Assembly: GCA_036523395.1 (NCBI GenBank)
Contig: DATDEH010000021.1
Location: forward strand, 2,175-66,174
Length of the DNA stretch: 64,000 nt
Reading direction: 5' to 3'
Source of the DNA: Candidatus Limnocylindria bacterium
GTDB taxonomy: Bacteria; Chloroflexota; Limnocylindria; P2-11E
Positions 1 to 64,000 of this stretch are shown in pieces; positions within the stretch are counted from its first letter, which is position 1; every line of letters begins with the position of its first letter. The notes beneath the pieces are model-generated. The model saw only the letters and a list, made by a program, of their open reading frames with translations. It searched no databases and was not told the origin of the DNA. Made by a program: the position numbers and the translations under genes.

Positions 1-121
1 GGTCGAGCTTGCCGCCGATCTCGGTCGAGCGGTCGCCGCCGAGCTTGCCGGCCTCTTCCTTGACCTTGCCCTTGGTCTCGTCCCACTTGCCTTCCATCTT
101 GTCGTGTGTGGAGTCCTTCAT
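1..121 (-). CDS. CsbD-like stress response protein (3' end outside window)
   Basis: ATG at 121 with AGGAGG RBS; MKDSTHDKMEGKWDETKGKVKEEAGKLGGD matches the CsbD 'D++EGKW++KGK+KE++GKL' pattern; not in the ORF track. Confidence 0.8.
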   Translation of the reverse strand, partial: MKDSTHDKMEGKWDETKGKVKEEAGKLGGDRSTEIGGKLD

Positions 122-230
122 GAGATGTTTCCTCCTATGTGTGGGCCCGTAGGCCCTACAAGAGAAGCGGCAAGAGCGGTGCCAGCATCGCTCGTGTAAC
201 GGTGTTTTCGCCATGTGAGCGCGAAGCCGA

Positions 231-2408
231 TCATGCGGGGCGGCGCCCAGCGAGCACGAGCCAACGATGCGCGCGCGCGATCGGCCCCGGCGCCCACCAG
301 TTGAGACCACCGAGCAGGCGCATGGCTGCGGGAACGATGAGGGCGCGCACCAACGTCGCATCGAGAGCGACCGCGACGGCCATGCCGAGACCGATCGATT
401 TGATGATCACGACATCAGCAAGCGCGAATCCGGTGAAGACGGCGACCATGATCGCGGCCGCAGCGGTGATGAGCCGACCACTGCGCTCGAGTCCCTCGGC
501 GACCGCGTGCGTGTTATCACCAGTGCGCTTGTACTCCTCCTGGATGCGGCTGAGGAGCAGGACCTCGTAGTCCATCGAGAGGCCGAAGACGATGCAGAAG
601 AGGATCACCGGCACAGATGGGTCGAGCGCCTGAGGCGTGAAGTTCATGAGCTGGCTGAGGTGGCCGTCGACGAACACCCACACCATCGCGCCGAACGACG
701 CGCTGATCGAGAGCAGATTCATGAGCACCGCCTTGAGCGGTAGAACAACGGAGCCGAGCAGCAGGAACAGCGCCATGTACGTCAACACGACGATGAACGC
801 GACGGCGCGGACGGCATGCGTGGCGACGAAGTCGATGGTGTCGAGGTCGAACGCGGTCTGCCCGCTCACGAGGATCTCGCCACCGGCCGGATCGGGAAGG
901 GCCCGTATCGCGCGGACCAGGTCGCGCGCCGCATCGCTCGAAGCCGGTCGCGCCGTGATCACACGTATGACAGCGATGTGCGGTCCGGTCACCGCCGCGG
1001 CGGGCAGAAGGTGGCCGGAGTCATCGAACGGCGCCTCGACGCGCAGCACATCCGGAAGGGTTGCGATCTTGCGCGAAAGGGCGAACACCTCGGCGTCGCG
1101 TCCGGAGCGGAGCGGGTCGCCGTCGGCGAAATACAGGACGATCGGGAACGCCGACTGCTCCTGGCCGGGGAAGTCACGGACGAGCATGTCGTAGCCACGA
1201 CGCGACTCGGACCCCGGCGGAAGCGCGGTCGTGTCCGCGTTGGCCAGACGGATGTGAAGGAACGGCGAGCCCGCGGCCAGCACGAATGCGACGGTCGGCA
1301 CGAGGACGAGCAGCGGACGACGCATGACAGCGGTGGCGATCGAATGCCAGAGCCCGGTCGCGCTTTGCTCTCGACGCGGGAACGGAAGGCGCCACGCGTT
1401 CACGCGCGGCCCGAGGATCGCGAGAAGCGCCGGAAGGAACGTCAGGGCGTAGACCACGGCCACCGCGACGACGATCGCGCCGGCCAGACCCAGCGACGCA
1501 AGGAACGTCCCTTCGAAGAAGAGCAGGCCGGAGAGCCCGATCGCCACGGTGAGGCCGGAGAAGACGACCGCGCGGCCCGCGGTCCCCATGCTGCGTGCGA
1601 GCGCATCCTCGCGCGACGCTCCGGCCGCGAGCTCCTCGCGGAAGCGCGAAACGATGAAGAGCGAATAGTCGATCGACGTGCCGAGCCCGATGAGCGTGAC
1701 GATGTTGAGTGCGTAGGTCGAGACGTCCGTGAAGCGCGTCAGGAGGAACACGCCCCCGAGCCCGCCGACGATGGCGAGCACTCCGACGCCGAGCGGTACG
1801 AGCGCGCCCACCACGGTGCCGAAGACGATGAGCATGAGGATGAGCGCGACGGGAAGCGACACGATCTCGGCGCGCTGGAGATCCCGGTCGAGGATCACGT
1901 CGAAGTCACGATTGATCGGGAGACCGCCGGTGGCGAGGATCGTCAGGCTGTCGGATCGGACCAGGGCACGCAGGTCTTCGAAGTAGACCTCTGCGACCGA
2001 GCGTGGGTCCTTCAGCTGGACGAACGCGAGCATGCCGTGCCCGTCGCGGGACAGCAGGCTGGGCGTCGGCGTGTCGTAGTAGGTGCGGATGCTCGTGACG
2101 CGCGCGTCTGCGCGCAGCGGAACGAGCGCGTCGACGACGGCCTGCTGGTACGCCGGGTCCTTGACCGCGAGCCTCTCGCTGCGGAACAGGAGAGTGAACG
2201 ACGCTCCCGCCGGCGCGCCGGTCGGTCGTGGAAGCTCGCTGGTAAGGAGCTGCGACGCCCTCCCGGACTCGGTCGACGGGATCGTGTCGGGATTGCGGAG
2301 ATCGCCGCCCTGGGCGAGGAGAAGGGCGCTCAGAGCCAGGATCGCGAGCGACACGCCGAGCACGGCCCAGCGTCGGCGGTGCACGAACCTTCCCCAGCCC
2401 TCCAGCAT
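231..2408 (-). CDS. MMPL (RND superfamily) transporter
   Basis: 725 aa with two TM bundles; motifs GTSIDYSLFIVSRFREE and GLSMDYEVLLLSRIQEE. Confidence 0.92.
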   Translation of the reverse strand: MLEGWGRFVHRRRWAVLGVSLAILALSALLLAQGGDLRNPDTIPSTESGRASQLLTSELPRPTGAPAGASFTLLFRSERLAVKDPAYQQAVVDALVPLRADARVTSIRTYYDTPTPSLLSRDGHGMLAFVQLKDPRSVAEVYFEDLRALVRSDSLTILATGGLPINRDFDVILDRDLQRAEIVSLPVALILMLIVFGTVVGALVPLGVGVLAIVGGLGGVFLLTRFTDVSTYALNIVTLIGLGTSIDYSLFIVSRFREELAAGASREDALARSMGTAGRAVVFSGLTVAIGLSGLLFFEGTFLASLGLAGAIVVAVAVVYALTFLPALLAILGPRVNAWRLPFPRREQSATGLWHSIATAVMRRPLLVLVPTVAFVLAAGSPFLHIRLANADTTALPPGSESRRGYDMLVRDFPGQEQSAFPIVLYFADGDPLRSGRDAEVFALSRKIATLPDVLRVEAPFDDSGHLLPAAAVTGPHIAVIRVITARPASSDAARDLVRAIRALPDPAGGEILVSGQTAFDLDTIDFVATHAVRAVAFIVVLTYMALFLLLGSVVLPLKAVLMNLLSISASFGAMVWVFVDGHLSQLMNFTPQALDPSVPVILFCIVFGLSMDYEVLLLSRIQEEYKRTGDNTHAVAEGLERSGRLITAAAAIMVAVFTGFALADVVIIKSIGLGMAVAVALDATLVRALIVPAAMRLLGGLNWWAPGPIARAHRWLVLAGRRPA

Positions 2409-2508
2409 GCGCAGACAGTACGTTCGAGGCGGCCGCGAGGTTCCACGGCGGCGTCTCGACTACGTCGGATCGAACATTGACGGTCGGGCCGAGGAGCGGT
2501 CATCGTTC

Positions 2509-3523
2509 ATGGCGATGGCTGTAGTTGACGTTCTTCGTCTTGGCGCGCGCCTGCCGGCGGGCTACCGCGCGCGCGACTTCGAGGAGGGCGACCGCGACGC
2601 GTTCGTCGCGGAGCGCAACAAAGAACAGCACTGGATGGAGCAGGGCAGCGCAGAAGAGTGGCGCTACTGGGACAACCTCATCAAAGACGCCACGCTCCTG
2701 CGGGTGAGCGTTGAGGCACCCGACGGCTCCATCGCGGCGCTGGCGGACATCGGCTCCGGCTTCACGCCGCGCCCCGACCGGTCGCAGTTCATCGGCATGA
2801 CAGTGCTCGCGCGACACCGGCGTAAGGGCATCGGCGCCGCGCTGCTCGTGGCGCTCGAGGATGAGGCCCGGCGCCGCGACGTTCCGAAGCTGCTTGGGGG
2901 CGCGAACGAGGGCGAGAAGTTCGCGCTCGACTGGGCGCTCGGCCACGGCTACCGGCAGATCGGCCGCCGCATCGCTTCCTACGTCGAGCTTGCGACATTC
3001 GAGCCCGGCGCGGTTCGCTGATGCGCTCGACCGCGCACGCGCCGCCGGGATCAGGATCACGAGCTTCGCGGAAACGCTCGAGGGCAAGGACGCCGCCGCG
3101 CAAGAGAAGTGGTGGCGTGCGCTGTACGAGGCCGAGGCGCCGATGTGGGAGGACATCCCCTTCGCGACGCCGACCCCGCATTGGCCATACGACCGCTTCT
3201 ACGAGGCGGCGACGAGTGGCCAGCAGCTCGCGGACCTATCGCTCGTCGCGTATGCCGGCGATCGGATCGCGGGGTTCACCACGACGGGCAAGAGCAAAGA
3301 CAAGGACGGGTGGACCTGGATGACCGGCACGGCGCGCGAGTACCGCGGCCGCGGCGTCGCGCGCGCGCTCAAGGTCGAGGCGCTGACACGGGCCAAGCGC
3401 AAAGGGCTGCGCGCGCTGGGAACGACGAATGACGAGCCGAACAAGTCGATGCGCGGGATCAACGCGAAGCTGGGGTACCAGATGCTTCCGGCGCACGTGG
3501 AGCTTGAGAAGCCGCTGGCCTGA
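2509..3523 (+). pseudogene. Tandem-GNAT acetyltransferase interrupted by a +1 frameshift
   Basis: N-half (RRKGIGAALL) ends at TGA 3019-3021; C-half (RGRGVARALK) continues in another frame. Removing one C from GAGCCCGGCG at 3001-3010 restores EPARFADA. Could be a sequencing error. Confidence 0.75.
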
Positions 3524-4679
3524 TCTCAGCGGGCAGCAGTAGCAACACGAGCCCCGCGCCGAGCGCCGCGGTCGACGCGAGGATGAGTCCCCCACCCACG
3601 TCGGTGAGCTGCCAGATCGCGGTCGCACCGAGCGCGCCGATCACCGTGCCTGTTTGAGCGACCGCGCTCACGACGCCGAACACGCGCCCGCGCCGCGCAG
3701 CCGGCACGGCGTTCGTCAGGAGCGCGAACCACGACGCGTTGTACGCGGTCAGCGCCGCGCCGGTGAAGAAGCTGATGGCGTAGAAGAACGGCTTCGGGAG
3801 TCCGAAGAAGACGATGAAACCGAAGAGGAAGATCGGGAAAGACGCCAGCACCGCCATGCGGCGACGGCCGGTGCGATCGGCGAGGTGACCGAGCCACGGA
3901 CCGAGCGTGATGTCGCCGATGCCGAAGATCGTGAAGATGATGCCGACGTCGAATGTCGACCAGCCCAGACGCGTCGTGACGAACGGCGCGTAGCTCGTGA
4001 CCCAGCCGCCGAACCCGATGAGCAGGAGCAGGTTCCCGGCGAGCAGGATGAATACGGTCCGGTTCCACGCGCGGCCGCCTACCATCGCCGCGGCGTCGTC
4101 GTGCGCTCGCGCTTTCGGGCGCGGGAGGAACAGCGCGGCGACGAAGGCGAGCGCGCTCGTGGCGGCGACGATGAAGAACGGCGCCCGGAGATCGCCGCCG
4201 GCGGCGACGAGTCCGCCGAAGCCTGGGCCGAGGACGCTCCCCGCGGAGTTCGCGGCGGAGATGATGCTGTTGAAGAACGCCAGGCTCGCCTGCTCCGCAG
4301 TCTGCGATATGTACAGGCGGGTCGCGACCATGTTGACGCCGCCCCCGAGGCCCGCGACGAAGCGGTAGCCGATGAGGGCGATCGCGGTGGGCGCCGTCGC
4401 GATGAGCACGTTCGCGGCCGCATACGTGCCGATCCCCGCGACGATGAAGCGACGTGCGCCGTAGCGGTCCATGAGGAATCCCGACGCGAACTGCGCGAGG
4501 CCGTTCGCGACCGCGAAGCCGCTCGTCATCAGTCCGAGCTGCAGCGGAGATGCGCCGAGCGACAGCGCGTAGAGCGGGAGCAGGGGCAGCATGATCGAGA
4601 TGCCGAGGCTCGAGACGAATGAGATCGTCGCGAGCACAGCGAGCGCCGGGCTGCCGTTGTCGCGGAGTCGCCGGATCAC
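3459..4679 (-). CDS. MFS transporter
   Basis: 406 aa, about 12 hydrophobic segments; motif A GFLMDRYGARR and GHLADRTGRRR. Confidence 0.9.
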   Translation of the reverse strand: MIRRLRDNGSPALAVLATISFVSSLGISIMLPLLPLYALSLGASPLQLGLMTSGFAVANGLAQFASGFLMDRYGARRFIVAGIGTYAAANVLIATAPTAIALIGYRFVAGLGGGVNMVATRLYISQTAEQASLAFFNSIISAANSAGSVLGPGFGGLVAAGGDLRAPFFIVAATSALAFVAALFLPRPKARAHDDAAAMVGGRAWNRTVFILLAGNLLLLIGFGGWVTSYAPFVTTRLGWSTFDVGIIFTIFGIGDITLGPWLGHLADRTGRRRMAVLASFPIFLFGFIVFFGLPKPFFYAISFFTGAALTAYNASWFALLTNAVPAARRGRVFGVVSAVAQTGTVIGALGATAIWQLTDVGGGLILASTAALGAGLVLLLLPAEIRPAASQAPRAPEASGTPASR

Positions 4680-4740
4680 CGCGCGAGATTACGGCCACGA
4701 CGGAAAGCTTCCACCTCGTGCACGACATACGCTTGTGAAT

Positions 4741-5640
4741 GTGGGGGACACCGCGATCGCGTTCGACGGTACTAGCAAGCGATATCGAAATGGCACGGTC
4801 GCGCTCCGCGAGGTCACGTGGTCGATCCCGCTCGGGGCCCGAGCGTGCCTCCTCGGGCCGAATGGCTCAGGCAAAACGACGTCGATCCGTCTCCTCCAGG
4901 GCGCGCTCGCGCCAACGGCCGGCTCGGTGCGGCTCCTCGGTGAAACGGTGAACGGAGCCCACTTGGGGGACGCGCGACGGCGCTGCGGCATCGTTCCCCA
5001 GAACGCGGGCATGTATGCCGATCTCACGACCGCGGAGTACCTCGAGCTCGCGCGCAGGCTGTACGGACGCGGCGACCCCGGGCGCGCGATCGAGCAGTTC
5101 GGGTTGGGAGAACACCGCGACAAGCGCCTCGCCCAGCTTTCCGGCGGTTTTCAGCGCCGCGTCGTCGTCGCGGCGGCGCTGCTCTCCGAGCCGGACCTCC
5201 TGCTCCTCGATGAGCCCAGCGTCGGACTCGACCCGGTCGCCGCGCGCGAGGTCCACGGCTATCTGGGAGAGGCGATGAAGGGACGCACGACGCTCCTCTG
5301 CACGCACAATCTCGCGGAAGCCGAAGCGCTCTGCGACGACGTCATCATCCTGCGCGCCGGCGAGGTACTGCTCCACGAGCCGCTGGCCGCCCTGCGCGAG
5401 CGTCAGCGTCCGCGCACGCGCCTCGCGGCTCTGCAGCCCGCCGAGGCGCTCGCCGAACGCGTTCGCGCGCACGGTCACATCGCGTCCGTTGAGGACGGCG
5501 GCGTCATCGCGCTCATCGACGCGCGACGGGATGCGCCCGGCCTCTTGCGCTCGATGCTGAGCGAGGGCATCGAGGTATACGAGTGCCGGCCGCTGTCGGC
5601 AACGCTCGAGGAGCTCTTCCTCGAGGCGGTGGCGCGATGA
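4741..5640 (+). CDS. ABC transporter ATP-binding protein
   Basis: Walker A GPNGSGKT, signature LSGGFQRR, Walker B LLLLDEP; start re-picked at GTG 4741. Confidence 0.92.
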   Translation: MGDTAIAFDGTSKRYRNGTVALREVTWSIPLGARACLLGPNGSGKTTSIRLLQGALAPTAGSVRLLGETVNGAHLGDARRRCGIVPQNAGMYADLTTAEYLELARRLYGRGDPGRAIEQFGLGEHRDKRLAQLSGGFQRRVVVAAALLSEPDLLLLDEPSVGLDPVAAREVHGYLGEAMKGRTTLLCTHNLAEAEALCDDVIILRAGEVLLHEPLAALRERQRPRTRLAALQPAEALAERVRAHGHIASVEDGGVIALIDARRDAPGLLRSMLSEGIEVYECRPLSATLEELFLEAVAR

Positions 5641-6383
5641 GACCGAGCTCGATCCGCTCGCTGTTGTGGAAGGAGACCCGGCAGCTCGGACGTAACCGCA
5701 CCGCGATGCTCACCGCCGCGCTGCTCCCGTTCATCATCCTGTTCCTCGCGCCGATCCAGCTACTCGTGGCGGTGCACTTCGGCGGAGGTCCAGGGATCGA
5801 GGACCTTCGCAATTCGCCGCTTCCGGGCTTCGCTGACGTCACCGAACCTTCGCAGCTCCTTGTGCAGTTCTTCTATCCGATGCTGCTTGTGATGGGTGGC
5901 CTGCTCCTCCCCTCTCTCACCACCACGTACGCGATCGTCGCGGAGCGTGAACGACGCTCGCTCGAGCTGCTCATCTCGCTCCCGGTCAGCGTTGCTGAGA
6001 TCCTCGCGGCGAAGCTCCTCGCTGTGCTTGCCGTGACCGCGCTGATCGGCCTGCCATACGTGGCCATCGTCCTCACGCTGCTCCTCATCCTCGGGATCGC
6101 AGGCGCTGCGACGATACCGGCGCTGCTCGCGCCTTTCCTCGCTGCCGTTGCGTGCTCCATCTGCATCTCGCTCCTGCTCACGCTTCTCGCACGGGACTTC
6201 CGCACGGCGAACAACCTCAGCGGTGCGTTCGTGGTGCCCGCGCTGCTGCTGACCGTCGGAACGCTCGGCGCGGTCGGAGGTCCCGCGCGCACGTATGTCG
6301 TCGCGGTGATCCTCCTCGCGCTCGGCGCCTTTGCGCTGTTCGCGGCGCTGCGCTGGGTCAGCTTCGAGCGCTACCTGGACTAG
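5637..6383 (+). CDS. ABC-2 type exporter permease
   Basis: ATGA overlap with the ATPase; AIVAERERRSLELLISLPVS motif; about 6 TM. Confidence 0.88.
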   Translation: MRPSSIRSLLWKETRQLGRNRTAMLTAALLPFIILFLAPIQLLVAVHFGGGPGIEDLRNSPLPGFADVTEPSQLLVQFFYPMLLVMGGLLLPSLTTTYAIVAERERRSLELLISLPVSVAEILAAKLLAVLAVTALIGLPYVAIVLTLLLILGIAGAATIPALLAPFLAAVACSICISLLLTLLARDFRTANNLSGAFVVPALLLTVGTLGAVGGPARTYVVAVILLALGAFALFAALRWVSFERYLD

Positions 6384-6402
6384 ACGCTCAGGCCGACGAC
6401 AC

Positions 6403-6612
6403 GTGACGCGTACGCTACGTCGCATAGGCGATCCCGTCGGCGGGTTCCTGCTCCTCGGCTCCGCGCTCTGCGCGATCGGCGCGAGCCTGATCGTCTGCTA
6501 CGTCATCTGGCTGAACACCTGGGAAGGTTGGGAGTCCTGGAACGCGCGCACCGGCCTCGATGCGGACCGGGCGGACGAAGAGCGGCTCCTGGGACACACG
6601 CGACGCAGGTAG
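6403..6612 (+). CDS. Small single-TM hypothetical protein
   Basis: 69 aa from GTG 6403 with hydrophobic stretch GFLLLGSALCAIGASLIVCYVIW; fills the gap before a terminator. Confidence 0.5.
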   Translation: MTRTLRRIGDPVGGFLLLGSALCAIGASLIVCYVIWLNTWEGWESWNARTGLDADRADEERLLGHTRRR

Positions 6613-6617
6613 CCAAC

Positions 6618-6667
6618 AAAGCGCAAAAAGGGAGGGAGGCGATCCCGCCTCCCTCCTTGTGCGCTTT
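6618..6667. terminator. Intrinsic terminator hairpin between convergent genes
   Basis: Perfect 11-bp stem GGAGGGAGGCG (6631-6641) / CGCCTCCCTCC (6646-6656); outer AAAGCGCA/TGCGCTTT pairing and an A-tract on the 5' side. Confidence 0.75.
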
Positions 6668-6678
6668 CGCGAGCTTGA

Positions 6679-8187
6679 CTATTCGGCGGGTGTCGCCTCG
6701 GTCATCATGCCGGGCTCTTCGCCACCGACCTCGGACCAGATCTTTACGTTCTTTGGCTCCTTCAGGAAGAGCGTTCCGAGGACCACGGTCATGAGCGCGA
6801 CCGTGATCACGTACGCGAGGCCGAGGTAGATGTTCCCGTTCGGGTCAGGCGGGGTGGACGTGTTCATTGAACGCAGGTCGAAGATGCCGAGCCACGGGAC
6901 ATATGACGTCGCGATCGGGATCGTCGCACCGACGAGACCGGTGAACGTCAGCGGCAGCAGGCCGCCGAACCAGCCGTTCCCGAAGTGGTACGGGATCGAG
7001 AGCGATGTGTAGCGGACCTTTGCCCGGAAGTACTCGACCAGGAACGCAGCGATGGGTCCGTAGACCGCCGTCACGTAGACCACCTGGATCCACACCAGGC
7101 CGACGAGGAGGAGCGTGTCGGGATTCGCCTTCGTGATCAGTCCGGTGGGACCGTATTCGACGTGCGCCGCGTCGTACATCGCGTGATAGATCGGGATATA
7201 GGTCACCGCCGCGATGAGACAGCCGGCGAGGATGATGACCTTGCGTCCGATCTTGTCGGAGAGCCAACCGAAGAACAGGAAGAACGGCGTGCCGAGCGCG
7301 ACTGCCCACAGCATCACGGTGTACGACTGCGTGAAGGTGAGCTTCAGATACGTCGTCATGAAGAAGTTCGCCTGGAACTGTCCCTGATACCAGACGACGC
7401 CCTGACCCGCGGTCAGCCCCAGGAGAACGAGCAGGATCGTGCCGAGCTTGCGTCCGCTGAAGCTCTCGCTGGCCCAGTTGCCGGCGCCGGTGACGGCATT
7501 GTTGGAGGCCTTGAGGCGCGCGAACAGCGGCGTCTCGCGAAGCCGGATACGGATGTAGAGCGCGACCGCGAGCAGTACGGCGCCGAGGATGAACGGGTAG
7601 CGCCAGCCGACGGATGCGAAGTCGGCAGCGGCCATCGTGGTGCGGAAGTACAGGATGACCGCGAGCGCGAAGAAGAAGCCGAGTGTTGCCGTGGTCTGGA
7701 TCCATGACGTGTAGAGACCACGCTTGTTGTCCGGCGCGTGCTCGGCCACGTAGATCGCTGCGCCCCCATACTCGCCGCCGAGCGCCAGGCCTTGGATCAA
7801 TCGAAGGATCACGAGGCCGATCGGCGCGAGGATGCCGATCGAAGCGTACGTGGGCAAGAGACCCATGAGAACGGTCGAAATGCCCATCGCGGTGATCGTC
7901 ACGAGGAACGTGTACTTGCGTCCGATGATGTCGCCGAGTGCGCCGAAGATGACGGCGCCGAACGGCCGAACGAGGAAACCCGCCGCATACGCGGCGAACC
8001 CTGACAGCTGTACTGCGGTCGGGTTGTCACCCGGGAAGAAGAGCGGTGAAAGGAACGGAGTAAGCGTCGCGTAGAGATAGAAGTCGTACCACTCCACGAT
8101 CGTTCCGGCGGACGCTGCAGAGATGACGAATGGAAGCCCGTAAGTCGGCTTCGCCACCGCAGCCGCGCCCGCTCTAGTCGTTGCCAA
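6679..8187 (-). CDS. MFS metabolite:H+ symporter (MHS family)
   Basis: GTIVEWYDFYLY, GALGDIIGRKYTF and QGLALGGEYGGA motifs; TTG start with RBS. Confidence 0.9.
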   Translation of the reverse strand: MATTRAGAAAVAKPTYGLPFVISAASAGTIVEWYDFYLYATLTPFLSPLFFPGDNPTAVQLSGFAAYAAGFLVRPFGAVIFGALGDIIGRKYTFLVTITAMGISTVLMGLLPTYASIGILAPIGLVILRLIQGLALGGEYGGAAIYVAEHAPDNKRGLYTSWIQTTATLGFFFALAVILYFRTTMAAADFASVGWRYPFILGAVLLAVALYIRIRLRETPLFARLKASNNAVTGAGNWASESFSGRKLGTILLVLLGLTAGQGVVWYQGQFQANFFMTTYLKLTFTQSYTVMLWAVALGTPFFLFFGWLSDKIGRKVIILAGCLIAAVTYIPIYHAMYDAAHVEYGPTGLITKANPDTLLLVGLVWIQVVYVTAVYGPIAAFLVEYFRAKVRYTSLSIPYHFGNGWFGGLLPLTFTGLVGATIPIATSYVPWLGIFDLRSMNTSTPPDPNGNIYLGLAYVITVALMTVVLGTLFLKEPKNVKIWSEVGGEEPGMMTEATPAE

Positions 8188-8295
8188 GTTCCACCCCCTC
8201 CGCCTAATCGCTGAAGCGGTATTTCTGAGACACGCGCGCGCTCACGTCAACTCGCCCATTCAACAGGCGAAAGGCCTCATGGCTCGCCTGGCCGC

Positions 8296-10260
8296 TCACT
8301 CCTCCTTGCCGGAGGCCGAGGCGGTCCGGATCGACTCGACGACGGTCGAGTCCGCCAGGGTGGTCGTGTCGCCCAGCGGCGTGCCGTTCGCGATGTCGCG
8401 GAGGAGGCGCCGCATGATCTTTCCCGAGCGTGTCTTCGGCAGCTCGGGCGTGAACATGATCGTTTTCGGCCGTGCGATCGAGCCGATCTTGCCGACGACG
8501 TGCTCGCGGAGCTCTTTCGAGAGCCCTTCCCCTGCGTCCTTGCCGCCACGGAGCGTCACGAACGCGAAGATCGCCTGGGTCGTCACCGGGTCTTCCCGGC
8601 CGATGACGGCTGCCTCCGCGACCGCCGGATGCGAGACGAGCGCCGACTCGACCTCCGTGGTCGAGATGCGGTGGCCGGAGATCTTCATGACGTCGTCGAC
8701 GCGGCCCATGAGCCAGAAGTACCCCTCCTTGTCGCGACGCGCGCCGTCGCCGGCGAAGTACCGGCCGGGGTACTTGCTCCAGTACGTCTCGCGGTAGCGC
8801 TTGTCGTCCTTGTAGATGCCTCGGAGCATCGCGGGCCACGGCTTCGTGAGGACGAGGTACCCGGCGCCGCCGAGCGGGACCGTCTTGCCGCCCTCGTCGA
8901 CGACGTCGGCGCCGACGCCAGGGAACGGGAACGTCGCGCTGCCCGGCTTCGTCGTCGTGATCCCCGGCAGCGGAGTGATGAGGATCATGCCCGTCTCCGT
9001 CATCCACCAGGTGTCGACGATCGGGCAGCGGCCGCCGCCGATGTGCTCGTTGTACCAGAGCCACGCCTCAGGGTTGATCGGCTCACCGACCGATCCGAGC
9101 AGCCGCAGCGACGACATGTCGTGCTTGCTCGGGTACTCCGCTCCCCACTTCATGAACGTTCGAATGGCCGTCGGCGCGCAGTAGAGGATCGAGACCTTGT
9201 ACTTCTCGATGACCCGCCACCAGCGGTCCTTGTCGGGAAAGTCCGGCGTGCCCTCGTACATGACGCCGGTCGCTCCGTTCGCAAGCGGACCGAACACGAT
9301 GTAGCTGTGCCCGGTGACCCAGCCGATGTCGGCGGCGCACCAGTACACGTCCTCGTGCTTGATGTCGAAGATGAGCTTGTGCGTCGTGGCCACGCCCGCC
9401 AGATAGCCGGCCGTCGTGTGCACGATGCCTTTCGGCTTCGCGGTCGTACCGGACGTGTAGAGCAGGTACAGCATGTGTTCGCTCTCGAGCGACTCGGCCG
9501 GGCACTCGGGCTTCTGCTTGTCCACCAGCTCGTGCCACCAGACATCACGCCCGATCGTCCACGGCACGTCCTGCTTGGTCCGACGCACGACGAGGACCTT
9601 CTCGATCGTCTTTGCCTGAGAGACCGCGTCGTCGGCGTTCTTCTTGAGCGCGACGGTGCTCCCCTTCCGGTAGCCACCATCCGCGGTGATGAGGACCTTC
9701 GCCTCCGAGTCGACGATGCGGCCCGACAGGGCCTCAGCCGAGAAGCCGCCGAAGACGACGGTGAACGGCGCGCCGATCCGCGCGCACGCGAGCATCGCGG
9801 CGGGCAGCTCGGGGATCATCGGCATGTAGATCGCGACGCGGTCTCCCTTGCCGACGCCGAGCTCCTTCAGCGCGTTCGCGCACCGGCAGGTCATCTCGAG
9901 GAGGTCGCGGTAGGTGAGGGTCCGCGTGTCGCCGGGCTCGCCCTCCCAGTGGTAGGCGACCTTCGTCCCGCGGCCAGCTTTGACGTGGCGGTCGAGACAG
10001 TTCTCGGAGATGTTCAGCTCGCCGCCGACGAACCACTTCGCGTACGGGGCATCCCACTCGAGGACCTTCTCGAAGGGCTTGCGCCAGAAGAGCTGCTTCG
10101 CCTGCTCGGCCCAGAATCCCTCCAGGTCGCGCTCCGCGCGCTGGTAGATGGCAGCGTCGTTAGCGTTGGCCTTGGCGGCGAAGTCGGGTGGCGGGGGGAA
10201 TCTGCGGTCCTCCTGGGCGAAGGTCTCGAGCGCCGTGGTGCTCTTGGTGTCGCTCGCCAT
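8296..10260 (-). CDS. acs: Acetate--CoA ligase (acetyl-CoA synthetase)
   Basis: LYTSGTTAKPKG, WCAADIGWVTGHSY, SVGEPINPEAW and LPKTRSGKIMRRLL motifs. Confidence 0.95.
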   Translation of the reverse strand: MASDTKSTTALETFAQEDRRFPPPPDFAAKANANDAAIYQRAERDLEGFWAEQAKQLFWRKPFEKVLEWDAPYAKWFVGGELNISENCLDRHVKAGRGTKVAYHWEGEPGDTRTLTYRDLLEMTCRCANALKELGVGKGDRVAIYMPMIPELPAAMLACARIGAPFTVVFGGFSAEALSGRIVDSEAKVLITADGGYRKGSTVALKKNADDAVSQAKTIEKVLVVRRTKQDVPWTIGRDVWWHELVDKQKPECPAESLESEHMLYLLYTSGTTAKPKGIVHTTAGYLAGVATTHKLIFDIKHEDVYWCAADIGWVTGHSYIVFGPLANGATGVMYEGTPDFPDKDRWWRVIEKYKVSILYCAPTAIRTFMKWGAEYPSKHDMSSLRLLGSVGEPINPEAWLWYNEHIGGGRCPIVDTWWMTETGMILITPLPGITTTKPGSATFPFPGVGADVVDEGGKTVPLGGAGYLVLTKPWPAMLRGIYKDDKRYRETYWSKYPGRYFAGDGARRDKEGYFWLMGRVDDVMKISGHRISTTEVESALVSHPAVAEAAVIGREDPVTTQAIFAFVTLRGGKDAGEGLSKELREHVVGKIGSIARPKTIMFTPELPKTRSGKIMRRLLRDIANGTPLGDTTTLADSTVVESIRTASASGKEE

Positions 10261-10301
10261 CGCTTCCACCCCCGTCGTTGTCTGGGTGCCCGAGTATGCG
10301 A

Positions 10302-10799
10302 CTAGATCGCGGTGGCCGTTCCTTGGTCAAGCGCCCGCAGATGGGCGGTGTAGTGGTTCGGTAGCGTCAGGAGCCAGCCGAAGCAGTTCAGGTCGCCGTA
10401 GTACGGGTGGCGGGCTGTCGCACCCGTGTTCGGTTCAGCCGGGAACTCGGCGCGTAGCCGGCGCAGGGCCCCGGCGGCCTTGTCGGCCAGCGTGGTGATG
10501 CCGGGCCGGGTCACGGCCGACGCAGCCGGTCGTGGCTGACCTGTCGAGCCCGCTTCTTGTCCCTGAGCGAGACGAAGGGCGATCAGCGAGACGCCGCGCT
10601 CGATGATCAGGAGGTGGACGGCGATCTGACCGATCCCCCAGTCGTCGTCCGAACCCGCGGCGAGGTCGGTGTCGGTCGCATGTTCGACCCGCGCAAGGAG
10701 TCGCGCGCGCCAGTCGTCGGTCCCCTCGGCGAGGAGGCGGATAGTCTCACTGACCCAGGCCGGACGGTCAGGCGGGTCATCGGTTACGGTGAGCGTCAC
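10302..10799 (-). CDS. DinB/YfiT-like protein
   Basis: WGIGQIAVHL ... HPYYGDL ... HYTAHL pattern; start re-picked at GTG 10799. Confidence 0.7.
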   Translation of the reverse strand: MTLTVTDDPPDRPAWVSETIRLLAEGTDDWRARLLARVEHATDTDLAAGSDDDWGIGQIAVHLLIIERGVSLIALRLAQGQEAGSTGQPRPAASAVTRPGITTLADKAAGALRRLRAEFPAEPNTGATARHPYYGDLNCFGWLLTLPNHYTAHLRALDQGTATAI

Positions 10800-10872
10800 A
10801 ACAACGCATATTGCGCCGTTCGTGTGTGAGAATGCGGCGCGAGTTGGCCGAAAGGCCGCACAGGAGGACGAT

Positions 10873-11163
10873 GTGGCGGGGATCTCAAAGTCGGAAACAC
10901 TGAATCGGCTCTCGGAGAAGACGCAGCTGACCAAGAAGCAGGTGGGCCTGGTCCTCGAGGAGCTCGCGGCCCTGGCATACAAGGAGGCCCGCAATGGCTT
11001 CACGTTCCCAGGCGTCGGCAAGCTCGTGATCGTGGACCGGAAGGCTCGCCTCGGACGCAACCCCGCGACCGGCGAGACGATCCAGATCCCGGCGAAGCGC
11101 GTGCTGAAGTTCCGGATCGCCAAGCAGGCAAAGGACTCGACCCTAGCCAAGCGCGGCAAGTAG
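10873..11163 (+). CDS. hup: HU family DNA-binding protein
   Basis: AGGAGG RBS, GTG start, 96 aa; FPGVGKL...RKARLGRNPATGETIQIPAKRVLKF signature. Confidence 0.95.
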   Translation: MAGISKSETLNRLSEKTQLTKKQVGLVLEELAALAYKEARNGFTFPGVGKLVIVDRKARLGRNPATGETIQIPAKRVLKFRIAKQAKDSTLAKRGK

Positions 11164-11294
11164 GAAGCAGTCAGGCTCGCCTGACCGTCCTCTCCGCCGA
11201 GCTTCGCTTGGACGTACTAGCCCGCACTCGCGCTTATTAGCGAGGTCCTTCATCGCGTGCGGTGGAGGACCTCGCTGCCGTTCTTGGCATCTGC

Positions 11295-11313
11295 TACGTT
11301 CTGAACGTTCAGA
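11295..11313 (+). promoter_or_regulatory. Candidate -10 box with adjacent palindromic operator
   Basis: TACGTT (11295-11300) abuts the perfect 14-bp palindrome TCTGAACGTTCAGA (11300-11313) upstream of a GbsR/MarR regulator. Confidence 0.55.
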
Positions 11314-11333
11314 TGAAACAGAACCAGGCGAAG

Positions 11334-11783
11334 ATGACGGCGGCTCAGCACAGCTTCATCGATCACATGGGCCAGCAGATGGTCGGCTGGAACCTCCCCC
11401 GTACGACCGGGCGCGTGTGGGCCTACCTGCTGATACGCGGGGAGCCCGCGGTGTTGGACGATATCGCGCACGACCTTGAGGTCGCGAAGAGCGGCGCGAG
11501 CGTGGGCGCGCGACAGCTGGTGGCGTTCGGTCTCGCACGCACCACCGGCGAACGCGGCAGCCGCCGGGTGCTGGTCAGCGCGATCGACAACATGGAGGCG
11601 ATGTTCGCTGCTCGGAGCGAGAGCGCGCGCTCACTTCAGCGGCTCCTGCTCGAAGGCGCGCGCGCCGCTTCGACGCCGGGAGCGCGCACGACGCTGAGCG
11701 ACATGGCATCAGGCATCAACGAGATCCTCGAACGAGAGAGCGCTGCGCTCGGTGCGCGGAGCCGGAAGGGAATACGAGCATGA
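11334..11783 (+). CDS. GbsR/MarR family transcriptional regulator
   Basis: FIDHMGQQMVGWNLPRTTGRVWAYLLI and DDIAHDLEVAKSGASVGARQL wHTH; first gene of an ABC exporter operon. Confidence 0.85.
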   Translation: MTAAQHSFIDHMGQQMVGWNLPRTTGRVWAYLLIRGEPAVLDDIAHDLEVAKSGASVGARQLVAFGLARTTGERGSRRVLVSAIDNMEAMFAARSESARSLQRLLLEGARAASTPGARTTLSDMASGINEILERESAALGARSRKGIRA

Positions 11784-12670
11784 CAGAGGCCATCGAGGCG
11801 CTCGGACTCAGCAAGGACTACGGCAATGGTCGAGGGATCTTCGATCTCGACCTCACGGTCGCAGACGGCGAGGTGTTCGGCTTCCTCGGACCGAACGGCG
11901 CCGGAAAGACGACGACCATCCGGCTGCTGATGGGGCTGATCCACGCGACGCGCGGCTCAGCGCGGATCTTCGGACTCGATTGCGACCGCGACTCGGTCGC
12001 CGTGAAGCGCAAGGTCGGCTACTGCCCCGGAGAGCTCCCCCAGTTCGGCGGCTGGCGTGGCTCCGAGATCGTCGCGTACGTCGCCGGTCTGCGGGGCGAT
12101 GTCGAGAACGCCTCCATCAAGGCGCTCGCCGAACGACTCGATCTCGATCTCGGCCGCAAGTACCGGGAGTACTCGCACGGCAACAAGCAGAAGCTCGCCC
12201 TCGTGCTCGCGTTCATGCACAAGCCGCTTCTCGTGATACTCGACGAGCCGACATCCGGGCTCGACCCGCTCGTCCAGCAGGAGTTCTACGGCATCGTGCG
12301 TGATGCGCGGAGCGCCGGATCGACGATCTTCGTGTCATCGCACGTGCTCTCCGAGGTCGAGCACATCTGTGACCGAGTGGGCATCGTGCGCGAAGGTCGC
12401 CTCGCGACGGTGAGCAAGCTGGAGGAGCTTGTCGGAATGCGCGCGTTCCACGTCGAGATCGAGTTCGCTGACGGTGTGCCGGCCGAACAGCTGAAGAGCG
12501 TCCCGGGTTTCGAACAGCTTCGCGTCGAGGATCACCGAGCCAGCGGCATCCTCCGTGGCAGCTTCGAGCCGCTCATGTCGGCGATCGCTTCGCGTCGAGT
12601 GATCGGTCTCGTGAGCCGCGAACCGAGCCTTGAGGAGATCTTCCTCACGTATTACCAGGCGAAGCCGTGA
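11780..12670 (+). CDS. ABC transporter ATP-binding protein
   Basis: GPNGAGKTT, YSHGNKQK, VILDEPTSGLDP. Confidence 0.93.
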   Translation: MTEAIEALGLSKDYGNGRGIFDLDLTVADGEVFGFLGPNGAGKTTTIRLLMGLIHATRGSARIFGLDCDRDSVAVKRKVGYCPGELPQFGGWRGSEIVAYVAGLRGDVENASIKALAERLDLDLGRKYREYSHGNKQKLALVLAFMHKPLLVILDEPTSGLDPLVQQEFYGIVRDARSAGSTIFVSSHVLSEVEHICDRVGIVREGRLATVSKLEELVGMRAFHVEIEFADGVPAEQLKSVPGFEQLRVEDHRASGILRGSFEPLMSAIASRRVIGLVSREPSLEEIFLTYYQAKP

Positions 12671-14292
12671 CGCTCTTCCGCATCGCCCTGAAGCAGCAGC
12701 GGACCGGACTCATCGCGATGACGCTCATGAGCGTGATCGGGGGAGTGCTCAACGCGCTCGGCTTCGTTCAGGTCGCGGGCACGTCGCAAGCGGAGCGGCT
12801 CGCGTTCGCCAGGTCGATGGAGGTGCTCGGCGCCCAACTGTCGTACATGCTGCCCATGCCCGAGCGTCTCGACACTCTCGGTGGATACCTGCAGTGGCGC
12901 TACTTCGGCCTGATCGCGCTGGTCCTCGGCATCTGGGGCGTCATCTCCTCCACCGGCAGCGGCCGAGGGGATGAGGAGCGCGGACTGGTCGAGCAGTGGC
13001 TCGCCGCGGGCGCCAGTCGCGCGCGATATGTCGCGACGCGCGTTCTCGTCTTCATCCTCGTCGCGACGTTCGCGATCGCTGCGACGATGGTGTTCACGTA
13101 CGTCGTGGGCACCGGCGCGGGAGAGCCACTACCTGTGGCGGGCATGGCCGCGACGGGACTCGACATCCTTGTCACGACGCTCGTCTGTTTCGGGATCGGG
13201 CTTGTCGTCGCCCAGCTTGTTGCGACGCGTCGTGCGGCCGGATTCGGCGCGGCCGGGCTGGTGCTCGCCCTCTTCCTCATCAATGGTGCGAGCCGGACCT
13301 CCGATGTCGGACCGGTACGCTGGCTCTCGCCCTTTTATCTCTACGAACGCAGCAAACCGCTGACGGGCGCAGGCGCGCTCGACCTCGGCGCCGTGTCCGC
13401 CCTGACGGTCGTGGCCTTCGTGCTCATCGCGCTCGCGTTCGCCGCGTTCGTGCGGCGCGACCTCGGCGGAACAGCGGTCACACGCGCCTCGCCGACGAGC
13501 CGGCCGACGATGTCGCCCTCCCGTGATCCGCTGCTGCGCCTCCCGGTCATCGCGTTACTCCGTCAGCAGTGGCTTTGGGTCATCACGTGGACGATCGGTC
13601 TCACCGCTGTGAGCGCCTTCCTGGCCTCGATCATCAAAACGATCATTGACACGCTCACCACATCATCGACCCCGGTCATGCGGGCGTACTTCGAGCGCGC
13701 CGGACTCGGTGGGTACGACTCCTTCGTCGGCGCGATCTGGCTCTCCACACTCATGCTCATCCTGTCCGCGTACGCGATCGTCCAGGTGCAGAGCTGGTCC
13801 GCGGACGACGCGGAGGGCAGGCTCGCCACGATCCTCTCGGCGCCGGTCTCGCGTGCTCGCGTGATCCTGGAACGCCTGACCGCCATGCTTGTCGCGGTCG
13901 GAGTGATCTGCGCCGCTGCCGGGACCGCCGTGTACCTGGTGACGACATCGCAGGCGATCGAGATCGATCGGTCGAAACTGGCGCTCGCGACCGCTCTCGT
14001 CGTGCTCATTCCGCTCGCGTTCGCCGCGGTCGGCCAGCTGCTCGCCGTGTGGCGGCCGCGCAGTGCGCTGGTGCTGCTCTCGACGATCGCCGTCGCCAGC
14101 TATTTCCTGGTGGAGTTCACGCCGCTCTTCGGGTGGCCCGAGTGGGTCGCGAACCTCTCGCTCTTCTCGCTGTACGGTATGCCGATGAGTGGTGAGGTGA
14201 ACTGGAGCGGCATCGCGGGTCTGGTCGGCGTCACGATCGTTGGCACGATCGGCGCGCTCGTCGCGGTCCAGCGTCGCGACGTTGGCGCCTAG
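12667..14292 (+). CDS. ABC exporter permease (duplicated ABC-2 type)
   Basis: 541 aa with two similar halves (RGDEERGLVEQWL / SADDAEGRLATIL); C-terminal VQRRDV; GTGA coupling. Confidence 0.85.
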   Translation: MTLFRIALKQQRTGLIAMTLMSVIGGVLNALGFVQVAGTSQAERLAFARSMEVLGAQLSYMLPMPERLDTLGGYLQWRYFGLIALVLGIWGVISSTGSGRGDEERGLVEQWLAAGASRARYVATRVLVFILVATFAIAATMVFTYVVGTGAGEPLPVAGMAATGLDILVTTLVCFGIGLVVAQLVATRRAAGFGAAGLVLALFLINGASRTSDVGPVRWLSPFYLYERSKPLTGAGALDLGAVSALTVVAFVLIALAFAAFVRRDLGGTAVTRASPTSRPTMSPSRDPLLRLPVIALLRQQWLWVITWTIGLTAVSAFLASIIKTIIDTLTTSSTPVMRAYFERAGLGGYDSFVGAIWLSTLMLILSAYAIVQVQSWSADDAEGRLATILSAPVSRARVILERLTAMLVAVGVICAAAGTAVYLVTTSQAIEIDRSKLALATALVVLIPLAFAAVGQLLAVWRPRSALVLLSTIAVASYFLVEFTPLFGWPEWVANLSLFSLYGMPMSGEVNWSGIAGLVGVTIVGTIGALVAVQRRDVGA

Positions 14293-15325
14293 CGCTCCGG
14301 GACCGAACGTCCCGTTCCCGCCGCAGGAGGCGGAGCTCGTCGAGGAGATCCCGACGGGACCTAAATGGCAGTACGAGCCGAAGTGGGATGGCTTCCGCGG
14401 CGTGCTCGAGAACGACAACGGCGAGCTCGCGCTTTGGAGCCGGAACGGACGCCCGCTGCTGCGGTACTTCCCGGAGCTACGTCCCCTCGGCGAGATGCTC
14501 CCTCCGCACTCCGCGCTCGACGGCGAGGTCGTCATCGAGCGCGATGGACATCTCGACTTTGACGCGATGCAGAACCGCCTTCACCCGGCGGAGTCGCGCA
14601 TCCGCAAGCTGTCAGCGGAAACGCCGGCGACGTTCATCGCCTTCGACGTATTGCTCTGGAACGGTGAGCCCGTCCACGAGAGGCCGCTCGCCGAGCGCCG
14701 AAAGAAGCTGCTCGAGGTTGCGAGGGGCTTCACGCTCTCGCTCACGACCACGGACATCACGACGGCGAAGCACTGGCTCGAGCGGCTCGAGGTGATCGGG
14801 CTCGACGGCATCATCGCGAAGCGCGTCGATAGCGCATACAAGCCGGGCTCGCGCGAGGTCGTGAAGAAGATCAAGTACCACAAGACCTGCGACTGTGTGA
14901 TCGTGGGCTACCGGACCAACGGCGAGAAGATCGCGAGCCTGCTGCTGGGCCTTTATCGCGAGGACGGCACGCTCGACTTCGTCGGCCACACCTCGGGTAT
15001 CGCTGGTCCACTTCAGACGCAGCTCCAGAAGATGCTGCCACCGTTGAAAGAGACGGGGGCCCTCGGCTTCGACCCCAGTGAGTGGGGCCGCACACCGGAC
15101 GCCGGCTCGCGCTGGTCCCAGGGCAAAGACCTTCCGTGGCATGAGATCAGGCCCGAGCTGGTGTGCGAGATCCGCTACGACAAGATGGAGGACGAGCGCA
15201 TCCGCCACGGCACGCGCTTTCTCCGCTTCCGGCCGGACAAAGATCCGAAGCAGTGCACCTGGGATCAGGTCCGCCCGCAGCCGAAGCGCGGCGACCCGGT
15301 GCTCGCGGAGCTGCTCAGCAGCTAA
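14282..15325 (+). CDS. ligC: ATP-dependent DNA ligase (LigC-like)
   Basis: Motif I YEPKWDGFR, LDGEV, DGIIAKR, KKIK and RHGTRFLRFRPDK; start uncertain (TTG 14282). Confidence 0.85.
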   Translation: MAPSAPGPNVPFPPQEAELVEEIPTGPKWQYEPKWDGFRGVLENDNGELALWSRNGRPLLRYFPELRPLGEMLPPHSALDGEVVIERDGHLDFDAMQNRLHPAESRIRKLSAETPATFIAFDVLLWNGEPVHERPLAERRKKLLEVARGFTLSLTTTDITTAKHWLERLEVIGLDGIIAKRVDSAYKPGSREVVKKIKYHKTCDCVIVGYRTNGEKIASLLLGLYREDGTLDFVGHTSGIAGPLQTQLQKMLPPLKETGALGFDPSEWGRTPDAGSRWSQGKDLPWHEIRPELVCEIRYDKMEDERIRHGTRFLRFRPDKDPKQCTWDQVRPQPKRGDPVLAELLSS

Positions 15326-16839
15326 CGCAGCAGCTCGTCGCGCGCATACACGAGCGCGGCGCGTTCACGCTCTCGCTCGAAGTTCCAGCCCTGCCAGTCC
15401 GGCCGTCGGTCTTCGTCGCGCCGCGACAGCGCGATGCGCAGCAGGATGTCGGCGTAGAGCCGCTGGCTCACCGGAAGACGTGGGAACGCATCCACCAGCT
15501 CGACGATCGCGCCGCCACCGAGCGTGACGAGACTGTCCGCGTCGAGGTCTCGCGCCGCATCAGCGGGAAGGCCCGACGGATCGAGGATGCGCGCGATGTT
15601 CTGGCGCGCGACGAACGCGGAAGGGCCGATCACGTTCGCGGCCAGCGCGACGATGACCGCGGCCATCGCGAGCGGTTGCAGCGAGAAGAGCATCCGGCCT
15701 CGCGCGAAGCACCAGGCGAAGATGACGAGCGCGAGGGCAAGGAACGCGATCGCGCAGTTCGCGTAGAAACGGAGCTCTGTCCAGCCGTAGGCCTGCTGGT
15801 AGAGGTCGAGCCGGTACCACGCGGATGCGAGCACGACCGCCGTGAGCGCGAGCAGTGTCAACGCGGCAGCGAGGTACGCACGGCCGCGGCGGTGCACCGC
15901 GAGCTCGAGCCCGAAGAGCAGCGCGCCGACCAGCGCCACCGCGCCGATCAGCTCGAAGAAGCCGCGGCGGGCGTACGCGCTGTACGTGATCGCGGCGGCA
16001 TCGAGCGTGTCGCGGCCGCCGAAGAGATAGGCAAGCTGCAGTGTCACGAAGATCGCGAACAGCACGGCGATGAGCGAGAGGGTGACGGTCGCCGTCTGGG
16101 CTGCGAGCAGCGACCGCGCCCGTGACACGACGTGGTCGCGCGGCACGCGGTACAGCGCGGCCAGAGCGCCGGCCGCTGGCCAGGCGACCGCGAGCGCGAT
16201 GAAGAGCCGGCCGGGGGTCTCGCCCAGGAGCTCGGCGATCCGCTTCAGGTCGAAGACGTTCTCAAGCGACCGCGCGAAGACGGCGTCGGCGGACGAGAAC
16301 AACACCGCGAAGACGACGACGAACGGCGCAGCCAGACCGATGCCCCCGAGGTAACCGGATGCGCCGGCGAATCGCTTTGGCACGACGCGCAGACGCGGCC
16401 AGGCGGGAAGCAAGACGTCGGCGGCGCCGAGGATCAGGCGCTCGCTCAGCGACCAGGCTTCTCTGATCAACGCGACAACGGGGAGCGCACTGACTGGAAC
16501 TCCGCTCCACGCGGCGACCGTCGCGCTGGCGAGACCGAACGCAGCGAGAACATCGAACGCGAGGATCGGCGCGTCGGCACGGAGCGCGCAGAACGCCGCG
16601 AACGCGACCGCGCTTGCCGGCAGCCAGATGTCGCGCCTATGAAAGGGGAGCGCACCGTCGCGCAGCGCCCACTCCGCAGCGAGGAACGGCACGGTGAGCA
16701 GCAGCGCGTTCAGTCCCAGTGGCTGGCGGAAGAGCAGGAACTGGGCGACCACGCCAAGCAGCGAGGCGAGCGTGACCGCGGCAAGGGCCCGTCGTTGGAG
16801 CATTCGGGGCATGGTCCCGGGCGTTCGCGCCTGAGTCAT
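15322..16839 (-). CDS. DUF4153/DUF4173-type membrane protein
   Basis: LFSSADAVF, YSAYARRGFFEL and RLDLYQQAYGWTELR motifs typical of this family. Confidence 0.8.
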   Translation of the reverse strand: MTQARTPGTMPRMLQRRALAAVTLASLLGVVAQFLLFRQPLGLNALLLTVPFLAAEWALRDGALPFHRRDIWLPASAVAFAAFCALRADAPILAFDVLAAFGLASATVAAWSGVPVSALPVVALIREAWSLSERLILGAADVLLPAWPRLRVVPKRFAGASGYLGGIGLAAPFVVVFAVLFSSADAVFARSLENVFDLKRIAELLGETPGRLFIALAVAWPAAGALAALYRVPRDHVVSRARSLLAAQTATVTLSLIAVLFAIFVTLQLAYLFGGRDTLDAAAITYSAYARRGFFELIGAVALVGALLFGLELAVHRRGRAYLAAALTLLALTAVVLASAWYRLDLYQQAYGWTELRFYANCAIAFLALALVIFAWCFARGRMLFSLQPLAMAAVIVALAANVIGPSAFVARQNIARILDPSGLPADAARDLDADSLVTLGGGAIVELVDAFPRLPVSQRLYADILLRIALSRRDEDRRPDWQGWNFERERERAALVYARDELLR

Positions 16840-16916
16840 CGCGCGTGAGAGACATAAGAGTTAGCCGTCCCACAAGTGAGACGACGGCGACACGCGCGGC
16901 CGGTACTCTCGGGGAC

Positions 16917-17327
16917 GTGCGGATCCAGAACGCCCAGCGCGTCTCCGAGGCGATCCAGACCCTGAGCGCGGGCACGTCGCTCGACACGCTCGTCGACCGC
17001 CTCTACGACCTCACCGATGGAACGCTCGCGCTCGACCGCGCGACGCTGCACCGCATTGCGCGCGGCAAGACGCAGGTCGCGCGCGCCATCGACTCGCCCG
17101 AGGAATGCATCCGCCTCTACTTCGCGCTCATGATCCTCGGCTGCGAGCGCGAGCTTTCGGTGGCGTCGATCGCGGAAGAGGGTCATGCGGTACTCGCGGG
17201 ATTCGTCGGCGAGCCGCTCGCGTCACTGATCTTCCGCGACCTCGCGGCGACGCTGCCGAAGCTGAACGACCGCAACACGCTGAAGGAGTATCTCGAGGAG
17301 GGTCTGCGCGTATGGCTACCGAAGTGA
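16917..17327 (+). CDS. Hypothetical protein with XRE-like helix-turn-helix segment
   Basis: LDRATLHRIARGKT resembles an XRE recognition helix; GTG start preceded by TACTCT-N7. Confidence 0.55.
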   Translation: MRIQNAQRVSEAIQTLSAGTSLDTLVDRLYDLTDGTLALDRATLHRIARGKTQVARAIDSPEECIRLYFALMILGCERELSVASIAEEGHAVLAGFVGEPLASLIFRDLAATLPKLNDRNTLKEYLEEGLRVWLPK

Positions 17328-17920
17328 TCACGGGGCGACCACGCGCCGAGAGCCACACCCTCCGCGCCGAAGAGGAGCGGCTGCGCGCGCATCTCGAGCA
17401 GCAGCTTCGCGTGCGCACGCGTTTCGCCCCGCTCTCCGACGTCCGCGCGCTTCTCGTGAGTCCCGATCGCGCCGATCGGCCGAAGAGCCTTGTCGTGAGC
17501 TCGCAGGCCAGCGTCGCGGAGCGCATCTACCTGTACGTCCACGTGGCGGCGCATATCGCGCTCGGCCACAACCTTCCGCTGGTCACGATCGTCGAGGGCG
17601 CGCCAGGCGTGACGCGCTTCACCGACGCGTCGCGGCACCGCGAGGCCGAGGAACTGGCGCGCGCGATCTGGTGGGGCCAGAGCGATAAGGGCGGGCTGCT
17701 CGGCGCGCCGGCGTTCGTCCAACGCTCGGCCGTGCTTCGCCGCCTGCTCGCCAGCGAGACGACGCGCGGCGCGCTGCGCTCGCTACTGATCGGCATGCGG
17801 CACGTGTACTACGACCTGCGCATCGAACGCGCTCTGGCTGGCAGTCGGCTCGCGGCCTGGCTCCGCGACGCGCTCTGCGTGACCGCGGTGGTCAGCGTCG
17901 CCCCCCAGCTCTCCGACTAG
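17312..17920 (+). CDS. ImmA/IrrE-like protein with degenerate zinc motif
   Basis: ERIYLYVHVAAHIALGH and REAEELARAI; start at ATG 17312 or GTG 17324, overlapping the upstream stop. Confidence 0.55.
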   Translation: MATEVITGRPRAESHTLRAEEERLRAHLEQQLRVRTRFAPLSDVRALLVSPDRADRPKSLVVSSQASVAERIYLYVHVAAHIALGHNLPLVTIVEGAPGVTRFTDASRHREAEELARAIWWGQSDKGGLLGAPAFVQRSAVLRRLLASETTRGALRSLLIGMRHVYYDLRIERALAGSRLAAWLRDALCVTAVVSVAPQLSD

Positions 17921-17970
17921 AGCAGCGCCTCTCTGACCGTGGCGACTCGCTCGGGGTGTCGGCGCAGGCG

Positions 17971-18681
17971 CTAGAGGCCGAGGTACGCCCTTCGGACCTG
18001 CTCCATGCCGCGGACTTCCTTCGCGGGACCCTCGATCACCGTTTTTCCATGGTCGAGCACGTACGCGTGGTCGCTGATGGCGAGCGCCATCTGCACGTTC
18101 TGCTCGACGAGAAGCATCGTCAGGCCCTGCTTCTTGAGCGTGCGGACGATCTCGAAGAGGTTGATCACGAAGAGCGGCGACAGTCCCAGCGACGGCTCGT
18201 CGAACATCAGGATCTTCGGCTTGGCCATCAGGCCCCGCGCGATGGCGAGCATCTGTTGCTCGCCGCCGGATAGCGTGCCTGCGAGCTGCGCTCGACGCTC
18301 GGCGAGGCGCGGGAACAGCGTGAGGACCTCGGAGAGCGTTCGCTTCAGCTGCGGGCGCGCGTGCTTCGCTGTCGCACCCATCTCGAGGTTTTCCGCGACC
18401 GACATGGTCGAGAAGAGCTGCCGCCCCTCAGGGATGAGCACCAGGCCGAGCTCGGCCTTCTCGTGCGGCGAGAGCTTCGTGATCGGCCGGTCGTCGAGCC
18501 TCACCGAGCCCTGCCAACATGGCAGTAGACCCATGACCGTGCGGAGCAGCGTCGTCTTCCCCGCTCCGTTCGAACCGAGGAGCGTGGTCAGCTTTCCCTC
18601 GCGCAGCGTCAGGGACGCGCCCCAACAGATCTGCACCTCGCCATAGCCGGACTGCACGTTCTCGACGACGAGCGTGCTCAC
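17971..18681 (-). CDS. livF: Branched-chain amino acid ABC transporter ATP-binding protein
   Basis: GSNGAGKTT, LSGGEQQMLAIARGL, DEPSLGL; GTG start overlapping the livG stop. Confidence 0.9.
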   Translation of the reverse strand: MSTLVVENVQSGYGEVQICWGASLTLREGKLTTLLGSNGAGKTTLLRTVMGLLPCWQGSVRLDDRPITKLSPHEKAELGLVLIPEGRQLFSTMSVAENLEMGATAKHARPQLKRTLSEVLTLFPRLAERRAQLAGTLSGGEQQMLAIARGLMAKPKILMFDEPSLGLSPLFVINLFEIVRTLKKQGLTMLLVEQNVQMALAISDHAYVLDHGKTVIEGPAKEVRGMEQVRRAYLGL

Positions 18682-19430
18682 GCGCCCTGCTCCTCGAGGA
18701 AACGCTGCGCGACCTTGGGATCGCCGAGATAGGCCTCGATCACCTTCGGATCGTTCTGCACCTCGGTCGGCGTGCCCTCGGCGATCTTCTTCCCGTGATC
18801 GAGTACGACGACCTTGTCCGAGACGTTCATCACCGCGTGCATCAGGTGCTCGATCATGATCACCGTGACGCCCTGGCCCCGGATGCGCCGGAAGTGGCCG
18901 AGCATGTCGGCGACCTCCTGCGGATTGAGCCCGGCCAAGACTTCGTCGGCGAGCAGGAGCCGCGGACGGGCGGCCAGCGCCCGCGCGAGCTCGAGCCGTT
19001 TCTTCTGAGCGACATTGAGCTTGCCGGCGGGAATCTCGGACTTGTCGGCGAGGCCCAGCTCTTCGAGCACCTGGTCCGCGACCTTCGACGCCAGCGAGAG
19101 TGGGAGGTTCTCGCGCCCGAAGCACGCTCCGACCGTGACATTGGCGCGCACCGAGAGATCGTTGAGCGGCCGGACCACCTGGTGCGCGCGCGCGACGCCA
19201 CGGCGCGCGACCTGGTGGGCGGGCATGCCGGTGATGTCGTCGCCGGCGAAGACGATGTTGCCGCTGCGTGGCTTGTACACGCCGTTGATCGCGTTGAAGA
19301 GCGTCGTCTTCCCCGCGCCGTTCGGTCCGATGAGCCCAACGATGGTGGCCTCGTCGGCGTCGAAGGAAGCCCCATCGACGGCGACCAGGCCGCCGAAGCG
19401 AACGGTGACGTCACGGACGGAGAGGATCAC
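18678..19430 (-). CDS. livG: Branched-chain amino acid ABC transporter ATP-binding protein
   Basis: RFGGLVAVD, GPNGAGKTT, EVQNDPKVIEAYLG. Confidence 0.9.
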   Translation of the reverse strand: MILSVRDVTVRFGGLVAVDGASFDADEATIVGLIGPNGAGKTTLFNAINGVYKPRSGNIVFAGDDITGMPAHQVARRGVARAHQVVRPLNDLSVRANVTVGACFGRENLPLSLASKVADQVLEELGLADKSEIPAGKLNVAQKKRLELARALAARPRLLLADEVLAGLNPQEVADMLGHFRRIRGQGVTVIMIEHLMHAVMNVSDKVVVLDHGKKIAEGTPTEVQNDPKVIEAYLGDPKVAQRFLEEQGA

Positions 19431-20395
19431 TGGATGTACGCCCTCAGCACCGGGAATCGATTGCGGAGCCAGCCGATCAGCCCGGCCGTGACGAACAGGA
19501 CGGTCACGAGAAGCAAGAGTCCTGCGATGGCCAGCTGGAAGTTCGCGAACGTTGGGCTGGTGATGAGGAATCCGCGCAGCCACTCATAGACTGCGGCGCC
19601 GACGACCGGCCCGGCGACGGTGCCGATGCCGCCGAGTACCACCATCACGAGCGATTCGATCGACCGCAGCAGGTCGAACGCGTGAGCCGGCTCAATGATC
19701 CCGTTCTTGAAGAAGAACGCGGCGCCGGCGAGCGCTGGGAAGAACGCCGACACGACATAGGCAAGCACCTTCGCGCGCGCCGGGTCGATCCCAACGACCA
19801 TCGCGACGTCCTGGTCCTCACGGATGGCCATGAGCGCGAGCCCGAACTTCGAGCGCTTGATCGCATAGCTGGCAGCGATCGTCCCGAGCGCGACAGCGGT
19901 CATCGTGTAGTACGCAAGCTGCGCGGCCTCGCGCGCTCCGCCGTATGTGCCGTAGATCGAGAACGGAAAGAACATTCCGACCGCGCCACCAAAGGGCTCG
20001 AAGTTCGTCACGAACGACTTCATCGCCTCGTTGATGCCGATCGTAGCGAGCGCGAAGTAGGCACCTCGCAGGCGGAGGATCGGCACGCCAATGAGTCCCG
20101 CGATGAGCGCGGCCGGGATCGCGCCCGCGACGGCCGCGAGCAGGAAATGCATGCCGAGCGTCTGCATCAGCCAGAACGCGATGTAGCCGCCGATCCCGAA
20201 GAAGACGATGTGGCCGAACGATACGTACCCGGTGTAGCCCATGATGATGTTGATGCTCGACGCGAGCGTGATCAGCATGAACATGAGGAAGAGCTCTTCA
20301 CGCAGCGACGGGTTGTTCGTGACGATCGGCACCGCCGCGACGACGGCCATAAGGACCAGGAGCGCGGGGAGGAAGGGTGCGCGCACCTGCCTCAC
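19427..20395 (-). CDS. livM: Branched-chain amino acid ABC transporter permease
   Basis: NIIMGYTGYVSFGH, LRLRGAYFALAT, ALMAIREDQDVA. Confidence 0.9.
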   Translation of the reverse strand: MRQVRAPFLPALLVLMAVVAAVPIVTNNPSLREELFLMFMLITLASSINIIMGYTGYVSFGHIVFFGIGGYIAFWLMQTLGMHFLLAAVAGAIPAALIAGLIGVPILRLRGAYFALATIGINEAMKSFVTNFEPFGGAVGMFFPFSIYGTYGGAREAAQLAYYTMTAVALGTIAASYAIKRSKFGLALMAIREDQDVAMVVGIDPARAKVLAYVVSAFFPALAGAAFFFKNGIIEPAHAFDLLRSIESLVMVVLGGIGTVAGPVVGAAVYEWLRGFLITSPTFANFQLAIAGLLLLVTVLFVTAGLIGWLRNRFPVLRAYIQ

Positions 20396-21255
20396 GCGCG
20401 CGAGCCCAGCAGTCCCGACGGCCGGACGAGGAGGATCAGCACGAAGATCACGTATTCGAGCACAGGCACCCACGACACTGGGATGAAGACGGTGGCGACT
20501 CCCTCAAGCAGCCCCAGCACGATCCCGCCGACCAGGGCGCCCGTGGGGTTGCCCAGTCCCCCGAGCACCACGATGACGAACGATTTCACCTCGTAGGTCG
20601 TGCCAGACAGGATCGTGAAGGAGAACAGCGTCGAGAGGAGCGCGCCGCTGGTCATCGCGAGGGCCGTGCCGATGCCGAAGGAGAGCGCGAGCATGCGGCG
20701 CGAGTCGATCCCCATGAGCTCCGCGGCCGCACGGTTGTTCGCCACGGCGCGGATCGACTTGCCGAGGCGGGTGCGGAAGAGGAAGGCGTAGAGCGCGGCC
20801 GCCACGGCGATCGCTATCGCCACGGACACGGCATGCGTTCCAAGGATCGTGATCCCGCCGCCGCGCAGTGCGCCGAGGTCGATGTCGACGGCGCGCGGGC
20901 TGGTGGTGAAGATCACCGTGCCCATGCCGATGATCATCAGGTTGACCGAGAAGGTCGCGAGCAGCGTCGTGAGCTCGGGAGCGTTGATGACGCGGTCGAC
21001 CGCCACGAAATAGATCACAACGCCGAGAAGAAGGCCGAGGAAGAGAGCGGCGACGAGCCCAAGGTACGGGTTGAGTCCGAAGGTCTGGCTGAGAACGAGG
21101 ACCGTGAACATGCCAAGGGCGATGACCGGTCCGTGCGAGAGGTTGATGACCTTCATCACCCCGAAGATGAGCGTCAGGCCCATCGCGGCCAGGCCATAGA
21201 CGAAGCCGAGCATGAGTCCGTCGATCGCCGACGGGATCAGCGCGTCGAGGCTCAT
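20392..21255 (-). CDS. livH: Branched-chain amino acid ABC transporter permease
   Basis: GLTLIFGVMKVINLSHG, RTRLGKSIRAVA, VVLGGLGN. Confidence 0.9.
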   Translation of the reverse strand: MSLDALIPSAIDGLMLGFVYGLAAMGLTLIFGVMKVINLSHGPVIALGMFTVLVLSQTFGLNPYLGLVAALFLGLLLGVVIYFVAVDRVINAPELTTLLATFSVNLMIIGMGTVIFTTSPRAVDIDLGALRGGGITILGTHAVSVAIAIAVAAALYAFLFRTRLGKSIRAVANNRAAAELMGIDSRRMLALSFGIGTALAMTSGALLSTLFSFTILSGTTYEVKSFVIVVLGGLGNPTGALVGGIVLGLLEGVATVFIPVSWVPVLEYVIFVLILLVRPSGLLGSRA

Positions 21256-21279
21256 GCCCGGCTTGTACTACTTACTGCG

Positions 21280-22578
21280 TTACTTGCGCATCTGCGCGTC
21301 CGCGGACTTCGCCTCCAGCGGCCAAACGATCTGCGTGGCGAGCTTGCCGGACGCGTCCTTGAGCCACTGCACGTAGACCATGTCGTGCGCGACCTGCTTG
21401 CCGTGTGTTTTCGCTTCGGTCGAGAACTTCACGTGCCCGAAGAAGGTCATGAGATCGAGCTTATCGAAGGCGGCGCGGACCTTTTCCTGATCCGTGCTCT
21501 GCGCGTCCTCGAGCGCCTTCTGGAGCATCAGGCCGGCGGCGTACCCCCCCGCAGAGTGGTAGGACGGTGGAGCGTTGAACTTGGCCGTGTAGGCCTTCGT
21601 GAAGTTCTCGACGCTCGTCCCGTAGTACGGGATGCTCAGCGCCTTCGCACCTGCCTCCGAATACTTCACCTGAGTCTCCCACTGCGATGGTCCGACGATG
21701 TACTGCGCCGCATCACCGACGTCGGAGAACGTCGGCTCCGGCGGTGCGACGAGGAGAGCGATGAAGCGTGCGTTCACCTTCTTCTCGAAGAGCTGCTTGG
21801 CGAACGTCGTGCCGTCCTGGAAGTGGCCCCCGCCGATGATCGCATCCGGCGTGGCCGCGACGATCTTGTTGATGAACGGGTTGAAATCGGTGGCGCCAGT
21901 GTCGTAGCCCTCGCTGACCACGACCTGAAGACCCTTGCTCTCGGCATAGGGTTTCGCGGCTGCGACGACCGAGGTCGAGAACGGATCCTTCTCGTTGACG
22001 ATGGCGACCTTCTTGATCGTCGGGTCGAGCTTGAGCATCAGGTCGATCGCGCCGGTGAGGTACTTCGAGGCCGGTGTGTAGACCTGGAAGATGTACTTGA
22101 AGCCCTGCTCCATGGTCGCGTCGTCGGCCCCGCCCGCGGTCACCATGACCTTGCCGTTCTGCTCGGATACGACGGCCGCGGACTTCACGAGGCCGCTCGA
22201 ATACGGCGACAGGAGGAAGTCCACCTTGTCGTCGTTGATGAGCTTCGTGTAGAGCGCCTGGACGCGGTCGGTCTTGGATTCGTCGTCGTAGAACTTGATC
22301 TCCGGCATGAGGACCGTGTTGTTGCCGATCTTGATCCCGCCCGCCTTCGTGACGTCGTCGACCCAGAGCTGGATGCCCTCGGTCTGCTTCTTCGAGGCGA
22401 CGTTCTGCGCACCTGTCTGCGAGGCAGTGAAGCCTACGACGAGCTTCTTCGTGGTCGCCGCCGCCGACGCTTGCGTCGTGGCGGTCGGCGAGGCGACGGG
22501 AGCCGCCGTACCGCCACAGGCTGAGGCGAGCAACCCGACCAGGACAATGGCGACCGCACTCGGGCGGATGAAGTTCAT
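21280..22578 (-). CDS. livK: Branched-chain amino acid ABC transporter substrate-binding lipoprotein
   Basis: Lipobox LASAC; YDDES...LINDDKVDFLLSPYSSG; GGAGG RBS. Actual ligand unknown. Confidence 0.85.
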   Translation of the reverse strand: MNFIRPSAVAIVLVGLLASACGGTAAPVASPTATTQASAAATTKKLVVGFTASQTGAQNVASKKQTEGIQLWVDDVTKAGGIKIGNNTVLMPEIKFYDDESKTDRVQALYTKLINDDKVDFLLSPYSSGLVKSAAVVSEQNGKVMVTAGGADDATMEQGFKYIFQVYTPASKYLTGAIDLMLKLDPTIKKVAIVNEKDPFSTSVVAAAKPYAESKGLQVVVSEGYDTGATDFNPFINKIVAATPDAIIGGGHFQDGTTFAKQLFEKKVNARFIALLVAPPEPTFSDVGDAAQYIVGPSQWETQVKYSEAGAKALSIPYYGTSVENFTKAYTAKFNAPPSYHSAGGYAAGLMLQKALEDAQSTDQEKVRAAFDKLDLMTFFGHVKFSTEAKTHGKQVAHDMVYVQWLKDASGKLATQIVWPLEAKSADAQMRK

Positions 22579-22695
22579 ATGTCTCTCCTCCAAAGGGTGC
22601 CTGAAGGAGCACGCTAGTACAGCCCGTACCCGCCAGGGGAAGGGCCGAATGTCTCTAACCTGCCGCCGTTCGTCGCGCGTGCGCCTCCTGGGCGC

Positions 22696-23742
22696 CTAAG
22701 CCGGGTCGCGCGGCTCCTTCGCCTTCGCCACCGGCGGCCGCCGCGACGTCCCGCGGTTCCACCCGCTGCCGCGCCCGCGCTCGCGCCAGGCGCGCTGCTC
22801 CTCGGCGGTCCACTGGCGGCTGGGGCGCACGAGCACACGGTCGTCGATCACCGGGTCCTTCAGCTTCAGCGCCTTGAACAGCGGCTTCAGGTCCGCGCGG
22901 TGCTGCCAGATGTCAGCCGTCAGGTCGCCGACCTTCGCGACGCGGTCGCGCATCGTCTCGAGCGTGAACGCCTCAGGCCGCACATCCGGCACCTCGTCCC
23001 AGCGAAGCGGGGCCGACGCGCGCGCGTCGGCCATCGGTCGGATCGAGTACGCCGACGCGATGGTCCGGTCGAAGGCGTTCTGACCGTAGTCCACGAAGAC
23101 GCCGGTGCGGTCCTTCACGACCCAGGTGATCGTGGCGATCTTCGGCACGCGATTCGCGACCTCGGCCGCCACGGCCTTCGCAAAACGCCGCACCTCCGGG
23201 AACGGGAGCTCGATGACGATCGGCGTGAGGATGTGCATGCCCGACACGCCGGAGGTCTTCGGATAGCTCGGCAGCTTCAGCTCGTCGAGGACCTCCTTCA
23301 CGACCATCGCGATCTCCCGCACGTGCTCCCAGGGATTGCCCTCGCTCGGATCGAGATCGATGAGCATGTAGTCGGGCTTCGCGACATCGGGGACGCGCGA
23401 GTGCCAGGTGTGCATCTCGATGCAGCCGAGGTTCGCGATCCACACGAGACCGGCCGCATCGGTCACGACGGGAAAATCGGCCTCGTTGCCGCTCGGGTAG
23501 CTGATGTGGACGGTCTCCAGCCAATCCGGATGTGGATTGGGGACGCGCTTCTGGTAGAAGAAGTCCCCTTCGACCCCGTTGGGGTGGCGCTTCATCTGCA
23601 TCGGGCGGCGCTCGACGTGGTTCAGTACGTACGGTGCGAGGTCGGCGTAGTACTGGATGAGGTCGCTCTTCGTCAGGCCCTGAGCCGGGAAGAACACTTT
23701 CTCGGGGTTGGTGACCGCGACTTCACGCTCGCCGACTTTCAC
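22696..23742 (-). CDS. Stand-alone LigD-type polymerase (PolDom / Prim-Pol)
   Basis: TNPEKVFFP, FFYQKR, PDYMLIDLDP, KTSGVSGMHI, VFVDYGQN, ASAYSIR. Confidence 0.88.
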   Translation of the reverse strand: MKVGEREVAVTNPEKVFFPAQGLTKSDLIQYYADLAPYVLNHVERRPMQMKRHPNGVEGDFFYQKRVPNPHPDWLETVHISYPSGNEADFPVVTDAAGLVWIANLGCIEMHTWHSRVPDVAKPDYMLIDLDPSEGNPWEHVREIAMVVKEVLDELKLPSYPKTSGVSGMHILTPIVIELPFPEVRRFAKAVAAEVANRVPKIATITWVVKDRTGVFVDYGQNAFDRTIASAYSIRPMADARASAPLRWDEVPDVRPEAFTLETMRDRVAKVGDLTADIWQHRADLKPLFKALKLKDPVIDDRVLVRPSRQWTAEEQRAWRERGRGSGWNRGTSRRPPVAKAKEPRDPA

Positions 23743-23746
23743 GAGG

Positions 23747-24199
23747 TCATTGTGCCCGGAGCGACGCCACCACCTTCGCGATGCGCGCAACGCGGGTCTC
23801 CGGACGCTTCGCGCCGGTGACCGCCTCGACGTGCTCCTTCCGACGCGTGAACGACAACGCGTCGAAGGCCGGACGTCTCTTGGCCGACGACAGGGCTCGC
23901 GCGAGGTCGCTCGGGACCATCACGGTACGCTCCGCGGTGTCCGCTTCGAGTGTCACGTGAGCGCGTTTGCCCGGTGCCAGCTTCGCGGCCTCGCGGACCT
24001 CTTTACGCGCGGGCAGGTAGAACTTCCCGCCGTACACCGCGATCGTCGACCGGTAACGAACGCCATTGAGCGTGACGTTCACCGGGACCCGCTTCTTGTC
24101 ACTGAGCGCGGCGACGACGCGGGCTGGAACTTCGATGAGGAGCACTTCCCCGGGATCTGGATCCGGCTGCGCGACCGTGGTGAACGAGACGGCGGCCAC
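23747..24199 (-). CDS. DUF1905 plus YdeI/OmpD-associated domain protein
   Basis: RVPVNVTLNGVRYRST and VPSDLARAL...FDALSFTRRKEHV...AKRPETRVARI. Confidence 0.82.
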   Translation of the reverse strand: MAAVSFTTVAQPDPDPGEVLLIEVPARVVAALSDKKRVPVNVTLNGVRYRSTIAVYGGKFYLPARKEVREAAKLAPGKRAHVTLEADTAERTVMVPSDLARALSSAKRRPAFDALSFTRRKEHVEAVTGAKRPETRVARIAKVVASLRAQ

Positions 24200-24224
24200 G
24201 CGACGAGATTAATCGAGGCGCGAG

Positions 24225-25130
24225 TCAGCGGACCGTGATCGTCCAGTAGATGCCGGGATCCTCGAGCCAGGTCGCCCCGTCGATGACGCCGCGCGCACGC
24301 AGCACGTACGAGCCGGGCTGCGCGGGAGCGCGCACCTGGAACTGGAACCACCCGAGCTGCCCGGGCCCGACGTACGCAGTCGTCGTTGTCGCGATGCGTG
24401 AGGCCGACGGCCAGCCGTAGTCGAGATCCCAGCGCTGCGCGTCGAGCGGGTCCGCCGTGCCGAGATTCGCCTGCTGGCCGGCGTTGCCCCGGTACCACCC
24501 GCGGTAGCCGGTGTTCCGGAGCGCGACGACCATCGTCGCGGTCTCGCCCGGCGAAAGCGTGACGTCGGGACTCTGCACCCCCCACGCCGCGTGATAGCCG
24601 AGGTCGAACGCGGAGACGGCGGTGGCGGCATCGACGATCCCGCCAACGTCCATGACCCAGTAGGTGTGATAGCTCGAGCCGTCGCTGAAAGCGCGACCGA
24701 CGCCGATCGCGCGGTAGTTCGGATTCGTCAGGACCGCGTAGTGGGCCGGACTATTGAGCCAGCCGTTCAGCACCTCGCTCGCGGTGGCGTATCCGGCCGC
24801 CATGTTCTCGCCGGTGTAGGTCTGCGGGCCAGGGTAGCCCGCGTCGGTCATGCGCTGGACGGGTGCACGGCCATCGCGCGAAGTGTGTGAAAAGTAGTCG
24901 TAGATCGCCATGTCGGTCGCCATCCATTTCGCGGCGAACGTGAGGGTGTCGGAGAGAGAAAGGCGCGCGAGGCCATGCGAGGCACGGAAGGTGTTCACCA
25001 CCGAGACCAGATCGGACTCCTGCGCATCAAGGCTCGCGGCGGCACTCGGGAGCCCGCCAGGCCAGGCCACGAGCAGGCAGGCGATGAGGGCAGCCGCGAC
25101 AAAGACACGGGGCGCCGCGGGCGTGGACAA
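24225..25130 (-). CDS. Secreted CAP (SCP) domain protein with C-terminal Ig-like domain
   Basis: Signal peptide; VNTFRASHGL, YFSHTS, GENMAAG, WLNSPAHY, IGVG; C-terminal PGETATMVVALRNTG...PGSY. Confidence 0.85.
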   Translation of the reverse strand: MSTPAAPRVFVAAALIACLLVAWPGGLPSAAASLDAQESDLVSVVNTFRASHGLARLSLSDTLTFAAKWMATDMAIYDYFSHTSRDGRAPVQRMTDAGYPGPQTYTGENMAAGYATASEVLNGWLNSPAHYAVLTNPNYRAIGVGRAFSDGSSYHTYWVMDVGGIVDAATAVSAFDLGYHAAWGVQSPDVTLSPGETATMVVALRNTGYRGWYRGNAGQQANLGTADPLDAQRWDLDYGWPSASRIATTTTAYVGPGQLGWFQFQVRAPAQPGSYVLRARGVIDGATWLEDPGIYWTITVR

Positions 25131-25189
25131 CCCTTCCCCTCCTCAGCCGGCCTCAATTCCGGCTTCGCAGGGTCAACGATGGGTGTGTG

Positions 25190-25215
25190 AATGTGGTGCG
25201 GCTATCCCCCGTTCC
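25190..25215 (-). promoter_or_regulatory. Candidate ECF-sigma promoter
   Basis: On the minus strand, GGAAC-N17-CATT upstream of the CAP gene. Confidence 0.3.
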
Positions 25216-25259
25216 GCCCAGTACGTGAACAGTGGGCCATTACACCGCCCGGTTGCTCG

Positions 25260-25730
25260 CTATCGCGTCGCCCGCGCCGGCGACGCGGCGATCCAGGCAC
25301 GGGCGGTGGCGTGCAGCGAGGCGTACGCACCCCACGTCGAACGCGCCCAGTGGAGCAGGACCTCTCTGTAACGGACCGGATCGTCCGTATCGACAAGCTG
25401 GCGGATCGTGACCGCGCCATAGGCCGGCGGCAGCGTCGGTTTGTCGATCGGCGACGGCCCGTTGAGCCAGCGCTGCACGGCCGCGTTGGCCGTCGGCGCG
25501 TTGGGCTCGTCATCGAGCCATGCGCACAGCCCTGTAAGGTGCGCCGCGAACGACTTGGCGGAGCGGCCATACCGATCGGGATGCTGCAGCGCGTACACGT
25601 CGACGACGATCCGGTGGTAACGCGCGAAGCGCATGTCCTCGTACTCGCGCAGGCCGATCGACTCGAAGAGACGCTGGCAACCCTCTACGCCGTCCGCGAC
25701 CGCGAGGCCGCAGGAGCAGACATCGCTCAT
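25260..25730 (-). CDS. DUF5946-like protein
   Basis: CSCG...GC...HRIVVDVYALQHP...AAHLTGLC pattern. Confidence 0.7.
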   Translation of the reverse strand: MSDVCSCGLAVADGVEGCQRLFESIGLREYEDMRFARYHRIVVDVYALQHPDRYGRSAKSFAAHLTGLCAWLDDEPNAPTANAAVQRWLNGPSPIDKPTLPPAYGAVTIRQLVDTDDPVRYREVLLHWARSTWGAYASLHATARAWIAASPARATR

Positions 25731-26449
25731 CCGCGACCCACCCAGTTCGCGCGCGCGACGCGCACGGCCTCGGCGAGCCCCCGGTCCCAGGGCTCGCCGT
25801 GTCCCGCGAGGACGAGACGCGCGTCCACACCTTCGAATCGCCCCAGGGACGCGAAGGCCATTTCGTTGTCCGTGTTGAAGTTCGGGAAGAGCTGTGGCCC
25901 GGTCGCGCCGTTGATCACGTTGCGAGTGACGAACGCATCGCCGACGCAGATCGCGTCGCGCCCGGCGAAGTGGAGCGCGGCGCTCCCCGCCGTGTGGCCG
26001 GGCGCGTGGATGACACGCGGCGTGCCGGGAACGTCGAGCGTCGCGCCGTCGCCGAACGTCGCGACCTCGAGGATCGGTGGGGAGCGCAGCCCGTTGTGCA
26101 GGCCGAAGAGGAGAAAGCCCAGGAGCGGAAGGACCTTGAAGTCGCCCAGGGCCCTCGGACCCGGAACCTGACCTTTCGCGCGCAGCTCGTCAAGCTCGTG
26201 GACGCGGATCGGTACGCCGCGCTCGGCCCGGATCCGCTCCGCGAACCCGATGTGATCGCTGTGGGCGTGCGTGAGCACGACCGCGCGGACGTCTTCGAGC
26301 GAGCGTCCCATCGCCGCGAGCTCCGCCGGAAGTGCGCGCCAGTAGCCGGGCATTCCGGCGTCAACGATCGTGACGGCTCCGCCTTCCTCGAAGAGGTACA
26401 CGTTGGCCAGGCCCGGGCCGATGCGGCGGATGCCTGGCGCGATCTCCAC
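25727..26449 (-). CDS. MBL-fold metallo-hydrolase
   Basis: VDAG, THAHSDHIG, PGHTAGS, GDAF, GHG. Confidence 0.9.
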   Translation of the reverse strand: MEIAPGIRRIGPGLANVYLFEEGGAVTIVDAGMPGYWRALPAELAAMGRSLEDVRAVVLTHAHSDHIGFAERIRAERGVPIRVHELDELRAKGQVPGPRALGDFKVLPLLGFLLFGLHNGLRSPPILEVATFGDGATLDVPGTPRVIHAPGHTAGSAALHFAGRDAICVGDAFVTRNVINGATGPQLFPNFNTDNEMAFASLGRFEGVDARLVLAGHGEPWDRGLAEAVRVARANWVGRG

Positions 26450-26453
26450 GCCG

Positions 26454-26790
26454 TCAGTCTGCGGCGCGCGACAGCGTGGTGCGCCGTCCGCGAAGATGCC
26501 CGCGGGAGAGCGCAATCACGATGAGCCAATCAACCGGGACCCCGATCAACCCGACCGCCATCAGCGAGATGTCGGAGGGTCGGCTAAGAGCGATCCCGAC
26601 GACGAAGCTGCGCACCTGGCTCGGTATGTTTCCGAATGCCAGAGCGAGCGACAGCGCGAATACCGCGGCCGCGGCCACGGGAGTTGCGATCGATGCCGAT
26701 CCAGCGCGCCACCGCCGGATCGACCACGTCGCGGCGACGACCTCGCTCGCGAGAAGACCCAGGACGATCACCTTGAGGAACCGCAGCGGC
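26454..26790 (-). pseudogene. 3' remnant of a membrane-protein gene
   Basis: Hydrophobic frame (PLRFLKVIVLGLLASEVV...) starts directly at the truncation point of the upstream decarboxylase, with no RBS or promoter. Confidence 0.4.
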
Positions 26791-27341
26791 GGCGCCGATC
26801 GAGGAGTGCGCTTGGTCGGCGCAGTAGACGACGAGTCGATCGGACATCGCGCCGACGAGCGACTCGCGAGCGCATGCGAGCGCGGTCATGTTCGCGGCGG
26901 ACCCGCCGCTGGCGAGAAGGCCGCCCGCATCGGCGGGGTAACCGATCCATTCCTTGACTCAGTCGAGGACGACGAGCTCGAGCTGGCTCGGGCCCGCCGA
27001 CAGTCCCCAGCCCACATCCATGTTGAGGCCGCTCGCGATCAGGTCGCCGAGCGCGGATGGCCCATGCCGCAGCCTGGTATGTACGCGAAGTAGCCCGGAT
27101 GCTCGTTGCGGGCCATGAACGGAAGCACGTCCGCCTCGAGCCGCGCGAGGAGCTGTTCGAAGGGACGGCCGGCCTCGGGCGCCGGCTCCTGCAAACGTGC
27201 GGCGAGGTCTTCGGGTGGGAGCGCGGTGACGACCGGCGTCGCGTCCCGCGGGCGCGTCAGTCGTTCGGCTATCGCGTCAACGGTCTCGCGCCCGAGCCTG
27301 CGCATCGTCTCCGCGTCGAGCCACAACGGGCGACCATCCAT
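26790..27341 (-). pseudogene. Group II PLP-dependent (aromatic amino acid) decarboxylase, disrupted
   Basis: HPGYFAYIP; 1-nt frameshift near 27062; in-frame TGA at 26961-26959 (VVLD*VKEW, where W is expected); SGGSAANMTAL; ends after DQAHSSI. Confidence 0.88.
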
Positions 27342-27395
27342 GGCAGCGCAGAGTACGGGAGCGAGCTAGGCCGCCGCGCGCCGGGTCCCGCTACA

Positions 27396-27992
27396 TCAAA
27401 CGGGCGCGGTGCGCGGTGCGATGACGTGAGGACCTGCGCTCTTGTCGTCCTTCTTGGCTCGCCACGGAGTGCCGAGGAGCGGTAGAAGGAACCGGTCGAG
27501 CCCGATGAAGCCGGCCGTCTTCCACGCGAGGACGAGCAGGAACCCGAGAAGGAGCATCACCGGGTTGGTGCTGGCGCTGCCGGCCAGCATGAAGTTCAGA
27601 TTCATGAACGCGCCGCTTACGGCGGCGATACCAACGAACGCGCCAAGGATGAGACCGACCCCTACCGCTGTTTCGCCGAACGCGATGACCTTGCCCATGA
27701 CGACCTCGGCGTGGCTGTCGATGAGGAATTGGATGAACCCGCGGTACCAGTCGTAGGTGATCGCAGGTTTCGCGGGTGCGGCGGGGATCGCCGCGATGCG
27801 CGTCCAGAACGCGAGGATGCCGGAACCATCCACGATGTAGTTACCAGGACCTACCGTCTCTACCTTGTGCCATCCCGATTCGAGCCAGGCCCAGCCGACG
27901 TAAATGCGGATCAGCAGCCACACCGGAGCCATGCGCGTATCCGAGAACAGGAACCGGGCGAGTGGCGGGTCCGAGATGATGCGGCTCGTCAT
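27396..27992 (-). CDS. DoxX family membrane protein (TQO small subunit DoxD-like)
   Basis: RIYVGWAWLESGWHKV, GETAVGVGLILG, MNLNFMLAGSASTNP. Confidence 0.85.
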   Translation of the reverse strand: MTSRIISDPPLARFLFSDTRMAPVWLLIRIYVGWAWLESGWHKVETVGPGNYIVDGSGILAFWTRIAAIPAAPAKPAITYDWYRGFIQFLIDSHAEVVMGKVIAFGETAVGVGLILGAFVGIAAVSGAFMNLNFMLAGSASTNPVMLLLGFLLVLAWKTAGFIGLDRFLLPLLGTPWRAKKDDKSAGPHVIAPRTAPV

Positions 27993-29179
27993 GATTCCTC
28001 CGCGAGTGGCAACGTGAGCACGAAGACGCTGCCCGCGCTGCTGCTGGTCTCCAGCGCCAACTTGCCGCGATGCTGCTCGGCGATCCGCCGGCTGATGTGA
28101 AGGCCAAGGCCCGTGCCCGCGATGTCGCGCGTGCGCGATGTCCGGAAGAACGGCGCGAAGAGCATGTCGCGCTCCTCGTCTGGCACGCCGACGCCACGGT
28201 CCGTCACGCGCAGCTCGGCATTCTTACCGACGACCGCGAGCGAGACGTCGATGGGCGAGTCCGCTGGGCTGTACATGACCGCGTTGTCCAGGAGGTTGGA
28301 CAGGACCTGCGCGAACCGATCCGGGTCACCACGAACACGTAATGGCTCTGGGGAGCTCTTGAACGTGATGCGCGGCTTCTCCTCGTGCTCATGAAGGCCG
28401 ATCGTGATCGCGGTCGCGACGCCGAGGTCGAACGTCACCACTTCGAGGCTGAGCGCGCCCGCGCCAACGCGAGCGTGATCGAGCAGATCGCTGAGCAGCC
28501 GGGTCATGCGTCTGGTCTGCTCGCGGAGCCGGTCGAGTGCCTCGCTGGCCTTGACCGGGTCTTTGGTGAGGAGCCGCTGGGCGCGCTGCGCCTGACCGTC
28601 GATCGTGGTCAGAGGTGTGCGCAGCTCGTGCACCGCCATGCTGAAGAAGTCGGCGACCGCCCAGCCCTCTGAGTCCGGTCCGGCCAGTTCCGGGAACACG
28701 CTGATCGCTTCGGTGGCGAGGCCCTTGCCGTCCGACGAGTGCGCATTGTGCGGTGTGTCGACGGCGTGTCTCAGAGTCGCGAGGAACTCGACCACGAGGA
28801 ACGGCTTGTCGATCACACCTGCGTACCCTGCGGCCTTGCTTCGGGCGGTCGTGCCGGCCCGGGCCTCTGCCATCGAGGCAGGATCGGCGGTGAACATCAA
28901 CACGGGCAGATCCGGATGAGCGCGACGGATCGTCGCCGCGTCGGCCCACGAGCGCTGGTGACCCTTCGATCCCGGATCGCTGTCGAGGATGACGCACTTG
29001 GGCCGCCAGCGAAGGATCGCGCCCGCTATCTGATCGTGATCGGTGATGGACACATGCTCGTAACCGGCCTCGTCGAGCAGCTTCCCCACGAGCTTGCTGA
29101 GGGTCGGCTCGTCCTCGACGAGCAGCACCCACGGCTTCGCCGCTGGATCGTTGAGTGTCGTTTGCTGTTTGATGGCCAT
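27989..29179 (-). CDS. Cytoplasmic hybrid receiver-histidine kinase
   Basis: N-terminal REC (LLVEDE, VILD, KPF); H-box VHELRTPL; N-box NLLDNAVMY; G boxes DRGVGV and GTGLGL; no TM segment. Confidence 0.9.
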   Translation of the reverse strand: MAIKQQTTLNDPAAKPWVLLVEDEPTLSKLVGKLLDEAGYEHVSITDHDQIAGAILRWRPKCVILDSDPGSKGHQRSWADAATIRRAHPDLPVLMFTADPASMAEARAGTTARSKAAGYAGVIDKPFLVVEFLATLRHAVDTPHNAHSSDGKGLATEAISVFPELAGPDSEGWAVADFFSMAVHELRTPLTTIDGQAQRAQRLLTKDPVKASEALDRLREQTRRMTRLLSDLLDHARVGAGALSLEVVTFDLGVATAITIGLHEHEEKPRITFKSSPEPLRVRGDPDRFAQVLSNLLDNAVMYSPADSPIDVSLAVVGKNAELRVTDRGVGVPDEERDMLFAPFFRTSRTRDIAGTGLGLHISRRIAEQHRGKLALETSSSAGSVFVLTLPLAEES

Positions 29180-29319
29180 CGCGCCCTCCGGCCTGCTCTC
29201 GAAGCTGGCCGCCCCTATGACGCGATGGTCCCGCCGATCGCTCAGGGAGTCATGACGGTTCGGTCACGCCCCAATCCCGCGTCATCGCGTGTTCTTGGAC
29301 CAGGTGGGCGAGCGCGCGA

Positions 29320-29670
29320 CTAGGTCGGCGCAAGCAGGTCGAAGGCGGAGCCGACCGCGTGCAGCACGTCAGCGGTGAGGTCCTCGGAAAGCCGGTAACG
29401 GATCACGTTCTGCTGGCGACGGCTCACGACCGCGGATGCGTCGCGCAGTATCCGTAGGTGATGGCTCGTCGCTGAACGGCTCCGGTCGATGACGACCGCG
29501 AGATCGCCAGCAGCAAGCTCGGTCGCCTGGAGCGCGCGAACGATCTTCAGGCGGGTCGGATCGCACAGACACATGAGAACGCGCTGCGCCTCGCGCGCGG
29601 ACCGCGGCGGCAGCATGCGCGCTTCGGCGAGTGCGACCGCACCGTGATCAATGATCCGTTGGGCGGCCAT
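29320..29670 (-). CDS. ArsR/SmtB family transcriptional regulator
   Basis: CLCDPTRLKIVRAL, SRSATSHHLRILR; GGAGG RBS before ATG 29670. Confidence 0.88.
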   Translation of the reverse strand: MAAQRIIDHGAVALAEARMLPPRSAREAQRVLMCLCDPTRLKIVRALQATELAAGDLAVVIDRSRSATSHHLRILRDASAVVSRRQQNVIRYRLSEDLTADVLHAVGSAFDLLAPT

Positions 29671-29727
29671 ATGTCCCTCCACCTAGTTCGATGCCCGTCA
29701 AAATTGCGCCCCAGGACCTGGTTCGAC

Positions 29728-30096
29728 ATGGTGCGGCCGGTAACTCAGATCTTGGTCATCGAGGACGACCGCGACATACGAAACCTCATCCGCCAGGTGC
29801 TGAGCGATGAGGGCTACGACCTCGCGTTCGTCGACGATCCGGATCGCGTGTCGTCTGACGCGGTTCCCGATCTTGTGATCACCGATCTCGTTGGCGTGCG
29901 CCCCTACGCGAGCGCTGCGGCGCGCGCCTGGGTCCGGCGCGTCCAACAGCGGTATCCGACCGTGCCGATCATCGTGTGCACGGCCTATGAACCCGCGGTG
30001 GAGGAGGCCGATCGCCTTGGCGCGGCCGCGGTGTTGCCCAAGCCGTTCGCGATCGAACAGCTCCTCTGGACCATCGACGAGCTGACTACCCGTTAG
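29728..30096 (+). CDS. Single-domain response regulator
   Basis: ILVIEDD, PDLVITDL, PIIVCTA, LPKPF; no output domain. Confidence 0.88.
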   Translation: MVRPVTQILVIEDDRDIRNLIRQVLSDEGYDLAFVDDPDRVSSDAVPDLVITDLVGVRPYASAAARAWVRRVQQRYPTVPIIVCTAYEPAVEEADRLGAAAVLPKPFAIEQLLWTIDELTTR

Positions 30097-30183
30097 CGCA
30101 CCCCACGACGATGGTGGACGGCGTCCGTGGCAAAGACATGACCGTTCCGTCACGCTCGGCATCGCAGGAGCGGCGTGTCCCGG

Positions 30184-30708
30184 CTAGCCCATGACCCGTG
30201 AAAGCCCGGCCCATGGTTCGATGCCAGGAAGCCCGTTGCTCCCGAGGGCCAGCGAGATCTCCCCGGTGTGAAACGCGTCGTGCGTGATGAGTCGTATGAG
30301 AACGGACTGGCGTGTGTGGATGCGGACCTCGGTCCCGTGCGTCCGCCGAGCCTCCCGGCTCAACGTCTCGGGCGCCCACGTCGCGAGGCAGCTCTCCACG
30401 ATCTTCCAGGTCGACGTGAGAGCACCGACGAGCTCGTCGGCAGATCGCGGGTGCGTGAGGTCATCCTCCCAGCCGAAACCCGTAGGGTCGTTGAACGGCG
30501 TCGTCTCCGCGCCGGGCTCCTTGAACACGTGGCACAACCAGAACACGCGCCCGCCGGCGAGGTGCGACGCGCTCGCCCAGATCGGCCAGGTTGGCGAGCC
30601 GACGGGGAGCGCGAGCTGTTCGGCGGAGAGAGGTGCAAGCGCCTTGACGAGATGGTCGTTGAACAGGCGCCACCCCTCGTAGAAGGGCGCGACGGTGGTG
30701 TTTCGCAT
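30184..30708 (-). CDS. DinB family protein
   Basis: SHLAGGRVFW ... RLITHDAFHTGEI. Confidence 0.8.
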   Translation of the reverse strand: MRNTTVAPFYEGWRLFNDHLVKALAPLSAEQLALPVGSPTWPIWASASHLAGGRVFWLCHVFKEPGAETTPFNDPTGFGWEDDLTHPRSADELVGALTSTWKIVESCLATWAPETLSREARRTHGTEVRIHTRQSVLIRLITHDAFHTGEISLALGSNGLPGIEPWAGLSRVMG

Positions 30709-30807
30709 GAGCGAGAGGCTAGCCAAATCGAGGACGTCCCGTCCCGCTCGCCTTCGCTCGCCTCGGCGCGTGTCTGTACATCGCGCTCGCTCCGCTCGCG
30801 CTGTGCA

Positions 30808-30842
30808 GCTGCTTGTTGCCCGCGAAGCTGGCAGCAAGCAGT
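30808..30842 (-). terminator. Hairpin immediately 3' of tRNA-Glu
   Basis: 13-bp stem GCTGCTTGTTGCC / GGCAGCAAGCAGT with two imperfect positions; no clear U-tract. Confidence 0.4.
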
Positions 30843-30915
30843 AGCCCGTACCGGATTCGAACCGGTGGTCTCTGCCTTGAGAGGGCAGTGTCCTGGGCCG
30901 CTAGACGAACGGGCC
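30842..30915 (-). tRNA. tRNA-Glu (CTC)
   Basis: Acceptor GGCCCGT/ACGGGCT, anticodon arm CTGCC-CTCTCAA-GGCAG, T-loop TTCGAAT; CCA not encoded; TACAAT -10 at 30926-30931. Confidence 0.95.
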
Positions 30916-30963
30916 GGAGGCTTCCATTGTACCGAGCGTGACCTGCAGCGGTCGTCCCGCGCG

Positions 30964-31929
30964 CTGAGCGATCTTGTCGCGCCGGGCATCCGGCGTATCC
31001 CCATTCCCCTCCCCATACGCGGTCTCTCGATCGTCAACGCCTACCTCGTCGAGGCAGCGCACGGCTGGAGCCTCGTTGACGCCGGTCTTCACACCGCTGA
31101 GGCCGAGCACGCGCTCCGAAGCGGACTCGCCGACGCGGGCATCGGCCCCGAAGACGTGCAGCGCGTCTTCGTCACGCACCTCCATCCCGATCACATGGGC
31201 ATGGCCGGCACGCTCGAGCGCGCGGGCGCCGAAGTGCTCATGCACACACCCGAGATCGCCGCGGCTCGGCGCACCTGGTCGAAGGGGCACGAAGCGATCG
31301 ACGCGACGTACGACTGGTTCGTGCGCCACGGCATGCCGCGCGACGTCGACGAGGGCATGCGACAAGCCTGGATCGCGATGGGCGAGCGCGTCGACGATCT
31401 CGAGCACGTCGGCGGCGTCGACGACGGCGAGAGCGTGGATCTCGGCGGCCGCGCGACGCGACTTCGCTGGACACCGGGGCACACCGATTACCACGCGGTG
31501 CTCATCGACGAACGCGATGGCGTGCTATTCGCCGGCGATCACGTGCTTCCACGGATCACGTCGAACATCGGGCTTTACCCATCGTCACGCGACGATCCGC
31601 TCGGCGACTTCCTCGGCGCCCTCACAAGGCTGCGCGACCTGCCGGTGAAGCGCGTCCTACCGGCGCACGGCGATCCGTTCGACGATCTCGCCGGCCGTGT
31701 GGACGAGCTGCTCGCCCATCATGCGACGCGACTCGAAGTGACTGTCGCCGCGGTCGGTACCGCCGAGCGCGACGCCTATGCCATCGCGCGGATCGTATTC
31801 CCTGTTCTGCGCTCGGCGCACGAGGAGCGCTTCGCGCTCGCGGAGACCCTCGCGCACCTACGGCACCTGGATCGGAAGGGTCGCGTGCGCGAGATCGACG
31901 GATCACCCGCGCGCTGGCGAACGACCTAG
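30964..31929 (+). CDS. MBL-fold metallo-hydrolase
   Basis: NAYLV, LVDAG, THLHPDHMG, PGHT, GDHVLP, PAHG; no in-frame ATG/GTG/TTG between the tRNA and the conserved N-terminus, so the start is uncertain. Confidence 0.88.
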   Translation: MSDLVAPGIRRIPIPLPIRGLSIVNAYLVEAAHGWSLVDAGLHTAEAEHALRSGLADAGIGPEDVQRVFVTHLHPDHMGMAGTLERAGAEVLMHTPEIAAARRTWSKGHEAIDATYDWFVRHGMPRDVDEGMRQAWIAMGERVDDLEHVGGVDDGESVDLGGRATRLRWTPGHTDYHAVLIDERDGVLFAGDHVLPRITSNIGLYPSSRDDPLGDFLGALTRLRDLPVKRVLPAHGDPFDDLAGRVDELLAHHATRLEVTVAAVGTAERDAYAIARIVFPVLRSAHEERFALAETLAHLRHLDRKGRVREIDGSPARWRTT

Positions 31930-32537
31930 ATCGGCGAGCGGTACCGCTCGAGCGTGCGCGGATCCTCCCGACCATTCGCTTTGAGATGCCGTTCCAGGAC
32001 GCCTGGCCCCTGCTCCGGGAAGACATTGAGGCACATCGGGTCCATCAGGAGGAACAGCTGTGCGTCGCGGGTGCGTGGGACCACCAACGGACCCGACAAC
32101 GAGTGGGCCTCGACCATGTGTGCGAGAGGCTCGGGTCCGCCGAGCTCTCGCACGATGCGGCCGGCCTCGATCGCGTGGTTGTATCCAGGTATGCCTGCGA
32201 CCGCGCCGTCCTTCTCACTGAACTCGATGACCTTCGCGGCATCGTGCACGTACACGGCGGTGCGGAAGGTGTCGAGATCGAGCTCCTGTTTCCAAAGGTC
32301 GCGGTAGATGGGCACCAGCGCTTCGCTGAGACGCGCCATCGCGATCACGTGCTTCACGAGGTTGCCGTGCGTCGCGATCGGCATCGTGGGGTGCAGAGGG
32401 ATGCGCTCGATGTCGGTCCATGCGGGATTGCGTTCAGAGACGTAGCGCCACACATCGGTCGCGAGCTTGCGCAGTCGCGCCTCACGGATGGACGCGATCG
32501 CCGGAAACACTCGCAGGAGATCGCTATCGGTCAGCAC
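31926..32537 (-). CDS. HD-domain phosphohydrolase
   Basis: LVKHV ... YVHDAAK ... NHAIEA ... VEAHS pattern. Confidence 0.75.
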   Translation of the reverse strand: MLTDSDLLRVFPAIASIREARLRKLATDVWRYVSERNPAWTDIERIPLHPTMPIATHGNLVKHVIAMARLSEALVPIYRDLWKQELDLDTFRTAVYVHDAAKVIEFSEKDGAVAGIPGYNHAIEAGRIVRELGGPEPLAHMVEAHSLSGPLVVPRTRDAQLFLLMDPMCLNVFPEQGPGVLERHLKANGREDPRTLERYRSPI

Positions 32538-32594
32538 ATCGCGCAGAATAGAATCTCATCGCCAAGGTTCGCTTTCAGGCTCGTTCTGGCAAAT

Positions 32595-32665
32595 GCGGGT
32601 GTGGCGTAGTGGCAGCGTGCGACCCCTCCAAGGTTGAGGTGCGGGTTCGATTCCCGCCACCCGCT
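32595..32665 (+). tRNA. tRNA-Gly (TCC) with atypical C33
   Basis: Acceptor GCGGGTG/CACCCGC with U73; T arm GCGGG-TTCGATT-CCCGC; anticodon arm CGACC-CCTCCAA-GGTTG. Confidence 0.9.
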
Positions 32666-32758
32666 CAGGGAACGCCAGGTTGCGTCTTGTGCGTCGGCCC
32701 GGACCGCCCGAAGCGAAGGCCATGGCGGGCCAGGGCACGAGGGCGTTACTTTCCGCGC

Positions 32759-33415
32759 ATGGCGGTCGTGTTCCTGCTGGATCTCGATAACACGCTGATC
32801 GACAACGACGCGGTGCGCGAGAAGCTCACCGAGGGTACGCGTCGTCTCTTGGGAGCCACGCTGGCCGACCGCTTCTGGAAGATCTACGAAGAGGTCCGCG
32901 ACGAATTCAACCATGTCGACTTCCTCGAGACGCTCGATCGCTTTCATCGCACGGCGAATGAGCCCGCAGATCGGCAGCGCCAACTCGACAGAGTGATCCT
33001 CGACTTCCCCTACGCAGAAGCGCGTTACCCCGCGACGATCAATGTGCTCGCCGCGTTGTGGCAGGCCGGCACGCCGGTGGTGCTGTCTGACGGCGACCCG
33101 GTGTTCCAACCGCTGAAGGTCTTTCGCTCCGGCGTCGCCGACGCGGTTCGCGGGAACGTGCTGGTGTTCCCGCATAAGGAGAGCTGTCTCGATGCCGTCG
33201 CGCGCCTCTTTCCCGCCGACAACTACGTGGCGGTGGACGACAAGGCCGCGATCCTCGCTGCGCTGAAGACCCAGTGGAAAGCTCGACTCACCACGGTCCA
33301 CGTGCTGCAAGGCAAGTACGCGGACGATGCTCACAACGGCCCTGCCCCCGACCACGTGATCGGGGGAATCGCGGACCTGACCGAGTTGATCGCTAAGGGC
33401 TATTCGATCGCGTAG
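32759..33415 (+). CDS. HAD family hydrolase
   Basis: Motif I LLDLDNTL, motif II LSDG, motif IV VDDK. Confidence 0.85.
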   Translation: MAVVFLLDLDNTLIDNDAVREKLTEGTRRLLGATLADRFWKIYEEVRDEFNHVDFLETLDRFHRTANEPADRQRQLDRVILDFPYAEARYPATINVLAALWQAGTPVVLSDGDPVFQPLKVFRSGVADAVRGNVLVFPHKESCLDAVARLFPADNYVAVDDKAAILAALKTQWKARLTTVHVLQGKYADDAHNGPAPDHVIGGIADLTELIAKGYSIA

Positions 33416-33669
33416 CTGATCAACTTGAACGTGGTGATCGTCTTCCCGTTCAGCGTCCCATGCGCGCCGTCCGGTTGTTTTGTCGCGAGAAGCGCATCGT
33501 CAGGGGTCGAGAGGAACTCGAACTGGGCGGCAGCCGTCGCATTGCCGATGGCTTGCTTCGAGCTGAGCCCACCACCAGGGTTATAGGAGTAGATCTTCCA
33601 ACCGCTCGAGCTGACGGCGTCGGCCGTCGCTGTAATCCCGCCTTTGGCCCACCCGAGCCTGTCCTGTGG
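33400..33669 (-). pseudogene. Start-less gene remnant
   Basis: Open frame of about 89 codons (RLGWAKGGITATADAVSSSGWKIYSYNP...TFKLISYAIE*) with protein-like composition but no start codon near its 5' end after the upstream TAG. Confidence 0.4.
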
Positions 33670-33717
33670 CTATCCGGTGGCGCAAGCAAGACGGCGCTGG
33701 GTCGGAGGAGCTACAGG

Positions 33718-34839
33718 CTAAGCGGGGATCTTGACCCTTGATCCGATGCCAAGTCGTTCCTGGCGGAAGGGCACCTTCGCACGCCGCCGCAGGTCCGCGA
33801 ACGCTGCGTGTTGCGTCTCGTTCACGAAGGTGAAGGCGACGCCGCGCTTTCCCGCGCGGCCGGTGCGACCGGTGCGGTGCACGAAGGTCTCGGCATCTTC
33901 GGGCAGGTCAAAGTTCACGACGTGACCGATGTCCGCGACGTGGATCCCGCGCGCCGCGAGGTTCGTCGCGACGAGGGTCGGGATGCGGCCGCTGCGGAAC
34001 CCCTCCAGCACACGCTCGCGCTCGTGCTGGCCGACGTTCCCATGCAGCGCGCGCGCCGGGCTGCCGAGGCGCTCGAGCGCCTTTACGAGCTTGTCGGCGC
34101 CGTGCTTTGTGCGCCGGAAGACAAGTGTGCGCACGACATCATCGCGGCGGAGGATCTCGTGGAGCGCGGCGACCTTGTCGGTCTCGCGCACCTGCACCCA
34201 GGCTTGGTCGATCGCGGCAACGATCGGCTCTTCCGGCTTGATCGTCACGCTCACCGGATCCTTGGTGTACTTGCGTGCTACCGCTCGAACGTCGTTCGTG
34301 AGCGTTGCCGAGAAGAGCGCGGTCTGCCGCGGGCCCCTCAGGAGCGCGACGATGCGCGCGATGTCCGGTGCGAAGCCAAGGTCGAGCAGGCGGTCGGCCT
34401 CGTCGAGCACGAGGACCCGGATGCGCGAGAGGTCGAGCGTTCGCCGGGACGCCAGATCGAGGAGACGTCCGGGCGTGCCGACGACGACGTGCGCTCCGCG
34501 ACGCAGGGCGTCTTCCTGCGCGCGGTAACCAACGCCGCCGTACAGGGCGACGACGCGCGCATGACGGAAGCGTCCGAGCACCTCGATCTCGCGGGCGACC
34601 TGCTGGCCGAGTTCCCGCGTCGGTACGACAACGAGGGTGAATGGGGCACCGGCGCGGCCCTCGACGCGCTCGAGGATGGGCAGGGCGAAAGCACCGGTCT
34701 TGCCGGTGCCCGTCTGCGCTTGGGCGAAGAGGTCGCGTCCCGAGCGAAGCGCCGGTATCGCGAGCTCCTGAACGGGCGTGAAGGTGGTCCAGCCGAGCTG
34801 CTTCACAGCGCGGTCGAGATCGGGGGTAAGCGAGATCAA
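33718..34839 (-). CDS. DEAD-box RNA helicase (minimal core)
   Basis: Q motif TPVQ, AQTGTGKT, PTREL, DEAD, SAT, ARGIH, HRTGRTGRAG; TTG start with AAAGGA RBS. Confidence 0.93.
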   Translation of the reverse strand: MISLTPDLDRAVKQLGWTTFTPVQELAIPALRSGRDLFAQAQTGTGKTGAFALPILERVEGRAGAPFTLVVVPTRELGQQVAREIEVLGRFRHARVVALYGGVGYRAQEDALRRGAHVVVGTPGRLLDLASRRTLDLSRIRVLVLDEADRLLDLGFAPDIARIVALLRGPRQTALFSATLTNDVRAVARKYTKDPVSVTIKPEEPIVAAIDQAWVQVRETDKVAALHEILRRDDVVRTLVFRRTKHGADKLVKALERLGSPARALHGNVGQHERERVLEGFRSGRIPTLVATNLAARGIHVADIGHVVNFDLPEDAETFVHRTGRTGRAGKRGVAFTFVNETQHAAFADLRRRAKVPFRQERLGIGSRVKIPA

Positions 34840-34858
34840 CAGTTTTCCTTTGCGGGCA

Positions 34859-34893
34859 ACAAAAAAGCGAGCCGAAATGTGACTCGGCTCGCT
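34859..34893 (-). terminator. Intrinsic terminator in the 5' leader of the helicase (putative attenuator)
   Basis: Stem AGCGAGCCG/CGGCTCGCT running into TTTTTTGTT on the minus strand, about 20 nt before the helicase start. Confidence 0.75.
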
Positions 34894-34950
34894 GTTCACC
34901 GACGCGACCGCCGGCTATTTCTTGAAGGACCCGAGTGATTTTCTCACTTC

Positions 34951-34959
34951 AGCGTAACA
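34951..34959 (-). promoter_or_regulatory. Candidate extended -10 promoter (TG-n-TACGCT)
   Basis: TGTTACGCT on the minus strand just after the stop of the upstream small gene. Confidence 0.45.
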
Positions 34960-34970
34960 CAGCGCTCGAG

Positions 34971-35138
34971 CTAGCGCCCATTCGACGCCTTGGTCTCTCC
35001 CTTCGCCGACCGAGTCTTGTTCACCGTCGCGGCAGCGATCCGCTTGGCGGTCACGGTCGAGCGACCACGCTCTCGCTCGTTCTCTTTGATGTGCTCGTAC
35101 TGACGCTCGCGCTTCGCTGTCCAAGCCTTCTGCGGCAT
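34971..35138 (-). CDS. Small conserved basic protein (MPQKAW..KRERQYEHIK family)
   Basis: GGAGG RBS, 55 aa; resembles a widespread small stress-associated family. Confidence 0.75.
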   Translation of the reverse strand: MPQKAWTAKRERQYEHIKENERERGRSTVTAKRIAAATVNKTRSAKGETKASNGR

Positions 35139-35207
35139 GTGAACACCTCCTGTTCGGATGTCGCCGCTGCATGACGCGTGCTCGCCGCTCATTTAGAGTC
35201 ATCACAG

Positions 35208-36332
35208 ATGCACGTCAGTCGCTCGTACACACGGTCACTCGCCCTCCTCCTCGCGAGCACAGTGATCGTCGCCGCCTGTGGCGCCCCGAAGACGATCGAG
35301 TTCTCGCCCTCGCCGGCCGCATCGACGGTACGCGCGAGCGCGACGCCGAAGGCGACCCTCGATCCCGCGGCGGCTTGTGAGGAGTGCTGGCCGCTCAGCG
35401 GCCTGCCAGCCGCGAGTGGCGCGGCGACGAACCGGAGGCCCCTGCTGATCAAGATCGACAACGCGCCCGCCGCGCGGCCCCATTACGCCATCACACAGGC
35501 GGACTTGGTGTTCGAGATCATCGTCGAGGGCGGCGTCACGCGGCTTGCGGCGATCTTCCAGACGCAGGACCCGGCAACGATCGGCGGCGTCCGCTCGGCG
35601 CGGCTCGTCGATCGCTCGCTGACACCGATGGTCCGTGGCGCGCTCGTGTACTCGGGGACATCCGCGTACGCCTGGTCGCTCATCAGCAAAGACGCCGACC
35701 AGGGCAAGTACATCGAGCTCTCGGCCGATCATGCGCAGGGCTACTTCCGCGTGAACTTCCGGGCCGCTCCGTACAACCTGTTCACCAGCGCCGCGAACCA
35801 ACGACAGAACCTGAAGCAGCTCGGCAAAGAGACGGCGAACGACATCCCGAAGTGGGCATTCCTCGTGTCGCAGGATCATCCGGCCACGCTCGCCGGCATG
35901 AGCGGCGGCGTACCCGCGACGGAGATCGCCATCCCCTATCGCGCGGATACCTCTGCGGTGAGCTACCAGTACGACGCTGCGACCAAGACCTACGCGCGAT
36001 TCCAGAACGCCGCCGGACGGCCCGCCCGCGATGTCGATGCCCTCACGAACAAGCCCGTGTCGGCGACGGACGTGGTGATCATCCAGACCGAGATCTGGGA
36101 CGTGCCGGACATCGTCGACGCCGCGGGCGCGCTCTCGAACGACATGCGTATGACGGGCACCGGGCCCGCCACGGTCTTCCGCGACGGACTTCGCCAGGAC
36201 GGCACGTGGTCGCGCAAGGACGACCTCTCACCGTTCGTGTTCAGGAACGCGGCTGGCGAGCAGATCCTTCTGTCTCCCGGACAGCCGTGGATCCATGTCA
36301 TCCCGCTCGACATGAAGGTCAGCTCGCAGTAA
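35208..36332 (+). CDS. DUF3048 domain lipoprotein
   Basis: Lipobox VAAC; IKIDNAPAARPH...ADLVFEIIVEGGVTRL...VRSAR. Confidence 0.88.
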   Translation: MHVSRSYTRSLALLLASTVIVAACGAPKTIEFSPSPAASTVRASATPKATLDPAAACEECWPLSGLPAASGAATNRRPLLIKIDNAPAARPHYAITQADLVFEIIVEGGVTRLAAIFQTQDPATIGGVRSARLVDRSLTPMVRGALVYSGTSAYAWSLISKDADQGKYIELSADHAQGYFRVNFRAAPYNLFTSAANQRQNLKQLGKETANDIPKWAFLVSQDHPATLAGMSGGVPATEIAIPYRADTSAVSYQYDAATKTYARFQNAAGRPARDVDALTNKPVSATDVVIIQTEIWDVPDIVDAAGALSNDMRMTGTGPATVFRDGLRQDGTWSRKDDLSPFVFRNAAGEQILLSPGQPWIHVIPLDMKVSSQ

Positions 36333-36352
36333 CAGCGACGTAATCTCGACCG

Positions 36353-38224
36353 GTGATCTTCTACCGCGACCATCGAAGCGAGCGCCCCGAGATCCCACCG
36401 GAGCGACGCCAGCTGCGCCGGGTGCCGCGCGTTCTCGCGTCATCGTTCCGCCTGGTCTGGGAGGCTGCGCCACGCCGGTTCGTCGTGAGCCTCGCGCCAC
36501 AGGCCGTGAGCGCGGTCATCGTCGGCGCCCAGCTCGTCATCACACGGGATCTCATCGCAGCCGTCCTCGCGACCGGAAGCGGCGGCGACGTCGGCCGTGT
36601 CGGGCAGCTCTTGGTCGCGACGATCGGGCTGTCGCTCCTTGGCAGTGCCGCCAACCTGATGCAGAACCAGCAGCAATCGCTGCTGTCCGCGATCGTCGAG
36701 CGGCACACGAATTCGGTCCTGCTCGACCGCATCATCGCGATCGACCTGAAACGCTTCGAGACCCCGGAGTTCCAGGACCTGCTCCGGCGCGCGATGAACG
36801 CGATGGGTCGGATGATGGGCGTGACCGGCGCGGCGATCGGGCTCGTGCGGGGTGTCGCACTCATCGTCGGCGTCGCGGCCGCGCTGTACGTGCTCCAGCC
36901 AGTGCTCCTTCTCATCGCGGTCATCGGCTTCGTCCCGATGTGGCTCGCGAGCATGGCGACGAGCCGCACGATGTATAGGTTCTTCCGCTCGATGACGCCG
37001 AACGAGCGTCAACGCAGCTATGTATTCAACCTCTTCACCCAGCGCGAGTACGCGAAGGAGATCCGCGCGTTCGGCCTGGCCGGCTATCTCCGCGCCCTCT
37101 ACGAGCGCCTCTCGAACGAGCGCCTCGAGGAGCTGGGCAAGAATCTGCGCAAGCGCGCGCGTTATCAGGCGCTGAGCAGCGGCGCCTCGGCGGCGGTCAG
37201 CGCGCTCACGTATGGCGCGCTCGCGTACCTCGTGATCGACCATCGGATCGGCGTGGCGGAGGCCGGCGCGGCGGTGGTCGCGAGCCAGCAGCTGAACGGC
37301 CAGCTCAACGGGATCGTCCAGAACATGTCGCAGCTGTACGAGGCCAGCCTGTTCCTCGAGGACTGGGAGGAATTCTCCGCGCTCGCACCGGCGCTCCAGC
37401 TCGCCACCCCAGGTCCCGGGACGCCGTTCGAGCGCATCGAGCTCGAACACGTGACGTTCACTTATCCGCGCACGAGTCCGAAGGACCCGGCGCCGGCACG
37501 CGCGGCGCTGTCCGACGTGTCGCTGGACATACGGAAGGGAGAGGTCATCGCGCTCGTCGGAGAGAACGGCTCCGGAAAGACGACGCTTGCGAAGGTGCTC
37601 TGCGGTCTATACCCGCCCGACGCCGGCCGCATCCTCTGGGACGGCGTCGACGCGTCGACGCGCGAGTCGGGCTGGATCTTCGACCGCGTGGCCGTGCTCT
37701 TCCAGGACTTCGCGCGCTTCATGCTGACCGCGCGCGAGAACATCGGGCTAGGCCGCGTCGAGCGGATCGGTGACGCCGACGCGGTCATCCGTGCCGCGGA
37801 GCGCGCCGGCGCGACATCGTTCATCAACGAATGGCCGGAGCGCTACGACACGATCCTCGGCCCGGTCTTCATGGGCGGCAAGGAGATCTCGATCGGTCAG
37901 TGGCAGCGTGTCGCGCTCGCCCGCGCGTTCTTCCGCGACGCGCCGCTCGTCGTGCTCGACGAGCCCACGGCCGCGCTCGACGCGCGCGCCGAGCACGACC
38001 TCTTCACCCGCATCCGCGACCTGTTCGCGGGCAGGTCCGTCCTCCTCATCTCGCATCGCTTCTCGAGCGTCCGCTCGGCGGACCGCATCTACGTGCTGCA
38101 CGAAGGACAGATCGTCGAGCACGGAACGCACGACGAGCTCATGCAGCTCGACGGCCGCTACGCGGAGCTCTTCACGATGCAGGCCTCCGCGTACTTCCCG
38201 GAGCTGCTGAAGACGCGCGCCTAG
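36353..38224 (+). CDS. Fused ABC exporter (TMD plus NBD)
   Basis: GENGSGKTT, ISIGQWQRVALARAF, LDEPTAALD. Confidence 0.92.
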   Translation: MIFYRDHRSERPEIPPERRQLRRVPRVLASSFRLVWEAAPRRFVVSLAPQAVSAVIVGAQLVITRDLIAAVLATGSGGDVGRVGQLLVATIGLSLLGSAANLMQNQQQSLLSAIVERHTNSVLLDRIIAIDLKRFETPEFQDLLRRAMNAMGRMMGVTGAAIGLVRGVALIVGVAAALYVLQPVLLLIAVIGFVPMWLASMATSRTMYRFFRSMTPNERQRSYVFNLFTQREYAKEIRAFGLAGYLRALYERLSNERLEELGKNLRKRARYQALSSGASAAVSALTYGALAYLVIDHRIGVAEAGAAVVASQQLNGQLNGIVQNMSQLYEASLFLEDWEEFSALAPALQLATPGPGTPFERIELEHVTFTYPRTSPKDPAPARAALSDVSLDIRKGEVIALVGENGSGKTTLAKVLCGLYPPDAGRILWDGVDASTRESGWIFDRVAVLFQDFARFMLTARENIGLGRVERIGDADAVIRAAERAGATSFINEWPERYDTILGPVFMGGKEISIGQWQRVALARAFFRDAPLVVLDEPTAALDARAEHDLFTRIRDLFAGRSVLLISHRFSSVRSADRIYVLHEGQIVEHGTHDELMQLDGRYAELFTMQASAYFPELLKTRA

Positions 38225-39165
38225 GGCGGCGGACCGATCGCTGCGCTGTTGATCGCGTGTATCCGCCAGCGGCCGGATTCGAGCCCGAGATCGAAGAAGC
38301 GCGTCGGCCGAGTGCCCCACGCGCCGCCCGGGTCCGATGCGAAGGTCCACGACGCCTGGATGACCGGACGCCCGCCCGTGACCGAGACCTGTTTCATCTC
38401 GTTGAGGGTCGCCGCCGGCAGGTCGCCCCACATCGTCCCGACGCCCACGCTGGCCTCACCGATGTATTCGTTTGCGAAGCAGTCGAGCGCGGCATCGGGT
38501 TGGTGCTGCCCAATAAGCGCCATCAGCGTGCGCACCGTGTCCTCCGGCGCGCCACCCAGTTTCGCGCACGTGCCCTCATTCACTCTCGTGTAGGTGTTCG
38601 CGGGTGCCGGCTGGCCAGTCGGATCGAGCGACCACGCGACGTGCAAGAGATCGTCACCGGTGAAGGTGTCCGACGTGATAGATAGGACACGGCCGCCCTC
38701 GCTCCAACGAACGCGACGCGTTGCCGGTGTCGCCGCATCGTTCCACAGCGAGGTCGGAAAAGTGAGCGTGGCCGGCACCCCGCGCACACGCATGCCGTAG
38801 CCCGAGCCGTTGACCTCGGGCAACTGTCCGAGCGCGAGGACGATCTCCTTGTTGCCTGCGAGGAACGCGACGATGTAGCGCGGATCGGCCGAATCCGCAG
38901 AGAGATCGCGGATCTCCACGTGGTCGCGATCGAGCGCCGCGGGCAACCACCTGGGCATCGCGACAGGCGTCCCTGGTGGAAGGGCCGCGCGGACCGCCGC
39001 CCACACCTGCGCCTCGCTCATCACACGCACCGCCATCGTGCTTGCCGATGATGGCGACGGCGTCGGCGTCGCACTGAGGGACGGCGCCGTCGCGGCGGAC
39101 GGTGCCGGGCTGCACGACGCGAGCAGGAGGAGCAATACGACGACTCCACGCGTCACAGTGAACAT
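38221..39165 (-). CDS. Hypothetical two-domain lipoprotein
   Basis: Lipobox LASC followed by a Pro/Ser linker; no recognised family. Confidence 0.7.
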   Translation of the reverse strand: MFTVTRGVVVLLLLLASCSPAPSAATAPSLSATPTPSPSSASTMAVRVMSEAQVWAAVRAALPPGTPVAMPRWLPAALDRDHVEIRDLSADSADPRYIVAFLAGNKEIVLALGQLPEVNGSGYGMRVRGVPATLTFPTSLWNDAATPATRRVRWSEGGRVLSITSDTFTGDDLLHVAWSLDPTGQPAPANTYTRVNEGTCAKLGGAPEDTVRTLMALIGQHQPDAALDCFANEYIGEASVGVGTMWGDLPAATLNEMKQVSVTGGRPVIQASWTFASDPGGAWGTRPTRFFDLGLESGRWRIHAINSAAIGPPP

Positions 39166-39214
39166 GGTGAACTCAGCGGCGGCCCCGGTCATCCGACATC
39201 GACGCGCGTAACTG

Positions 39215-40486
39215 CTAGCCGCTTGCTGGACGAGCTTCCAAGCTCCGCCACTCGGCCGCCGTCCTCACTCGTGGCAGCGGCGAGAAGATCAGGAAGAGGA
39301 GCGATGCGGCCATGCCGGCCCATCCGACGGCGATCGCGCCGCGAACCCCGATCCCTTCGGCGATCGCGGCCGCGGCGAGCGCGCCGATCGGGAAGCCGAT
39401 CCCGTGTGAGACGACCTCGAGCGTCGCGTTCGCGCGACCGAGGATCCGATCGGGTATGAGGCCCTGCACGAGCGAGATCTCCCCCACCCCCTCGATCGTC
39501 TGCAGTCCGTCCCCGATGAGTTGCGGCAGGAACACCATGAGCGTCGCGAGGAGGACTGGACCTTGGGCCAGGGGCGTGAGCACACCGAGTGCCGACGACC
39601 CGAGCGCCATCCAGATGATCGCGGGGCCGATGCCGAGAGCTGCGATCACGCGCGAGGCGAAGACCGATCCGACCAGCGAGCCGACGCCGCCGGCGGAGAT
39701 CACGATCCCGAGAAGGAAGGGATCGAGGTGCAGGTCCTGCAAGAGGTAGAGCGAATAGAGGACGCCGTAGAACGATCCGAAGATGTGGCCGAGGATCGAT
39801 CGCAGCGCGAGCGGGAAGACGACGGCGTGACGCCGCACGACCCAGAGGCCCTCGACGATCTCCTGCGCGATCCGTGTCGTCGTATCGCGCACGGGTCGCA
39901 GGGGCTCGGGACTGCGGATCATCGCGAGCGACACCGCCGAGGCCACGAACGAGAACGCATCGACGAGGATCGCGAACGGCGCGCCGGCGATCTGCACGAG
40001 GGTTCCCGCGAGCCCCGGGCCGCCGATCTCGGCGATCGACGAGCTCGTAGCCAGCTTGCTGTTCGCGTCGACGACGCGGTCGGTCCCGATGAGCGATGGC
40101 ACGTAAGCCGGATACGCCGAGTTGAACAGCGAGGCGAGGCACGCCTCGAGGAAAGCGACCGCGTACAGCTGCTCGATCCGCAGGGCGCCGATCGCGTACG
40201 CGACGGGGACCCAGAACAGCAGCACCGCGCGGATGATGTCGGTCCCGACGAGGATCGGTCGTCGTCTGAGTCGATCGACCCAGGCACCCGCGACGAGTCC
40301 GACCACAAGCACCCCCAGGCTGGCCGAAATGACCAGGTAGGCCATCTCGCGGGGTCCAGCGCCGAGCACGAGGAGCGCGACGAGCGGAAGGGCGGTGCGC
40401 GTCACCACGGACCCGAGCCTGGAGATCGTCTGTCCGGTCCAAAGCTTGAGGAAATCCGCATGCCGCCACAGCGACGGTGTTGACAC
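39215..40486 (-). CDS. MFS transporter
   Basis: FLKLWTGQTISRLG, GAWVDRLRRR; about 12 TM. Confidence 0.9.
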   Translation of the reverse strand: MSTPSLWRHADFLKLWTGQTISRLGSVVTRTALPLVALLVLGAGPREMAYLVISASLGVLVVGLVAGAWVDRLRRRPILVGTDIIRAVLLFWVPVAYAIGALRIEQLYAVAFLEACLASLFNSAYPAYVPSLIGTDRVVDANSKLATSSSIAEIGGPGLAGTLVQIAGAPFAILVDAFSFVASAVSLAMIRSPEPLRPVRDTTTRIAQEIVEGLWVVRRHAVVFPLALRSILGHIFGSFYGVLYSLYLLQDLHLDPFLLGIVISAGGVGSLVGSVFASRVIAALGIGPAIIWMALGSSALGVLTPLAQGPVLLATLMVFLPQLIGDGLQTIEGVGEISLVQGLIPDRILGRANATLEVVSHGIGFPIGALAAAAIAEGIGVRGAIAVGWAGMAASLLFLIFSPLPRVRTAAEWRSLEARPASG

Positions 40487-40538
40487 TTCGGCGCGAGCGT
40501 ACCGTCGCCAGAGAGCCTTCGTTCTTGCGGCCTAGGGA

Positions 40539-42329
40539 ATGGGCGCGCAGGGAAAGAAGGCGGCCCCCGCCGGGCCGACACGACGAAGGGTGCTGGTGAC
40601 CGCTCTCGCCGCCGGTGCGGGTGTCGCGGGCGCCAGGATCCTCGGCCTGCGCAACCTCGATGCGACCGCCTCGCTCAATTCGGCCATGGATGCGATGGAC
40701 ATGTCCATGTCGACCGGCCTGTCGGACTCGGTGGACGAGTACGACGCAATGTTCGGCGTCCCCGACGACTCGTTCTTCGGATCGCAGGACCTCGACCCGG
40801 CGAACATCCCGCAGCCGCGGCCCGCGACGCTGCCGGCGATCAACGTCCGTCCCGCGGTGGCTCTGCAGCCACCGATAAGCGGCATCGCAGCGCCGAAGCT
40901 CGCCGGCGACGTCGACTGGATCTCTCCGCTCGCGAAGGAGAGCGCGAAGGTCACGCATCTGTTGCGGCGCGCCACGTTCGGCGCGACCGACGCCGAGCTC
41001 GACCGCGCGCTGTCGGAGGGCTTCGCGCGCACGGTCGAGCGCGTCATCGAATCGCCCTTCGTCGAGCCGCCGGTCTTCCCCGCTCCGGCCGCACCGCGGC
41101 CGTCGGCCTCGCCGTCAACGGCACCGCGCGCGAGCGCAAGCGGCTCCGCAAAGCCCTCCCCAACGTCGGCGCCGATCACGACGTTCACCGTGCGGCCGAG
41201 CCCGACCACCGCACCGAGCATGGGCGCGGTCGCGGCGAGCGCGGGCCCGAGCGTGCCGGGGGTGATGACGAACACGACTTCGATCAACATCGGCAACCTC
41301 CAGAGCTGGTGGCTCGACTGGATGACGAAGAGCCCGACGCCGTTCGCCGAGCGCATGACGCTCTTCTGGCACGGGCACTTCACCAGCGACTACCGCAAGG
41401 TCGGGACGAACTCGCCCGCGATCTACTGGCAGAACCTCACGTGGCGACGGATGGCCCTCGGCGACTTCAAGAGCATGCTGCTCAAGGTCACGCCAGACCT
41501 CGCGATGCTGCGTTACCTCGACCTCGCGGCGAGCACAGGGCGCGCGCCGAACGAGAACTACGCGCGCGAGCTGCTCGAGCTCTTCACGATGGGCGTGGGC
41601 AACTACACCGAGGACGACGTGAAGGCCGCGGCGAAAGCGCTCGCGGGCTGGCGACTCCCGGCTCGCACCGAACCGACCGGCCAGACCGGCATCTTCGACG
41701 CGCGGCGCGCCTACGCCGGCGCGGTGACTTTCCTTGGCAAGACCGGGACGTTCAACACCGAGAGCGTGGTCGATACGATCCTGGCCCACGACGCGACGGC
41801 GCCGTACATCGCGCGGCGACTCGTCACGTCGTTCGTGACGCCGAGCCCTTCGGATGCGTACATCGCGCGACTCGCGGATCGTTTCCGCCGATCGCGCTAC
41901 GACACGAAGCTGCTGATGCGCGACATCCTCACCAGCCCTGAATTCGTCGCGCCCGATACGTTCCGCGCCCTCATCAAGTCGCCCACCGACTTCATGGTGT
42001 CGACCGCAAAGGCGCTCGGCGCGACGAACCTCAGCGCGACGATCCGCCAGTACGGCCCGACGCTCGGCCAGAACCTGTTCGACCCACCGAGCGTTGCCGG
42101 CTGGGGCGATGGGGCGTCGTGGATCTCCTCGAACACGATGCTGCAGCGCGCGAACTTCGTCACCGCGGCGCTCGGATCGATGCGCACCGCGCCGTCCGCG
42201 GCGCGCGCTCACGAGCGCCACCTCGACGCCGTGCTCGCCCAGGGCACGGTGAACGAGCTGAATCTCGCGCGCGACGACAAGTCGCGCTGGTTCGCGGTGT
42301 TCGCATCGCCGGAGTTCCAGCTGAAATGA
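40539..42329 (+). CDS. DUF1800 family protein with Tat-like signal
   Basis: TRRRVL signal; HLLRRATFG, ERMTLFWHGHF, NENYARELLELFTMG, LFDPPSVAGW, ASPEFQL. Confidence 0.9.
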   Translation: MGAQGKKAAPAGPTRRRVLVTALAAGAGVAGARILGLRNLDATASLNSAMDAMDMSMSTGLSDSVDEYDAMFGVPDDSFFGSQDLDPANIPQPRPATLPAINVRPAVALQPPISGIAAPKLAGDVDWISPLAKESAKVTHLLRRATFGATDAELDRALSEGFARTVERVIESPFVEPPVFPAPAAPRPSASPSTAPRASASGSAKPSPTSAPITTFTVRPSPTTAPSMGAVAASAGPSVPGVMTNTTSINIGNLQSWWLDWMTKSPTPFAERMTLFWHGHFTSDYRKVGTNSPAIYWQNLTWRRMALGDFKSMLLKVTPDLAMLRYLDLAASTGRAPNENYARELLELFTMGVGNYTEDDVKAAAKALAGWRLPARTEPTGQTGIFDARRAYAGAVTFLGKTGTFNTESVVDTILAHDATAPYIARRLVTSFVTPSPSDAYIARLADRFRRSRYDTKLLMRDILTSPEFVAPDTFRALIKSPTDFMVSTAKALGATNLSATIRQYGPTLGQNLFDPPSVAGWGDGASWISSNTMLQRANFVTAALGSMRTAPSAARAHERHLDAVLAQGTVNELNLARDDKSRWFAVFASPEFQLK

Positions 42330-42339
42330 GGTACGCGTA

Positions 42340-43617
42340 ATGGGCGCCACCGATCTCTCACGGCTCTCACGTCGTGACTTCCTCAAGAACGGCTTCGTCT
42401 TCGGGGCCGGCGCGGCCGGTCTCGCGGCCGGTTACGCGGCGGTGCCCGACGTCTTCGCCCGCGCGGTCTACGGCGGCAAGCGCGACGGCGTGATGAACGA
42501 CCGCGTTCTGGTGATGATCCAGCTCGCCGGCGGCGCGGACGGGCTCCAGACCGTGATCCCGCTCCAGGACCCGAGACTGCGCACCTTGCGGCCGCAGCTC
42601 TCGCAGGCGGCCAACACCGCGCTCCCCCTCGATGGGAACTTCGGCCTGAACCGGTCGATGCGCGGCGTCAAGACGCTCTTCGACCAGGGCAAGGTCGCGA
42701 TCGTCCACGGCGTCGGGTATCCGCAGCCGAACTACTCGCACTTCGACTCCATCCGCATCTGGGAGACCGGCGACCCCATGCGTCGGCAGCAGGACGGATG
42801 GCTCGGAAAGACGATCGCGGCGAACTACGACTCCGCCGGCCACCCGCTGGTCGGCTGCGCCTGCGGCTCGTCCGAGATCCCGGGCGCGTTGCGCGATCTC
42901 GACGCCACGCTGTCCGTCGTGAACGGACAGAACACGTTCAAGTTCAACGGCACGGACGCCGAACGCGCGATGGGCGTCATCTACAACGGGACGCCCGGCA
43001 TCTACGGCGCGCTCTTCGACACATCGGTGTTCAGCGCGCGCGACACGATGGCGCGGCTGCGGCTCGCGCGCGAGAAATACACACCGCGCGCGTCATACAA
43101 CGACAACGTCAACCTCGTGTACTCCTCGCGCAACCAGCTCGCGTCGGCGCTGCAGCTCGCGGCGCAGCTGATCATCAGCGGCGTCGGCGCGAAGATCCTG
43201 CACGTCACGCTCGGCGGCTTCGACACGCACGACCAGCAGATGGCGCGCGTCGACAGCCTGATGGGCTACGTCGACAGCGCGATCGCGGCGTTCCACGCCG
43301 ACCTCACCGCATACGGAATGGCCGACCGAGTGCTGATCGCGACGTGGTCCGAGTTCGGACGCCGCGCAGCGGAGACCGCGAACGGCGGGACCGACCACGG
43401 GGCGGCCGCGCCGATGTTCCTCATCGGGGACACGGTGAAAGGCGGCTTCTACGGCGAGGCGCCGAGCCTGAGCGCACTCGATCGAGGCGGTAGCCTCAAG
43501 TACACCGTGGACTTCCGTCAGGTCTACCAGGAGATCCTCGAGTCGCACCTCAAGGTCGACGCGCAGGAGGTCCTGGGCAGGCAGTTCGAGCGCATCGCGG
43601 CAGTCGCGACCGCCTAG
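42340..43617 (+). CDS. DUF1501 family protein with Tat signal
   Basis: SRRDFLK; LVMIQLAGGADGL, NYSHFDS, GGFDTH, WSEFGRR, GTDHG. Confidence 0.92.
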   Translation: MGATDLSRLSRRDFLKNGFVFGAGAAGLAAGYAAVPDVFARAVYGGKRDGVMNDRVLVMIQLAGGADGLQTVIPLQDPRLRTLRPQLSQAANTALPLDGNFGLNRSMRGVKTLFDQGKVAIVHGVGYPQPNYSHFDSIRIWETGDPMRRQQDGWLGKTIAANYDSAGHPLVGCACGSSEIPGALRDLDATLSVVNGQNTFKFNGTDAERAMGVIYNGTPGIYGALFDTSVFSARDTMARLRLAREKYTPRASYNDNVNLVYSSRNQLASALQLAAQLIISGVGAKILHVTLGGFDTHDQQMARVDSLMGYVDSAIAAFHADLTAYGMADRVLIATWSEFGRRAAETANGGTDHGAAAPMFLIGDTVKGGFYGEAPSLSALDRGGSLKYTVDFRQVYQEILESHLKVDAQEVLGRQFERIAAVATA

Positions 43618-43988
43618 TGCCGCCTTGGGCGCTTCGCGTGCTGGCCGCGGGCATCACGACGCTGTCGCTCCTCGGTTCAACGAGCTACGCGCTGGCGCAC
43701 CCGAAGAACCCGAACGCGCCGCTGCAGCCGCCGGTCGCCGAGAGACCGGCCGCGCCACCGGAACCTTCGCCGACGCCTGTGCCGACGCTTCCGTTTCGCA
43801 CGGTCACGCCGACCACACCGCCACCGCCCACGACGCCACCACCGACCGCCCGCGCGACCGCGGCCGGGCCGACGCCGTCGCCCACCCGCGCGCCGACGCT
43901 GCGCCCGGCGCCCGTTCCGCAGATCACGCTGCAGGCCGGCGTCCGCGCGACGGCGCTGCCGCGGGTGACGATCACGCACGTTTCGTGA
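43617..43988 (+). CDS. Small Pro/Thr-rich exported or anchored protein
   Basis: TAG/GTG 1-nt overlap with DUF1501; N-terminal hydrophobic segment and a Pro/Thr stalk. Confidence 0.7.
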   Translation: MPPWALRVLAAGITTLSLLGSTSYALAHPKNPNAPLQPPVAERPAAPPEPSPTPVPTLPFRTVTPTTPPPPTTPPPTARATAAGPTPSPTRAPTLRPAPVPQITLQAGVRATALPRVTITHVS

Positions 43989-44033
43989 CCCTTTCCTAAC
44001 AACGACGCTCCCTCGCTCGCCTAGCCTCTCCTT

Positions 44034-44573
44034 GTGAACGACCTCACCTTCTGGTTCCTCGCGCGGATCACCGGCCTCACGGCGTTCGCGGTGCTGTCGC
44101 TCTCGGTCCTCTCCGGCGAGGCGCTGCGGACGTCGGTCCTCGACTTCCTCGCGTCGAACCGCGCCATCCGCAAGCTGCACGATTTCACGACGCCGCTCTG
44201 GCTGCCCCTCGTCTTCGCGCACATCGTCTCGCTGCTCCTCGACAAGACCGCGCAGATCCGCCCCATCGACATCGTCGTGCCGTTCGTGAATCCGTACGAG
44301 CCCTACTTCCTGCCGATCGGGCTCGGGACGGTCGCGTTCGACATCGTCATGGTCGTGACCGTCACGAGCTGGCTCAAACGGCGCATGAACAACACGCTCT
44401 GGATGTGGATCCACCGCACGAGCTACATCGCGTTCGTCGCGATCTTCTTCCACGCGGCACAGTCCGGCACCGACTTCGACGCGCCGCTCGTGTCCGCGAT
44501 CGCATGGTCCACTGCGGCCGCGCTCGCGATCATCGGCGTGACGCGCATCGTGTGGGGTCGCCTCCCCGCCTGA
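44034..44573 (+). CDS. Ferric reductase-like transmembrane (heme b) protein
   Basis: ARITG; four His in two pairs (KLHDF...FAHIV; WIHRTSY...FFHAA); no NAD(P)H/FAD domain. Confidence 0.82.
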   Translation: MNDLTFWFLARITGLTAFAVLSLSVLSGEALRTSVLDFLASNRAIRKLHDFTTPLWLPLVFAHIVSLLLDKTAQIRPIDIVVPFVNPYEPYFLPIGLGTVAFDIVMVVTVTSWLKRRMNNTLWMWIHRTSYIAFVAIFFHAAQSGTDFDAPLVSAIAWSTAAALAIIGVTRIVWGRLPA

Positions 44574-44601
44574 GCATCGATAACTCGTTAGTCTCCGTGC
44601 C

Positions 44602-45360
44602 GTGATCGTCCGATACGCCGGTGACGCGATACGCGCGCGCGAACAGTACGCGAAGCGCCCGGGATCGAACCTCAAGTTCGTGCTGCGCAAGCGCTTCTCG
44701 TGGATGCAGCACTACCTCGGAGCTCGGACGTACGCGGTCGAGATCGGCTGTGGCGCCGGCTTCAGCGAGATGTTCCTGCACGCCGGGACGCTCGAGCTCA
44801 CCGACGCGGAGGCTCGTCCGTGGGCGAAGCGCGTCGTCGACGCGCACGAGCTCCCCTATGCCGACGCGAGCATCGACGTGCTCATCGCGAACAACGTGAT
44901 CCACCACCTCGCATTCCCCGACCGATTCTTGCGTGGCGCGGCGCGCGTGCTCCGTGCGGGCGGGCATATGCTCATCCAGGAATGCAACTGCTCGTGGACG
45001 ACGCGCATCGCGCTCCGCGCGACGGGCCACGAAGGGTACGACTTCTCCGCTGACCCGTTCGATCCAACCCGTCCATGCAACGATCCGAGCGATCCCTGGA
45101 GCGCGAACTGCGCGATCCCCAACCTGCTCTTCGATGACCTCAAGCGATTTCGCGAGCGGTACCCGGAATTTGCGGTCGTGGACTCGGGGATGTCCGAGTT
45201 CTTCATCCAATTCAATTCCGGCGGCGTTACCGCAAGCGTCCCGTACGTCCCGCTGCCCTGGACTGCGCTCCGCGTGGTCGACCTCATCGACACCGCGCTT
45301 GTCGCGATCGCGCCAGGTGTCTTCGCCAGCCAGCGCCGCTTGGTCCTAAGGCGCTCGTAG
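44602..45360 (+). CDS. Class I SAM-dependent methyltransferase
   Basis: VEIGCGAG, DAHELPYADASIDV, VIHHL. Confidence 0.85.
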   Translation: MIVRYAGDAIRAREQYAKRPGSNLKFVLRKRFSWMQHYLGARTYAVEIGCGAGFSEMFLHAGTLELTDAEARPWAKRVVDAHELPYADASIDVLIANNVIHHLAFPDRFLRGAARVLRAGGHMLIQECNCSWTTRIALRATGHEGYDFSADPFDPTRPCNDPSDPWSANCAIPNLLFDDLKRFRERYPEFAVVDSGMSEFFIQFNSGGVTASVPYVPLPWTALRVVDLIDTALVAIAPGVFASQRRLVLRRS

Positions 45361-46836
45361 CCGCCACAGCGGCCAGCCTGTCGCGGGTTCCGTTCCGGCG
45401 CGATCGTAATTCGCCACGACGAACTCGACGACACCTTCGAGCTCCGGTAGGGCCGCGTACTGCGGCTCCGGCGAGGCCCACGAGCTCAGGCCGGCGAGAT
45501 CCAGCGGTGGTGTCACGAAGCTGTCGCGCGAAGAATCGACGATGAGCGTGGGCCGAGCGCGCCGCAGATCGGCCAGGAGCTCCTCCACGCGAGCTGGCGT
45601 CGCGTAGCCGCGCGTCGAGAGAGCGGCGTACTGGTAGACGTACCGCGTGGGCGACCGCCGATCCGCGAGGAAGAGCACCTCCGCGTGCGAGCCCCAGATA
45701 AGCACGGTGTCCTGCGGCCGCGTGTTCGAGGCGACGTACGCGGCAGCGGAGCGGATCCTTCCGTCTGCGGTCGTCAGCGCCAGACGCGAGACCAGGAGCG
45801 CGGGCTGGACCGACGTGAGCAGCACCGCGGCCGCCAGCGCCGGTCGCGCGACACGCGATGGAACGACACGCTGCAGCTCGCTCGCCGCGAACGCGGTGAC
45901 GATCGCCATCGCGGGCAGCCACGGGATGAAGTAGTAGTGGTACCCGCGGCCCCACGTCGAGAGCACGATCTCGAGCGGCAACGCGACAAGAGCGATGGCG
46001 ACGAGGGCCGACGCGAACCGGCGCGATGCGATCGCGTACAGCCACGCGCCGACGGCCACGACCGCGAGACCCGACGGCAGCGTGAGTCGGAGACCCGAGA
46101 GGACGGCGTCGATCCGATCCGAGAGAGGCGCGAAGCCCGCGTACGCGCGGTTGTAGACGACGGCCTGATCCAGCATCTCTCCGAGAACGCCGCGCGCGGT
46201 GGCCCATGCCGCGGCGACCGCGAGCGGGACGAGAGCACCGAAGGCGATGAGCGCGACCGGCGTGACGGCGGCGCGCCTGGCTCGCAGGAGGGTCACCAGA
46301 GCGACCGCGACGACGATGCCCACGAGCGTCGGCTTGAACAGCAGCATCGCGCCGGCGAGCGCGCCGATGCCGAGCGCGCGCGACCGCGTGAGGGGCACGC
46401 CGTACAACAGAAGGACCGCGAACTGGAGCGGCAGGGCGTAGAACTCGACGAAGCTCGTCTGTGCGGCGTCGGACAGGAAGAGGCGCGGCAGAGCGACGAG
46501 CCACGCGAGTGAGCCGACGAGCGCGGCCGCCACGCCGAATTCGCGGCGCAGCGCCCGGTAGCCGATCAGCGACGCCGCGATCAAGAACGCGAGCTGTACG
46601 AGCCACACGCCGGTCTCGTGCGCGAGCGCGATGCCCACGGCATCGACGAAGTACACGCCCGGCGGCTTGTGGTCCCAGATGTCGCGGTAAGGCGCGCCGC
46701 CGTCGAGCAGGCGCTGCGCGGCGTAGAAGAAGACGCCCGAGTCCTCCGCGGGGTCGCGGCCGGCGGGTTGATTCGGCAGGAGCACCGCGATCGAGACGAG
46801 GACCAGCAGCGGGACCGCGACCGCTCCGACGCGCAT
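45346..46836 (-). CDS. GT-C fold (ArnT/PMT-like) membrane glycosyltransferase
   Basis: EDSGVFFY...PYRDIWDHKPPG, E-F-Y, FKP; many TM. Confidence 0.78.
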   Translation of the reverse strand: MRVGAVAVPLLVLVSIAVLLPNQPAGRDPAEDSGVFFYAAQRLLDGGAPYRDIWDHKPPGVYFVDAVGIALAHETGVWLVQLAFLIAASLIGYRALRREFGVAAALVGSLAWLVALPRLFLSDAAQTSFVEFYALPLQFAVLLLYGVPLTRSRALGIGALAGAMLLFKPTLVGIVVAVALVTLLRARRAAVTPVALIAFGALVPLAVAAAWATARGVLGEMLDQAVVYNRAYAGFAPLSDRIDAVLSGLRLTLPSGLAVVAVGAWLYAIASRRFASALVAIALVALPLEIVLSTWGRGYHYYFIPWLPAMAIVTAFAASELQRVVPSRVARPALAAAVLLTSVQPALLVSRLALTTADGRIRSAAAYVASNTRPQDTVLIWGSHAEVLFLADRRSPTRYVYQYAALSTRGYATPARVEELLADLRRARPTLIVDSSRDSFVTPPLDLAGLSSWASPEPQYAALPELEGVVEFVVANYDRAGTEPATGWPLWRLRAP

Positions 46837-46867
46837 CGCGAAACAGATTCGCGCATCCTGTGCGCTG

Positions 46868-48232
46868 GTGCCGCGGCGGGTAGCGATCGTCGGCGCGGGT
46901 GTGGCCGGACTGGTGGCCGGCCGCGAGCTCGCGCGCCGCGGACACCCGGTGACGCTGTACGAGAGATGGCCCGATGTCTCGGGCCAGGCCAGTGCGTTCG
47001 ATCTCGGGAACGGCGTGTGGATCGACCGCTACTACCACCACCTGTTCCAAAGCGACAGCGACATGATCGCGTTGCACGACGAGCTGCTGCCCGGCGAGCT
47101 CGAGTGGCACACGTCGTCCGTCGGCATCTGGGCGCGCGGTCGCGTATGGCCCTTCGTGAGCCCGCTCGATCTCCTCAACTACCGACCGCTTCCGCTCGTC
47201 GACCGCCTGCGACTCGGATACTCGGTGCTCCGCCTGACGGCGCGGACCGACTGGGAGCGGATGGACGACATCGGCGCGCTCGACTGGCTGCGCAGTGCCT
47301 CCGGCGAGCGCGCGCTCGCGTCCGTGTGGACGCCGCTCATGCTCGGAAAGTTCGGCGCAGACAGCGAACGCGTGCCCCTCGCGTGGCTCTGGTCGAAGTT
47401 CCGCTTGCGCCGCAGGCTCCGCGGCAGCGGCGCGACGAAGGAGCAGCTGGGCTACCCGCGCGGATCGTTCCGCGCGATCTGTCAGAAGCTCGCGACCGAG
47501 ATCCGCAAGCTGGGCGGGGAGATCATCGTCGACCGTGAGGTCCTTCGCGTCAGTGAGGACGACGTCACCGAGCGGGGCGAGCCCGCTTATCTGCTGCACT
47601 GCGCGGGACCGGGCGCCTATCGCCGTCGCGCCGGCGAGAGTCCTGTGGAGGCGGCGCTCGCGGGCCGCGCCGACGCAGTGCTCTTCACCACGCCGACGTT
47701 CGTCACGCGTCGACTCACCGAGTGGCCGGCCGACTTCGGGCGCCGCCTCGACGACTGGACCTACGAGACCGCGGTCGTGCTGCTGCTCGAGCTCCGCCGT
47801 CAGTACAGCCCGACGTACTGGACGAACATCGCCGACAGCAACGTGCCGTTCCTGGGTCTGGTCGAGCACACCAACCTCGTACCGCCTGAGCGGTATCCGG
47901 CCCGCTATCTCTACGTGTCGAATTACGTCGCGAGCGGTCATCCGCTCACGCGCATGAACACCGAGGAGCTGCTCCGCCACTACCTCGCCGCGCTCGGTCA
48001 GATGAACCCGCGCTTCGATCAAAAGGACGTGCTGCGGTACTGGTCGTTCCGGGAGGACGCCGCGCAGCCGGTCCCGCGCATCGGCAACCGGCACCGGATC
48101 CTTCCGTTCTCGTCGCCGCGGCGCGGCCTGTATCTCGCGAACACGACCCAGATCTATCCCGAAGATCGCGGCACCAACTACGCCGCGCGGATCGGTCGCG
48201 AGATCGCGGAGCACATCGCGAAGGACGGCTAG
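46868..48232 (+). CDS. FAD-dependent oxidoreductase (HemY/amine-oxidase-like fold)
   Basis: IVGAGVAGL, GQAS, DRYYHHLF, YPEDRGTN. Confidence 0.85.
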   Translation: MPRRVAIVGAGVAGLVAGRELARRGHPVTLYERWPDVSGQASAFDLGNGVWIDRYYHHLFQSDSDMIALHDELLPGELEWHTSSVGIWARGRVWPFVSPLDLLNYRPLPLVDRLRLGYSVLRLTARTDWERMDDIGALDWLRSASGERALASVWTPLMLGKFGADSERVPLAWLWSKFRLRRRLRGSGATKEQLGYPRGSFRAICQKLATEIRKLGGEIIVDREVLRVSEDDVTERGEPAYLLHCAGPGAYRRRAGESPVEAALAGRADAVLFTTPTFVTRRLTEWPADFGRRLDDWTYETAVVLLLELRRQYSPTYWTNIADSNVPFLGLVEHTNLVPPERYPARYLYVSNYVASGHPLTRMNTEELLRHYLAALGQMNPRFDQKDVLRYWSFREDAAQPVPRIGNRHRILPFSSPRRGLYLANTTQIYPEDRGTNYAARIGREIAEHIAKDG

Positions 48233-48241
48233 CATCGGCGG

Positions 48242-49108
48242 GTGAAGCTCGCGGTCATCTTCTCTCCCGCGGCCGGTCACACATACGTCGAGCTGCGCGA
48301 CTTCGCGCGCGAGGCCGAGCGCGTCGGCGTCGAGTCGTTCTGGGTCAGCGATCACTTCTTCGGTGGACCAGTGGGCGTTCCCGACCGCGACTGCCTCGAA
48401 GCGTTCACGCTTCTCGCCGCTCTCGCGCGCGACGCGACGCGTATCCGTCTCGGCGTGCTGGTCGCCGCGGCGCAGTACCGGAATCCCGCGCTGCTCGCGA
48501 AGATCGTCGCCGGCGTCGACCAGATATCGGATGGACGTTTCGAGTTCGGTATCGGGGCCGGGTGGAAGGCGGAGGAGTACCGCGCGTACGGATACGAGTT
48601 CCCGTCAGCGGGCGCTCGCGTTGACCAGTTGAAGGACACGCTCGAGATCTGCCAGCGCATGTGGACGAGCGAACGCGCCACGTACCACGGCAAGCACTAC
48701 CGGATCGAGGACGCGGTGTGCTCACCCAAGCCCGCGCAGCATCCCCATCCGCCGATCTGGGTCGGTGGCAGCGGCCCGCGTGTGATGCGACTCGCCGCGC
48801 GCTACGCGGACGGCTTCGATCTCGGCCGACGTGGACCGGCGGGCGCGCCGCTCAGCGCCGGCGAGATGGCCGCTGCACTTGCAGAAGTGCGGAAGGTCTG
48901 CGACGACGCGAAGCGCCAGCGACCGATCGCGCTCTCGCACTGGGTAAGTGCGGAGCTCGGCCCTGACGACGGATCGAAACAGGAGCTGCTCGACCGGATC
49001 CGCGGCTACGAACGAGCTGGTCTCGATCGACTCCTTCTAGCGTTCCCGCGCGACCGCGCCGGCGAGATGATCAGCCGCCTCGGTGAAGAAGTGCTGGCGC
49101 AGGTCTAG
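48242..49108 (+). CDS. LLM class oxidoreductase, probably F420-dependent
   Basis: SDHF, LAALARDATRIRLG, YRNPALLAK, GIGAGW, PPIWVGGSG. Confidence 0.88.
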   Translation: MKLAVIFSPAAGHTYVELRDFAREAERVGVESFWVSDHFFGGPVGVPDRDCLEAFTLLAALARDATRIRLGVLVAAAQYRNPALLAKIVAGVDQISDGRFEFGIGAGWKAEEYRAYGYEFPSAGARVDQLKDTLEICQRMWTSERATYHGKHYRIEDAVCSPKPAQHPHPPIWVGGSGPRVMRLAARYADGFDLGRRGPAGAPLSAGEMAAALAEVRKVCDDAKRQRPIALSHWVSAELGPDDGSKQELLDRIRGYERAGLDRLLLAFPRDRAGEMISRLGEEVLAQV

Positions 49109-49551
49109 CCCGTCGGCGGCGCGGCCGGATCGCGGAAGCTCACGTGTGGTCCATCGCCGATCGCGAAACGCACCTCGCGTCCGTCACGCATCCGGATCCA
49201 CGCCTCGCCTTTTCCGTGCGCGAGACGCCCGAGCCACGCGCGCGCGCCCTGCGGCTCCGGACCGAACGACGCGACGTCCTCCTCGGCGACCGCGAGCGTC
49301 CGTGTTTGCTCCGCGTCGCCAAGCGTGATGTCGGCACCGTCGGGCGTGAGACGGATGCGCCTCAGCTCGCTGCGCTGGAAGCCCAGTACGGTCTCATCGG
49401 CGAAACGGATCACCCAGCGACCTTGATCCGACGCCGATACCGCGCCGAGCCACGCCCGGAATCCCGTGATCTCAGGCCCGTAGGTCTCGACCTCGTCGAG
49501 CTCGACCTCGATCGGATCGCCGACGGGAAAGCGAAGTCGAGCACGCGTCAC
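49105..49551 (-). CDS. Hypothetical protein with internal duplication
   Basis: Two repeats, V..YGPE.TG.RAWLG and V..FGPE.QG.RAWLG. Confidence 0.72.
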   Translation of the reverse strand: MTRARLRFPVGDPIEVELDEVETYGPEITGFRAWLGAVSASDQGRWVIRFADETVLGFQRSELRRIRLTPDGADITLGDAEQTRTLAVAEEDVASFGPEPQGARAWLGRLAHGKGEAWIRMRDGREVRFAIGDGPHVSFRDPAAPPTG

Positions 49552-49587
49552 GCGATGAACGCTAGACCGTGCGACACTTGAAGTCTC

Positions 49588-50160
49588 TTGAGCACACCCG
49601 AGGCCTACCGCGCTGAACCCCTGAACGACGCACCGTTCTCGTGGCGCGCCATCCTCGAGATCGTTCAGGCGCTCGCGCTCGCCGTGATCATCTCGGTCGT
49701 CCTGAACCTGTTCGTGGTGCAGGTCACCGAGGTCCGCCAGCGCAGCATGGAGACGACACTCCTACAGAACGACCGCGTACTGGTGAGCAAGGTCGACTAT
49801 CGCCTCACGTCGCCGCAGCCGGGCGACATCGTCGTGTTCAACCCGACGATCGACACGCAGATCCCGTACGTAAAGCGCATCGTTGCCGTCGCCGGCGAGA
49901 CGGTGGAGCTGCGTGACGGGAACCTCTACGTCGACGGAAAGCTGCGCCTCTTCGCACAGGCGCACGGCGCCACGCTGCCGCAGGTCCCGGACATCAAATA
50001 CCCGTACAAGGTCCCGGACGCCTCGTTCTTCGCGCTCGGCGACAACCGCCTTTCGTCGCAGGACTCGCGGACATTCGGCGCACAGCCCTACAACCGCATC
50101 ATCGGCAAGGTGATCGTGCGGTTCTGGCCGGTCGACCGCCTCAACTTCTTCGACTGGTGA
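49588..50160 (+). CDS. lepB: Signal peptidase I
   Basis: SMETTL, DRVLVSK, YVKRIVA, GDNRLSSQDSR. Confidence 0.93.
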   Translation: MSTPEAYRAEPLNDAPFSWRAILEIVQALALAVIISVVLNLFVVQVTEVRQRSMETTLLQNDRVLVSKVDYRLTSPQPGDIVVFNPTIDTQIPYVKRIVAVAGETVELRDGNLYVDGKLRLFAQAHGATLPQVPDIKYPYKVPDASFFALGDNRLSSQDSRTFGAQPYNRIIGKVIVRFWPVDRLNFFDW

Positions 50161-50167
50161 CGCGCAG

Positions 50168-50497
50168 CTAGCCGATCAGGCTCCCGAGCTCAGCATCGTC
50201 ATCCGGACGCAGCAGCACGACGCGACCGTCCTCCTCGATGGCTCCCAGGGTCAGCACTTCCGAGTCGAAGGTCGCGATGCGTCGAGGCGGGAAGTTCGTC
50301 ACGCAGACGACGAGACGATGTTGCAGGTCGGATTTCTGGTACCACCGCCGCACCGCCGCGGACGATCGGCGCGTGCCGTGCGCGCCGAAGTCGATCGTCA
50401 GCTTGTAGCTCGGGTTGCGCGCCTCGGGGAAGTCTTCGACGGCGAGGACGCGCCCGACACGCATCTCGATCTTCTGGAAGTCTTCGATCGTCGCCAT
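50168..50497 (-). CDS. csaA: tRNA-binding / export chaperone CsaA
   Basis: TIEDFQKIEMRVG, LTIDFG, NFPPRRIA, SEVLTLG. Confidence 0.88.
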   Translation of the reverse strand: MATIEDFQKIEMRVGRVLAVEDFPEARNPSYKLTIDFGAHGTRRSSAAVRRWYQKSDLQHRLVVCVTNFPPRRIATFDSEVLTLGAIEEDGRVVLLRPDDDAELGSLIG

Positions 50498-50515
50498 CTC
50501 CGTATCATCGGACCT

Positions 50516-50833
50516 GTGAGCGATGTCTTCCACCGAGCGACCGACTGGGAGATCGTCGCGCCGACGCGCGTCCTGCGCGTCACATGGGACGACGGCAACG
50601 TGAGCGAGTACCCATGGGAGCCGCTTCGCCGCGCCTGCATGTGCGCGTACTGTCATGGGGAAGGCGCGTACAAGGGCGAGGTGAACGAGGACACGAAGTT
50701 CACCGACGAACAGACCACCTTGAAAGAAGTATTCCCCGTGGGTCGCTACGGTCTAACGCCGTCATGGGGCGACGGTCACGACACGGGCATCTACACGTTC
50801 AAGATGCTGCGACGCGCCTCGGGCCTCGAATGA
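50516..50833 (+). CDS. DUF971 (GBBH N-terminal-like) metal-binding protein
   Basis: WDDG...LRRACMCAYC ... VGRYGL...WGDGHDTGIY. Confidence 0.85.
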   Translation: MSDVFHRATDWEIVAPTRVLRVTWDDGNVSEYPWEPLRRACMCAYCHGEGAYKGEVNEDTKFTDEQTTLKEVFPVGRYGLTPSWGDGHDTGIYTFKMLRRASGLE

Positions 50834-50852
50834 TCCAGATGGAGCGAAGGTC

Positions 50853-51458
50853 ATGAAGTTCTTCACGAAGAAGGCCGAGCTTCCGCCGGAGACGGCGGCG
50901 CGCGTCCCGCCCGGCCAGTACCTGACCGAGAAGTGGCCGGTGCTCCACTACGGCCCGGTGCCGCCGTTCAACCCGAAGACCTGGGAGTTCCGCGTGTTCG
51001 GGAACGTCATGAACGAGTTCAAGCTCAACTGGGAGGAATTCCAGAAGCTTGACCAGACCGCGGTCCAGGCGGACATGCACTGCGTCACGACCTGGTCGCG
51101 TCTCGATCAGAAATGGGAAGGCATCCCGTTCGCGAAGATCATCGACCTCGCGAAGCCGAAGTCCGACTCGAAGTTCGTCATCGCGCACTCGGAGTACGGC
51201 TTCACCGCGAACACGCCGCTCGAGTACTGCATGCGCGACGACTGCCTCATCGCGCTGCGCGCGAACGGCGCGCCGCTGACAGCGGAGCACGGCTCACCCG
51301 CGCGTCTTGTGGTGCCGCGCCTCTACGCGTGGAAGAGCGCGAAGTGGCTGCGCGGCATCGAGTTCTCAGACGTCGACAAGCCAGGTTTTTGGGAGCGGAA
51401 CGGATATCACAACACCGGCGATCCGTGGAAAGAGCAGCGCTACTGGGGCGACGACTGA
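50853..51458 (+). CDS. Sulfite oxidase-like molybdopterin oxidoreductase
   Basis: RVPPGQY, DMHCVTTWS (Mo-ligand Cys), HGSPARL, WKSAKWL, GFWERNGYH. Confidence 0.9.
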   Translation: MKFFTKKAELPPETAARVPPGQYLTEKWPVLHYGPVPPFNPKTWEFRVFGNVMNEFKLNWEEFQKLDQTAVQADMHCVTTWSRLDQKWEGIPFAKIIDLAKPKSDSKFVIAHSEYGFTANTPLEYCMRDDCLIALRANGAPLTAEHGSPARLVVPRLYAWKSAKWLRGIEFSDVDKPGFWERNGYHNTGDPWKEQRYWGDD

Positions 51459-51459
51459 G

Positions 51460-52128
51460 CTAGGGCGTTCCCCGCTCCGGTGCCTCGACCGGGTCGTAGT
51501 GCGCGCGGAAGAATCGAACGATCTGCGTCTGATCGACCGTCGGTAGCTTGTACAGCCACGACCAAGCGGTCAGCGCGACCTTCGCGTCGGTGAGCTTCGG
51601 GTAGGGCTCGAGGATGATCTTCGGGAAACCGGCGGACATCAGGTCGCGAACGATCTTCTTGAGCTGATCGACCTCAGTGGTCGAGAGGTTGTTGAAGGCG
51701 ATCACGACGCCCCCGTGCTCGAGGTTGTGCGTCGTCACCTCGTCCTTGAGGTTCACGTCCTTGATGCCCCACGGCGCGGGAGCCGCGGGCGCGGCCCAGT
51801 GCTGTCCGGATGTCGGCGGCACCGAGTTGTAGACCCCGGTCTGTCCGGAAGGGATGTGCTCGGGGCTGAGCGCCTCGACCTTCGTGCCCACCGTCTGTCC
51901 GGTCGTGTCGAACTGCTGCGCGTTCACGTCGATCGGCGCCGCCGGCGCGTCGAACGCGCCGAGCGCGCGGGCGACCAGGACCAGCGCGATGAACGCGATG
52001 ACGACGCCCAAGACGATCCAGCCCTGGCCGATGCGTCGCCTGGGCGCCGGGCTGCCACCGCCGTTCCGGCGGCGCTGCTGCCTGGTCCTCTCCCGTTCGC
52101 GCCGGTCGCGGCGTGTCGTGACTGTCAT
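51460..52128 (-). CDS. DUF3105 domain membrane-anchored protein
   Basis: YNSVPPTSGQH, HNLEHGGV, VALTAW; N-terminal Arg-rich segment plus TM. Confidence 0.85.
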   Translation of the reverse strand: MTVTTRRDRRERERTRQQRRRNGGGSPAPRRRIGQGWIVLGVVIAFIALVLVARALGAFDAPAAPIDVNAQQFDTTGQTVGTKVEALSPEHIPSGQTGVYNSVPPTSGQHWAAPAAPAPWGIKDVNLKDEVTTHNLEHGGVVIAFNNLSTTEVDQLKKIVRDLMSAGFPKIILEPYPKLTDAKVALTAWSWLYKLPTVDQTQIVRFFRAHYDPVEAPERGTP

Positions 52129-52135
52129 CGCTTTC

Positions 52136-52149
52136 AGGATACCTAGACT
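52136..52149. promoter_or_regulatory. Back-to-back -10 boxes for two divergent leaderless genes
   Basis: TATCCT (minus, 52136-52141) and TAGACT (plus, 52144-52149), each exactly 7 nt from its start codon in a 28-bp gap. Confidence 0.6.
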
Positions 52150-52156
52150 TGAGGAC

Positions 52157-53599
52157 GTGACCGTCCGCGTCCGTTTCGCGCCATCCCCCACCGGTTCGCT
52201 CCACATCGGGAGCGTCCGGACGACGCTCTACAACCACTTCTTCGCGCGACAGAACGGCGGAAAGCTCGTCCTCCGGATAGAAGACACCGACCAGGACCGC
52301 CTTGTGCCCGGCGCCGTGGATTCGATCTACGACGGACTCGGCTGGCTGCGGGTGACCTGGGACGAGGGCCCGCGCGAGGGCGGCCCGCACAGTCCATACA
52401 TCCAATCGGAGCGCCTGCCCCTGTATCAGGAGCACGTACAGAAGCTCGTCGATGCCGGTGATGCGTACTTCTGCTTCTGTTCAAAGGAGCGCCTCGCCGC
52501 GATGCGCGCCCAGCAGGCCGCGCGCAAGGAGATCACGCGCTACGACCGCTTCTGCCGGAACATCGACCCGAGAGTGGCAGCGGAGCGCGCCAAGACCGAG
52601 GCGCACGTGGTGCGACTCAAGGTGCCGGACGAAGGAACTCTCGCGATCGACGATCTTGTGTACGGCCACGTTGAGTGGCCGATCAATACGATCGAAGACC
52701 AGGTGCTCCTCAAGTCAGACGGTTTTCCCACGTATCACCTGGCGGTGGTCGTCGACGATCACGTGATGGGCATTACCCACATCTTTCGCGGCGAAGACTG
52801 GCTTCCCTCGACCCCCAAGCACGTCCTGATCTTCCGCGCGTTCGGCTGGGAGCTGCCACCGATCGCGCACTTCCCGAACGTGCTGGGACCGGATGGCAAG
52901 AAGCTCGCGAAGCGGCACGGTGCCACGCAAGTGGAGGAGTTCAAGACGCAGGGCTATCTGCCTGAAGCGATGGTGAACTACCTCGCGCTCGTCGGCTGGT
53001 CACCGGGTACCGAGGAAGAGATCTTCGGGGTGGACGAGCTCATCGCGCGCTGGCGCATGGACCAGGTGCATCGCGCCGGCGGGAAGTGGGACAAGGCTCG
53101 GCTTGACTGGTTCAACGGGATGTGGATCCGCAGGCTCAGTGAGGACGACCTGCTCGGACGTCTAGGGGGGTTCGTGCCGTCGGAGTGGGATCGCGAGGTG
53201 ATCCGGAGGACGCTGCCGCTCCTGCGCGAGCGGATGGCCACGCTCGCCCAGGCGCGTGACCAGCTCGAGTTCCTCTTCGCGGAGCCGCCAGCGTACGAAC
53301 CCAGATCGCTCGTGCCCAAGAAGAAAGAGCCGCAGGAAACGTTCGACGTGCTCGTGAAGTCGACCATCCTGCTCCATCACGTCGAGCCGTTCGAGCACGC
53401 CGCGATCCGCGCGGCGATCGAAGGCATCGCCGCGGAGATGAGCTGGAGCCTCAAGGACACGAGCCACCCGATCCGGGTGGCGGTCACCGGCCGCACGGTC
53501 GGCCTGCCCCTATTCGAATCCCTCGAGCTTCTCGGCAGGGAGCGCGCGCTGGCGCGCATCGAGCGCGCGCAGGATCTTCTCGAGAAAGGTGTGGACTAG
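52157..53599 (+). CDS. gltX: Glutamate--tRNA ligase
   Basis: RFAPSPTGSLHIG, RIEDTDQ, YIQSER, DGFPTYH, RGEDW, KKLAKR. Confidence 0.95.
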   Translation: MTVRVRFAPSPTGSLHIGSVRTTLYNHFFARQNGGKLVLRIEDTDQDRLVPGAVDSIYDGLGWLRVTWDEGPREGGPHSPYIQSERLPLYQEHVQKLVDAGDAYFCFCSKERLAAMRAQQAARKEITRYDRFCRNIDPRVAAERAKTEAHVVRLKVPDEGTLAIDDLVYGHVEWPINTIEDQVLLKSDGFPTYHLAVVVDDHVMGITHIFRGEDWLPSTPKHVLIFRAFGWELPPIAHFPNVLGPDGKKLAKRHGATQVEEFKTQGYLPEAMVNYLALVGWSPGTEEEIFGVDELIARWRMDQVHRAGGKWDKARLDWFNGMWIRRLSEDDLLGRLGGFVPSEWDREVIRRTLPLLRERMATLAQARDQLEFLFAEPPAYEPRSLVPKKKEPQETFDVLVKSTILLHHVEPFEHAAIRAAIEGIAAEMSWSLKDTSHPIRVAVTGRTVGLPLFESLELLGRERALARIERAQDLLEKGVD

Positions 53600-55579
53600 A
53601 TGGCCACCCTCGCACGTCGCGTCGGTCTGGGTCTCAATGCACGCGGTGACGTTTCGGACGTCGTGGCTTGGGCCGAGCGTGCTCGCTCGGCGGGTCTCGA
53701 GTCCATCTGGATCCACGACTCCTACTTCGAGCGCGACGCCGTCACCTATGCGAGCGCGGTCGCGGCGCAAGTAGCGGACATCAAGATCGGCCTCGGCGCG
53801 CTCAATCCGTTCACCCGCCACCCCGTGCTCATCGCGATGACGATCAGTGCGCTCGACGAGATGGCGCCCGAGAGGATCCTTCTGGGAATGGGATCGGCGC
53901 TCCCGCTGCGCCTCGGGCAGATGGGCATCCCGTACACGCCCGAAGACGCCGTCACGAAGTCGAGCGAGGCCATCGACACGCTGCACACCCTGTGGAAAGG
54001 CGAGCGGATGCCTTCGGGAAAGCCGGGCCTGCCGCCGCTGCAGCCGATGTTCCCGCCGGTCCATCGTGTGCCGATCTACCTCGCGGGCTACCGCTCACCG
54101 GTGATGGAGCTCGCGGGTCAGAAGGGCGACGGGTATCTGGCGCGACCCGCCGAATCGATCCCCGGGCTGAAGAAGCTCCTGCGGGTGATGAACAAGGCGG
54201 CGCGTGCGGCGGGTCGCGATCCGAACGACATCGACGTCGCGGGTTACCTGCTCGCGCTCGTCGGCGACACGCGGCGCGACGCACTCAACCGCGCGAAGCG
54301 CGAGCCGTTCGTGATCTTCATGATGAGCATCCTCTCGGACGTGACCCTGGACCGCGCCGGCTTCGAGCCCGAGCTGCGCGACCGCATCGCGGTGCACTGG
54401 CGCAAGGAGGATTACACGACGGCGGGCGGGCTCATCCCCGACGAGCTCCTCGACGCGTTCATCGTCTGCGGAACGCGACGCGAGATCGCGGATCGGGCCT
54501 GGGAGTACCACGAGGCAGGTATGGACCTTCCGATCCTGCAGCCTGTCGTTCAGGACGAGGACCAGATCTCAGCGGTCCTCGATGCCGCTGTCGCGTATGG
54601 CAGCGGCGAGGCCGGGACCGTCGCGGCCCGCGCCGCGCTCGGCGCGCAGAAGAGGAGCGCGGCGGCGAGCCTGCGCGACCGCATCGGCGCGTACTGGGAG
54701 ATCGCGCGTCCGTTCTCGTTCACGGCGTCGACCGTGCCGACCGCGGTGGGCGGCGCGCTCGCCGCGGTGGAGGGCCGGTTCGACTGGACGCTGTTCCTCG
54801 TCTCGCTCGTCGCCGGCGTCCTTCTGCACATCGGGACCAATGTCACCAACGAGATCTACGACGTGCGCAAGGGCGTGGACACGATCGTCTCGCCGCGCGC
54901 GAGCCACGCGATCGTGAAGGGACGCATCAGTGACCGTGAGGCGTACGTCGCGGCCGTCGCCGCGTTCGCGCTCGCCTTCACACTCGGCCTGTTCCTCGTC
55001 TCGGTCCGCGGCTGGCCGGTCGTCGCGCTCGGGCTCGCCGGCCTCATCGGCGGCTACACCTACACCGCGCCGCCGTTCCAGTACAAGTTCAGCCCCTACG
55101 GGATCCCGCTCGTGTTCATGCTCATGGGTCCGCTGATGGTCGTGGGGTCGTACTTCGTCATCACCGGCACGATCGACTGGAGCGCGCTCGCGATCAGCAT
55201 CCCGGTCGGGTTCCTCGTTGCGGCGATCCTGCACGGCAACGAGTGGCGCGACATCAGCGAGGACGCGCGAGCGGGTGCGCGAACCTTCTCGGTCCGGATG
55301 GGCCGGCAGGCGGCGCACTGGCTATATCTCGCGCTGGTCGTCGGCGCGTACATCGCGCTCACGGCCGCGGTCCTCGTGGGCCTGCTACCGACGTGGACGC
55401 TGCTCGCGATCCTCTCGCTGCCGCTGCTCGTGCGCCAGATCCGCAGCGCGGAGTTCGGAGCGAGCGGTCAGCAGCGCGCCATCGCGATGATCGACCTGCA
55501 GACCGCACAGCTCCACGCGGCGTTCGGCTACCTCATGGTCGCGGGGCTGATCATCGCGGCGGCCATCGCGACCCGCTGA
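53600..55579 (+). CDS. Fusion of LLM-class (Mer-like) oxidoreductase and MenA/UbiA-family prenyltransferase
   Basis: About aa 1-335: WIHD, KIGLGALNPFTRHP, PIYLAG. From about aa 360: RPFSFTAS, NVTNEIYDVRKGVD, YTAPPFQYK, NEWRDISEDARAG. One uninterrupted ORF. Confidence 0.88.
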   Translation: MATLARRVGLGLNARGDVSDVVAWAERARSAGLESIWIHDSYFERDAVTYASAVAAQVADIKIGLGALNPFTRHPVLIAMTISALDEMAPERILLGMGSALPLRLGQMGIPYTPEDAVTKSSEAIDTLHTLWKGERMPSGKPGLPPLQPMFPPVHRVPIYLAGYRSPVMELAGQKGDGYLARPAESIPGLKKLLRVMNKAARAAGRDPNDIDVAGYLLALVGDTRRDALNRAKREPFVIFMMSILSDVTLDRAGFEPELRDRIAVHWRKEDYTTAGGLIPDELLDAFIVCGTRREIADRAWEYHEAGMDLPILQPVVQDEDQISAVLDAAVAYGSGEAGTVAARAALGAQKRSAAASLRDRIGAYWEIARPFSFTASTVPTAVGGALAAVEGRFDWTLFLVSLVAGVLLHIGTNVTNEIYDVRKGVDTIVSPRASHAIVKGRISDREAYVAAVAAFALAFTLGLFLVSVRGWPVVALGLAGLIGGYTYTAPPFQYKFSPYGIPLVFMLMGPLMVVGSYFVITGTIDWSALAISIPVGFLVAAILHGNEWRDISEDARAGARTFSVRMGRQAAHWLYLALVVGAYIALTAAVLVGLLPTWTLLAILSLPLLVRQIRSAEFGASGQQRAIAMIDLQTAQLHAAFGYLMVAGLIIAAAIATR

Positions 55580-55643
55580 CCGCCGCGATACGGCGGCTGG
55601 AGACCGGTTGGTCCGCCAGCCGCCGCGCCTGCAACGAACGGGG

Positions 55644-55844
55644 TCATTGACGCTCAGCGACCGACTGAAGTGCGCCGTCGGCCGCCCGCAGCAGCTCGAC
55701 GCATCGCTCGGCGAGCTCGAGCGCTTCTTTCGAGGCGCATCCCGAGCGCGACGCGAGCTGTAGGGCGTTGAGCGCGTGGCGGTAGAGCGATCGTTGGACG
55801 GCGTGGTTGTCGCATTCGCTGTCGCAGCACTTCTGACTGGCCAT
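55644..55844 (-). CDS. Small Cys/His-rich protein (66 aa)
   Basis: Strong GGAGGAG RBS; MASQKCCDSECDNH...HAL...GC...RC. Confidence 0.65.
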   Translation of the reverse strand: MASQKCCDSECDNHAVQRSLYRHALNALQLASRSGCASKEALELAERCVELLRAADGALQSVAERQ

Positions 55845-55876
55845 CGGTCTCCTCCCTTCGCCGTGTTTTGGTCCAG

Positions 55877-55908
55877 AAAACAAAAACGCCACGGGAGGAG
55901 CCCGTGGC
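55877..55908 (-). terminator. Intrinsic terminator upstream of the Cys-rich gene (putative attenuator)
   Basis: Perfect 8-bp stem GCCACGGG/CCCGTGGC followed by GTTTTTGTTTT on the minus strand. Confidence 0.78.
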
Positions 55909-55939
55909 CATACAGCGCCGTGAGCGTGCGTCTACAGCG

Positions 55940-55987
55940 CTAGCCCGAGCTCGCCTCCCGCGTTGATGCGATGAACGGAACGGTCAT
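55940..55987 (-). CDS. Putative leader peptide (MTVPFIASTREASSG)
   Basis: AAAGGAGAG RBS before ATG 55987; stop about 30 nt before the terminator stem. Confidence 0.45.
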   Translation of the reverse strand: MTVPFIASTREASSG

Positions 55988-56152
55988 CAACTCTCCTTTC
56001 TCGCGCTCCGATGCGCGAAGGACGCAGATGTACCAGAGGCGCGCGCGGAACACAAGAGGGATTTCCACATTTCGTGCACGGCGATACGCCCACCGATGCG
56101 ATCGCCGCGCGGCGATACTTCCTCAAGTGCCTCCAGCAACAGGAGACCGAGC

Positions 56153-56770
56153 GTGAGCAAGCGCGGACCGGTCGTGCCGATCGGCCTCGCGATGGCGTTC
56201 GGCCTGTTCGGCCTGACCTTCCGCGGGTCGCGCGCACGCTTCTGGGAGCGCATGACGCTCACCGGCTTCGTGCTCGGCAACTTGGCACTGGCGAACGATG
56301 CGGAGCTACGCCGGTTGCGTTTCCGCGAGCGTGACGTCGCGCTTGGCCTGCTATCGGCAGCGGGCCTCTATGCGATCTTCCAGGCCGGCGACCGCATGGC
56401 GCGCGCGGTCATGCCCAGCGGATCGCAGGAGATCGGCGACATCTACGCGCTGCGCTCGCTGCGCCCGAAGTCCGAGATCGCCGCGCGACTCGCGGCGATC
56501 ATCGGCCCGGCCGAGGAGCTGTTCTGGCGGGGGTTCGTGCAGCGCCGTATCGGCGCGGCCGGCGCGGCCATGACATACGGCGGCGCGCATCTCGTCACCG
56601 GGAACGCGACGCTCATCGGCGCCGCGACGGTCGCGGGGATCTACTGGGGACTTCTACGGGCGATCGGCATGAGCATGCCGGCCCTCATCACCAGCCACGT
56701 TGCCTGGGACATCTGGATCTTCCTCCTCGCGCCCACCGAGCGCGAGAAAGACCCGCAGACGACGGTCTAG
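56153..56770 (+). CDS. CPBP (Abi / type II CAAX) intramembrane glutamic metalloprotease
   Basis: AEELFWRG (EExxxR), YGGAH, SHVAWD; AGGAG RBS. Confidence 0.88.
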   Translation: MSKRGPVVPIGLAMAFGLFGLTFRGSRARFWERMTLTGFVLGNLALANDAELRRLRFRERDVALGLLSAAGLYAIFQAGDRMARAVMPSGSQEIGDIYALRSLRPKSEIAARLAAIIGPAEELFWRGFVQRRIGAAGAAMTYGGAHLVTGNATLIGAATVAGIYWGLLRAIGMSMPALITSHVAWDIWIFLLAPTEREKDPQTTV

Positions 56771-56892
56771 GAGGAGCGGTCCCGGATGCGCTCGGCGAGA
56801 CGCTTGGCGCAGCAGGCGCAGTGCGGGTCGGGCCAGACGAGCCAGACGACCAACGCGAGCCAGCCGGCGAGGAGGCCGATGCTGAATGCCAT
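56767..56892 (-). CDS. Small single-TM protein with HCACC motif
   Basis: MAFSIGLLAGWLALVVWLVWPDPHCACCAKRLAERIRDRSS; alternative ATG at 56910; below the ORF-track cutoff. Confidence 0.5.
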   Translation of the reverse strand: MAFSIGLLAGWLALVVWLVWPDPHCACCAKRLAERIRDRSS

Positions 56893-56977
56893 ATCGGCTG
56901 ACAAATACATGCGATGGCGCTACGCAAGAACTTGGCCACGGGCCCAAATGTCCGTGGACTCGACGAGGAAAGGCGCG

Positions 56978-57706
56978 CTAGCGAGCGGTAGCGGCGGCGA
57001 TCGCGTCGCGCAGTGAGAAGCGGCCGAGATAGAGAGCACGGCCCACGATGATGCCGCGCAGCCCGCGGTGGCGGAGTTTTGCGACGGCGCGGATGTCGTC
57101 GAGTGAGCCCACGCCGCCTGAGTAGATGACATCCCCGCCGAACGCGCGTGCGACGGCTTCGAGGCCCGCGACGTCCGGCCCCTGCAGCGTCCCGTCGACC
57201 GAGACGTTCGTGTACACGACCGACGGCACGCCGGTGATGGCGAGCTTCTGCATGAGGTCGACGGCACGGACGTCGCTCGTCTCCGTCCAGCCCGCCGTCA
57301 TCACCATCCCATTGCGGGCATCAACGGCGACGGCCATGCCGTCCGCATGGCGATCGACCAGGCGACCGATGAGTTCAGGATCCTCGATGGCGGCGGTCCC
57401 GACGATGATCCGTGACGCGCCCGCCTCGGCGAACCGCTCGGCGGTATCGAAATCGCGGATGCCACCGCCGGCCTGGATCTTCACCGTGAAGCGATTCGCG
57501 ATCTGCCGGATCGCGTCGAGATTGGCGGGTTCGCCGGTCCGGGCGCCGTCGATGTCGACGATGTGCAGCCACTCGGCGCTTTCGTTCACCAGGCGCTTCG
57601 CGGCCTCGAGCGGTGAGGGCGCGACCTCCTCGACCGTCGAGAAGTCGCCGCGGGTCATGCGCACGACCTTGCCGCCGTAGATGTCGATCGCGGGGTAGAC
57701 GATCAC
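56978..57706 (-). CDS. hisA: HisA/PriA isomerase
   Basis: YPAIDIYGGKVVR, LHIVDIDGA, GGGIRD, DGTLQGPD, YSGGVGS. Confidence 0.92.
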   Translation of the reverse strand: MIVYPAIDIYGGKVVRMTRGDFSTVEEVAPSPLEAAKRLVNESAEWLHIVDIDGARTGEPANLDAIRQIANRFTVKIQAGGGIRDFDTAERFAEAGASRIIVGTAAIEDPELIGRLVDRHADGMAVAVDARNGMVMTAGWTETSDVRAVDLMQKLAITGVPSVVYTNVSVDGTLQGPDVAGLEAVARAFGGDVIYSGGVGSLDDIRAVAKLRHRGLRGIIVGRALYLGRFSLRDAIAAATAR

Positions 57707-58026
57707 GGCGCGATGGTACGGGCGGCACGGATCGCGTGGCGCAGCAACTCCAGCGCGCGCTCGACATCCGCCGCACGGCGCACGCGCACGAGGATCCAGT
57801 CGTAGCCCGGGCCTCGCAGGTCGATCCGAGCGTCGCTCCGGAGCTCGTCGCGCAGAACGCGGACGAGGGTGCGTGTCAGCCGGACATCGACGTCGCCGTT
57901 GTGGCAATGCGCGACCTCTGTCTTTCCCAGCCAGAGGGCCTCGCCATGCTTGCGGAACTTCGACTTTCGCACCGTGATCCCCCGGAGGCGCGCGCCGCGG
58001 GCCATGAAGTCGTCAAGGACGGTCAC
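57703..58026 (-). CDS. DUF5519 / luciferase-like small domain protein
   Basis: EVAHCH...DVRLT...WILV...DVERALELL; GTGA overlaps on both sides. Confidence 0.65.
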   Translation of the reverse strand: MTVLDDFMARGARLRGITVRKSKFRKHGEALWLGKTEVAHCHNGDVDVRLTRTLVRVLRDELRSDARIDLRGPGYDWILVRVRRAADVERALELLRHAIRAARTIAP

Positions 58027-58904
58027 GCTTTGAGCACGTCGACGACCCGGCGCATCGATGCCTGGACGCCGTAGCGCTGCGCGAGCGCAGCGATGTGCAT
58101 CGGCTCGGGCGGGGCTTTCGGGATCGAGCCGTCGCCGCTGACCTCGATCGCACAGTCGAGCACCGGCCCGACGACGGTGCGAGCCGCGACGACGTAGTCC
58201 TTGGATGCGTTCAGCTTCGCGCGGATCGTCGCGGAGAGATCCTTGGCCGCTAGGATCGCGTCGAGCGAGCCGTACTTCGCCAGCAGCTGCGACGCGGTCT
58301 TCTCGCCGATGCCTCGCACGCCCGGGAGCCCGTCCGAAGGATCGCCGCGCAGGATCGCGTAGTCGAGATAGCGGTCGCCCGGGATGCCGTATTTCGCGTG
58401 GACCCACGCCTGATCCACCGCCGCGAGCTCGGTGACGCCTTTCACGGTGAACAGGACGCGGATGCGCGGGTCGCGCACCAGCGTGTACAGGTCACGGTCG
58501 CCGCTGACGATCTCGATCGGTCCCTCGATCTTCGTCGTCAGTGTCGCGATCACGTCCTCGGCCTCGCACTCGGTCGCATTCGCGATCGAGATACCGAGCT
58601 CACGGAGCAGCTCCGCGATGATGAGGATCTGGGGTCCGACCTCGTCGGGCGGCTCGTCGCCGGTCGCGACACGCGCGCTCTTGTATTCCGGCAGCAAGGC
58701 CACGCGGAACTGCGGCCGCCAGTCCTCGCCGAATTCGAACGCGACGTACATCCGCTCCGGCTTGCGATCGTGGAGCAGTCGCTCGATGAAGTTGAGGAAG
58801 CCCACGATCGCGTTGACGAGCGTCCCGTCCGGCGCTCGAACCTCCGGCATCGCGTGGTAGGCGCGGTACGCGAGGCTGGACGCGTCGATGAGAAGCGTCG
58901 CTAT
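58023..58904 (-). CDS. Stand-alone 5'-3' exonuclease / flap endonuclease
   Basis: LLIDASSL, EAEDVIAT, SGDRDL, LRGDPSDGLPGVRGIGEKTA; no polymerase domain; probable ATA start. Confidence 0.9.
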   Translation of the reverse strand: MATLLIDASSLAYRAYHAMPEVRAPDGTLVNAIVGFLNFIERLLHDRKPERMYVAFEFGEDWRPQFRVALLPEYKSARVATGDEPPDEVGPQILIIAELLRELGISIANATECEAEDVIATLTTKIEGPIEIVSGDRDLYTLVRDPRIRVLFTVKGVTELAAVDQAWVHAKYGIPGDRYLDYAILRGDPSDGLPGVRGIGEKTASQLLAKYGSLDAILAAKDLSATIRAKLNASKDYVVAARTVVGPVLDCAIEVSGDGSIPKAPPEPMHIAALAQRYGVQASMRRVVDVLKA

Positions 58905-59980
58905 GCGGGCGCCGCCGCAAACACGTGATGGAGGGCCGCGATGAACCGGTCGTTCTCCGCCGGCGTTCCGATCGAGACTCGCAGGCAGCCGGCACAGCCG
59001 GGCCACATCGAGATGTCGCGGACGAGGACGCTCTGTTCGAGGAAACGCGTGTGCACCGCTGCGGGAGTCTCGTCCTTCATGCGGAAGAGGATGAAGTTCG
59101 TCACCGACGGGTAGGCCTCGATCGCGCGGATCTTCCTCAGAGCCGCGAACACGCGCGCACGCTCACGGTGGCACAGCTCCACGCGCCGCGCGATGGAGGC
59201 GTCGTCCTTCGCGATCTTCGCCGCGACCGCGTGCGTCAGCGAGCTCACGTTGTACGGGAGCTGCACTGCGCGGAACAGCTCGGCCACGGCCGGATGCGTC
59301 ACGAGGATGCCGACGCGGAGGCCGGCGGCGGCCCGGACCTTCGAGAACGTCTTGCTGATGACCATGTTCGGATGCGCCGCGAGCTCTGGAAGCAGCGTCG
59401 TGCCGGCGAAGTCGCTGTACGCCTCATCGACGAGGACGAGCGTCTCCGGATGCGCTTCAGCCACCGCGAGGATCGCGTCGAACGGCACCGCGTTGCCCGT
59501 CGGGTTGTTCGGGGTCGTGAACACGATGATGTCGGCGCGCGCCGTTGCTGCCGCCGCGACCGCGCGATCCCGCGTGATCTCGTACGGGAGACCGATGATC
59601 TCGTCGACGACCGACCCGCCGGCGATGATCGTGAGCCGCCCGTGCATCGAATAGGTCGGCTGGAACAACAGCGTCTTGCGACCGTGTCCGCCGAACACGA
59701 GGAACGTGTTGAGCAGGACCTCGTTGCTGCCGTTGCCGAGCACGAGCTGGTCGGGCTCGACGTGGTAACGCTCCGCGAGCAGCCCGCGCAGATCGACGGC
59801 CGATGTCGGATAGCGGTTGAGAAGGACGGCGTCGAGCTCGGCCGGGGTCAGCCAGTCGCCGGCTGGATTGGGCTCGGCCCATTCGTTGGCGTTGAGCCGC
59901 ACGTCGGCCTTCTGCTGTCCGGTGCGGTACGCCGGGAACGCGGACAGATCGGCTCGCGGCTTCGGAAGGCGTGGGGTCAT
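58901..59980 (-). CDS. hisC: Histidinol-phosphate aminotransferase
   Basis: RLNANE, NRYP, GNGSNE, PNNPTG, DEAY, KTFSK. Confidence 0.9.
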   Translation of the reverse strand: MTPRLPKPRADLSAFPAYRTGQQKADVRLNANEWAEPNPAGDWLTPAELDAVLLNRYPTSAVDLRGLLAERYHVEPDQLVLGNGSNEVLLNTFLVFGGHGRKTLLFQPTYSMHGRLTIIAGGSVVDEIIGLPYEITRDRAVAAAATARADIIVFTTPNNPTGNAVPFDAILAVAEAHPETLVLVDEAYSDFAGTTLLPELAAHPNMVISKTFSKVRAAAGLRVGILVTHPAVAELFRAVQLPYNVSSLTHAVAAKIAKDDASIARRVELCHRERARVFAALRKIRAIEAYPSVTNFILFRMKDETPAAVHTRFLEQSVLVRDISMWPGCAGCLRVSIGTPAENDRFIAALHHVFAAAPA

Positions 59981-60104
59981 GCGCATAGGGTACGGTGCTT
60001 GCCGTCTTGTCGCGTGTGGATGACGGTCACTGCCCGATCTGATGGAAGAAGAAAGCGGCTAGTTCGAGCCGCGTCCGGTAAACTCGCTAGCAGCAGGACC
60101 CCTC

Positions 60105-60176
60105 TGGGGAGTGGCCAAGCGGTAAGGCAGCTGATTCTGGATCAGCCAATCAGAGGTTCGAATCCTCTCTCCCCAA
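60105..60176 (+). tRNA. tRNA-Gln (CTG)
   Basis: U1-A72 acceptor TGGGGAG/CTCCCCA; anticodon arm GCTGA-TTCTGGA-TCAGC; T-loop TTCGAAT; CCA not encoded. Confidence 0.95.
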
Positions 60177-60300
60177 CAGATCCGAAGAAATTCGACCGAT
60201 CCGCCGAGCCGCGCGAGCGTCAAACGACCTGATCGGAATCAGGTGATCGGTGTCCCACGCTCAGGACGATTAGCTGACTCCCGTGAAGTTCATCTGATTC

Positions 60301-60525
60301 CCTGACCACGCTGACTGGCAATCACTGCCAAGAACGTTTCGCGGCGTGGCGATTCGTGCACACAGCGCCTATCTCGACATGCCAGTGCTGGTGATCGCCA
60401 CTGAACCAAAGCTTCCTGAGTCGATTCGAGACGACGCAACGCGGCTGCGCCGGAAGCCGTTCGATCTCGAACACTTCGTGGACCACGTAAGGGATGCCGC
60501 TGGGCCGAGCCGTTTTCGGAGCTAG
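60301..60525 (+). pseudogene. Remnant of a response-regulator receiver domain
   Basis: MPVLVIAT...RRKPFDLEHFVDHVR matches the C-terminal half of a REC domain; upstream frames contain stops. Confidence 0.5.
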
Positions 60526-60686
60526 ATCTCGTTCGAGTCAGTCGCGTCACCGGCTGTGTTAAGGGCGCTCAAGACTCATAGGTATGGACTAACGTGTCTG
60601 ACGTCACGACTTATCTTCGACGGCGTGCGCTCGATAGCCTCGACAGCCCAGCAGGGAATACTCGGGCGGCTCCTACCCGCGTGACT

Positions 60687-61061
60687 TCACGTGGTGACGG
60701 CCGCGGTTCCCGGCTGTAGCTGATCGAAGACGGACGCTGCCTCTTCGATGATTGTTCCCGAGAGATCACTCGACAGCATGTAGCGCACGATCTTTCCATC
60801 GCGCTTCGCAATGATTGCACCGTGCTCGCGCAGGACTCGCAGATGTTGGCTCGTGGCGGTGCGGTTGCGACCGATGACGTTCGCGAGATCGCTGGCCGCG
60901 AGCGTCGTGTCTCGCAGCGCGCGCACGATCTTGATGCGTGCCGGGTCGCAGAGCGCATCGAGGAGAGCACGCATCCGCTTCTCGTTGCGCGGGGTCAGCA
61001 TTTGCCGTTCAGCCGTCTTTACGGCAGTCGGATCGATGGGACGGGGAATGTCTGTCGGCAT
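60687..61061 (-). CDS. ArsR/SmtB family transcriptional regulator
   Basis: ALCDPARIKIVRAL, NRTATSQHLRVLR. Confidence 0.88.
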   Translation of the reverse strand: MPTDIPRPIDPTAVKTAERQMLTPRNEKRMRALLDALCDPARIKIVRALRDTTLAASDLANVIGRNRTATSQHLRVLREHGAIIAKRDGKIVRYMLSSDLSGTIIEEAASVFDQLQPGTAAVTT

Positions 61062-61177
61062 GAAGGCCTTTCCAGTTCGCCCAGGCAGTTGCGTTTGCTG
61101 CGGTAACCATGCATCCGCGGGTCGCCAATCGCATTACCAATCCGTCATGGGTTCTTGTCGCATGGTGAGTCGAGGGA

Positions 61178-61540
61178 CTAGGTGCCGTTCAGTCTCGCGG
61201 TCGTCCCTAAACGACCTTCTGCGGGTGAGGTCTTCATCTCATAACCGATTCCCACGACGGTTTCGATGTAATGCGGGCGATCGGGGTCGTCCCTGAGCTT
61301 ACGGCGGAGGGTGCTCACGTGGCGCGCGATCCTGTTGCTGTGGACCTCCGCTGCGACGAGACCAAGGGCGGCTCCCAGCTCGCGGTAGGTGACGACCTCG
61401 CCCGCGCGGGACACGAGCATGTACAGAATGACGTGCTCGGTCGGTGAAAGCCGTACCTCACGTGCGCCCAACTGAACACGTTGTCGGAGCGCGTCGACCT
61501 CAAGATCGGCGACCGCCAGAGGCGCAACGGGACGTACCAT
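61178..61540 (-). CDS. Stand-alone OmpR-type winged-helix DNA-binding domain
   Basis: LSPTEHVIL, GEVVTYREL, HVSTLRRKLRDDP..PHYIETVVGIGY; no receiver domain. Confidence 0.82.
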   Translation of the reverse strand: MVRPVAPLAVADLEVDALRQRVQLGAREVRLSPTEHVILYMLVSRAGEVVTYRELGAALGLVAAEVHSNRIARHVSTLRRKLRDDPDRPHYIETVVGIGYEMKTSPAEGRLGTTARLNGT

Positions 61541-61826
61541 TTCTCTTCGGTTGCGTGGCAACGTAACTATTGTCGCGTTCGGCGTGCAAGGAGTGCATGA
61601 CCAAAGCGTCACCCCATGCTCGGACTACACGGTTCTGAGTTGGTCAAGCATTCATTGGCTGCGGTAGTCCGATGGCAGCGCAGCGCCGAAAGTACAACGT
61701 AGCCCTCGATTCGCGCGTGTGTGCCGCGGAAGACAAGGCGCCCAACTGATGAAGGATCGTCCCCTGCGGTTTGAGAAGGGCTCACGGCTGAGCCCCGCTA
61801 CAAGGGCGAGTATGGGCGATCGAGTC

Positions 61827-61853
61827 TGTCGAAAAGACCGCTTGTCATTCGAT
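61827..61853 (+). promoter_or_regulatory. Candidate ECF42-type autoregulatory promoter
   Basis: TGTCGA-N17-CGAT upstream of the YciI-sigma operon. Confidence 0.4.
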
Positions 61854-61920
61854 GTATGGATGAGGCTCAGGGAGCCTGAGCCAAAGCGATGCGGACCGCG
61901 TCCAAGGTGAGGAGACAGAG

Positions 61921-62274
61921 ATGCGTGTTTTGATTCTGGCAAAGGAAGGCGAGCCGAGCGATACGGCGACGCCGCGGCCCCCGACGCCGGAGGCTATGGC
62001 GGAGTACCAGAAGTTCAACGAAGAGCTGGTCAAGGCGGGCGTGGTCGTCGGTGCTGGCCGCCTCTCCCCGAGCTCGCAGGGCAAGCGCGTTCGGTTCGAC
62101 GGCAAGAAGCGCACCGTCATCGACGGGCCGTTCGCGGAGTCTAAAGAGCTGGTCGCCGGGTACTGGCTGTGGGACGTGCGGTCGATCGACGAGGCCCTCG
62201 AGTGGCTCAAGCGAGCACCCTACGACGGTGGGACCTTCGAGATCCGCGAAGTCTCGATGCACGAGGGCGCGTGA
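61921..62274 (+). CDS. YciI/DGPF family protein
   Basis: IDGPFAESKELVAGYW; GAGGAG RBS. Confidence 0.92.
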   Translation: MRVLILAKEGEPSDTATPRPPTPEAMAEYQKFNEELVKAGVVVGAGRLSPSSQGKRVRFDGKKRTVIDGPFAESKELVAGYWLWDVRSIDEALEWLKRAPYDGGTFEIREVSMHEGA

Positions 62275-62308
62275 GGGAGCTTTCGCTATAGGTCAGCGCG
62301 AGGGAGAC

Positions 62309-63610
62309 GTGCCCGGGGGCACCGGGCCTGCCGAGACGCTACCAACGGACGCGCATCGTGCGATCGAAGCGATCTGGCGGATCGAGTCGGCCCGGCTCGT
62401 CGCCGGGCTGGCTCGCCTCGTAGGCGACATCGGGACCGCTGAGGAGCTCGCACAGGACGCCCTGGTTGCCGCGCTCGAGCAATGGCCCATTAGAGGCGTG
62501 CCTGAGAAGCCGGGGGCCTGGCTGATGGCGACTGCGAAGCATCATGCGACCGACCTGATCCGGCGGCGCAAGACGCTCGCGCGCAAACACGAAGAGCTCG
62601 GACGCATTGTCGAACGAGATCAGCGGGGCGAGGATTTCGACACGGCGATCGAAGAGCAGTTCGGGGACGACCTGCTCGGCCTCATCTTCATGGCCTGCCA
62701 TCCGGTGCTTTCTAAAGGCGCTCGCGTCGCACTCACCCTGCGCGTGCTCGGCGGGCTGACGACTGAGGAGATCGCGCGAGGGTTCCTCGTCCCGGTTCCG
62801 AGCATCGCCCAGCGCATCGTCCGGGCGAAGCGGACTCTCACCGAAGCACACGTCAGATTCGAGATCCCCGATGGGCCCGAGCGCGTGGCGCGCCTCGCTT
62901 CAGTCCTCGAGGTGATCTACCTGATCTTCAATGAGGGGTACGCCGCGACCGCGGGCGAGGATTGGGTGCGACCAGCCCTGTGCGAAGAAGCGATCCGTTT
63001 GGGCCGCATCTTGGCCGAGCTCGCCCCCACGGAACCGGAGGTCCACGGGCTCGTCGGGCTCATGGAGATCCACGCGTCGCGTCTGCATGCTCGCGTCGGA
63101 CCGTCCGGGGAGCCCGTCCTCCTGCTTGATCAAGATCGGACGCGCTGGGACCATCTGCTCATCCGCCGCGGTCTGGCCGCACTCGAGCGCGCCGAGGGGC
63201 TCGGAGGTGGCATGGGCCCGTACGCCCTGCAGGCCGCGATCGCCGCCTGCCACGCGCGAGCAGCGACTGCGGCCGAGACCGACTGGCCGCGCATCGTGGC
63301 GCTCTACGACGCGGTCGCGCAGCTTGCATCGTCGCCGGTCGTCGAGCTGAACCGCGCGGTCGCTGTCGGTATGGCGTTCGGTCCCGCTGCCGGGCTCGAC
63401 CTTGTGGATGCGCTCGTGCCTGAGCCCTCGCTCAAGACGTACTACTTGCTGCCGGCCGTGCGCGGCGACCTCCTAAGGAAGCTCGGCCGATTCGAAGAGG
63501 CGCGCGCCGAGTTCGAGCGCGCCGCGTCGTTGACGGAGAACACGCGGGAGCGCGAACTCCTGCAGCGACGAGCCGCGGAGTGCGCGGCGCGCGGGATCAT
63601 GGAGGGCTAG
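62309..63610 (+). CDS. ECF sigma factor with long C-terminal TPR-like extension (ECF42-like)
   Basis: AEELAQDAL, GAWLMATA, LIFMACHPVL, LIFNEGY, YALQAAIAACH, SPVVELNRAVA. Confidence 0.9.
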   Translation: MPGGTGPAETLPTDAHRAIEAIWRIESARLVAGLARLVGDIGTAEELAQDALVAALEQWPIRGVPEKPGAWLMATAKHHATDLIRRRKTLARKHEELGRIVERDQRGEDFDTAIEEQFGDDLLGLIFMACHPVLSKGARVALTLRVLGGLTTEEIARGFLVPVPSIAQRIVRAKRTLTEAHVRFEIPDGPERVARLASVLEVIYLIFNEGYAATAGEDWVRPALCEEAIRLGRILAELAPTEPEVHGLVGLMEIHASRLHARVGPSGEPVLLLDQDRTRWDHLLIRRGLAALERAEGLGGGMGPYALQAAIAACHARAATAAETDWPRIVALYDAVAQLASSPVVELNRAVAVGMAFGPAAGLDLVDALVPEPSLKTYYLLPAVRGDLLRKLGRFEEARAEFERAASLTENTRERELLQRRAAECAARGIMEG

Positions 63611-63705
63611 ACGAGTGCGCGAACTCGATCGACAGGCGTGCCGCTGAACGACGTGCTCCTGACGCTCGTCATCGCGCAGCGTCGCTTTGTCGAGCGGCTC
63701 GACCG

Positions 63706-64000
63706 TTATCGCCAGAGCGTGACGATCGCCGCCATCACCAGCTGAACAATCAGGTTGTGCGCGTTGTTCAGTAGCCACAGGCCCCAGGGCTTCTTCTCGA
63801 ACGAGATCTGCGCCGCGGTGAGCGTGGCCATGAATCCCAGCCAGACCAAAATGCCGAGCATCACGGCATCGGTGATGGTCTTCCCGCCGAGGTTCAGTGC
63901 GAGCAGCGCGAGCACCCAGGCGTTGACAACAGACGCGACCACACCCACCACGATGCCCATCGCGCCCGGCTGGCCGAGCTGCGCCTGCGTGGTGCCCAGA
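63706..64000 (-). CDS. DUF1761 family membrane protein (5' end outside window)
   Basis: WLGF...FEKKPWGLWLLNNAHNL pattern. Confidence 0.78.
   Translation of the reverse strand, partial: LGTTQAQLGQPGAMGIVVGVVASVVNAWVLALLALNLGGKTITDAVMLGILVWLGFMATLTAAQISFEKKPWGLWLLNNAHNLIVQLVMAAIVTLWR

Follow-up and report, generated by a model that had tools for sequence, protein, structure and literature searches.

What could be the function of a single gene in which a luciferase-like (LLM) barrel is followed by a membrane prenyltransferase of the kind used in quinone synthesis? This is the question raised by the locus at 53600..55579 (plus strand, stop codon included) of the window, that is, of the whole stretch of 64,000 nucleotides from Candidatus Limnocylindria bacterium that was analysed. 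As the preliminary description had proposed, the gene is one unbroken open reading frame of 659 aa in which both Bac_luciferase and UbiA are found by Pfam, and the two domains lie in one frame in the 60 aligned species. Its start had also been placed at the end of the gene upstream, and at the junction the stop codon TAG of gltX (53597-53599) directly abuts the ATG (53600), with a Shine-Dalgarno-like motif, AGGTG, about 8 nt 5′ of the latter. The gltX gene (glutamyl-tRNA synthetase; 52157..53599, plus strand) encodes 480 aa from a likely GTG start, a position supported by the N-terminus VTVRVRFAPSPTG..HIG, and the order of gltX and the fusion gene is shared with another genome (G004).

The fusion could, in principle, be an artefact of assembly or a frameshift joining two separate genes, and a few long-read contigs do call it in two pieces (L129, 550 + 118 aa); however, the frame is continuous in the 60 aligned species and the gene is intact in 65/151 genomes of the class, from many independent projects and assemblers, so this explanation can be taken as effectively refuted. 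A stop or frameshift in the linker, which the preliminary description had named as fatal to the fusion, occurs in none of the 60 species. The Ala-rich inter-domain linker itself (54605..54658, plus strand; residues 336-353) is variable in length, spanning 26-77 residues across the aligned species, with a mean identity of 31%; none of its columns is invariant, residue 340 is followed by 55 insert columns, and pLDDT is low there in the AF2 model. The LLM and prenyltransferase halves have mean identities of 69.8% and 68.3%, with 62 and 66 invariant columns, respectively; in other words, both halves are equally conserved and the variation is confined to the linker. Since both halves are conserved and the linker is not, the fusion is a real, constrained two-domain enzyme. 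The AF2 model has a mean pLDDT of 86.8 and a pTM of 0.67, so that the relative orientation of the two domains is only moderately confident. One apparent internal stop (L109) was rejected, as it proved to be the natural terminator.

Nor is the architecture restricted to this genome, and its absence from all relatives, named beforehand as a ground for refutation, does not hold: besides the 65 carriers in the class, intact fusions are found in 23 genomes of other Chloroflexota families; the same architecture appears in 36/401 genomes of the phylum and in more than 120 protein clusters (82–100% identity), and up to 254 GTDB species genomes have the fusion. Such recurrence far exceeds chance. In the databases it is named simply as a DHNA octaprenyltransferase, and our literature search found no paper describing an LLM-MenA fusion, in agreement with the initial impression that no protein of this architecture had been characterised. 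The module is thus apparently uncharacterised.

The C-terminal half is a MenA-family polyprenyltransferase domain (54659..55576, plus strand; residues 354-659, supported by Pfam PF01040, TIGR00751 and the AF2 helices), with an amphipathic helix and nine membrane helices predicted in the AF2 model. It matches PF01040 (UbiA) over residues 379-611 (E 5e-37; 127.9 bits vs. a gathering threshold of 34.2), and passes TIGR00751 marginally (116.7 vs. 102.15 bits), but fails the other six of seven MenA equivalog models (NF004749, NF004750, NF004751, NF004753, NF004754, and NF009926). By comparison, the men-cluster MenA of a genome of the same genus (G022), to which it is 37% identical, passes NF004751 (294 vs. 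264 bits) and reaches 195 bits on TIGR00751; identity to the other MenA types of the class, among them the canonical ones in MenD-positive genomes, is 31–38%. The two Asp-rich motifs had been described as variant forms, which holds, and they are fixed as such. The first (54839..54880, plus strand; N414-V-T-N417-E418-I-Y-D421-V-R-K-G-V-D427), at the cytoplasmic end of TM2, is NExxD instead of NDxxD, its first Asp being conservatively replaced by Glu, and none of N414, N417, E418, D421, and D427 varies among the 60 species; the second (55238..55264, plus strand; N547-E548-W549-R550-D551-I-S-E-D555) lies at the cytoplasmic end of TM6, and N547, E548, W549, R550, D551, and D555 are likewise invariant. 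In the predicted topology both motifs would therefore face the cytoplasm, as the Mg2+/diphosphate motifs of MenA do. The best sequence match in the PDB is UBIAD1 (8djk, E 2.6e-21). A separate menA, the search for which had been recommended, was not found in the genome, where UbiA occurs elsewhere only in a gene joining CtaA and CtaB. By its profile matches, then, this half would be a divergent MenA, and it is the only candidate quinone prenyltransferase of the genome.

The N-terminal half (53621..54526, plus strand; residues 8-309) is a (beta/alpha)8 barrel of the luciferase-like kind, folded as in Mer and probably of the F420 class, matching PF00296 (Bac_luciferase) at E 5e-50 (171.1 bits vs. 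a gathering threshold of 27.9); its AF2 model shows eight strands with pLDDT mostly >85, and it belongs to the LLM superfamily. The invariant residues in 60 species include W37, H39-D40-S41, E44-R45-D46, T72-R73, and R182-P183, and the 62 of them cluster at barrel-end positions, with genomes lacking cofD included. Mer is matched at 1e-30 among PDB sequences and by Foldseek with TM 0.86–0.88, and the best NCBIfam, PDB-sequence, and Foldseek matches are all F420 enzymes (Mer, Fgd, Adf, FGD2). [quoted passage not shown] No curated F420 subfamily cut-off among the NCBIfam models is passed, both Mer equivalog HMMs included (NF002619, 146.7 vs. 276; TIGR03555, 121.3 vs. 348.7), and, in an alignment whose register was checked at jMer P60-T63, D96, V230, and F233, the catalytic residues of Mer have no counterparts, Glu6 of jMer corresponding to an invariant Gly11, Asp96 to Leu101, and the carboxamide at 178 to an invariant Arg182. 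The catalytic His of Fgd/Adf is absent too, with Ser41 in its place. Thus, of the earlier label “Mer-like oxidoreductase,” the fold and the F420-type matches stand, but the protein is not a Mer; most likely, judging from matches and model, this half is an F420-type hydride-transfer enzyme with the Mer fold. A word-indexed protein search for standalone relatives of this half returned only fragments or truncated calls from the fusion clade. A reductive methylation of demethylmenaquinone from a methylene-pterin, in the manner of Mer, was considered and rejected, since MenG is present and the catalytic Glu and Asp of Mer are absent.

Profile searches of the genome found no MenB, MenC, MenD, MenH, or MqnA/D; among carriers of the fusion MenD occurs in 3/88 (3/65 in the class, 0/23 outside it), within family f3 in 2/17 carriers vs. 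16/27 others (p 0.002), and none of the 151 genomes of the class has MqnA/D (PF02621). Hence the fusion is hardly ever found where a MenA would be expected, in genomes that make DHNA/naphthoate by the Men or futalosine pathway. What does accompany it, as with MenA, is the enzyme for the subsequent C-methylation: MenG is present in 59/65 carriers vs. 39/86 others (p 2e-9), within family f4 in 8/8 carriers vs. 11/42 others, and in this genome a MenG/UbiE exceeds the TIGR01934 cut-off with 212.7 bits; at one locus (L130) a UbiE-type gene is divergently adjacent to the fusion. With complex I, SdhAB, and heme A/O synthase, the genome must need a quinone, and, as the fusion lineages are without both known naphthoate-ring routes, they would either scavenge the ring or build it with unknown enzymes. 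L. plantarum is a known case of DHNA salvage (PMC8837199), and a 2026 survey of 26,264 genomes placed the lineages without a recognisable quinone pathway mostly in Bacillota and Chloroflexota, inferring an alternative MK route from Gloeobacter and perhaps further quinones still to be found (PMC13386864). MenG shares its operon with genes for an acyl-CoA dehydrogenase and an acyl-CoA ligase, a neighbourhood in which no clear head-group chemistry is seen. UbiX (202 bits) and a UbiD-like gene are also present, and were dropped as late-pathway partners, as UbiD lies in an aromatic-catabolism cluster (with a benzoate-CoA-ligase-like protein, a Mo-hydroxylase, and a ThDP enzyme) and UbiX beside unrelated genes.

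With regard to the cofactor, the F420 genes for which a check had been suggested are there only in part: the genome keeps an Fgd equivalog (433.9 vs. 420) and at least five other F420-class LLMs that pass cut-offs, but cofC, cofD, and cofH were not found in it or in most of its genus, while CofD occurs in 115/151 genomes of the class. As these genes are missing, F420 would need to be scavenged in this genus.

Downstream, the fusion is followed by a gene of the CPBP/Rce1-like intramembrane glutamic protease family (Pfam PF02517; 56153..56770, plus strand), whose open frame begins at 56096 and whose likely start is the GTG at 56153, behind an AGGAG motif. It scores 31 bits against PF02517 (cut-off 22.4) and carries the catalytic EExxxR / FxxxH / HxxxD-N motifs of that family; among 89 orthologues the conservation of the motifs PAEE.FWRG, Y..xH, and SHxxWD is 95% or higher, and the partner is, by these motifs, catalytically intact. 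It lies directly downstream on the same strand in 89/91 fusion loci, and its open frame reaches the stop of the fusion in 75/89. The gap of ~560–580 nt is found only in the subclade of this genome (L048, L052-L055, L057), the median elsewhere being 53 nt, and it corresponds to a lineage-specific insert of ~0.5 kb (55580..56152) delimited from the ORF list and the gap comparison, which contains a small Cys-rich ORF on the minus strand (55644-55892). No other conserved biosynthetic neighbours were found, the flanks differing by family (gltX, GNAT, ABC transporter, CorA, tryptophanase-like). The near-universal CPBP partner, the absence of both DHNA routes while MenG is present, and the loss of the F420 biosynthesis genes in the genus make up the decisive context, and none of this figured in the preliminary description.

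A redox barrel joined to MenA is not exclusive to this clade. In sister lineages a different MenA paralogue carries an N-terminal split barrel, in which Pfam and PDB profile searches found nothing and which was identified only by fold search, its best structural matches being F420-binding FDORs; PNPOx_N-MenA fusions occur elsewhere. Judging from these predicted folds, the architecture is convergent. The parallel is imperfect, as most FDOR-type fusions have neither MenG nor CPBP. Precedents for the chemistry exist as well: UBIAD1 is inactive without reductant, as menadione must be reduced first (PMC4398444); MenG acts on demethylphylloquinone only once NdbB/NDC1 has reduced it (PMC5299476); and FDOR-A enzymes reduce menaquinone with F420H2 (PMC8498797). 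In a review of F420, the text matches to “MenA” were only “menaquinone” and “menadione.”

These elements lead us, tentatively, to favor a bifunctional membrane enzyme acting at the prenylation stage of a menaquinone-type quinone, with the LLM domain as an F420H2-dependent reductase. The C-terminal domain would be a divergent polyprenyltransferase of the MenA/UBIAD1 type, and the LLM domain would be cytoplasmic, sharing its side of the membrane with the two Asp-rich motifs; there it would use F420H2 to reduce a naphthoquinone head group, scavenged or synthesised by unknown enzymes, to the hydroquinone, the only form that such prenyltransferases take. The LLM domain may also return the demethyl-quinone product to its reduced state, ready for methylation by MenG. 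The always-adjacent CPBP membrane hydrolase would be part of the module, in a role that we leave unassigned. From the architecture, conservation, fold, distribution, and pathway co-occurrence observed, we infer which cofactor and substrate are used, that the LLM domain is a reductase, and how the protein lies in the membrane. The role of reductase is favored because the LLM matches are all F420 enzymes, with Gly66-Ala67 at the back-stop, and because of the redox-barrel MenA fusions of the sister lineages together with the precedents of UBIAD1, NdbB/NDC1, and FDOR-A; the quinone stage, because the linkage to MenG is tight, the fusion is the only MenA candidate of the genome, and a quinone is needed, and also because MenD is nearly absent from carriers and MqnA/D from the class. 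Against it stands the loss of the Fgd/Adf His and of the Mer Glu, with no subfamily cut-off passed, so that a naphthoquinone is only a putative substrate of the LLM half. Other observations sit uneasily with a reductase, namely the small Ala67 at the back-stop, the missing cofC, cofD, and cofH of the genus, the ability of canonical MenA to do without a dedicated reductase fused to it, the lack of a role for the near-universal CPBP partner in the simple model, and the imperfect FDOR-type parallel. Of the coupled chemistry announced in the preliminary description, redox plus prenylation is still the most reasonable reading, but oxygenation is unlikely, since all close relatives are enzymes that transfer hydride with F420. 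Saturation of the side chain by the LLM domain was also judged chemically unlikely, since it would require hydride transfer to unactivated alkenes.

The same genes may be interpreted more boldly, as belonging to a third head-group route, so far undescribed, or to the synthesis of a new quinone, in which the LLM domain and CPBP would perform real biosynthetic steps at the membrane on a precursor other than DHNA, for example the reduction, hydrolysis, or decarboxylation of a ring that is conjugated or carries other substituents, beyond keeping a known substrate reduced. The LLM-MenA-like protein and CPBP would then form the membrane core of an undescribed naphthoquinone or new prenylquinone route in Chloroflexota, with F420 as biosynthetic reductant, which we consider unlikely but worth serious attention. 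That carriers have a respiratory chain and MenG, yet are without MenD, MenB, MenC, MenH, and MqnA/D, fits such a route, as does a prenyltransferase half that is a distinct paralogue (31–38% to the MenA types of the class), fails six of seven NCBIfam MenA equivalogs, and falls short of a model that the men-cluster MenA of G022 passes; to this are added the intact CPBP kept in 89/91 loci, the place of Chloroflexota among the lineages without a known quinone pathway and the alternative route inferred from Gloeobacter (PMC13386864), and the in-frame stop in the fusion of one MenD-positive genome that has a second MenA (G146). However, no further biosynthetic neighbour is conserved beside flanks that vary (gltX, GNAT, ABC transporter, CorA), a naphthalene ring cannot be built with no more than a hydrolase and a redox activity, and salvage, in a genus that also appears to scavenge F420, is a simpler account of the same gene pattern.

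That the product is no respiratory quinone, some other aromatic lipid, cofactor, or peptide being prenylated and CPBP acting as a true protease, as in CAAX processing, seems to us improbable. Rce1-type enzymes recognise prenylated substrates, the pairing of prenyltransferase and protease is nearly universal, only one MenA model is passed, and that marginally, and the first Asp motif is the variant NExxD; but we know of no UbiA-family enzyme that prenylates a protein, the strong linkage to MenG and the anti-correlation with MenD point to the quinone pathway, the genome would otherwise lack a quinone prenyltransferase despite having complex I, SDH, and heme A, and the best solved homologue is UBIAD1. 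At the opposite, conventional extreme, the gene would encode an ordinary DHNA prenyltransferase, the LLM appendage being incidental or purely regulatory or structural, without catalytic coupling, as its database name, the pass on TIGR00751, and the F420 biosynthesis missing in the genus might suggest. This is very improbable for a barrel that is as conserved as the prenyltransferase, with its 62 invariant residues clustered at the barrel end even where cofD is lacking, when an unrelated redox fold has been fused at the same position in sister lineages and the fusion persists across several classes of the phylum.

Whatever its exact chemistry, the module bears on how uncultured soil Chloroflexota obtain their respiratory quinone, since the fusion is the only quinone-type prenyltransferase in aerobic, complex-I-bearing members without both ring pathways, and, for the gap noted in the 2026 survey (PMC13386864), it offers a concrete candidate that is widely conserved and amenable to experiment. 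If the LLM domain were the proposed F420H2-dependent quinone reductase, cofactor F420 would for the first time be tied to the biosynthesis of respiratory quinones, and the LLM F420 family would gain a new class of substrates. If both ring and F420 are scavenged, such a dependence would help to explain why Limnocylindria have never been cultured, and would suggest supplements for the medium (DHNA or naphthoquinones, F420 or Fo). Through the pairing, a CPBP protein of bacteria would be placed for the first time in a metabolic context.

How far, then, does the module resemble systems already known? Mer, the F420-dependent methylene-H4MPT reductase, is the closest relative of the LLM half in fold and sequence (~25% identity), sharing the Gly-X at the F420 back-stop and an aromatic residue at position B (Phe233 aligns with Phe/Tyr240), but its catalytic Glu6, Asp96, and carboxamide 178 are replaced and both its HMM cut-offs are missed. 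With the MenA of the TIGR00751 and PRK06080 models the fusion shares the UbiA fold, nine helices, two cytoplasmic Asp-rich motifs, the pass on TIGR00751, and the co-occurrence with MenG; it departs from it in carrying an LLM domain and an NExxD first motif, in failing six newer equivalog models, and in occurring almost only in genomes without DHNA synthesis. The partner keeps the EExxxR, FxxxH-like, and HxxxD motifs of Rce1/CPBP (type II CAAX prenyl endopeptidase-like, PF02517), although nothing in the searchable literature links a CPBP protein to quinone synthesis or to a UbiA-type enzyme. As functional analogues, NdbB/NDC1, a type II NAD(P)H dehydrogenase of phylloquinone synthesis, reduces a naphthoquinone ring and so enables the next biosynthetic step, although with a reductant other than the proposed F420H2, and FDOR-A/Ddn, the F420H2:menaquinone reductases, drive with F420H2 the reduction of menaquinone, as is proposed for the LLM domain; both, however, are separate proteins of unrelated folds (a Rossmann flavoprotein and a split beta-barrel, respectively). 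Finally, UBIAD1, the animal menadiol geranylgeranyltransferase and best solved-structure sequence match of the prenyltransferase half, likewise takes its ring from outside its own pathway and accepts it strictly in reduced form (PMC4398444), but it does so without a fused reductase or a CPBP partner, and on a ring that is already methylated, so that no MenG step follows.

The gene in question (53600..55579, plus strand) is a single open frame of 659 aa without interruption in which Pfam recognizes, as the preliminary description had read it, both a luciferase-like domain (LLM; Bac_luciferase, residues 8–309, E 5e-50) and a prenyltransferase domain (UbiA, residues 379–611, E 5e-37), and it does begin immediately after gltX, whose TAG stop directly abuts the fusion ATG with zero spacer, an AGGTG motif lying upstream. 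Absence from all relatives had been considered there; instead, both halves share a single open frame in 65 of the 151 genomes sampled from the class Limnocylindria (58–100% identity, four of five families), and the fusion is found in 36 of 401 sampled genomes of the phylum (25 of 217 genera), the carriers outside the class in this sample being 23 genomes of six families at 54–61% identity. A scan of GTDB species finds a relative encoded in 254 genomes, and the best 80 of these 254 are essentially all full-length fusions (57–97% identity), all from MAGs, of which one is a closed chromosome of 5.4 Mb. The best 120 protein clusters, whose source assemblies are from JGI, ENA, NCBI and Logan, show 82–100% identity and nearly all have 657–659 aa with both Pfam domains, the named members being annotated as “DHNA octaprenyltransferase” of Candidatus Limnocylindria. 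The fusion is neither an artefact nor rare, and because full-length fusions collapse into very few clusters when 1.84 billion proteins are clustered at 50%, it forms one clade. Some MAGs with near-identical fusions (loci L062, L079, L080, L086, L108 and others) are titled Bathyarchaeia, Saccharimonadales, Actinomycetota or Sulfotelmatobacter in NCBI; these are probably Chloroflexota bins under wrong taxonomic labels.

The window's own genome (3.0 Mb, 95% complete) has complex I and SdhAB, and therefore requires a membrane quinone. Looking for a separate menA in it, as had been suggested, yields only two UbiA-family genes, namely the fusion and a CtaA-CtaB heme A/O synthase fusion of 585 aa (C102, L001:1423-3180, minus strand), with a CtaA-like heme A synthase half N-terminal and a CtaB (CyoE) heme O synthase half of the UbiA family. 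In this genome MenB gives nothing above the cut-off, the E. coli MenC, MenD and MenH queries give no match, the sole match of E. coli MenF is a 69-bit TrpE/PabB-like ORF, and the MqnA/D family has no member. The genome is without either ring pathway, and MAG incompleteness is not the cause, because MenD and PF02621 are rare or absent throughout the class (MenD above cut-off in 19 of 151 genomes, 16 of the 19 without the fusion; PF02621 in essentially none of the 151) and MenD is absent from all 23 carriers outside it. Within family f3, MenD is found in 2 of 17 carriers versus 16 of 27 others (p 0.002, phylogeny ignored). In the three class genomes with both, the fusion coexists with the classical pathway, and in G022 and G146 a second, separate MenA was seen. 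In G146 an in-frame TAG within the LLM half breaks the fusion into 152 + 550 aa (G146:C8:68094-70193; L034:7986-10097); this may be a sequencing error, or else decay in a genome that has the classical pathway. One 55-kb contig of G022 (C32, L026) bears a men cluster that is complete (MenA, MenD, MenB, MenE), together with cofD and a fragment of cofH; none of its genes exceeds 42% identity to any sequence of the window's genome, and the contig was either acquired as an island or binned wrongly.

MenG/UbiE scores 212.7 bits in the window's genome and is found in 59 of 65 carriers versus 39 of 86 non-carriers (p 2e-9, phylogeny ignored), and within family f4 in 8 of 8 versus 11 of 42; at one distant locus a UbiE-type gene is divergently adjacent to the fusion. 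As MenG is kept and the ring genes are missing, the step after prenylation is conserved while those before it are absent. The MenG/UbiE gene of the window's genome seems to be the first of an operon that also encodes an acyl-CoA dehydrogenase and an acyl-CoA ligase (C103:6162-9798, minus strand). Another UbiE/MenG-like methyltransferase has a polytopic membrane domain fused to its C terminus (C72:122263-123690 in the same genome; L025:18548-19900 in the congeneric G004), reaches ~150 bits on TIGR01934, slightly below the cut-off, is conserved family-wide, and adjoins cofC-cofD in G004.

In a 60-species alignment the LLM half shows 69.8% mean identity and 62 invariant columns, the prenyltransferase half 68.3% and 66, and the linker, spanning 26–77 residues, none; by this alignment, the two halves are under equal constraint. 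The LLM half had been described as Mer-like, which stands for the fold, but not for the catalytic residues. Its nearest NCBIfam models are Mer and other F420-class LLM models, with no cut-off passed, and every significant PDB sequence match is an F420 enzyme (Mer at 1e-30, then fHMAD, Fgd and Adf). In the AF2 model of the fusion (mean pLDDT 86.8, pTM 0.67) this half superposes best on Mer (TM 0.86–0.88, rmsd ~3.1 Å), Fgd, Adf and FGD2 coming next and the FMN-dependent LLMs ranking lower than the F420 enzymes. It is thus Mer-like in its predicted fold and probably also in cofactor. The chemistry of Mer involves Glu6, Asp96, a carboxamide at 178 and Phe233, with E6Q leaving 0.4% of kcat, and its Gly61-Val62 is a non-prolyl cis-peptide backing F420 (2024 study, PMC11094777). 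Mapping the residues of the reference Mer (jMer) by ungapped alignment, with the register verified at P60-T63, D96, V230 and F233, shows the Gly61-Val62 back-stop kept as Gly66-Ala67 and Phe233 as Phe/Tyr240, Glu6 lost to an invariant Gly11, Asp96 lost to Leu101, and the carboxamide changed to an invariant Arg182; no acidic residue is found in the consensus beta1 (VGLGLAARG) of the 60 species. With these catalytic residues lost and beta1 without an acid, a role as methylene-pterin reductase is therefore ruled out. Where Fgd and Adf have their catalytic His, the fusion has an invariant Ser41, within an invariant cluster (H39-D40-S41...E44-R45-D46) that comes after beta2.

The F420 genes of the window's genome, which the preliminary description had proposed to look for, are present in part. 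Fgd is retained as an equivalog (433.9 bits vs 420; C17:19997-20998), listed together with C17:17624-18670, C17:14972-15934, C74:14566-15645, C126:2031-2891 and window 48233-49105, and five other LLMs pass F420-class cut-offs. CofD, found in 115 of 151 class genomes, is missing; cofD and cofC lie ~10 kb from the fusion in G004, and here neither leaves a tblastn trace though the syntenic flanking genes remain. CofH exceeds its cut-off in one of 21 genomes of the genus. Since Fgd and F420-class LLMs are kept while cofC, cofD and cofH are lost, the simplest reading of this gene content is that the genus would be an auxotroph scavenging F420 or Fo, which neither proves nor disproves F420 dependence of the LLM domain.

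In 89 of the 91 loci with sufficient flanking sequence, across the full identity range, a CPBP (Rce1-like, PF02517) gene follows the fusion directly downstream in the same orientation, and in 75 of the 89 its open frame extends to the fusion stop (median 53 nt to the matched region); conservation of its motifs EExxxR, FxxxH-like and HxxxD is 95% or higher. In the window's subclade alone, an insert of ~0.5 kb (55580-56152), with a small Cys-rich gene (55644-55892, minus strand), separates the two genes, which elsewhere abut or overlap. This CPBP has no paralogue in the window's genome, and the literature searched yielded no published link between CPBP proteins and MenA/UbiA enzymes. A third UbiA-family protein, of 339–341 aa with the motif NNMINDYFD, occurs in family f4 (L040:6019-7035, L041:958-1980) and has as upstream neighbor (cluster c10) a rhomboid-like intramembrane protease gene, a second pairing of prenyltransferase and intramembrane protease.

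Class genomes without the fusion, mostly also without MenD or MenG, encode a sister MenA-like protein (L039-L044, from G009, G024, G006, G063, G075 and G050, e.g., L044:8129-9535), near which no CPBP is found. Its N-terminal domain of ~165 aa (FPHVVVSW..GYP.SVAT..GSHIRP.PG.GYDERRY..WGWDE..PFFEYSERS) is recognized neither by Pfam nor by PDB profile search, and its moderate AF2 model (pLDDT 71.7) best matches F420-binding FDOR/PNPOx split barrels at TM ~0.5 (Rv2074 with F420 at E 9e-5, MSMEG_6526, MSMEG_3380, Rv1155). Sub-threshold PNPOx_N appears on four independent MenA-like proteins (P0156, P0223, P0241, P0244) of a 50%-identity protein library, in which Cupin_2 (P0183) and BPD_transp_1 (P0197) are also fused N-terminally to UbiA domains. 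Because MenA paralogues bear two unrelated flavin/deazaflavin redox folds at the same terminus, these arrangements argue for a functional coupling of redox chemistry and prenylation.

MenA-family enzymes require their acceptor as the hydroquinone. UBIAD1 has zero activity without reductant (PMC4398444), NdbB/NDC1 is a dedicated reductase that has to re-reduce the prenylated naphthoquinone before MenG can act in cyanobacteria and plants (PMC5299476), FDOR-A enzymes use F420H2 to reduce menaquinone (PMC8498797), and exogenous DHNA can be converted to DMK by organisms without the DHNA pathway (PMC8837199). We tentatively favor, at somewhat under an even chance, a model in which the LLM domain, as an F420H2-dependent reductase, would supply the naphthoquinone ring in reduced form to the active site of the prenyltransferase fused to it, or keep it reduced there, MenG then methylating the prenylated product and the ring coming from salvage or unknown enzymes. 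The main rival, possible though rather less probable, is that the LLM half and its constant CPBP neighbor carry out real steps of head-group synthesis in a pathway not yet described, which, if true, would answer the quinone-pathway gap for Chloroflexota and Gloeobacter (PMC13386864). The other readings rank below both: a non-quinone product, in a genome that requires a membrane quinone, is improbable; an LLM half that is an uncoupled appendage, on a protein whose halves are equally constrained, is more improbable still; and an artefact, in so many single-frame copies, is scarcely credible.

Both Asp-rich motifs of the prenyltransferase half have the variant forms previously reported and are invariant in the 60 species; in the AF2 model, an amphipathic helix plus nine membrane helices, they lie where TM2 and TM6 end, and helix parity suggests that they share a membrane side with the N-terminal LLM domain. 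On TIGR00751 the full-length fusion scores 114.7 bits against a cut-off of 102.15, remaining below the cut-offs of all other NCBIfam MenA models, and its identity to the other MenA types of the class is 31–38%, with 37% to that of the G022 men cluster. The MenA type of the sister lineage passes none of the MenA models scored. Since the prenyltransferase half alone passes TIGR00751 only (116.7 bits), unlike the MenA of the genuine men cluster in the congeneric G022, which scores 195 on the same model and also passes NF004751, its sequence points to a divergent MenA paralogue.

Follow-up and report, generated by a model that had tools for sequence, protein, structure and literature searches.

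The 66-aa Cys-rich orphan protein encoded on the minus strand of the window (the whole stretch of 64,000 nucleotides analysed here) is probably under the control of a ribosome-dependent leader-peptide transcription attenuator, possibly with an added translational layer. A short upstream ORF (uORF) with an SD sequence and a start codon lies between the promoter and the gene, and an intrinsic terminator lies upstream of the gene; the third hallmark of the attenuator class, a mutually exclusive antiterminator that depends on the position of the ribosome, is present in silico. Together, these elements make up a self-contained module of ~250 nt. The preliminary description had placed on the minus strand, in this order, a strong SD, a 15-aa ORF, an 8-bp terminator with a U-tract, about 20 nt of sequence, a second SD and the 66-aa gene, and we found all of these elements at the positions that it gave. 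The features of the window locus, all on the minus strand, are as follows; nucleotide n of the leader corresponds to window position 56027 - n.

56064..56069, minus strand: TGTGGA motif, putative transcription-factor site, 8 nt upstream of the -35 hexamer
56055-56050, minus strand: -35 hexamer TTGTGT, followed by a 17-nt spacer to the -10 hexamer
56032-56027, minus strand: -10 hexamer TACATC (sigma-70-like promoter spanning 56027..56055)
~56020, minus strand: predicted transcription start
55994..56022, minus strand: P1, 5' hairpin (UCGCGC:GCGCGA and UCCU:AGGA), ending in or next to SD1
55999-55993, minus strand: SD1, AAAGGAG
55964..55991, minus strand: hairpin sequestering the uORF start codon, GUUGAUG (55991-55985) paired with CAUCAAC (55970-55964)
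55987-55940, minus strand: uORF of 15 codons, MTVPFIASTREASSG, with ATG at 55987-55985 and stop codon TAG at 55942-55940
55942..55962, minus strand: antiterminator 5' strand, CGCGGGAGG-cg-AGCUCG-GGCU, identical to uORF codons 9-15 and the U of the stop codon
55914..55941, minus strand: P2 hairpin, AGCGCUGU:ACGGCGCU, apex of the antiterminator, beginning with the last two bases of the stop codon
55908-55888, minus strand: intrinsic terminator stem-loop, GCCACGGG-CTCCT-CCCGTGGC as DNA (3' arm CCCGUGGC in RNA), with 8 pairs, 7 of them G-C, and a 5-nt loop
55887-55877, minus strand: sequence after the stem in the terminator scan, GTTTTTGTTTT, with the U-tract GUUUUUGUUUU
55856-55849, minus strand: SD2, GGGAGGAG, ~20 nt after the U-tract
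55839..55856, minus strand: segment with SD2 and AUG, GGGAGGAGACCGAUGGCC, complementary over 16 bp to the terminator region 55909-55893
55844..55644, minus strand: monocistronic gene of the 66-aa Cys-rich orphan protein, ATG at 55844

Architecture and distribution of the module

The promoter in the window was missed by a strict consensus scan, and the pattern TTGyrt-N17-TACAnn is kept at all loci that carry the uORF. Of the 39 distinct promoter regions of the module, 35 carry the sequence TGTGGA(A/G)A at a distance of 7-9 nt before the -35 hexamer, and this conservation suggests extra control at the level of transcription initiation; the motif is a candidate transcription-factor site, possibly common to the upstream region of the divergent CPBP protease gene. 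Further downstream, P1 folded in most of 45 distinct 5' leader segments, and the base of its stem, which is poorly aligned, shows by eye the compensatory variants CUUCG:CGAAG and CUUCA:UGAAG. The hairpin that contains the uORF start codon uses partner sequences that vary by clade (e.g. GCGAUGGCGU:ACGUCAUCGC in L017), and in 29 of 45 distinct leaders the local MFE structure has the start codon paired. The Rfam 15 covariance models gave zero matches in positions 55800-56100 of the window, even at E <= 10.

Genome and metagenome scans yielded 70 loci and, among them, 51 distinct leaders, which derive from metagenome-assembled genomes of Candidatus Limnocylindria or Chloroflexota and from soil metagenomes; the host of the module is uncultured and represented by metagenome-assembled genomes only. 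Of 61 related genomes, 10 encode the 66-aa protein. A covariance model built on the core of the module had hits in 12 of the 301 genomes of the class, one in each; these genomes, the window's own among them, belong to 2 of 57 genera, and all 12 places that could be matched to the earlier loci are at the small-gene locus. Among the 61 genomes searched, the small gene and its leader occur in 9 of the 26 from the window's own genus and in 2 from other genera, the pattern of a patchy accessory module and not of a core gene. At one locus (L077:2001-2156), the terminator is kept without SD2 and the first codons of the small gene, and this locus resembles a decayed copy.

No Pfam or NCBIfam family matched the 66-aa protein. 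Its close homologs number 57, and a profile search of 1.84 billion proteins recovered 7 representatives; among the homologs, C11 and C36 never vary and C7 and C48 hardly do. AlphaFold2 predicted a two-helix hairpin (pLDDT 73), for which Foldseek against the PDB returned only generic helical hairpins, none of them significant (E >= 0.9). With neither a family match nor a significant structural neighbour, nothing marks the downstream gene as a resistance determinant, and biosynthetic enzymes of the kind found downstream of amino-acid attenuators are absent, the gene being a monocistronic orphan. In the window, it is flanked by a divergent gene for a CPBP/Rce1-like protease and by a convergent gene for an LLM-type oxidoreductase-UbiA fusion. 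We note that the latter, at window positions 53600-55579 of the plus strand, is one ORF of 659 aa, consisting of a luciferase-like (F420-type LLM) oxidoreductase and a UbiA/MenA-type prenyltransferase, and is conserved within the genus. The neighbours of the small gene are conserved within the genus only; outside it, genes for ProC, peptidase A4, an FMN-dependent dehydrogenase or YjeF_N take their place, and no conserved partner gene was found near the distant loci. Because the neighbours change while the leader stays, leader and gene travel as a unit.

The uORF and its pairing with the terminator

In the ORF listing of the window, the uORF is nested in a longer frame that starts with GTG. The preliminary description had proposed conservation of the peptide in relatives as a check, and for the short ORF the outcome was positive: SD, start codon, frame and stop position are kept in 51 of 51 diverged leaders, all of which have an SD, an ATG or TTG start and a uORF of 12-18 codons. 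The spacing between SD and start codon is 4-6 nt in every leader type inspected by eye, and the stop codon lies 24-31 nt before the terminator in all 51 leaders and exactly 31 nt before it in most. The distance from the uORF start to a conserved GAG is 21, 24, 27, 30, 33 or 39 nt and, therefore, always a multiple of 3, so that the frame is retained across six different uORF lengths. An SD with a start codon and an ORF of 11-20 codons ending 24-31 nt before the terminator occurred in 0.2-0.7% of dinucleotide shuffles per leader. All uORFs end in UAG or UAA; the lack of UGA was considered as a hint of RF1 dependence and dropped because TAG is frequent in this genome, the long ORFs in the window using TAG 17 times, TGA 15 times and TAA twice.

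The encoded peptides are less telling. Codon-position entropy in the uORF (0.34, 0.44 and 0.48 at positions 1-3) is a weak signal, 15 of 40 changes are synonymous compared with about 28% expected, and neither the codon-position nor the synonymous/nonsynonymous analysis gave a clear coding signature. As the preliminary description had stated for the window, there is no run of regulatory codons, and the comparison of leader peptides bears this out in that no residue is consistently repeated across them. Thr or Ala is common at positions 2-4 of the leader peptides, and no defined drug-dependent stall motif was recognised. We also observed that the N-terminal halves of the leader peptides (window positions 55987-55964) are all rich in V, I, F, Y, L, A and T despite unrelated nucleotide sequences, and the peptides, including those of a divergent clade described below, stay hydrophobic in this half; the residue bias may stem from the start-codon hairpin, from U-rich codons or from a function at the peptide level. 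Judged from these comparisons, the peptide sequence is weakly constrained, and RNA pairing accounts better for the conservation of the uORF; in our reading, selection maintains the RNA pairing and a frame that can be translated and has a fixed geometry, and does not act on the sequence of the peptide.

The folding energy of the terminator is -16.4 kcal/mol and was reached by none of 200 shuffles; the stem CCACGGG/CCCGUGG and the T-tract show little or no variation among the 51 leaders, even where the proteins are only 62-67% identical. In its loop and 3' arm (CUCCUCCC), the terminator resembles an anti-SD sequence. From the whole-leader alignment, RNAalifold retrieved this invariant terminator alone, since P1, P2 and the antiterminator are misaligned or in competition; conservation of pairing was scored by pair counts for the named structures in place of RNAalifold.

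The preliminary description had proposed that CGCGGGAGG (55962-55954) pairs over 9 bp with CCTCCCGTG (55898-55890) in the terminator loop and 3' arm. This pairing is exact and present in the MFE fold of the transcript up to the terminator, and it is part of a larger structure: the antiterminator comprises 19 bp over the entire terminator and is capped by P2. Its 5' strand pairs with 55909-55890 in the MFE structure of the transcript up to the terminator by the following helices.

Leader nt 65-73 with 129-137: CGCGGGAGG with CCUCCCGUG, the helix of the preliminary description
Leader nt 76-81 with 123-128: AGCUCG with CGGGCU
Leader nt 82-85 with 118-121: GGCU with GGCC
Leader nt 86-93 with 106-113: P2 5' arm with P2 3' arm, capping the antiterminator

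Accordingly folded, the window transcript to the end of the terminator is one long irregular hairpin of -67.0 kcal/mol and not the terminator, which, if enforced in the same transcript, gives -55.8 kcal/mol; the isolated segment with antiterminator and P2 has an energy of -46 kcal/mol (z = -3.8). Because the 19-bp antiterminator stacks with P2 on one helix, the 5' arm of the terminator could be captured as it emerges, before the 3' arm exists, and such early capture would remove the kinetic objection to the 9-bp version, which touches just the loop and the 3' arm.

The pairing is conserved in relatives, as the preliminary description had asked to be checked: in the 44-sequence core alignment, for 40 distinct main-clade leaders, 93.7% of antiterminator cells are paired versus 40-50% with slid partners. 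On the uORF side, 32 cells carry one of three substitutions: A to G at the first or C to U at the third position of codon 13, or U to C at the first position of codon 14. Pairing is intact in every one of these cells, even though two of the three substitution types replace Ser, by Gly or by Pro. The 2-nt unpaired bulge (codon 12 positions 2-3) contains the most variable sites of the 3' half of the uORF. There are no true double compensatory changes in the antiterminator, and none are possible because the terminator side never varies. In P2, by comparison, both sides change at 6 of 8 pairs across the 51 leaders; six leaders have A-U in place of G-C where the third stop-codon base meets its P2 partner, a change that converts UAG to UAA and preserves both the pair and the stop.

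These observations also bear on the idea that the switch is real but set by a factor or ligand acting in trans (a metabolite, temperature, or a protein such as the 66-aa product regulating its own synthesis) on P1 and the start-codon hairpin, with the uORF incidental or modulatory. The weakly constrained peptide, the conservation of the 3' half of the uORF that tracks RNA pairing, and a uORF start codon often buried in a hairpin would all agree with this idea, and P1 and the invariant terminator sequence could be protein-binding sites. However, an incidental uORF does not explain that the SD1-start spacing, the frame and a UAG or UAA stop with a compensatory partner are kept across diverged leaders or that the stop codon is fixed 31 nt from the terminator; moreover, just ~64 nt lie upstream of the antiterminator, and Rfam provided no match. 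We regard this explanation as improbable.

Modelled switching and the proposed mechanism

To describe the balance between the alternative structures in the 51 leaders, we used the energy difference between the non-terminator and the terminator state (non-terminator minus terminator, in kcal/mol); kinetics and ribosome dynamics are outside these energy models.

Free RNA: median -5.2; non-terminator favoured in 44 of 51 leaders, terminator in 7 of 51
28-nt ribosome footprint at the stop codon: median +6.7; non-terminator favoured in 7 of 51, terminator in 44 of 51
Ribosome held at codon 3: median -7.0; non-terminator favoured in 45 of 51, terminator in 6 of 51

In the models, a ribosome at the stop codon tips the balance to the terminator, which is the behaviour needed for ribosome-mediated attenuation. 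The reading of the leader as such an attenuator in the preliminary description is, therefore, supported by the conservation of uORF and pairing in relatives together with the preference for the terminator under a modelled stop-codon ribosome. Dinucleotide shuffles of the segment from uORF to terminator matched the observed value in 0-4 of 100 trials for 10 of 12 leaders; these ten include L020, in which the terminator loop is UUUG and the antiterminator uses a different register. For the remaining two, L021 and L072, the observed energy difference was no different from that of the shuffles. Both belong to the divergent clade (L021, L066, L071, L072, L074), in which we sought an antiterminator and found nothing significant above shuffles, and in which no anti-SD pairing was detected. 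Leaders of this clade have uORFs of 12 aa (MVFTLAIEVTSA, MLVYIATEVRSG), terminator loops GAA, GUA, UUG or UUA in place of CUCCU, and a duplicated -10-like CTACAAC.

Sequence of high GC content yields many open frames and G-C pairings, and a short ORF and complementary segments might merely happen to lie near an ordinary terminator. Given that the elements are kept in 51 distinct leaders from two genera and varied contexts, and that shuffle controls fail to reproduce them, we consider coincidence hardly credible.

The terminator region has a third partner. Its loop CUCCUCC, together with the 5' arm, can sequester SD2 and the AUG of the 66-aa gene, and for the full-length leader of the window this SD-sequestered state is the MFE structure (-102.1 kcal/mol, compared with -94.7 kcal/mol for the antiterminator state and -89.9 kcal/mol for the terminator state). 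It is part of the MFE structure in 31 of 51 leaders and in 0 of the leaders with other terminator loops. This prevalence would fit an arrangement without regulated switching, in which a constitutive short transcript (a micropeptide gene or a small RNA) is made, the 66-aa gene owes its expression to constant, leaky readthrough or to an overlooked start site, and the terminator region is mainly an SD-sequestering translational element. The hydrophobic N-terminal half of the uORF peptides, retained even in the divergent clade, would suit a micropeptide, and one clade retains the hairpin without the uORF. Specifically, members of this clade (L018:2400-2520; L051, L057-L060, L062) have a proC-like gene upstream in divergent orientation and have lost the uORF together with the -10 hexamer, P1 and the 5' arm of P2; they keep the anti-SD/SD2 pairing and the terminator hairpin, the latter weakened by a G-to-A mismatch in the stem (-10.1 versus -16.4 kcal/mol); the weak terminator fits a need for relief once the antiterminator is gone. 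What speaks against an unregulated arrangement is the 19-bp complementarity between uORF and terminator, which is conserved, exceeds that of shuffles and would be needless for a stand-alone terminator. In addition, the U-tract is conserved, and the 20-45 nt from the U-tract to SD2 vary across leaders and contain no conserved promoter. On balance, we give this arrangement little weight.

Returning to attenuation, we infer a mechanism in which the translation of the uORF, the order of co-transcriptional folding, the direction of regulation and the nature of the signal are as follows. Transcription would begin ~7 nt past the conserved -10 hexamer. If the 3' half of the uORF is free of ribosomes, codons 9-15 and the U of the stop codon would zip onto the emerging terminator region, starting at the base of the pre-formed P2 and capturing the 5' arm of the terminator before the 3' arm is synthesized; the 19-bp antiterminator would then form, RNA polymerase would read through, and SD2 would be free. 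If, by contrast, a ribosome is on codons ~7-15 or at the stop codon, its footprint would hide the 5' strand of the antiterminator and the 5' arm of P2; on a leader covered in this way, with the stop codon at the fixed distance of 31 nt, the terminator hairpin would form and transcription would end at the U-tract. RNA in the terminator state that escapes termination is predicted to refold such that the CUCCUCC loop and the 5' arm sequester SD2 and AUG, silencing translation. Thus, expression of the 66-aa gene would increase when initiation or early elongation on the uORF fails. Candidate inputs are translation stress, a stalling compound, or control of the uORF start-codon hairpin; as most leaders have a paired start codon in their local MFE structure, inputs could act on initiation at the uORF, and they could likewise act on early elongation.

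A more specific version of this mechanism, which we put forward as a speculation with rather less than even prospects, treats the terminator region as a three-way switch that pairs with the 3' half of the uORF, with itself, or with SD2 and AUG. The module would then be a dedicated sensor of translation capacity that fires a lineage-restricted Cys-rich mini-protein upon failed ribosome loading or an early stall, and each readthrough mRNA would be silenced anew as soon as a ribosome goes on to translate its uORF for the first time.

Relation to known attenuators and implications

In the trp-type attenuators of E. coli (trp, his, leu, thr, pheA), region 2 is covered and the terminator forms once a ribosome has arrived at the stop codon of the leader peptide. 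As in these systems, an SD and a short ORF close to the promoter of the module precede antiterminator and terminator helices that exclude each other; likewise, a ribosome at the stop codon would cover the 5' strand of the antiterminator, and the antiterminator is predicted to capture the 5' arm of the terminator. However, the module is without a run of cognate codons, its downstream gene is not biosynthetic, its terminator loop doubles as an anti-SD sequence, and there is no sequence homology. Moreover, no anti-antiterminator corresponding to the region 1:2 hairpin was found in the module and, therefore, the prediction for a leader without translation is readthrough and not super-attenuation.

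The leader of vmlR in B. subtilis combines a uORF, an antiterminator with an apical hairpin, an intrinsic terminator and an SD-sequestering hairpin and uses both transcriptional and translational attenuation (PMC9226507). In the module, as in vmlR and the related antibiotic-responsive uORF attenuators of msrD, yxjB and bmrCD, early stalling of the ribosome would favour the antiterminator. The vmlR uORF has 3 residues and lies in a separate anti-antiterminator hairpin, whereas in the module the 3' half of the uORF is itself the antiterminator strand; also unlike vmlR, the terminator of the module is itself the SD-sequestering element, and, unlike in this group as a whole, the regulated gene encodes an orphan 66-aa protein without a link to antibiotic resistance. 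Attenuators of the ermC and cat type act by translational attenuation only and depend on defined drug-dependent stall motifs. In these systems as in the module, a leader peptide and alternative helices would decide on the exposure of the downstream SD, but the module centres on a canonical intrinsic terminator whose U-tract is conserved. The module is most likely a well-supported further case of a known type of regulation, i.e. ribosome-mediated attenuation.

To our knowledge, leader-peptide attenuators have been worked out almost wholly in Proteobacteria and Firmicutes and for amino-acid operons and antibiotic-resistance genes, and our search of the literature for leader-peptide attenuation in Chloroflexi found no paper. 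The module described here adds a probable attenuator from an uncultured class of soil Chloroflexota that is absent from Rfam, lacks regulatory codons and guards an orphan mini-protein. Its 51 natural variants and one natural deletion variant constitute a mutational series that supports the alternative folds. We suggest that the module could reveal how these bacteria sense translation stress and could provide a first handle on the role of the Cys-rich protein.
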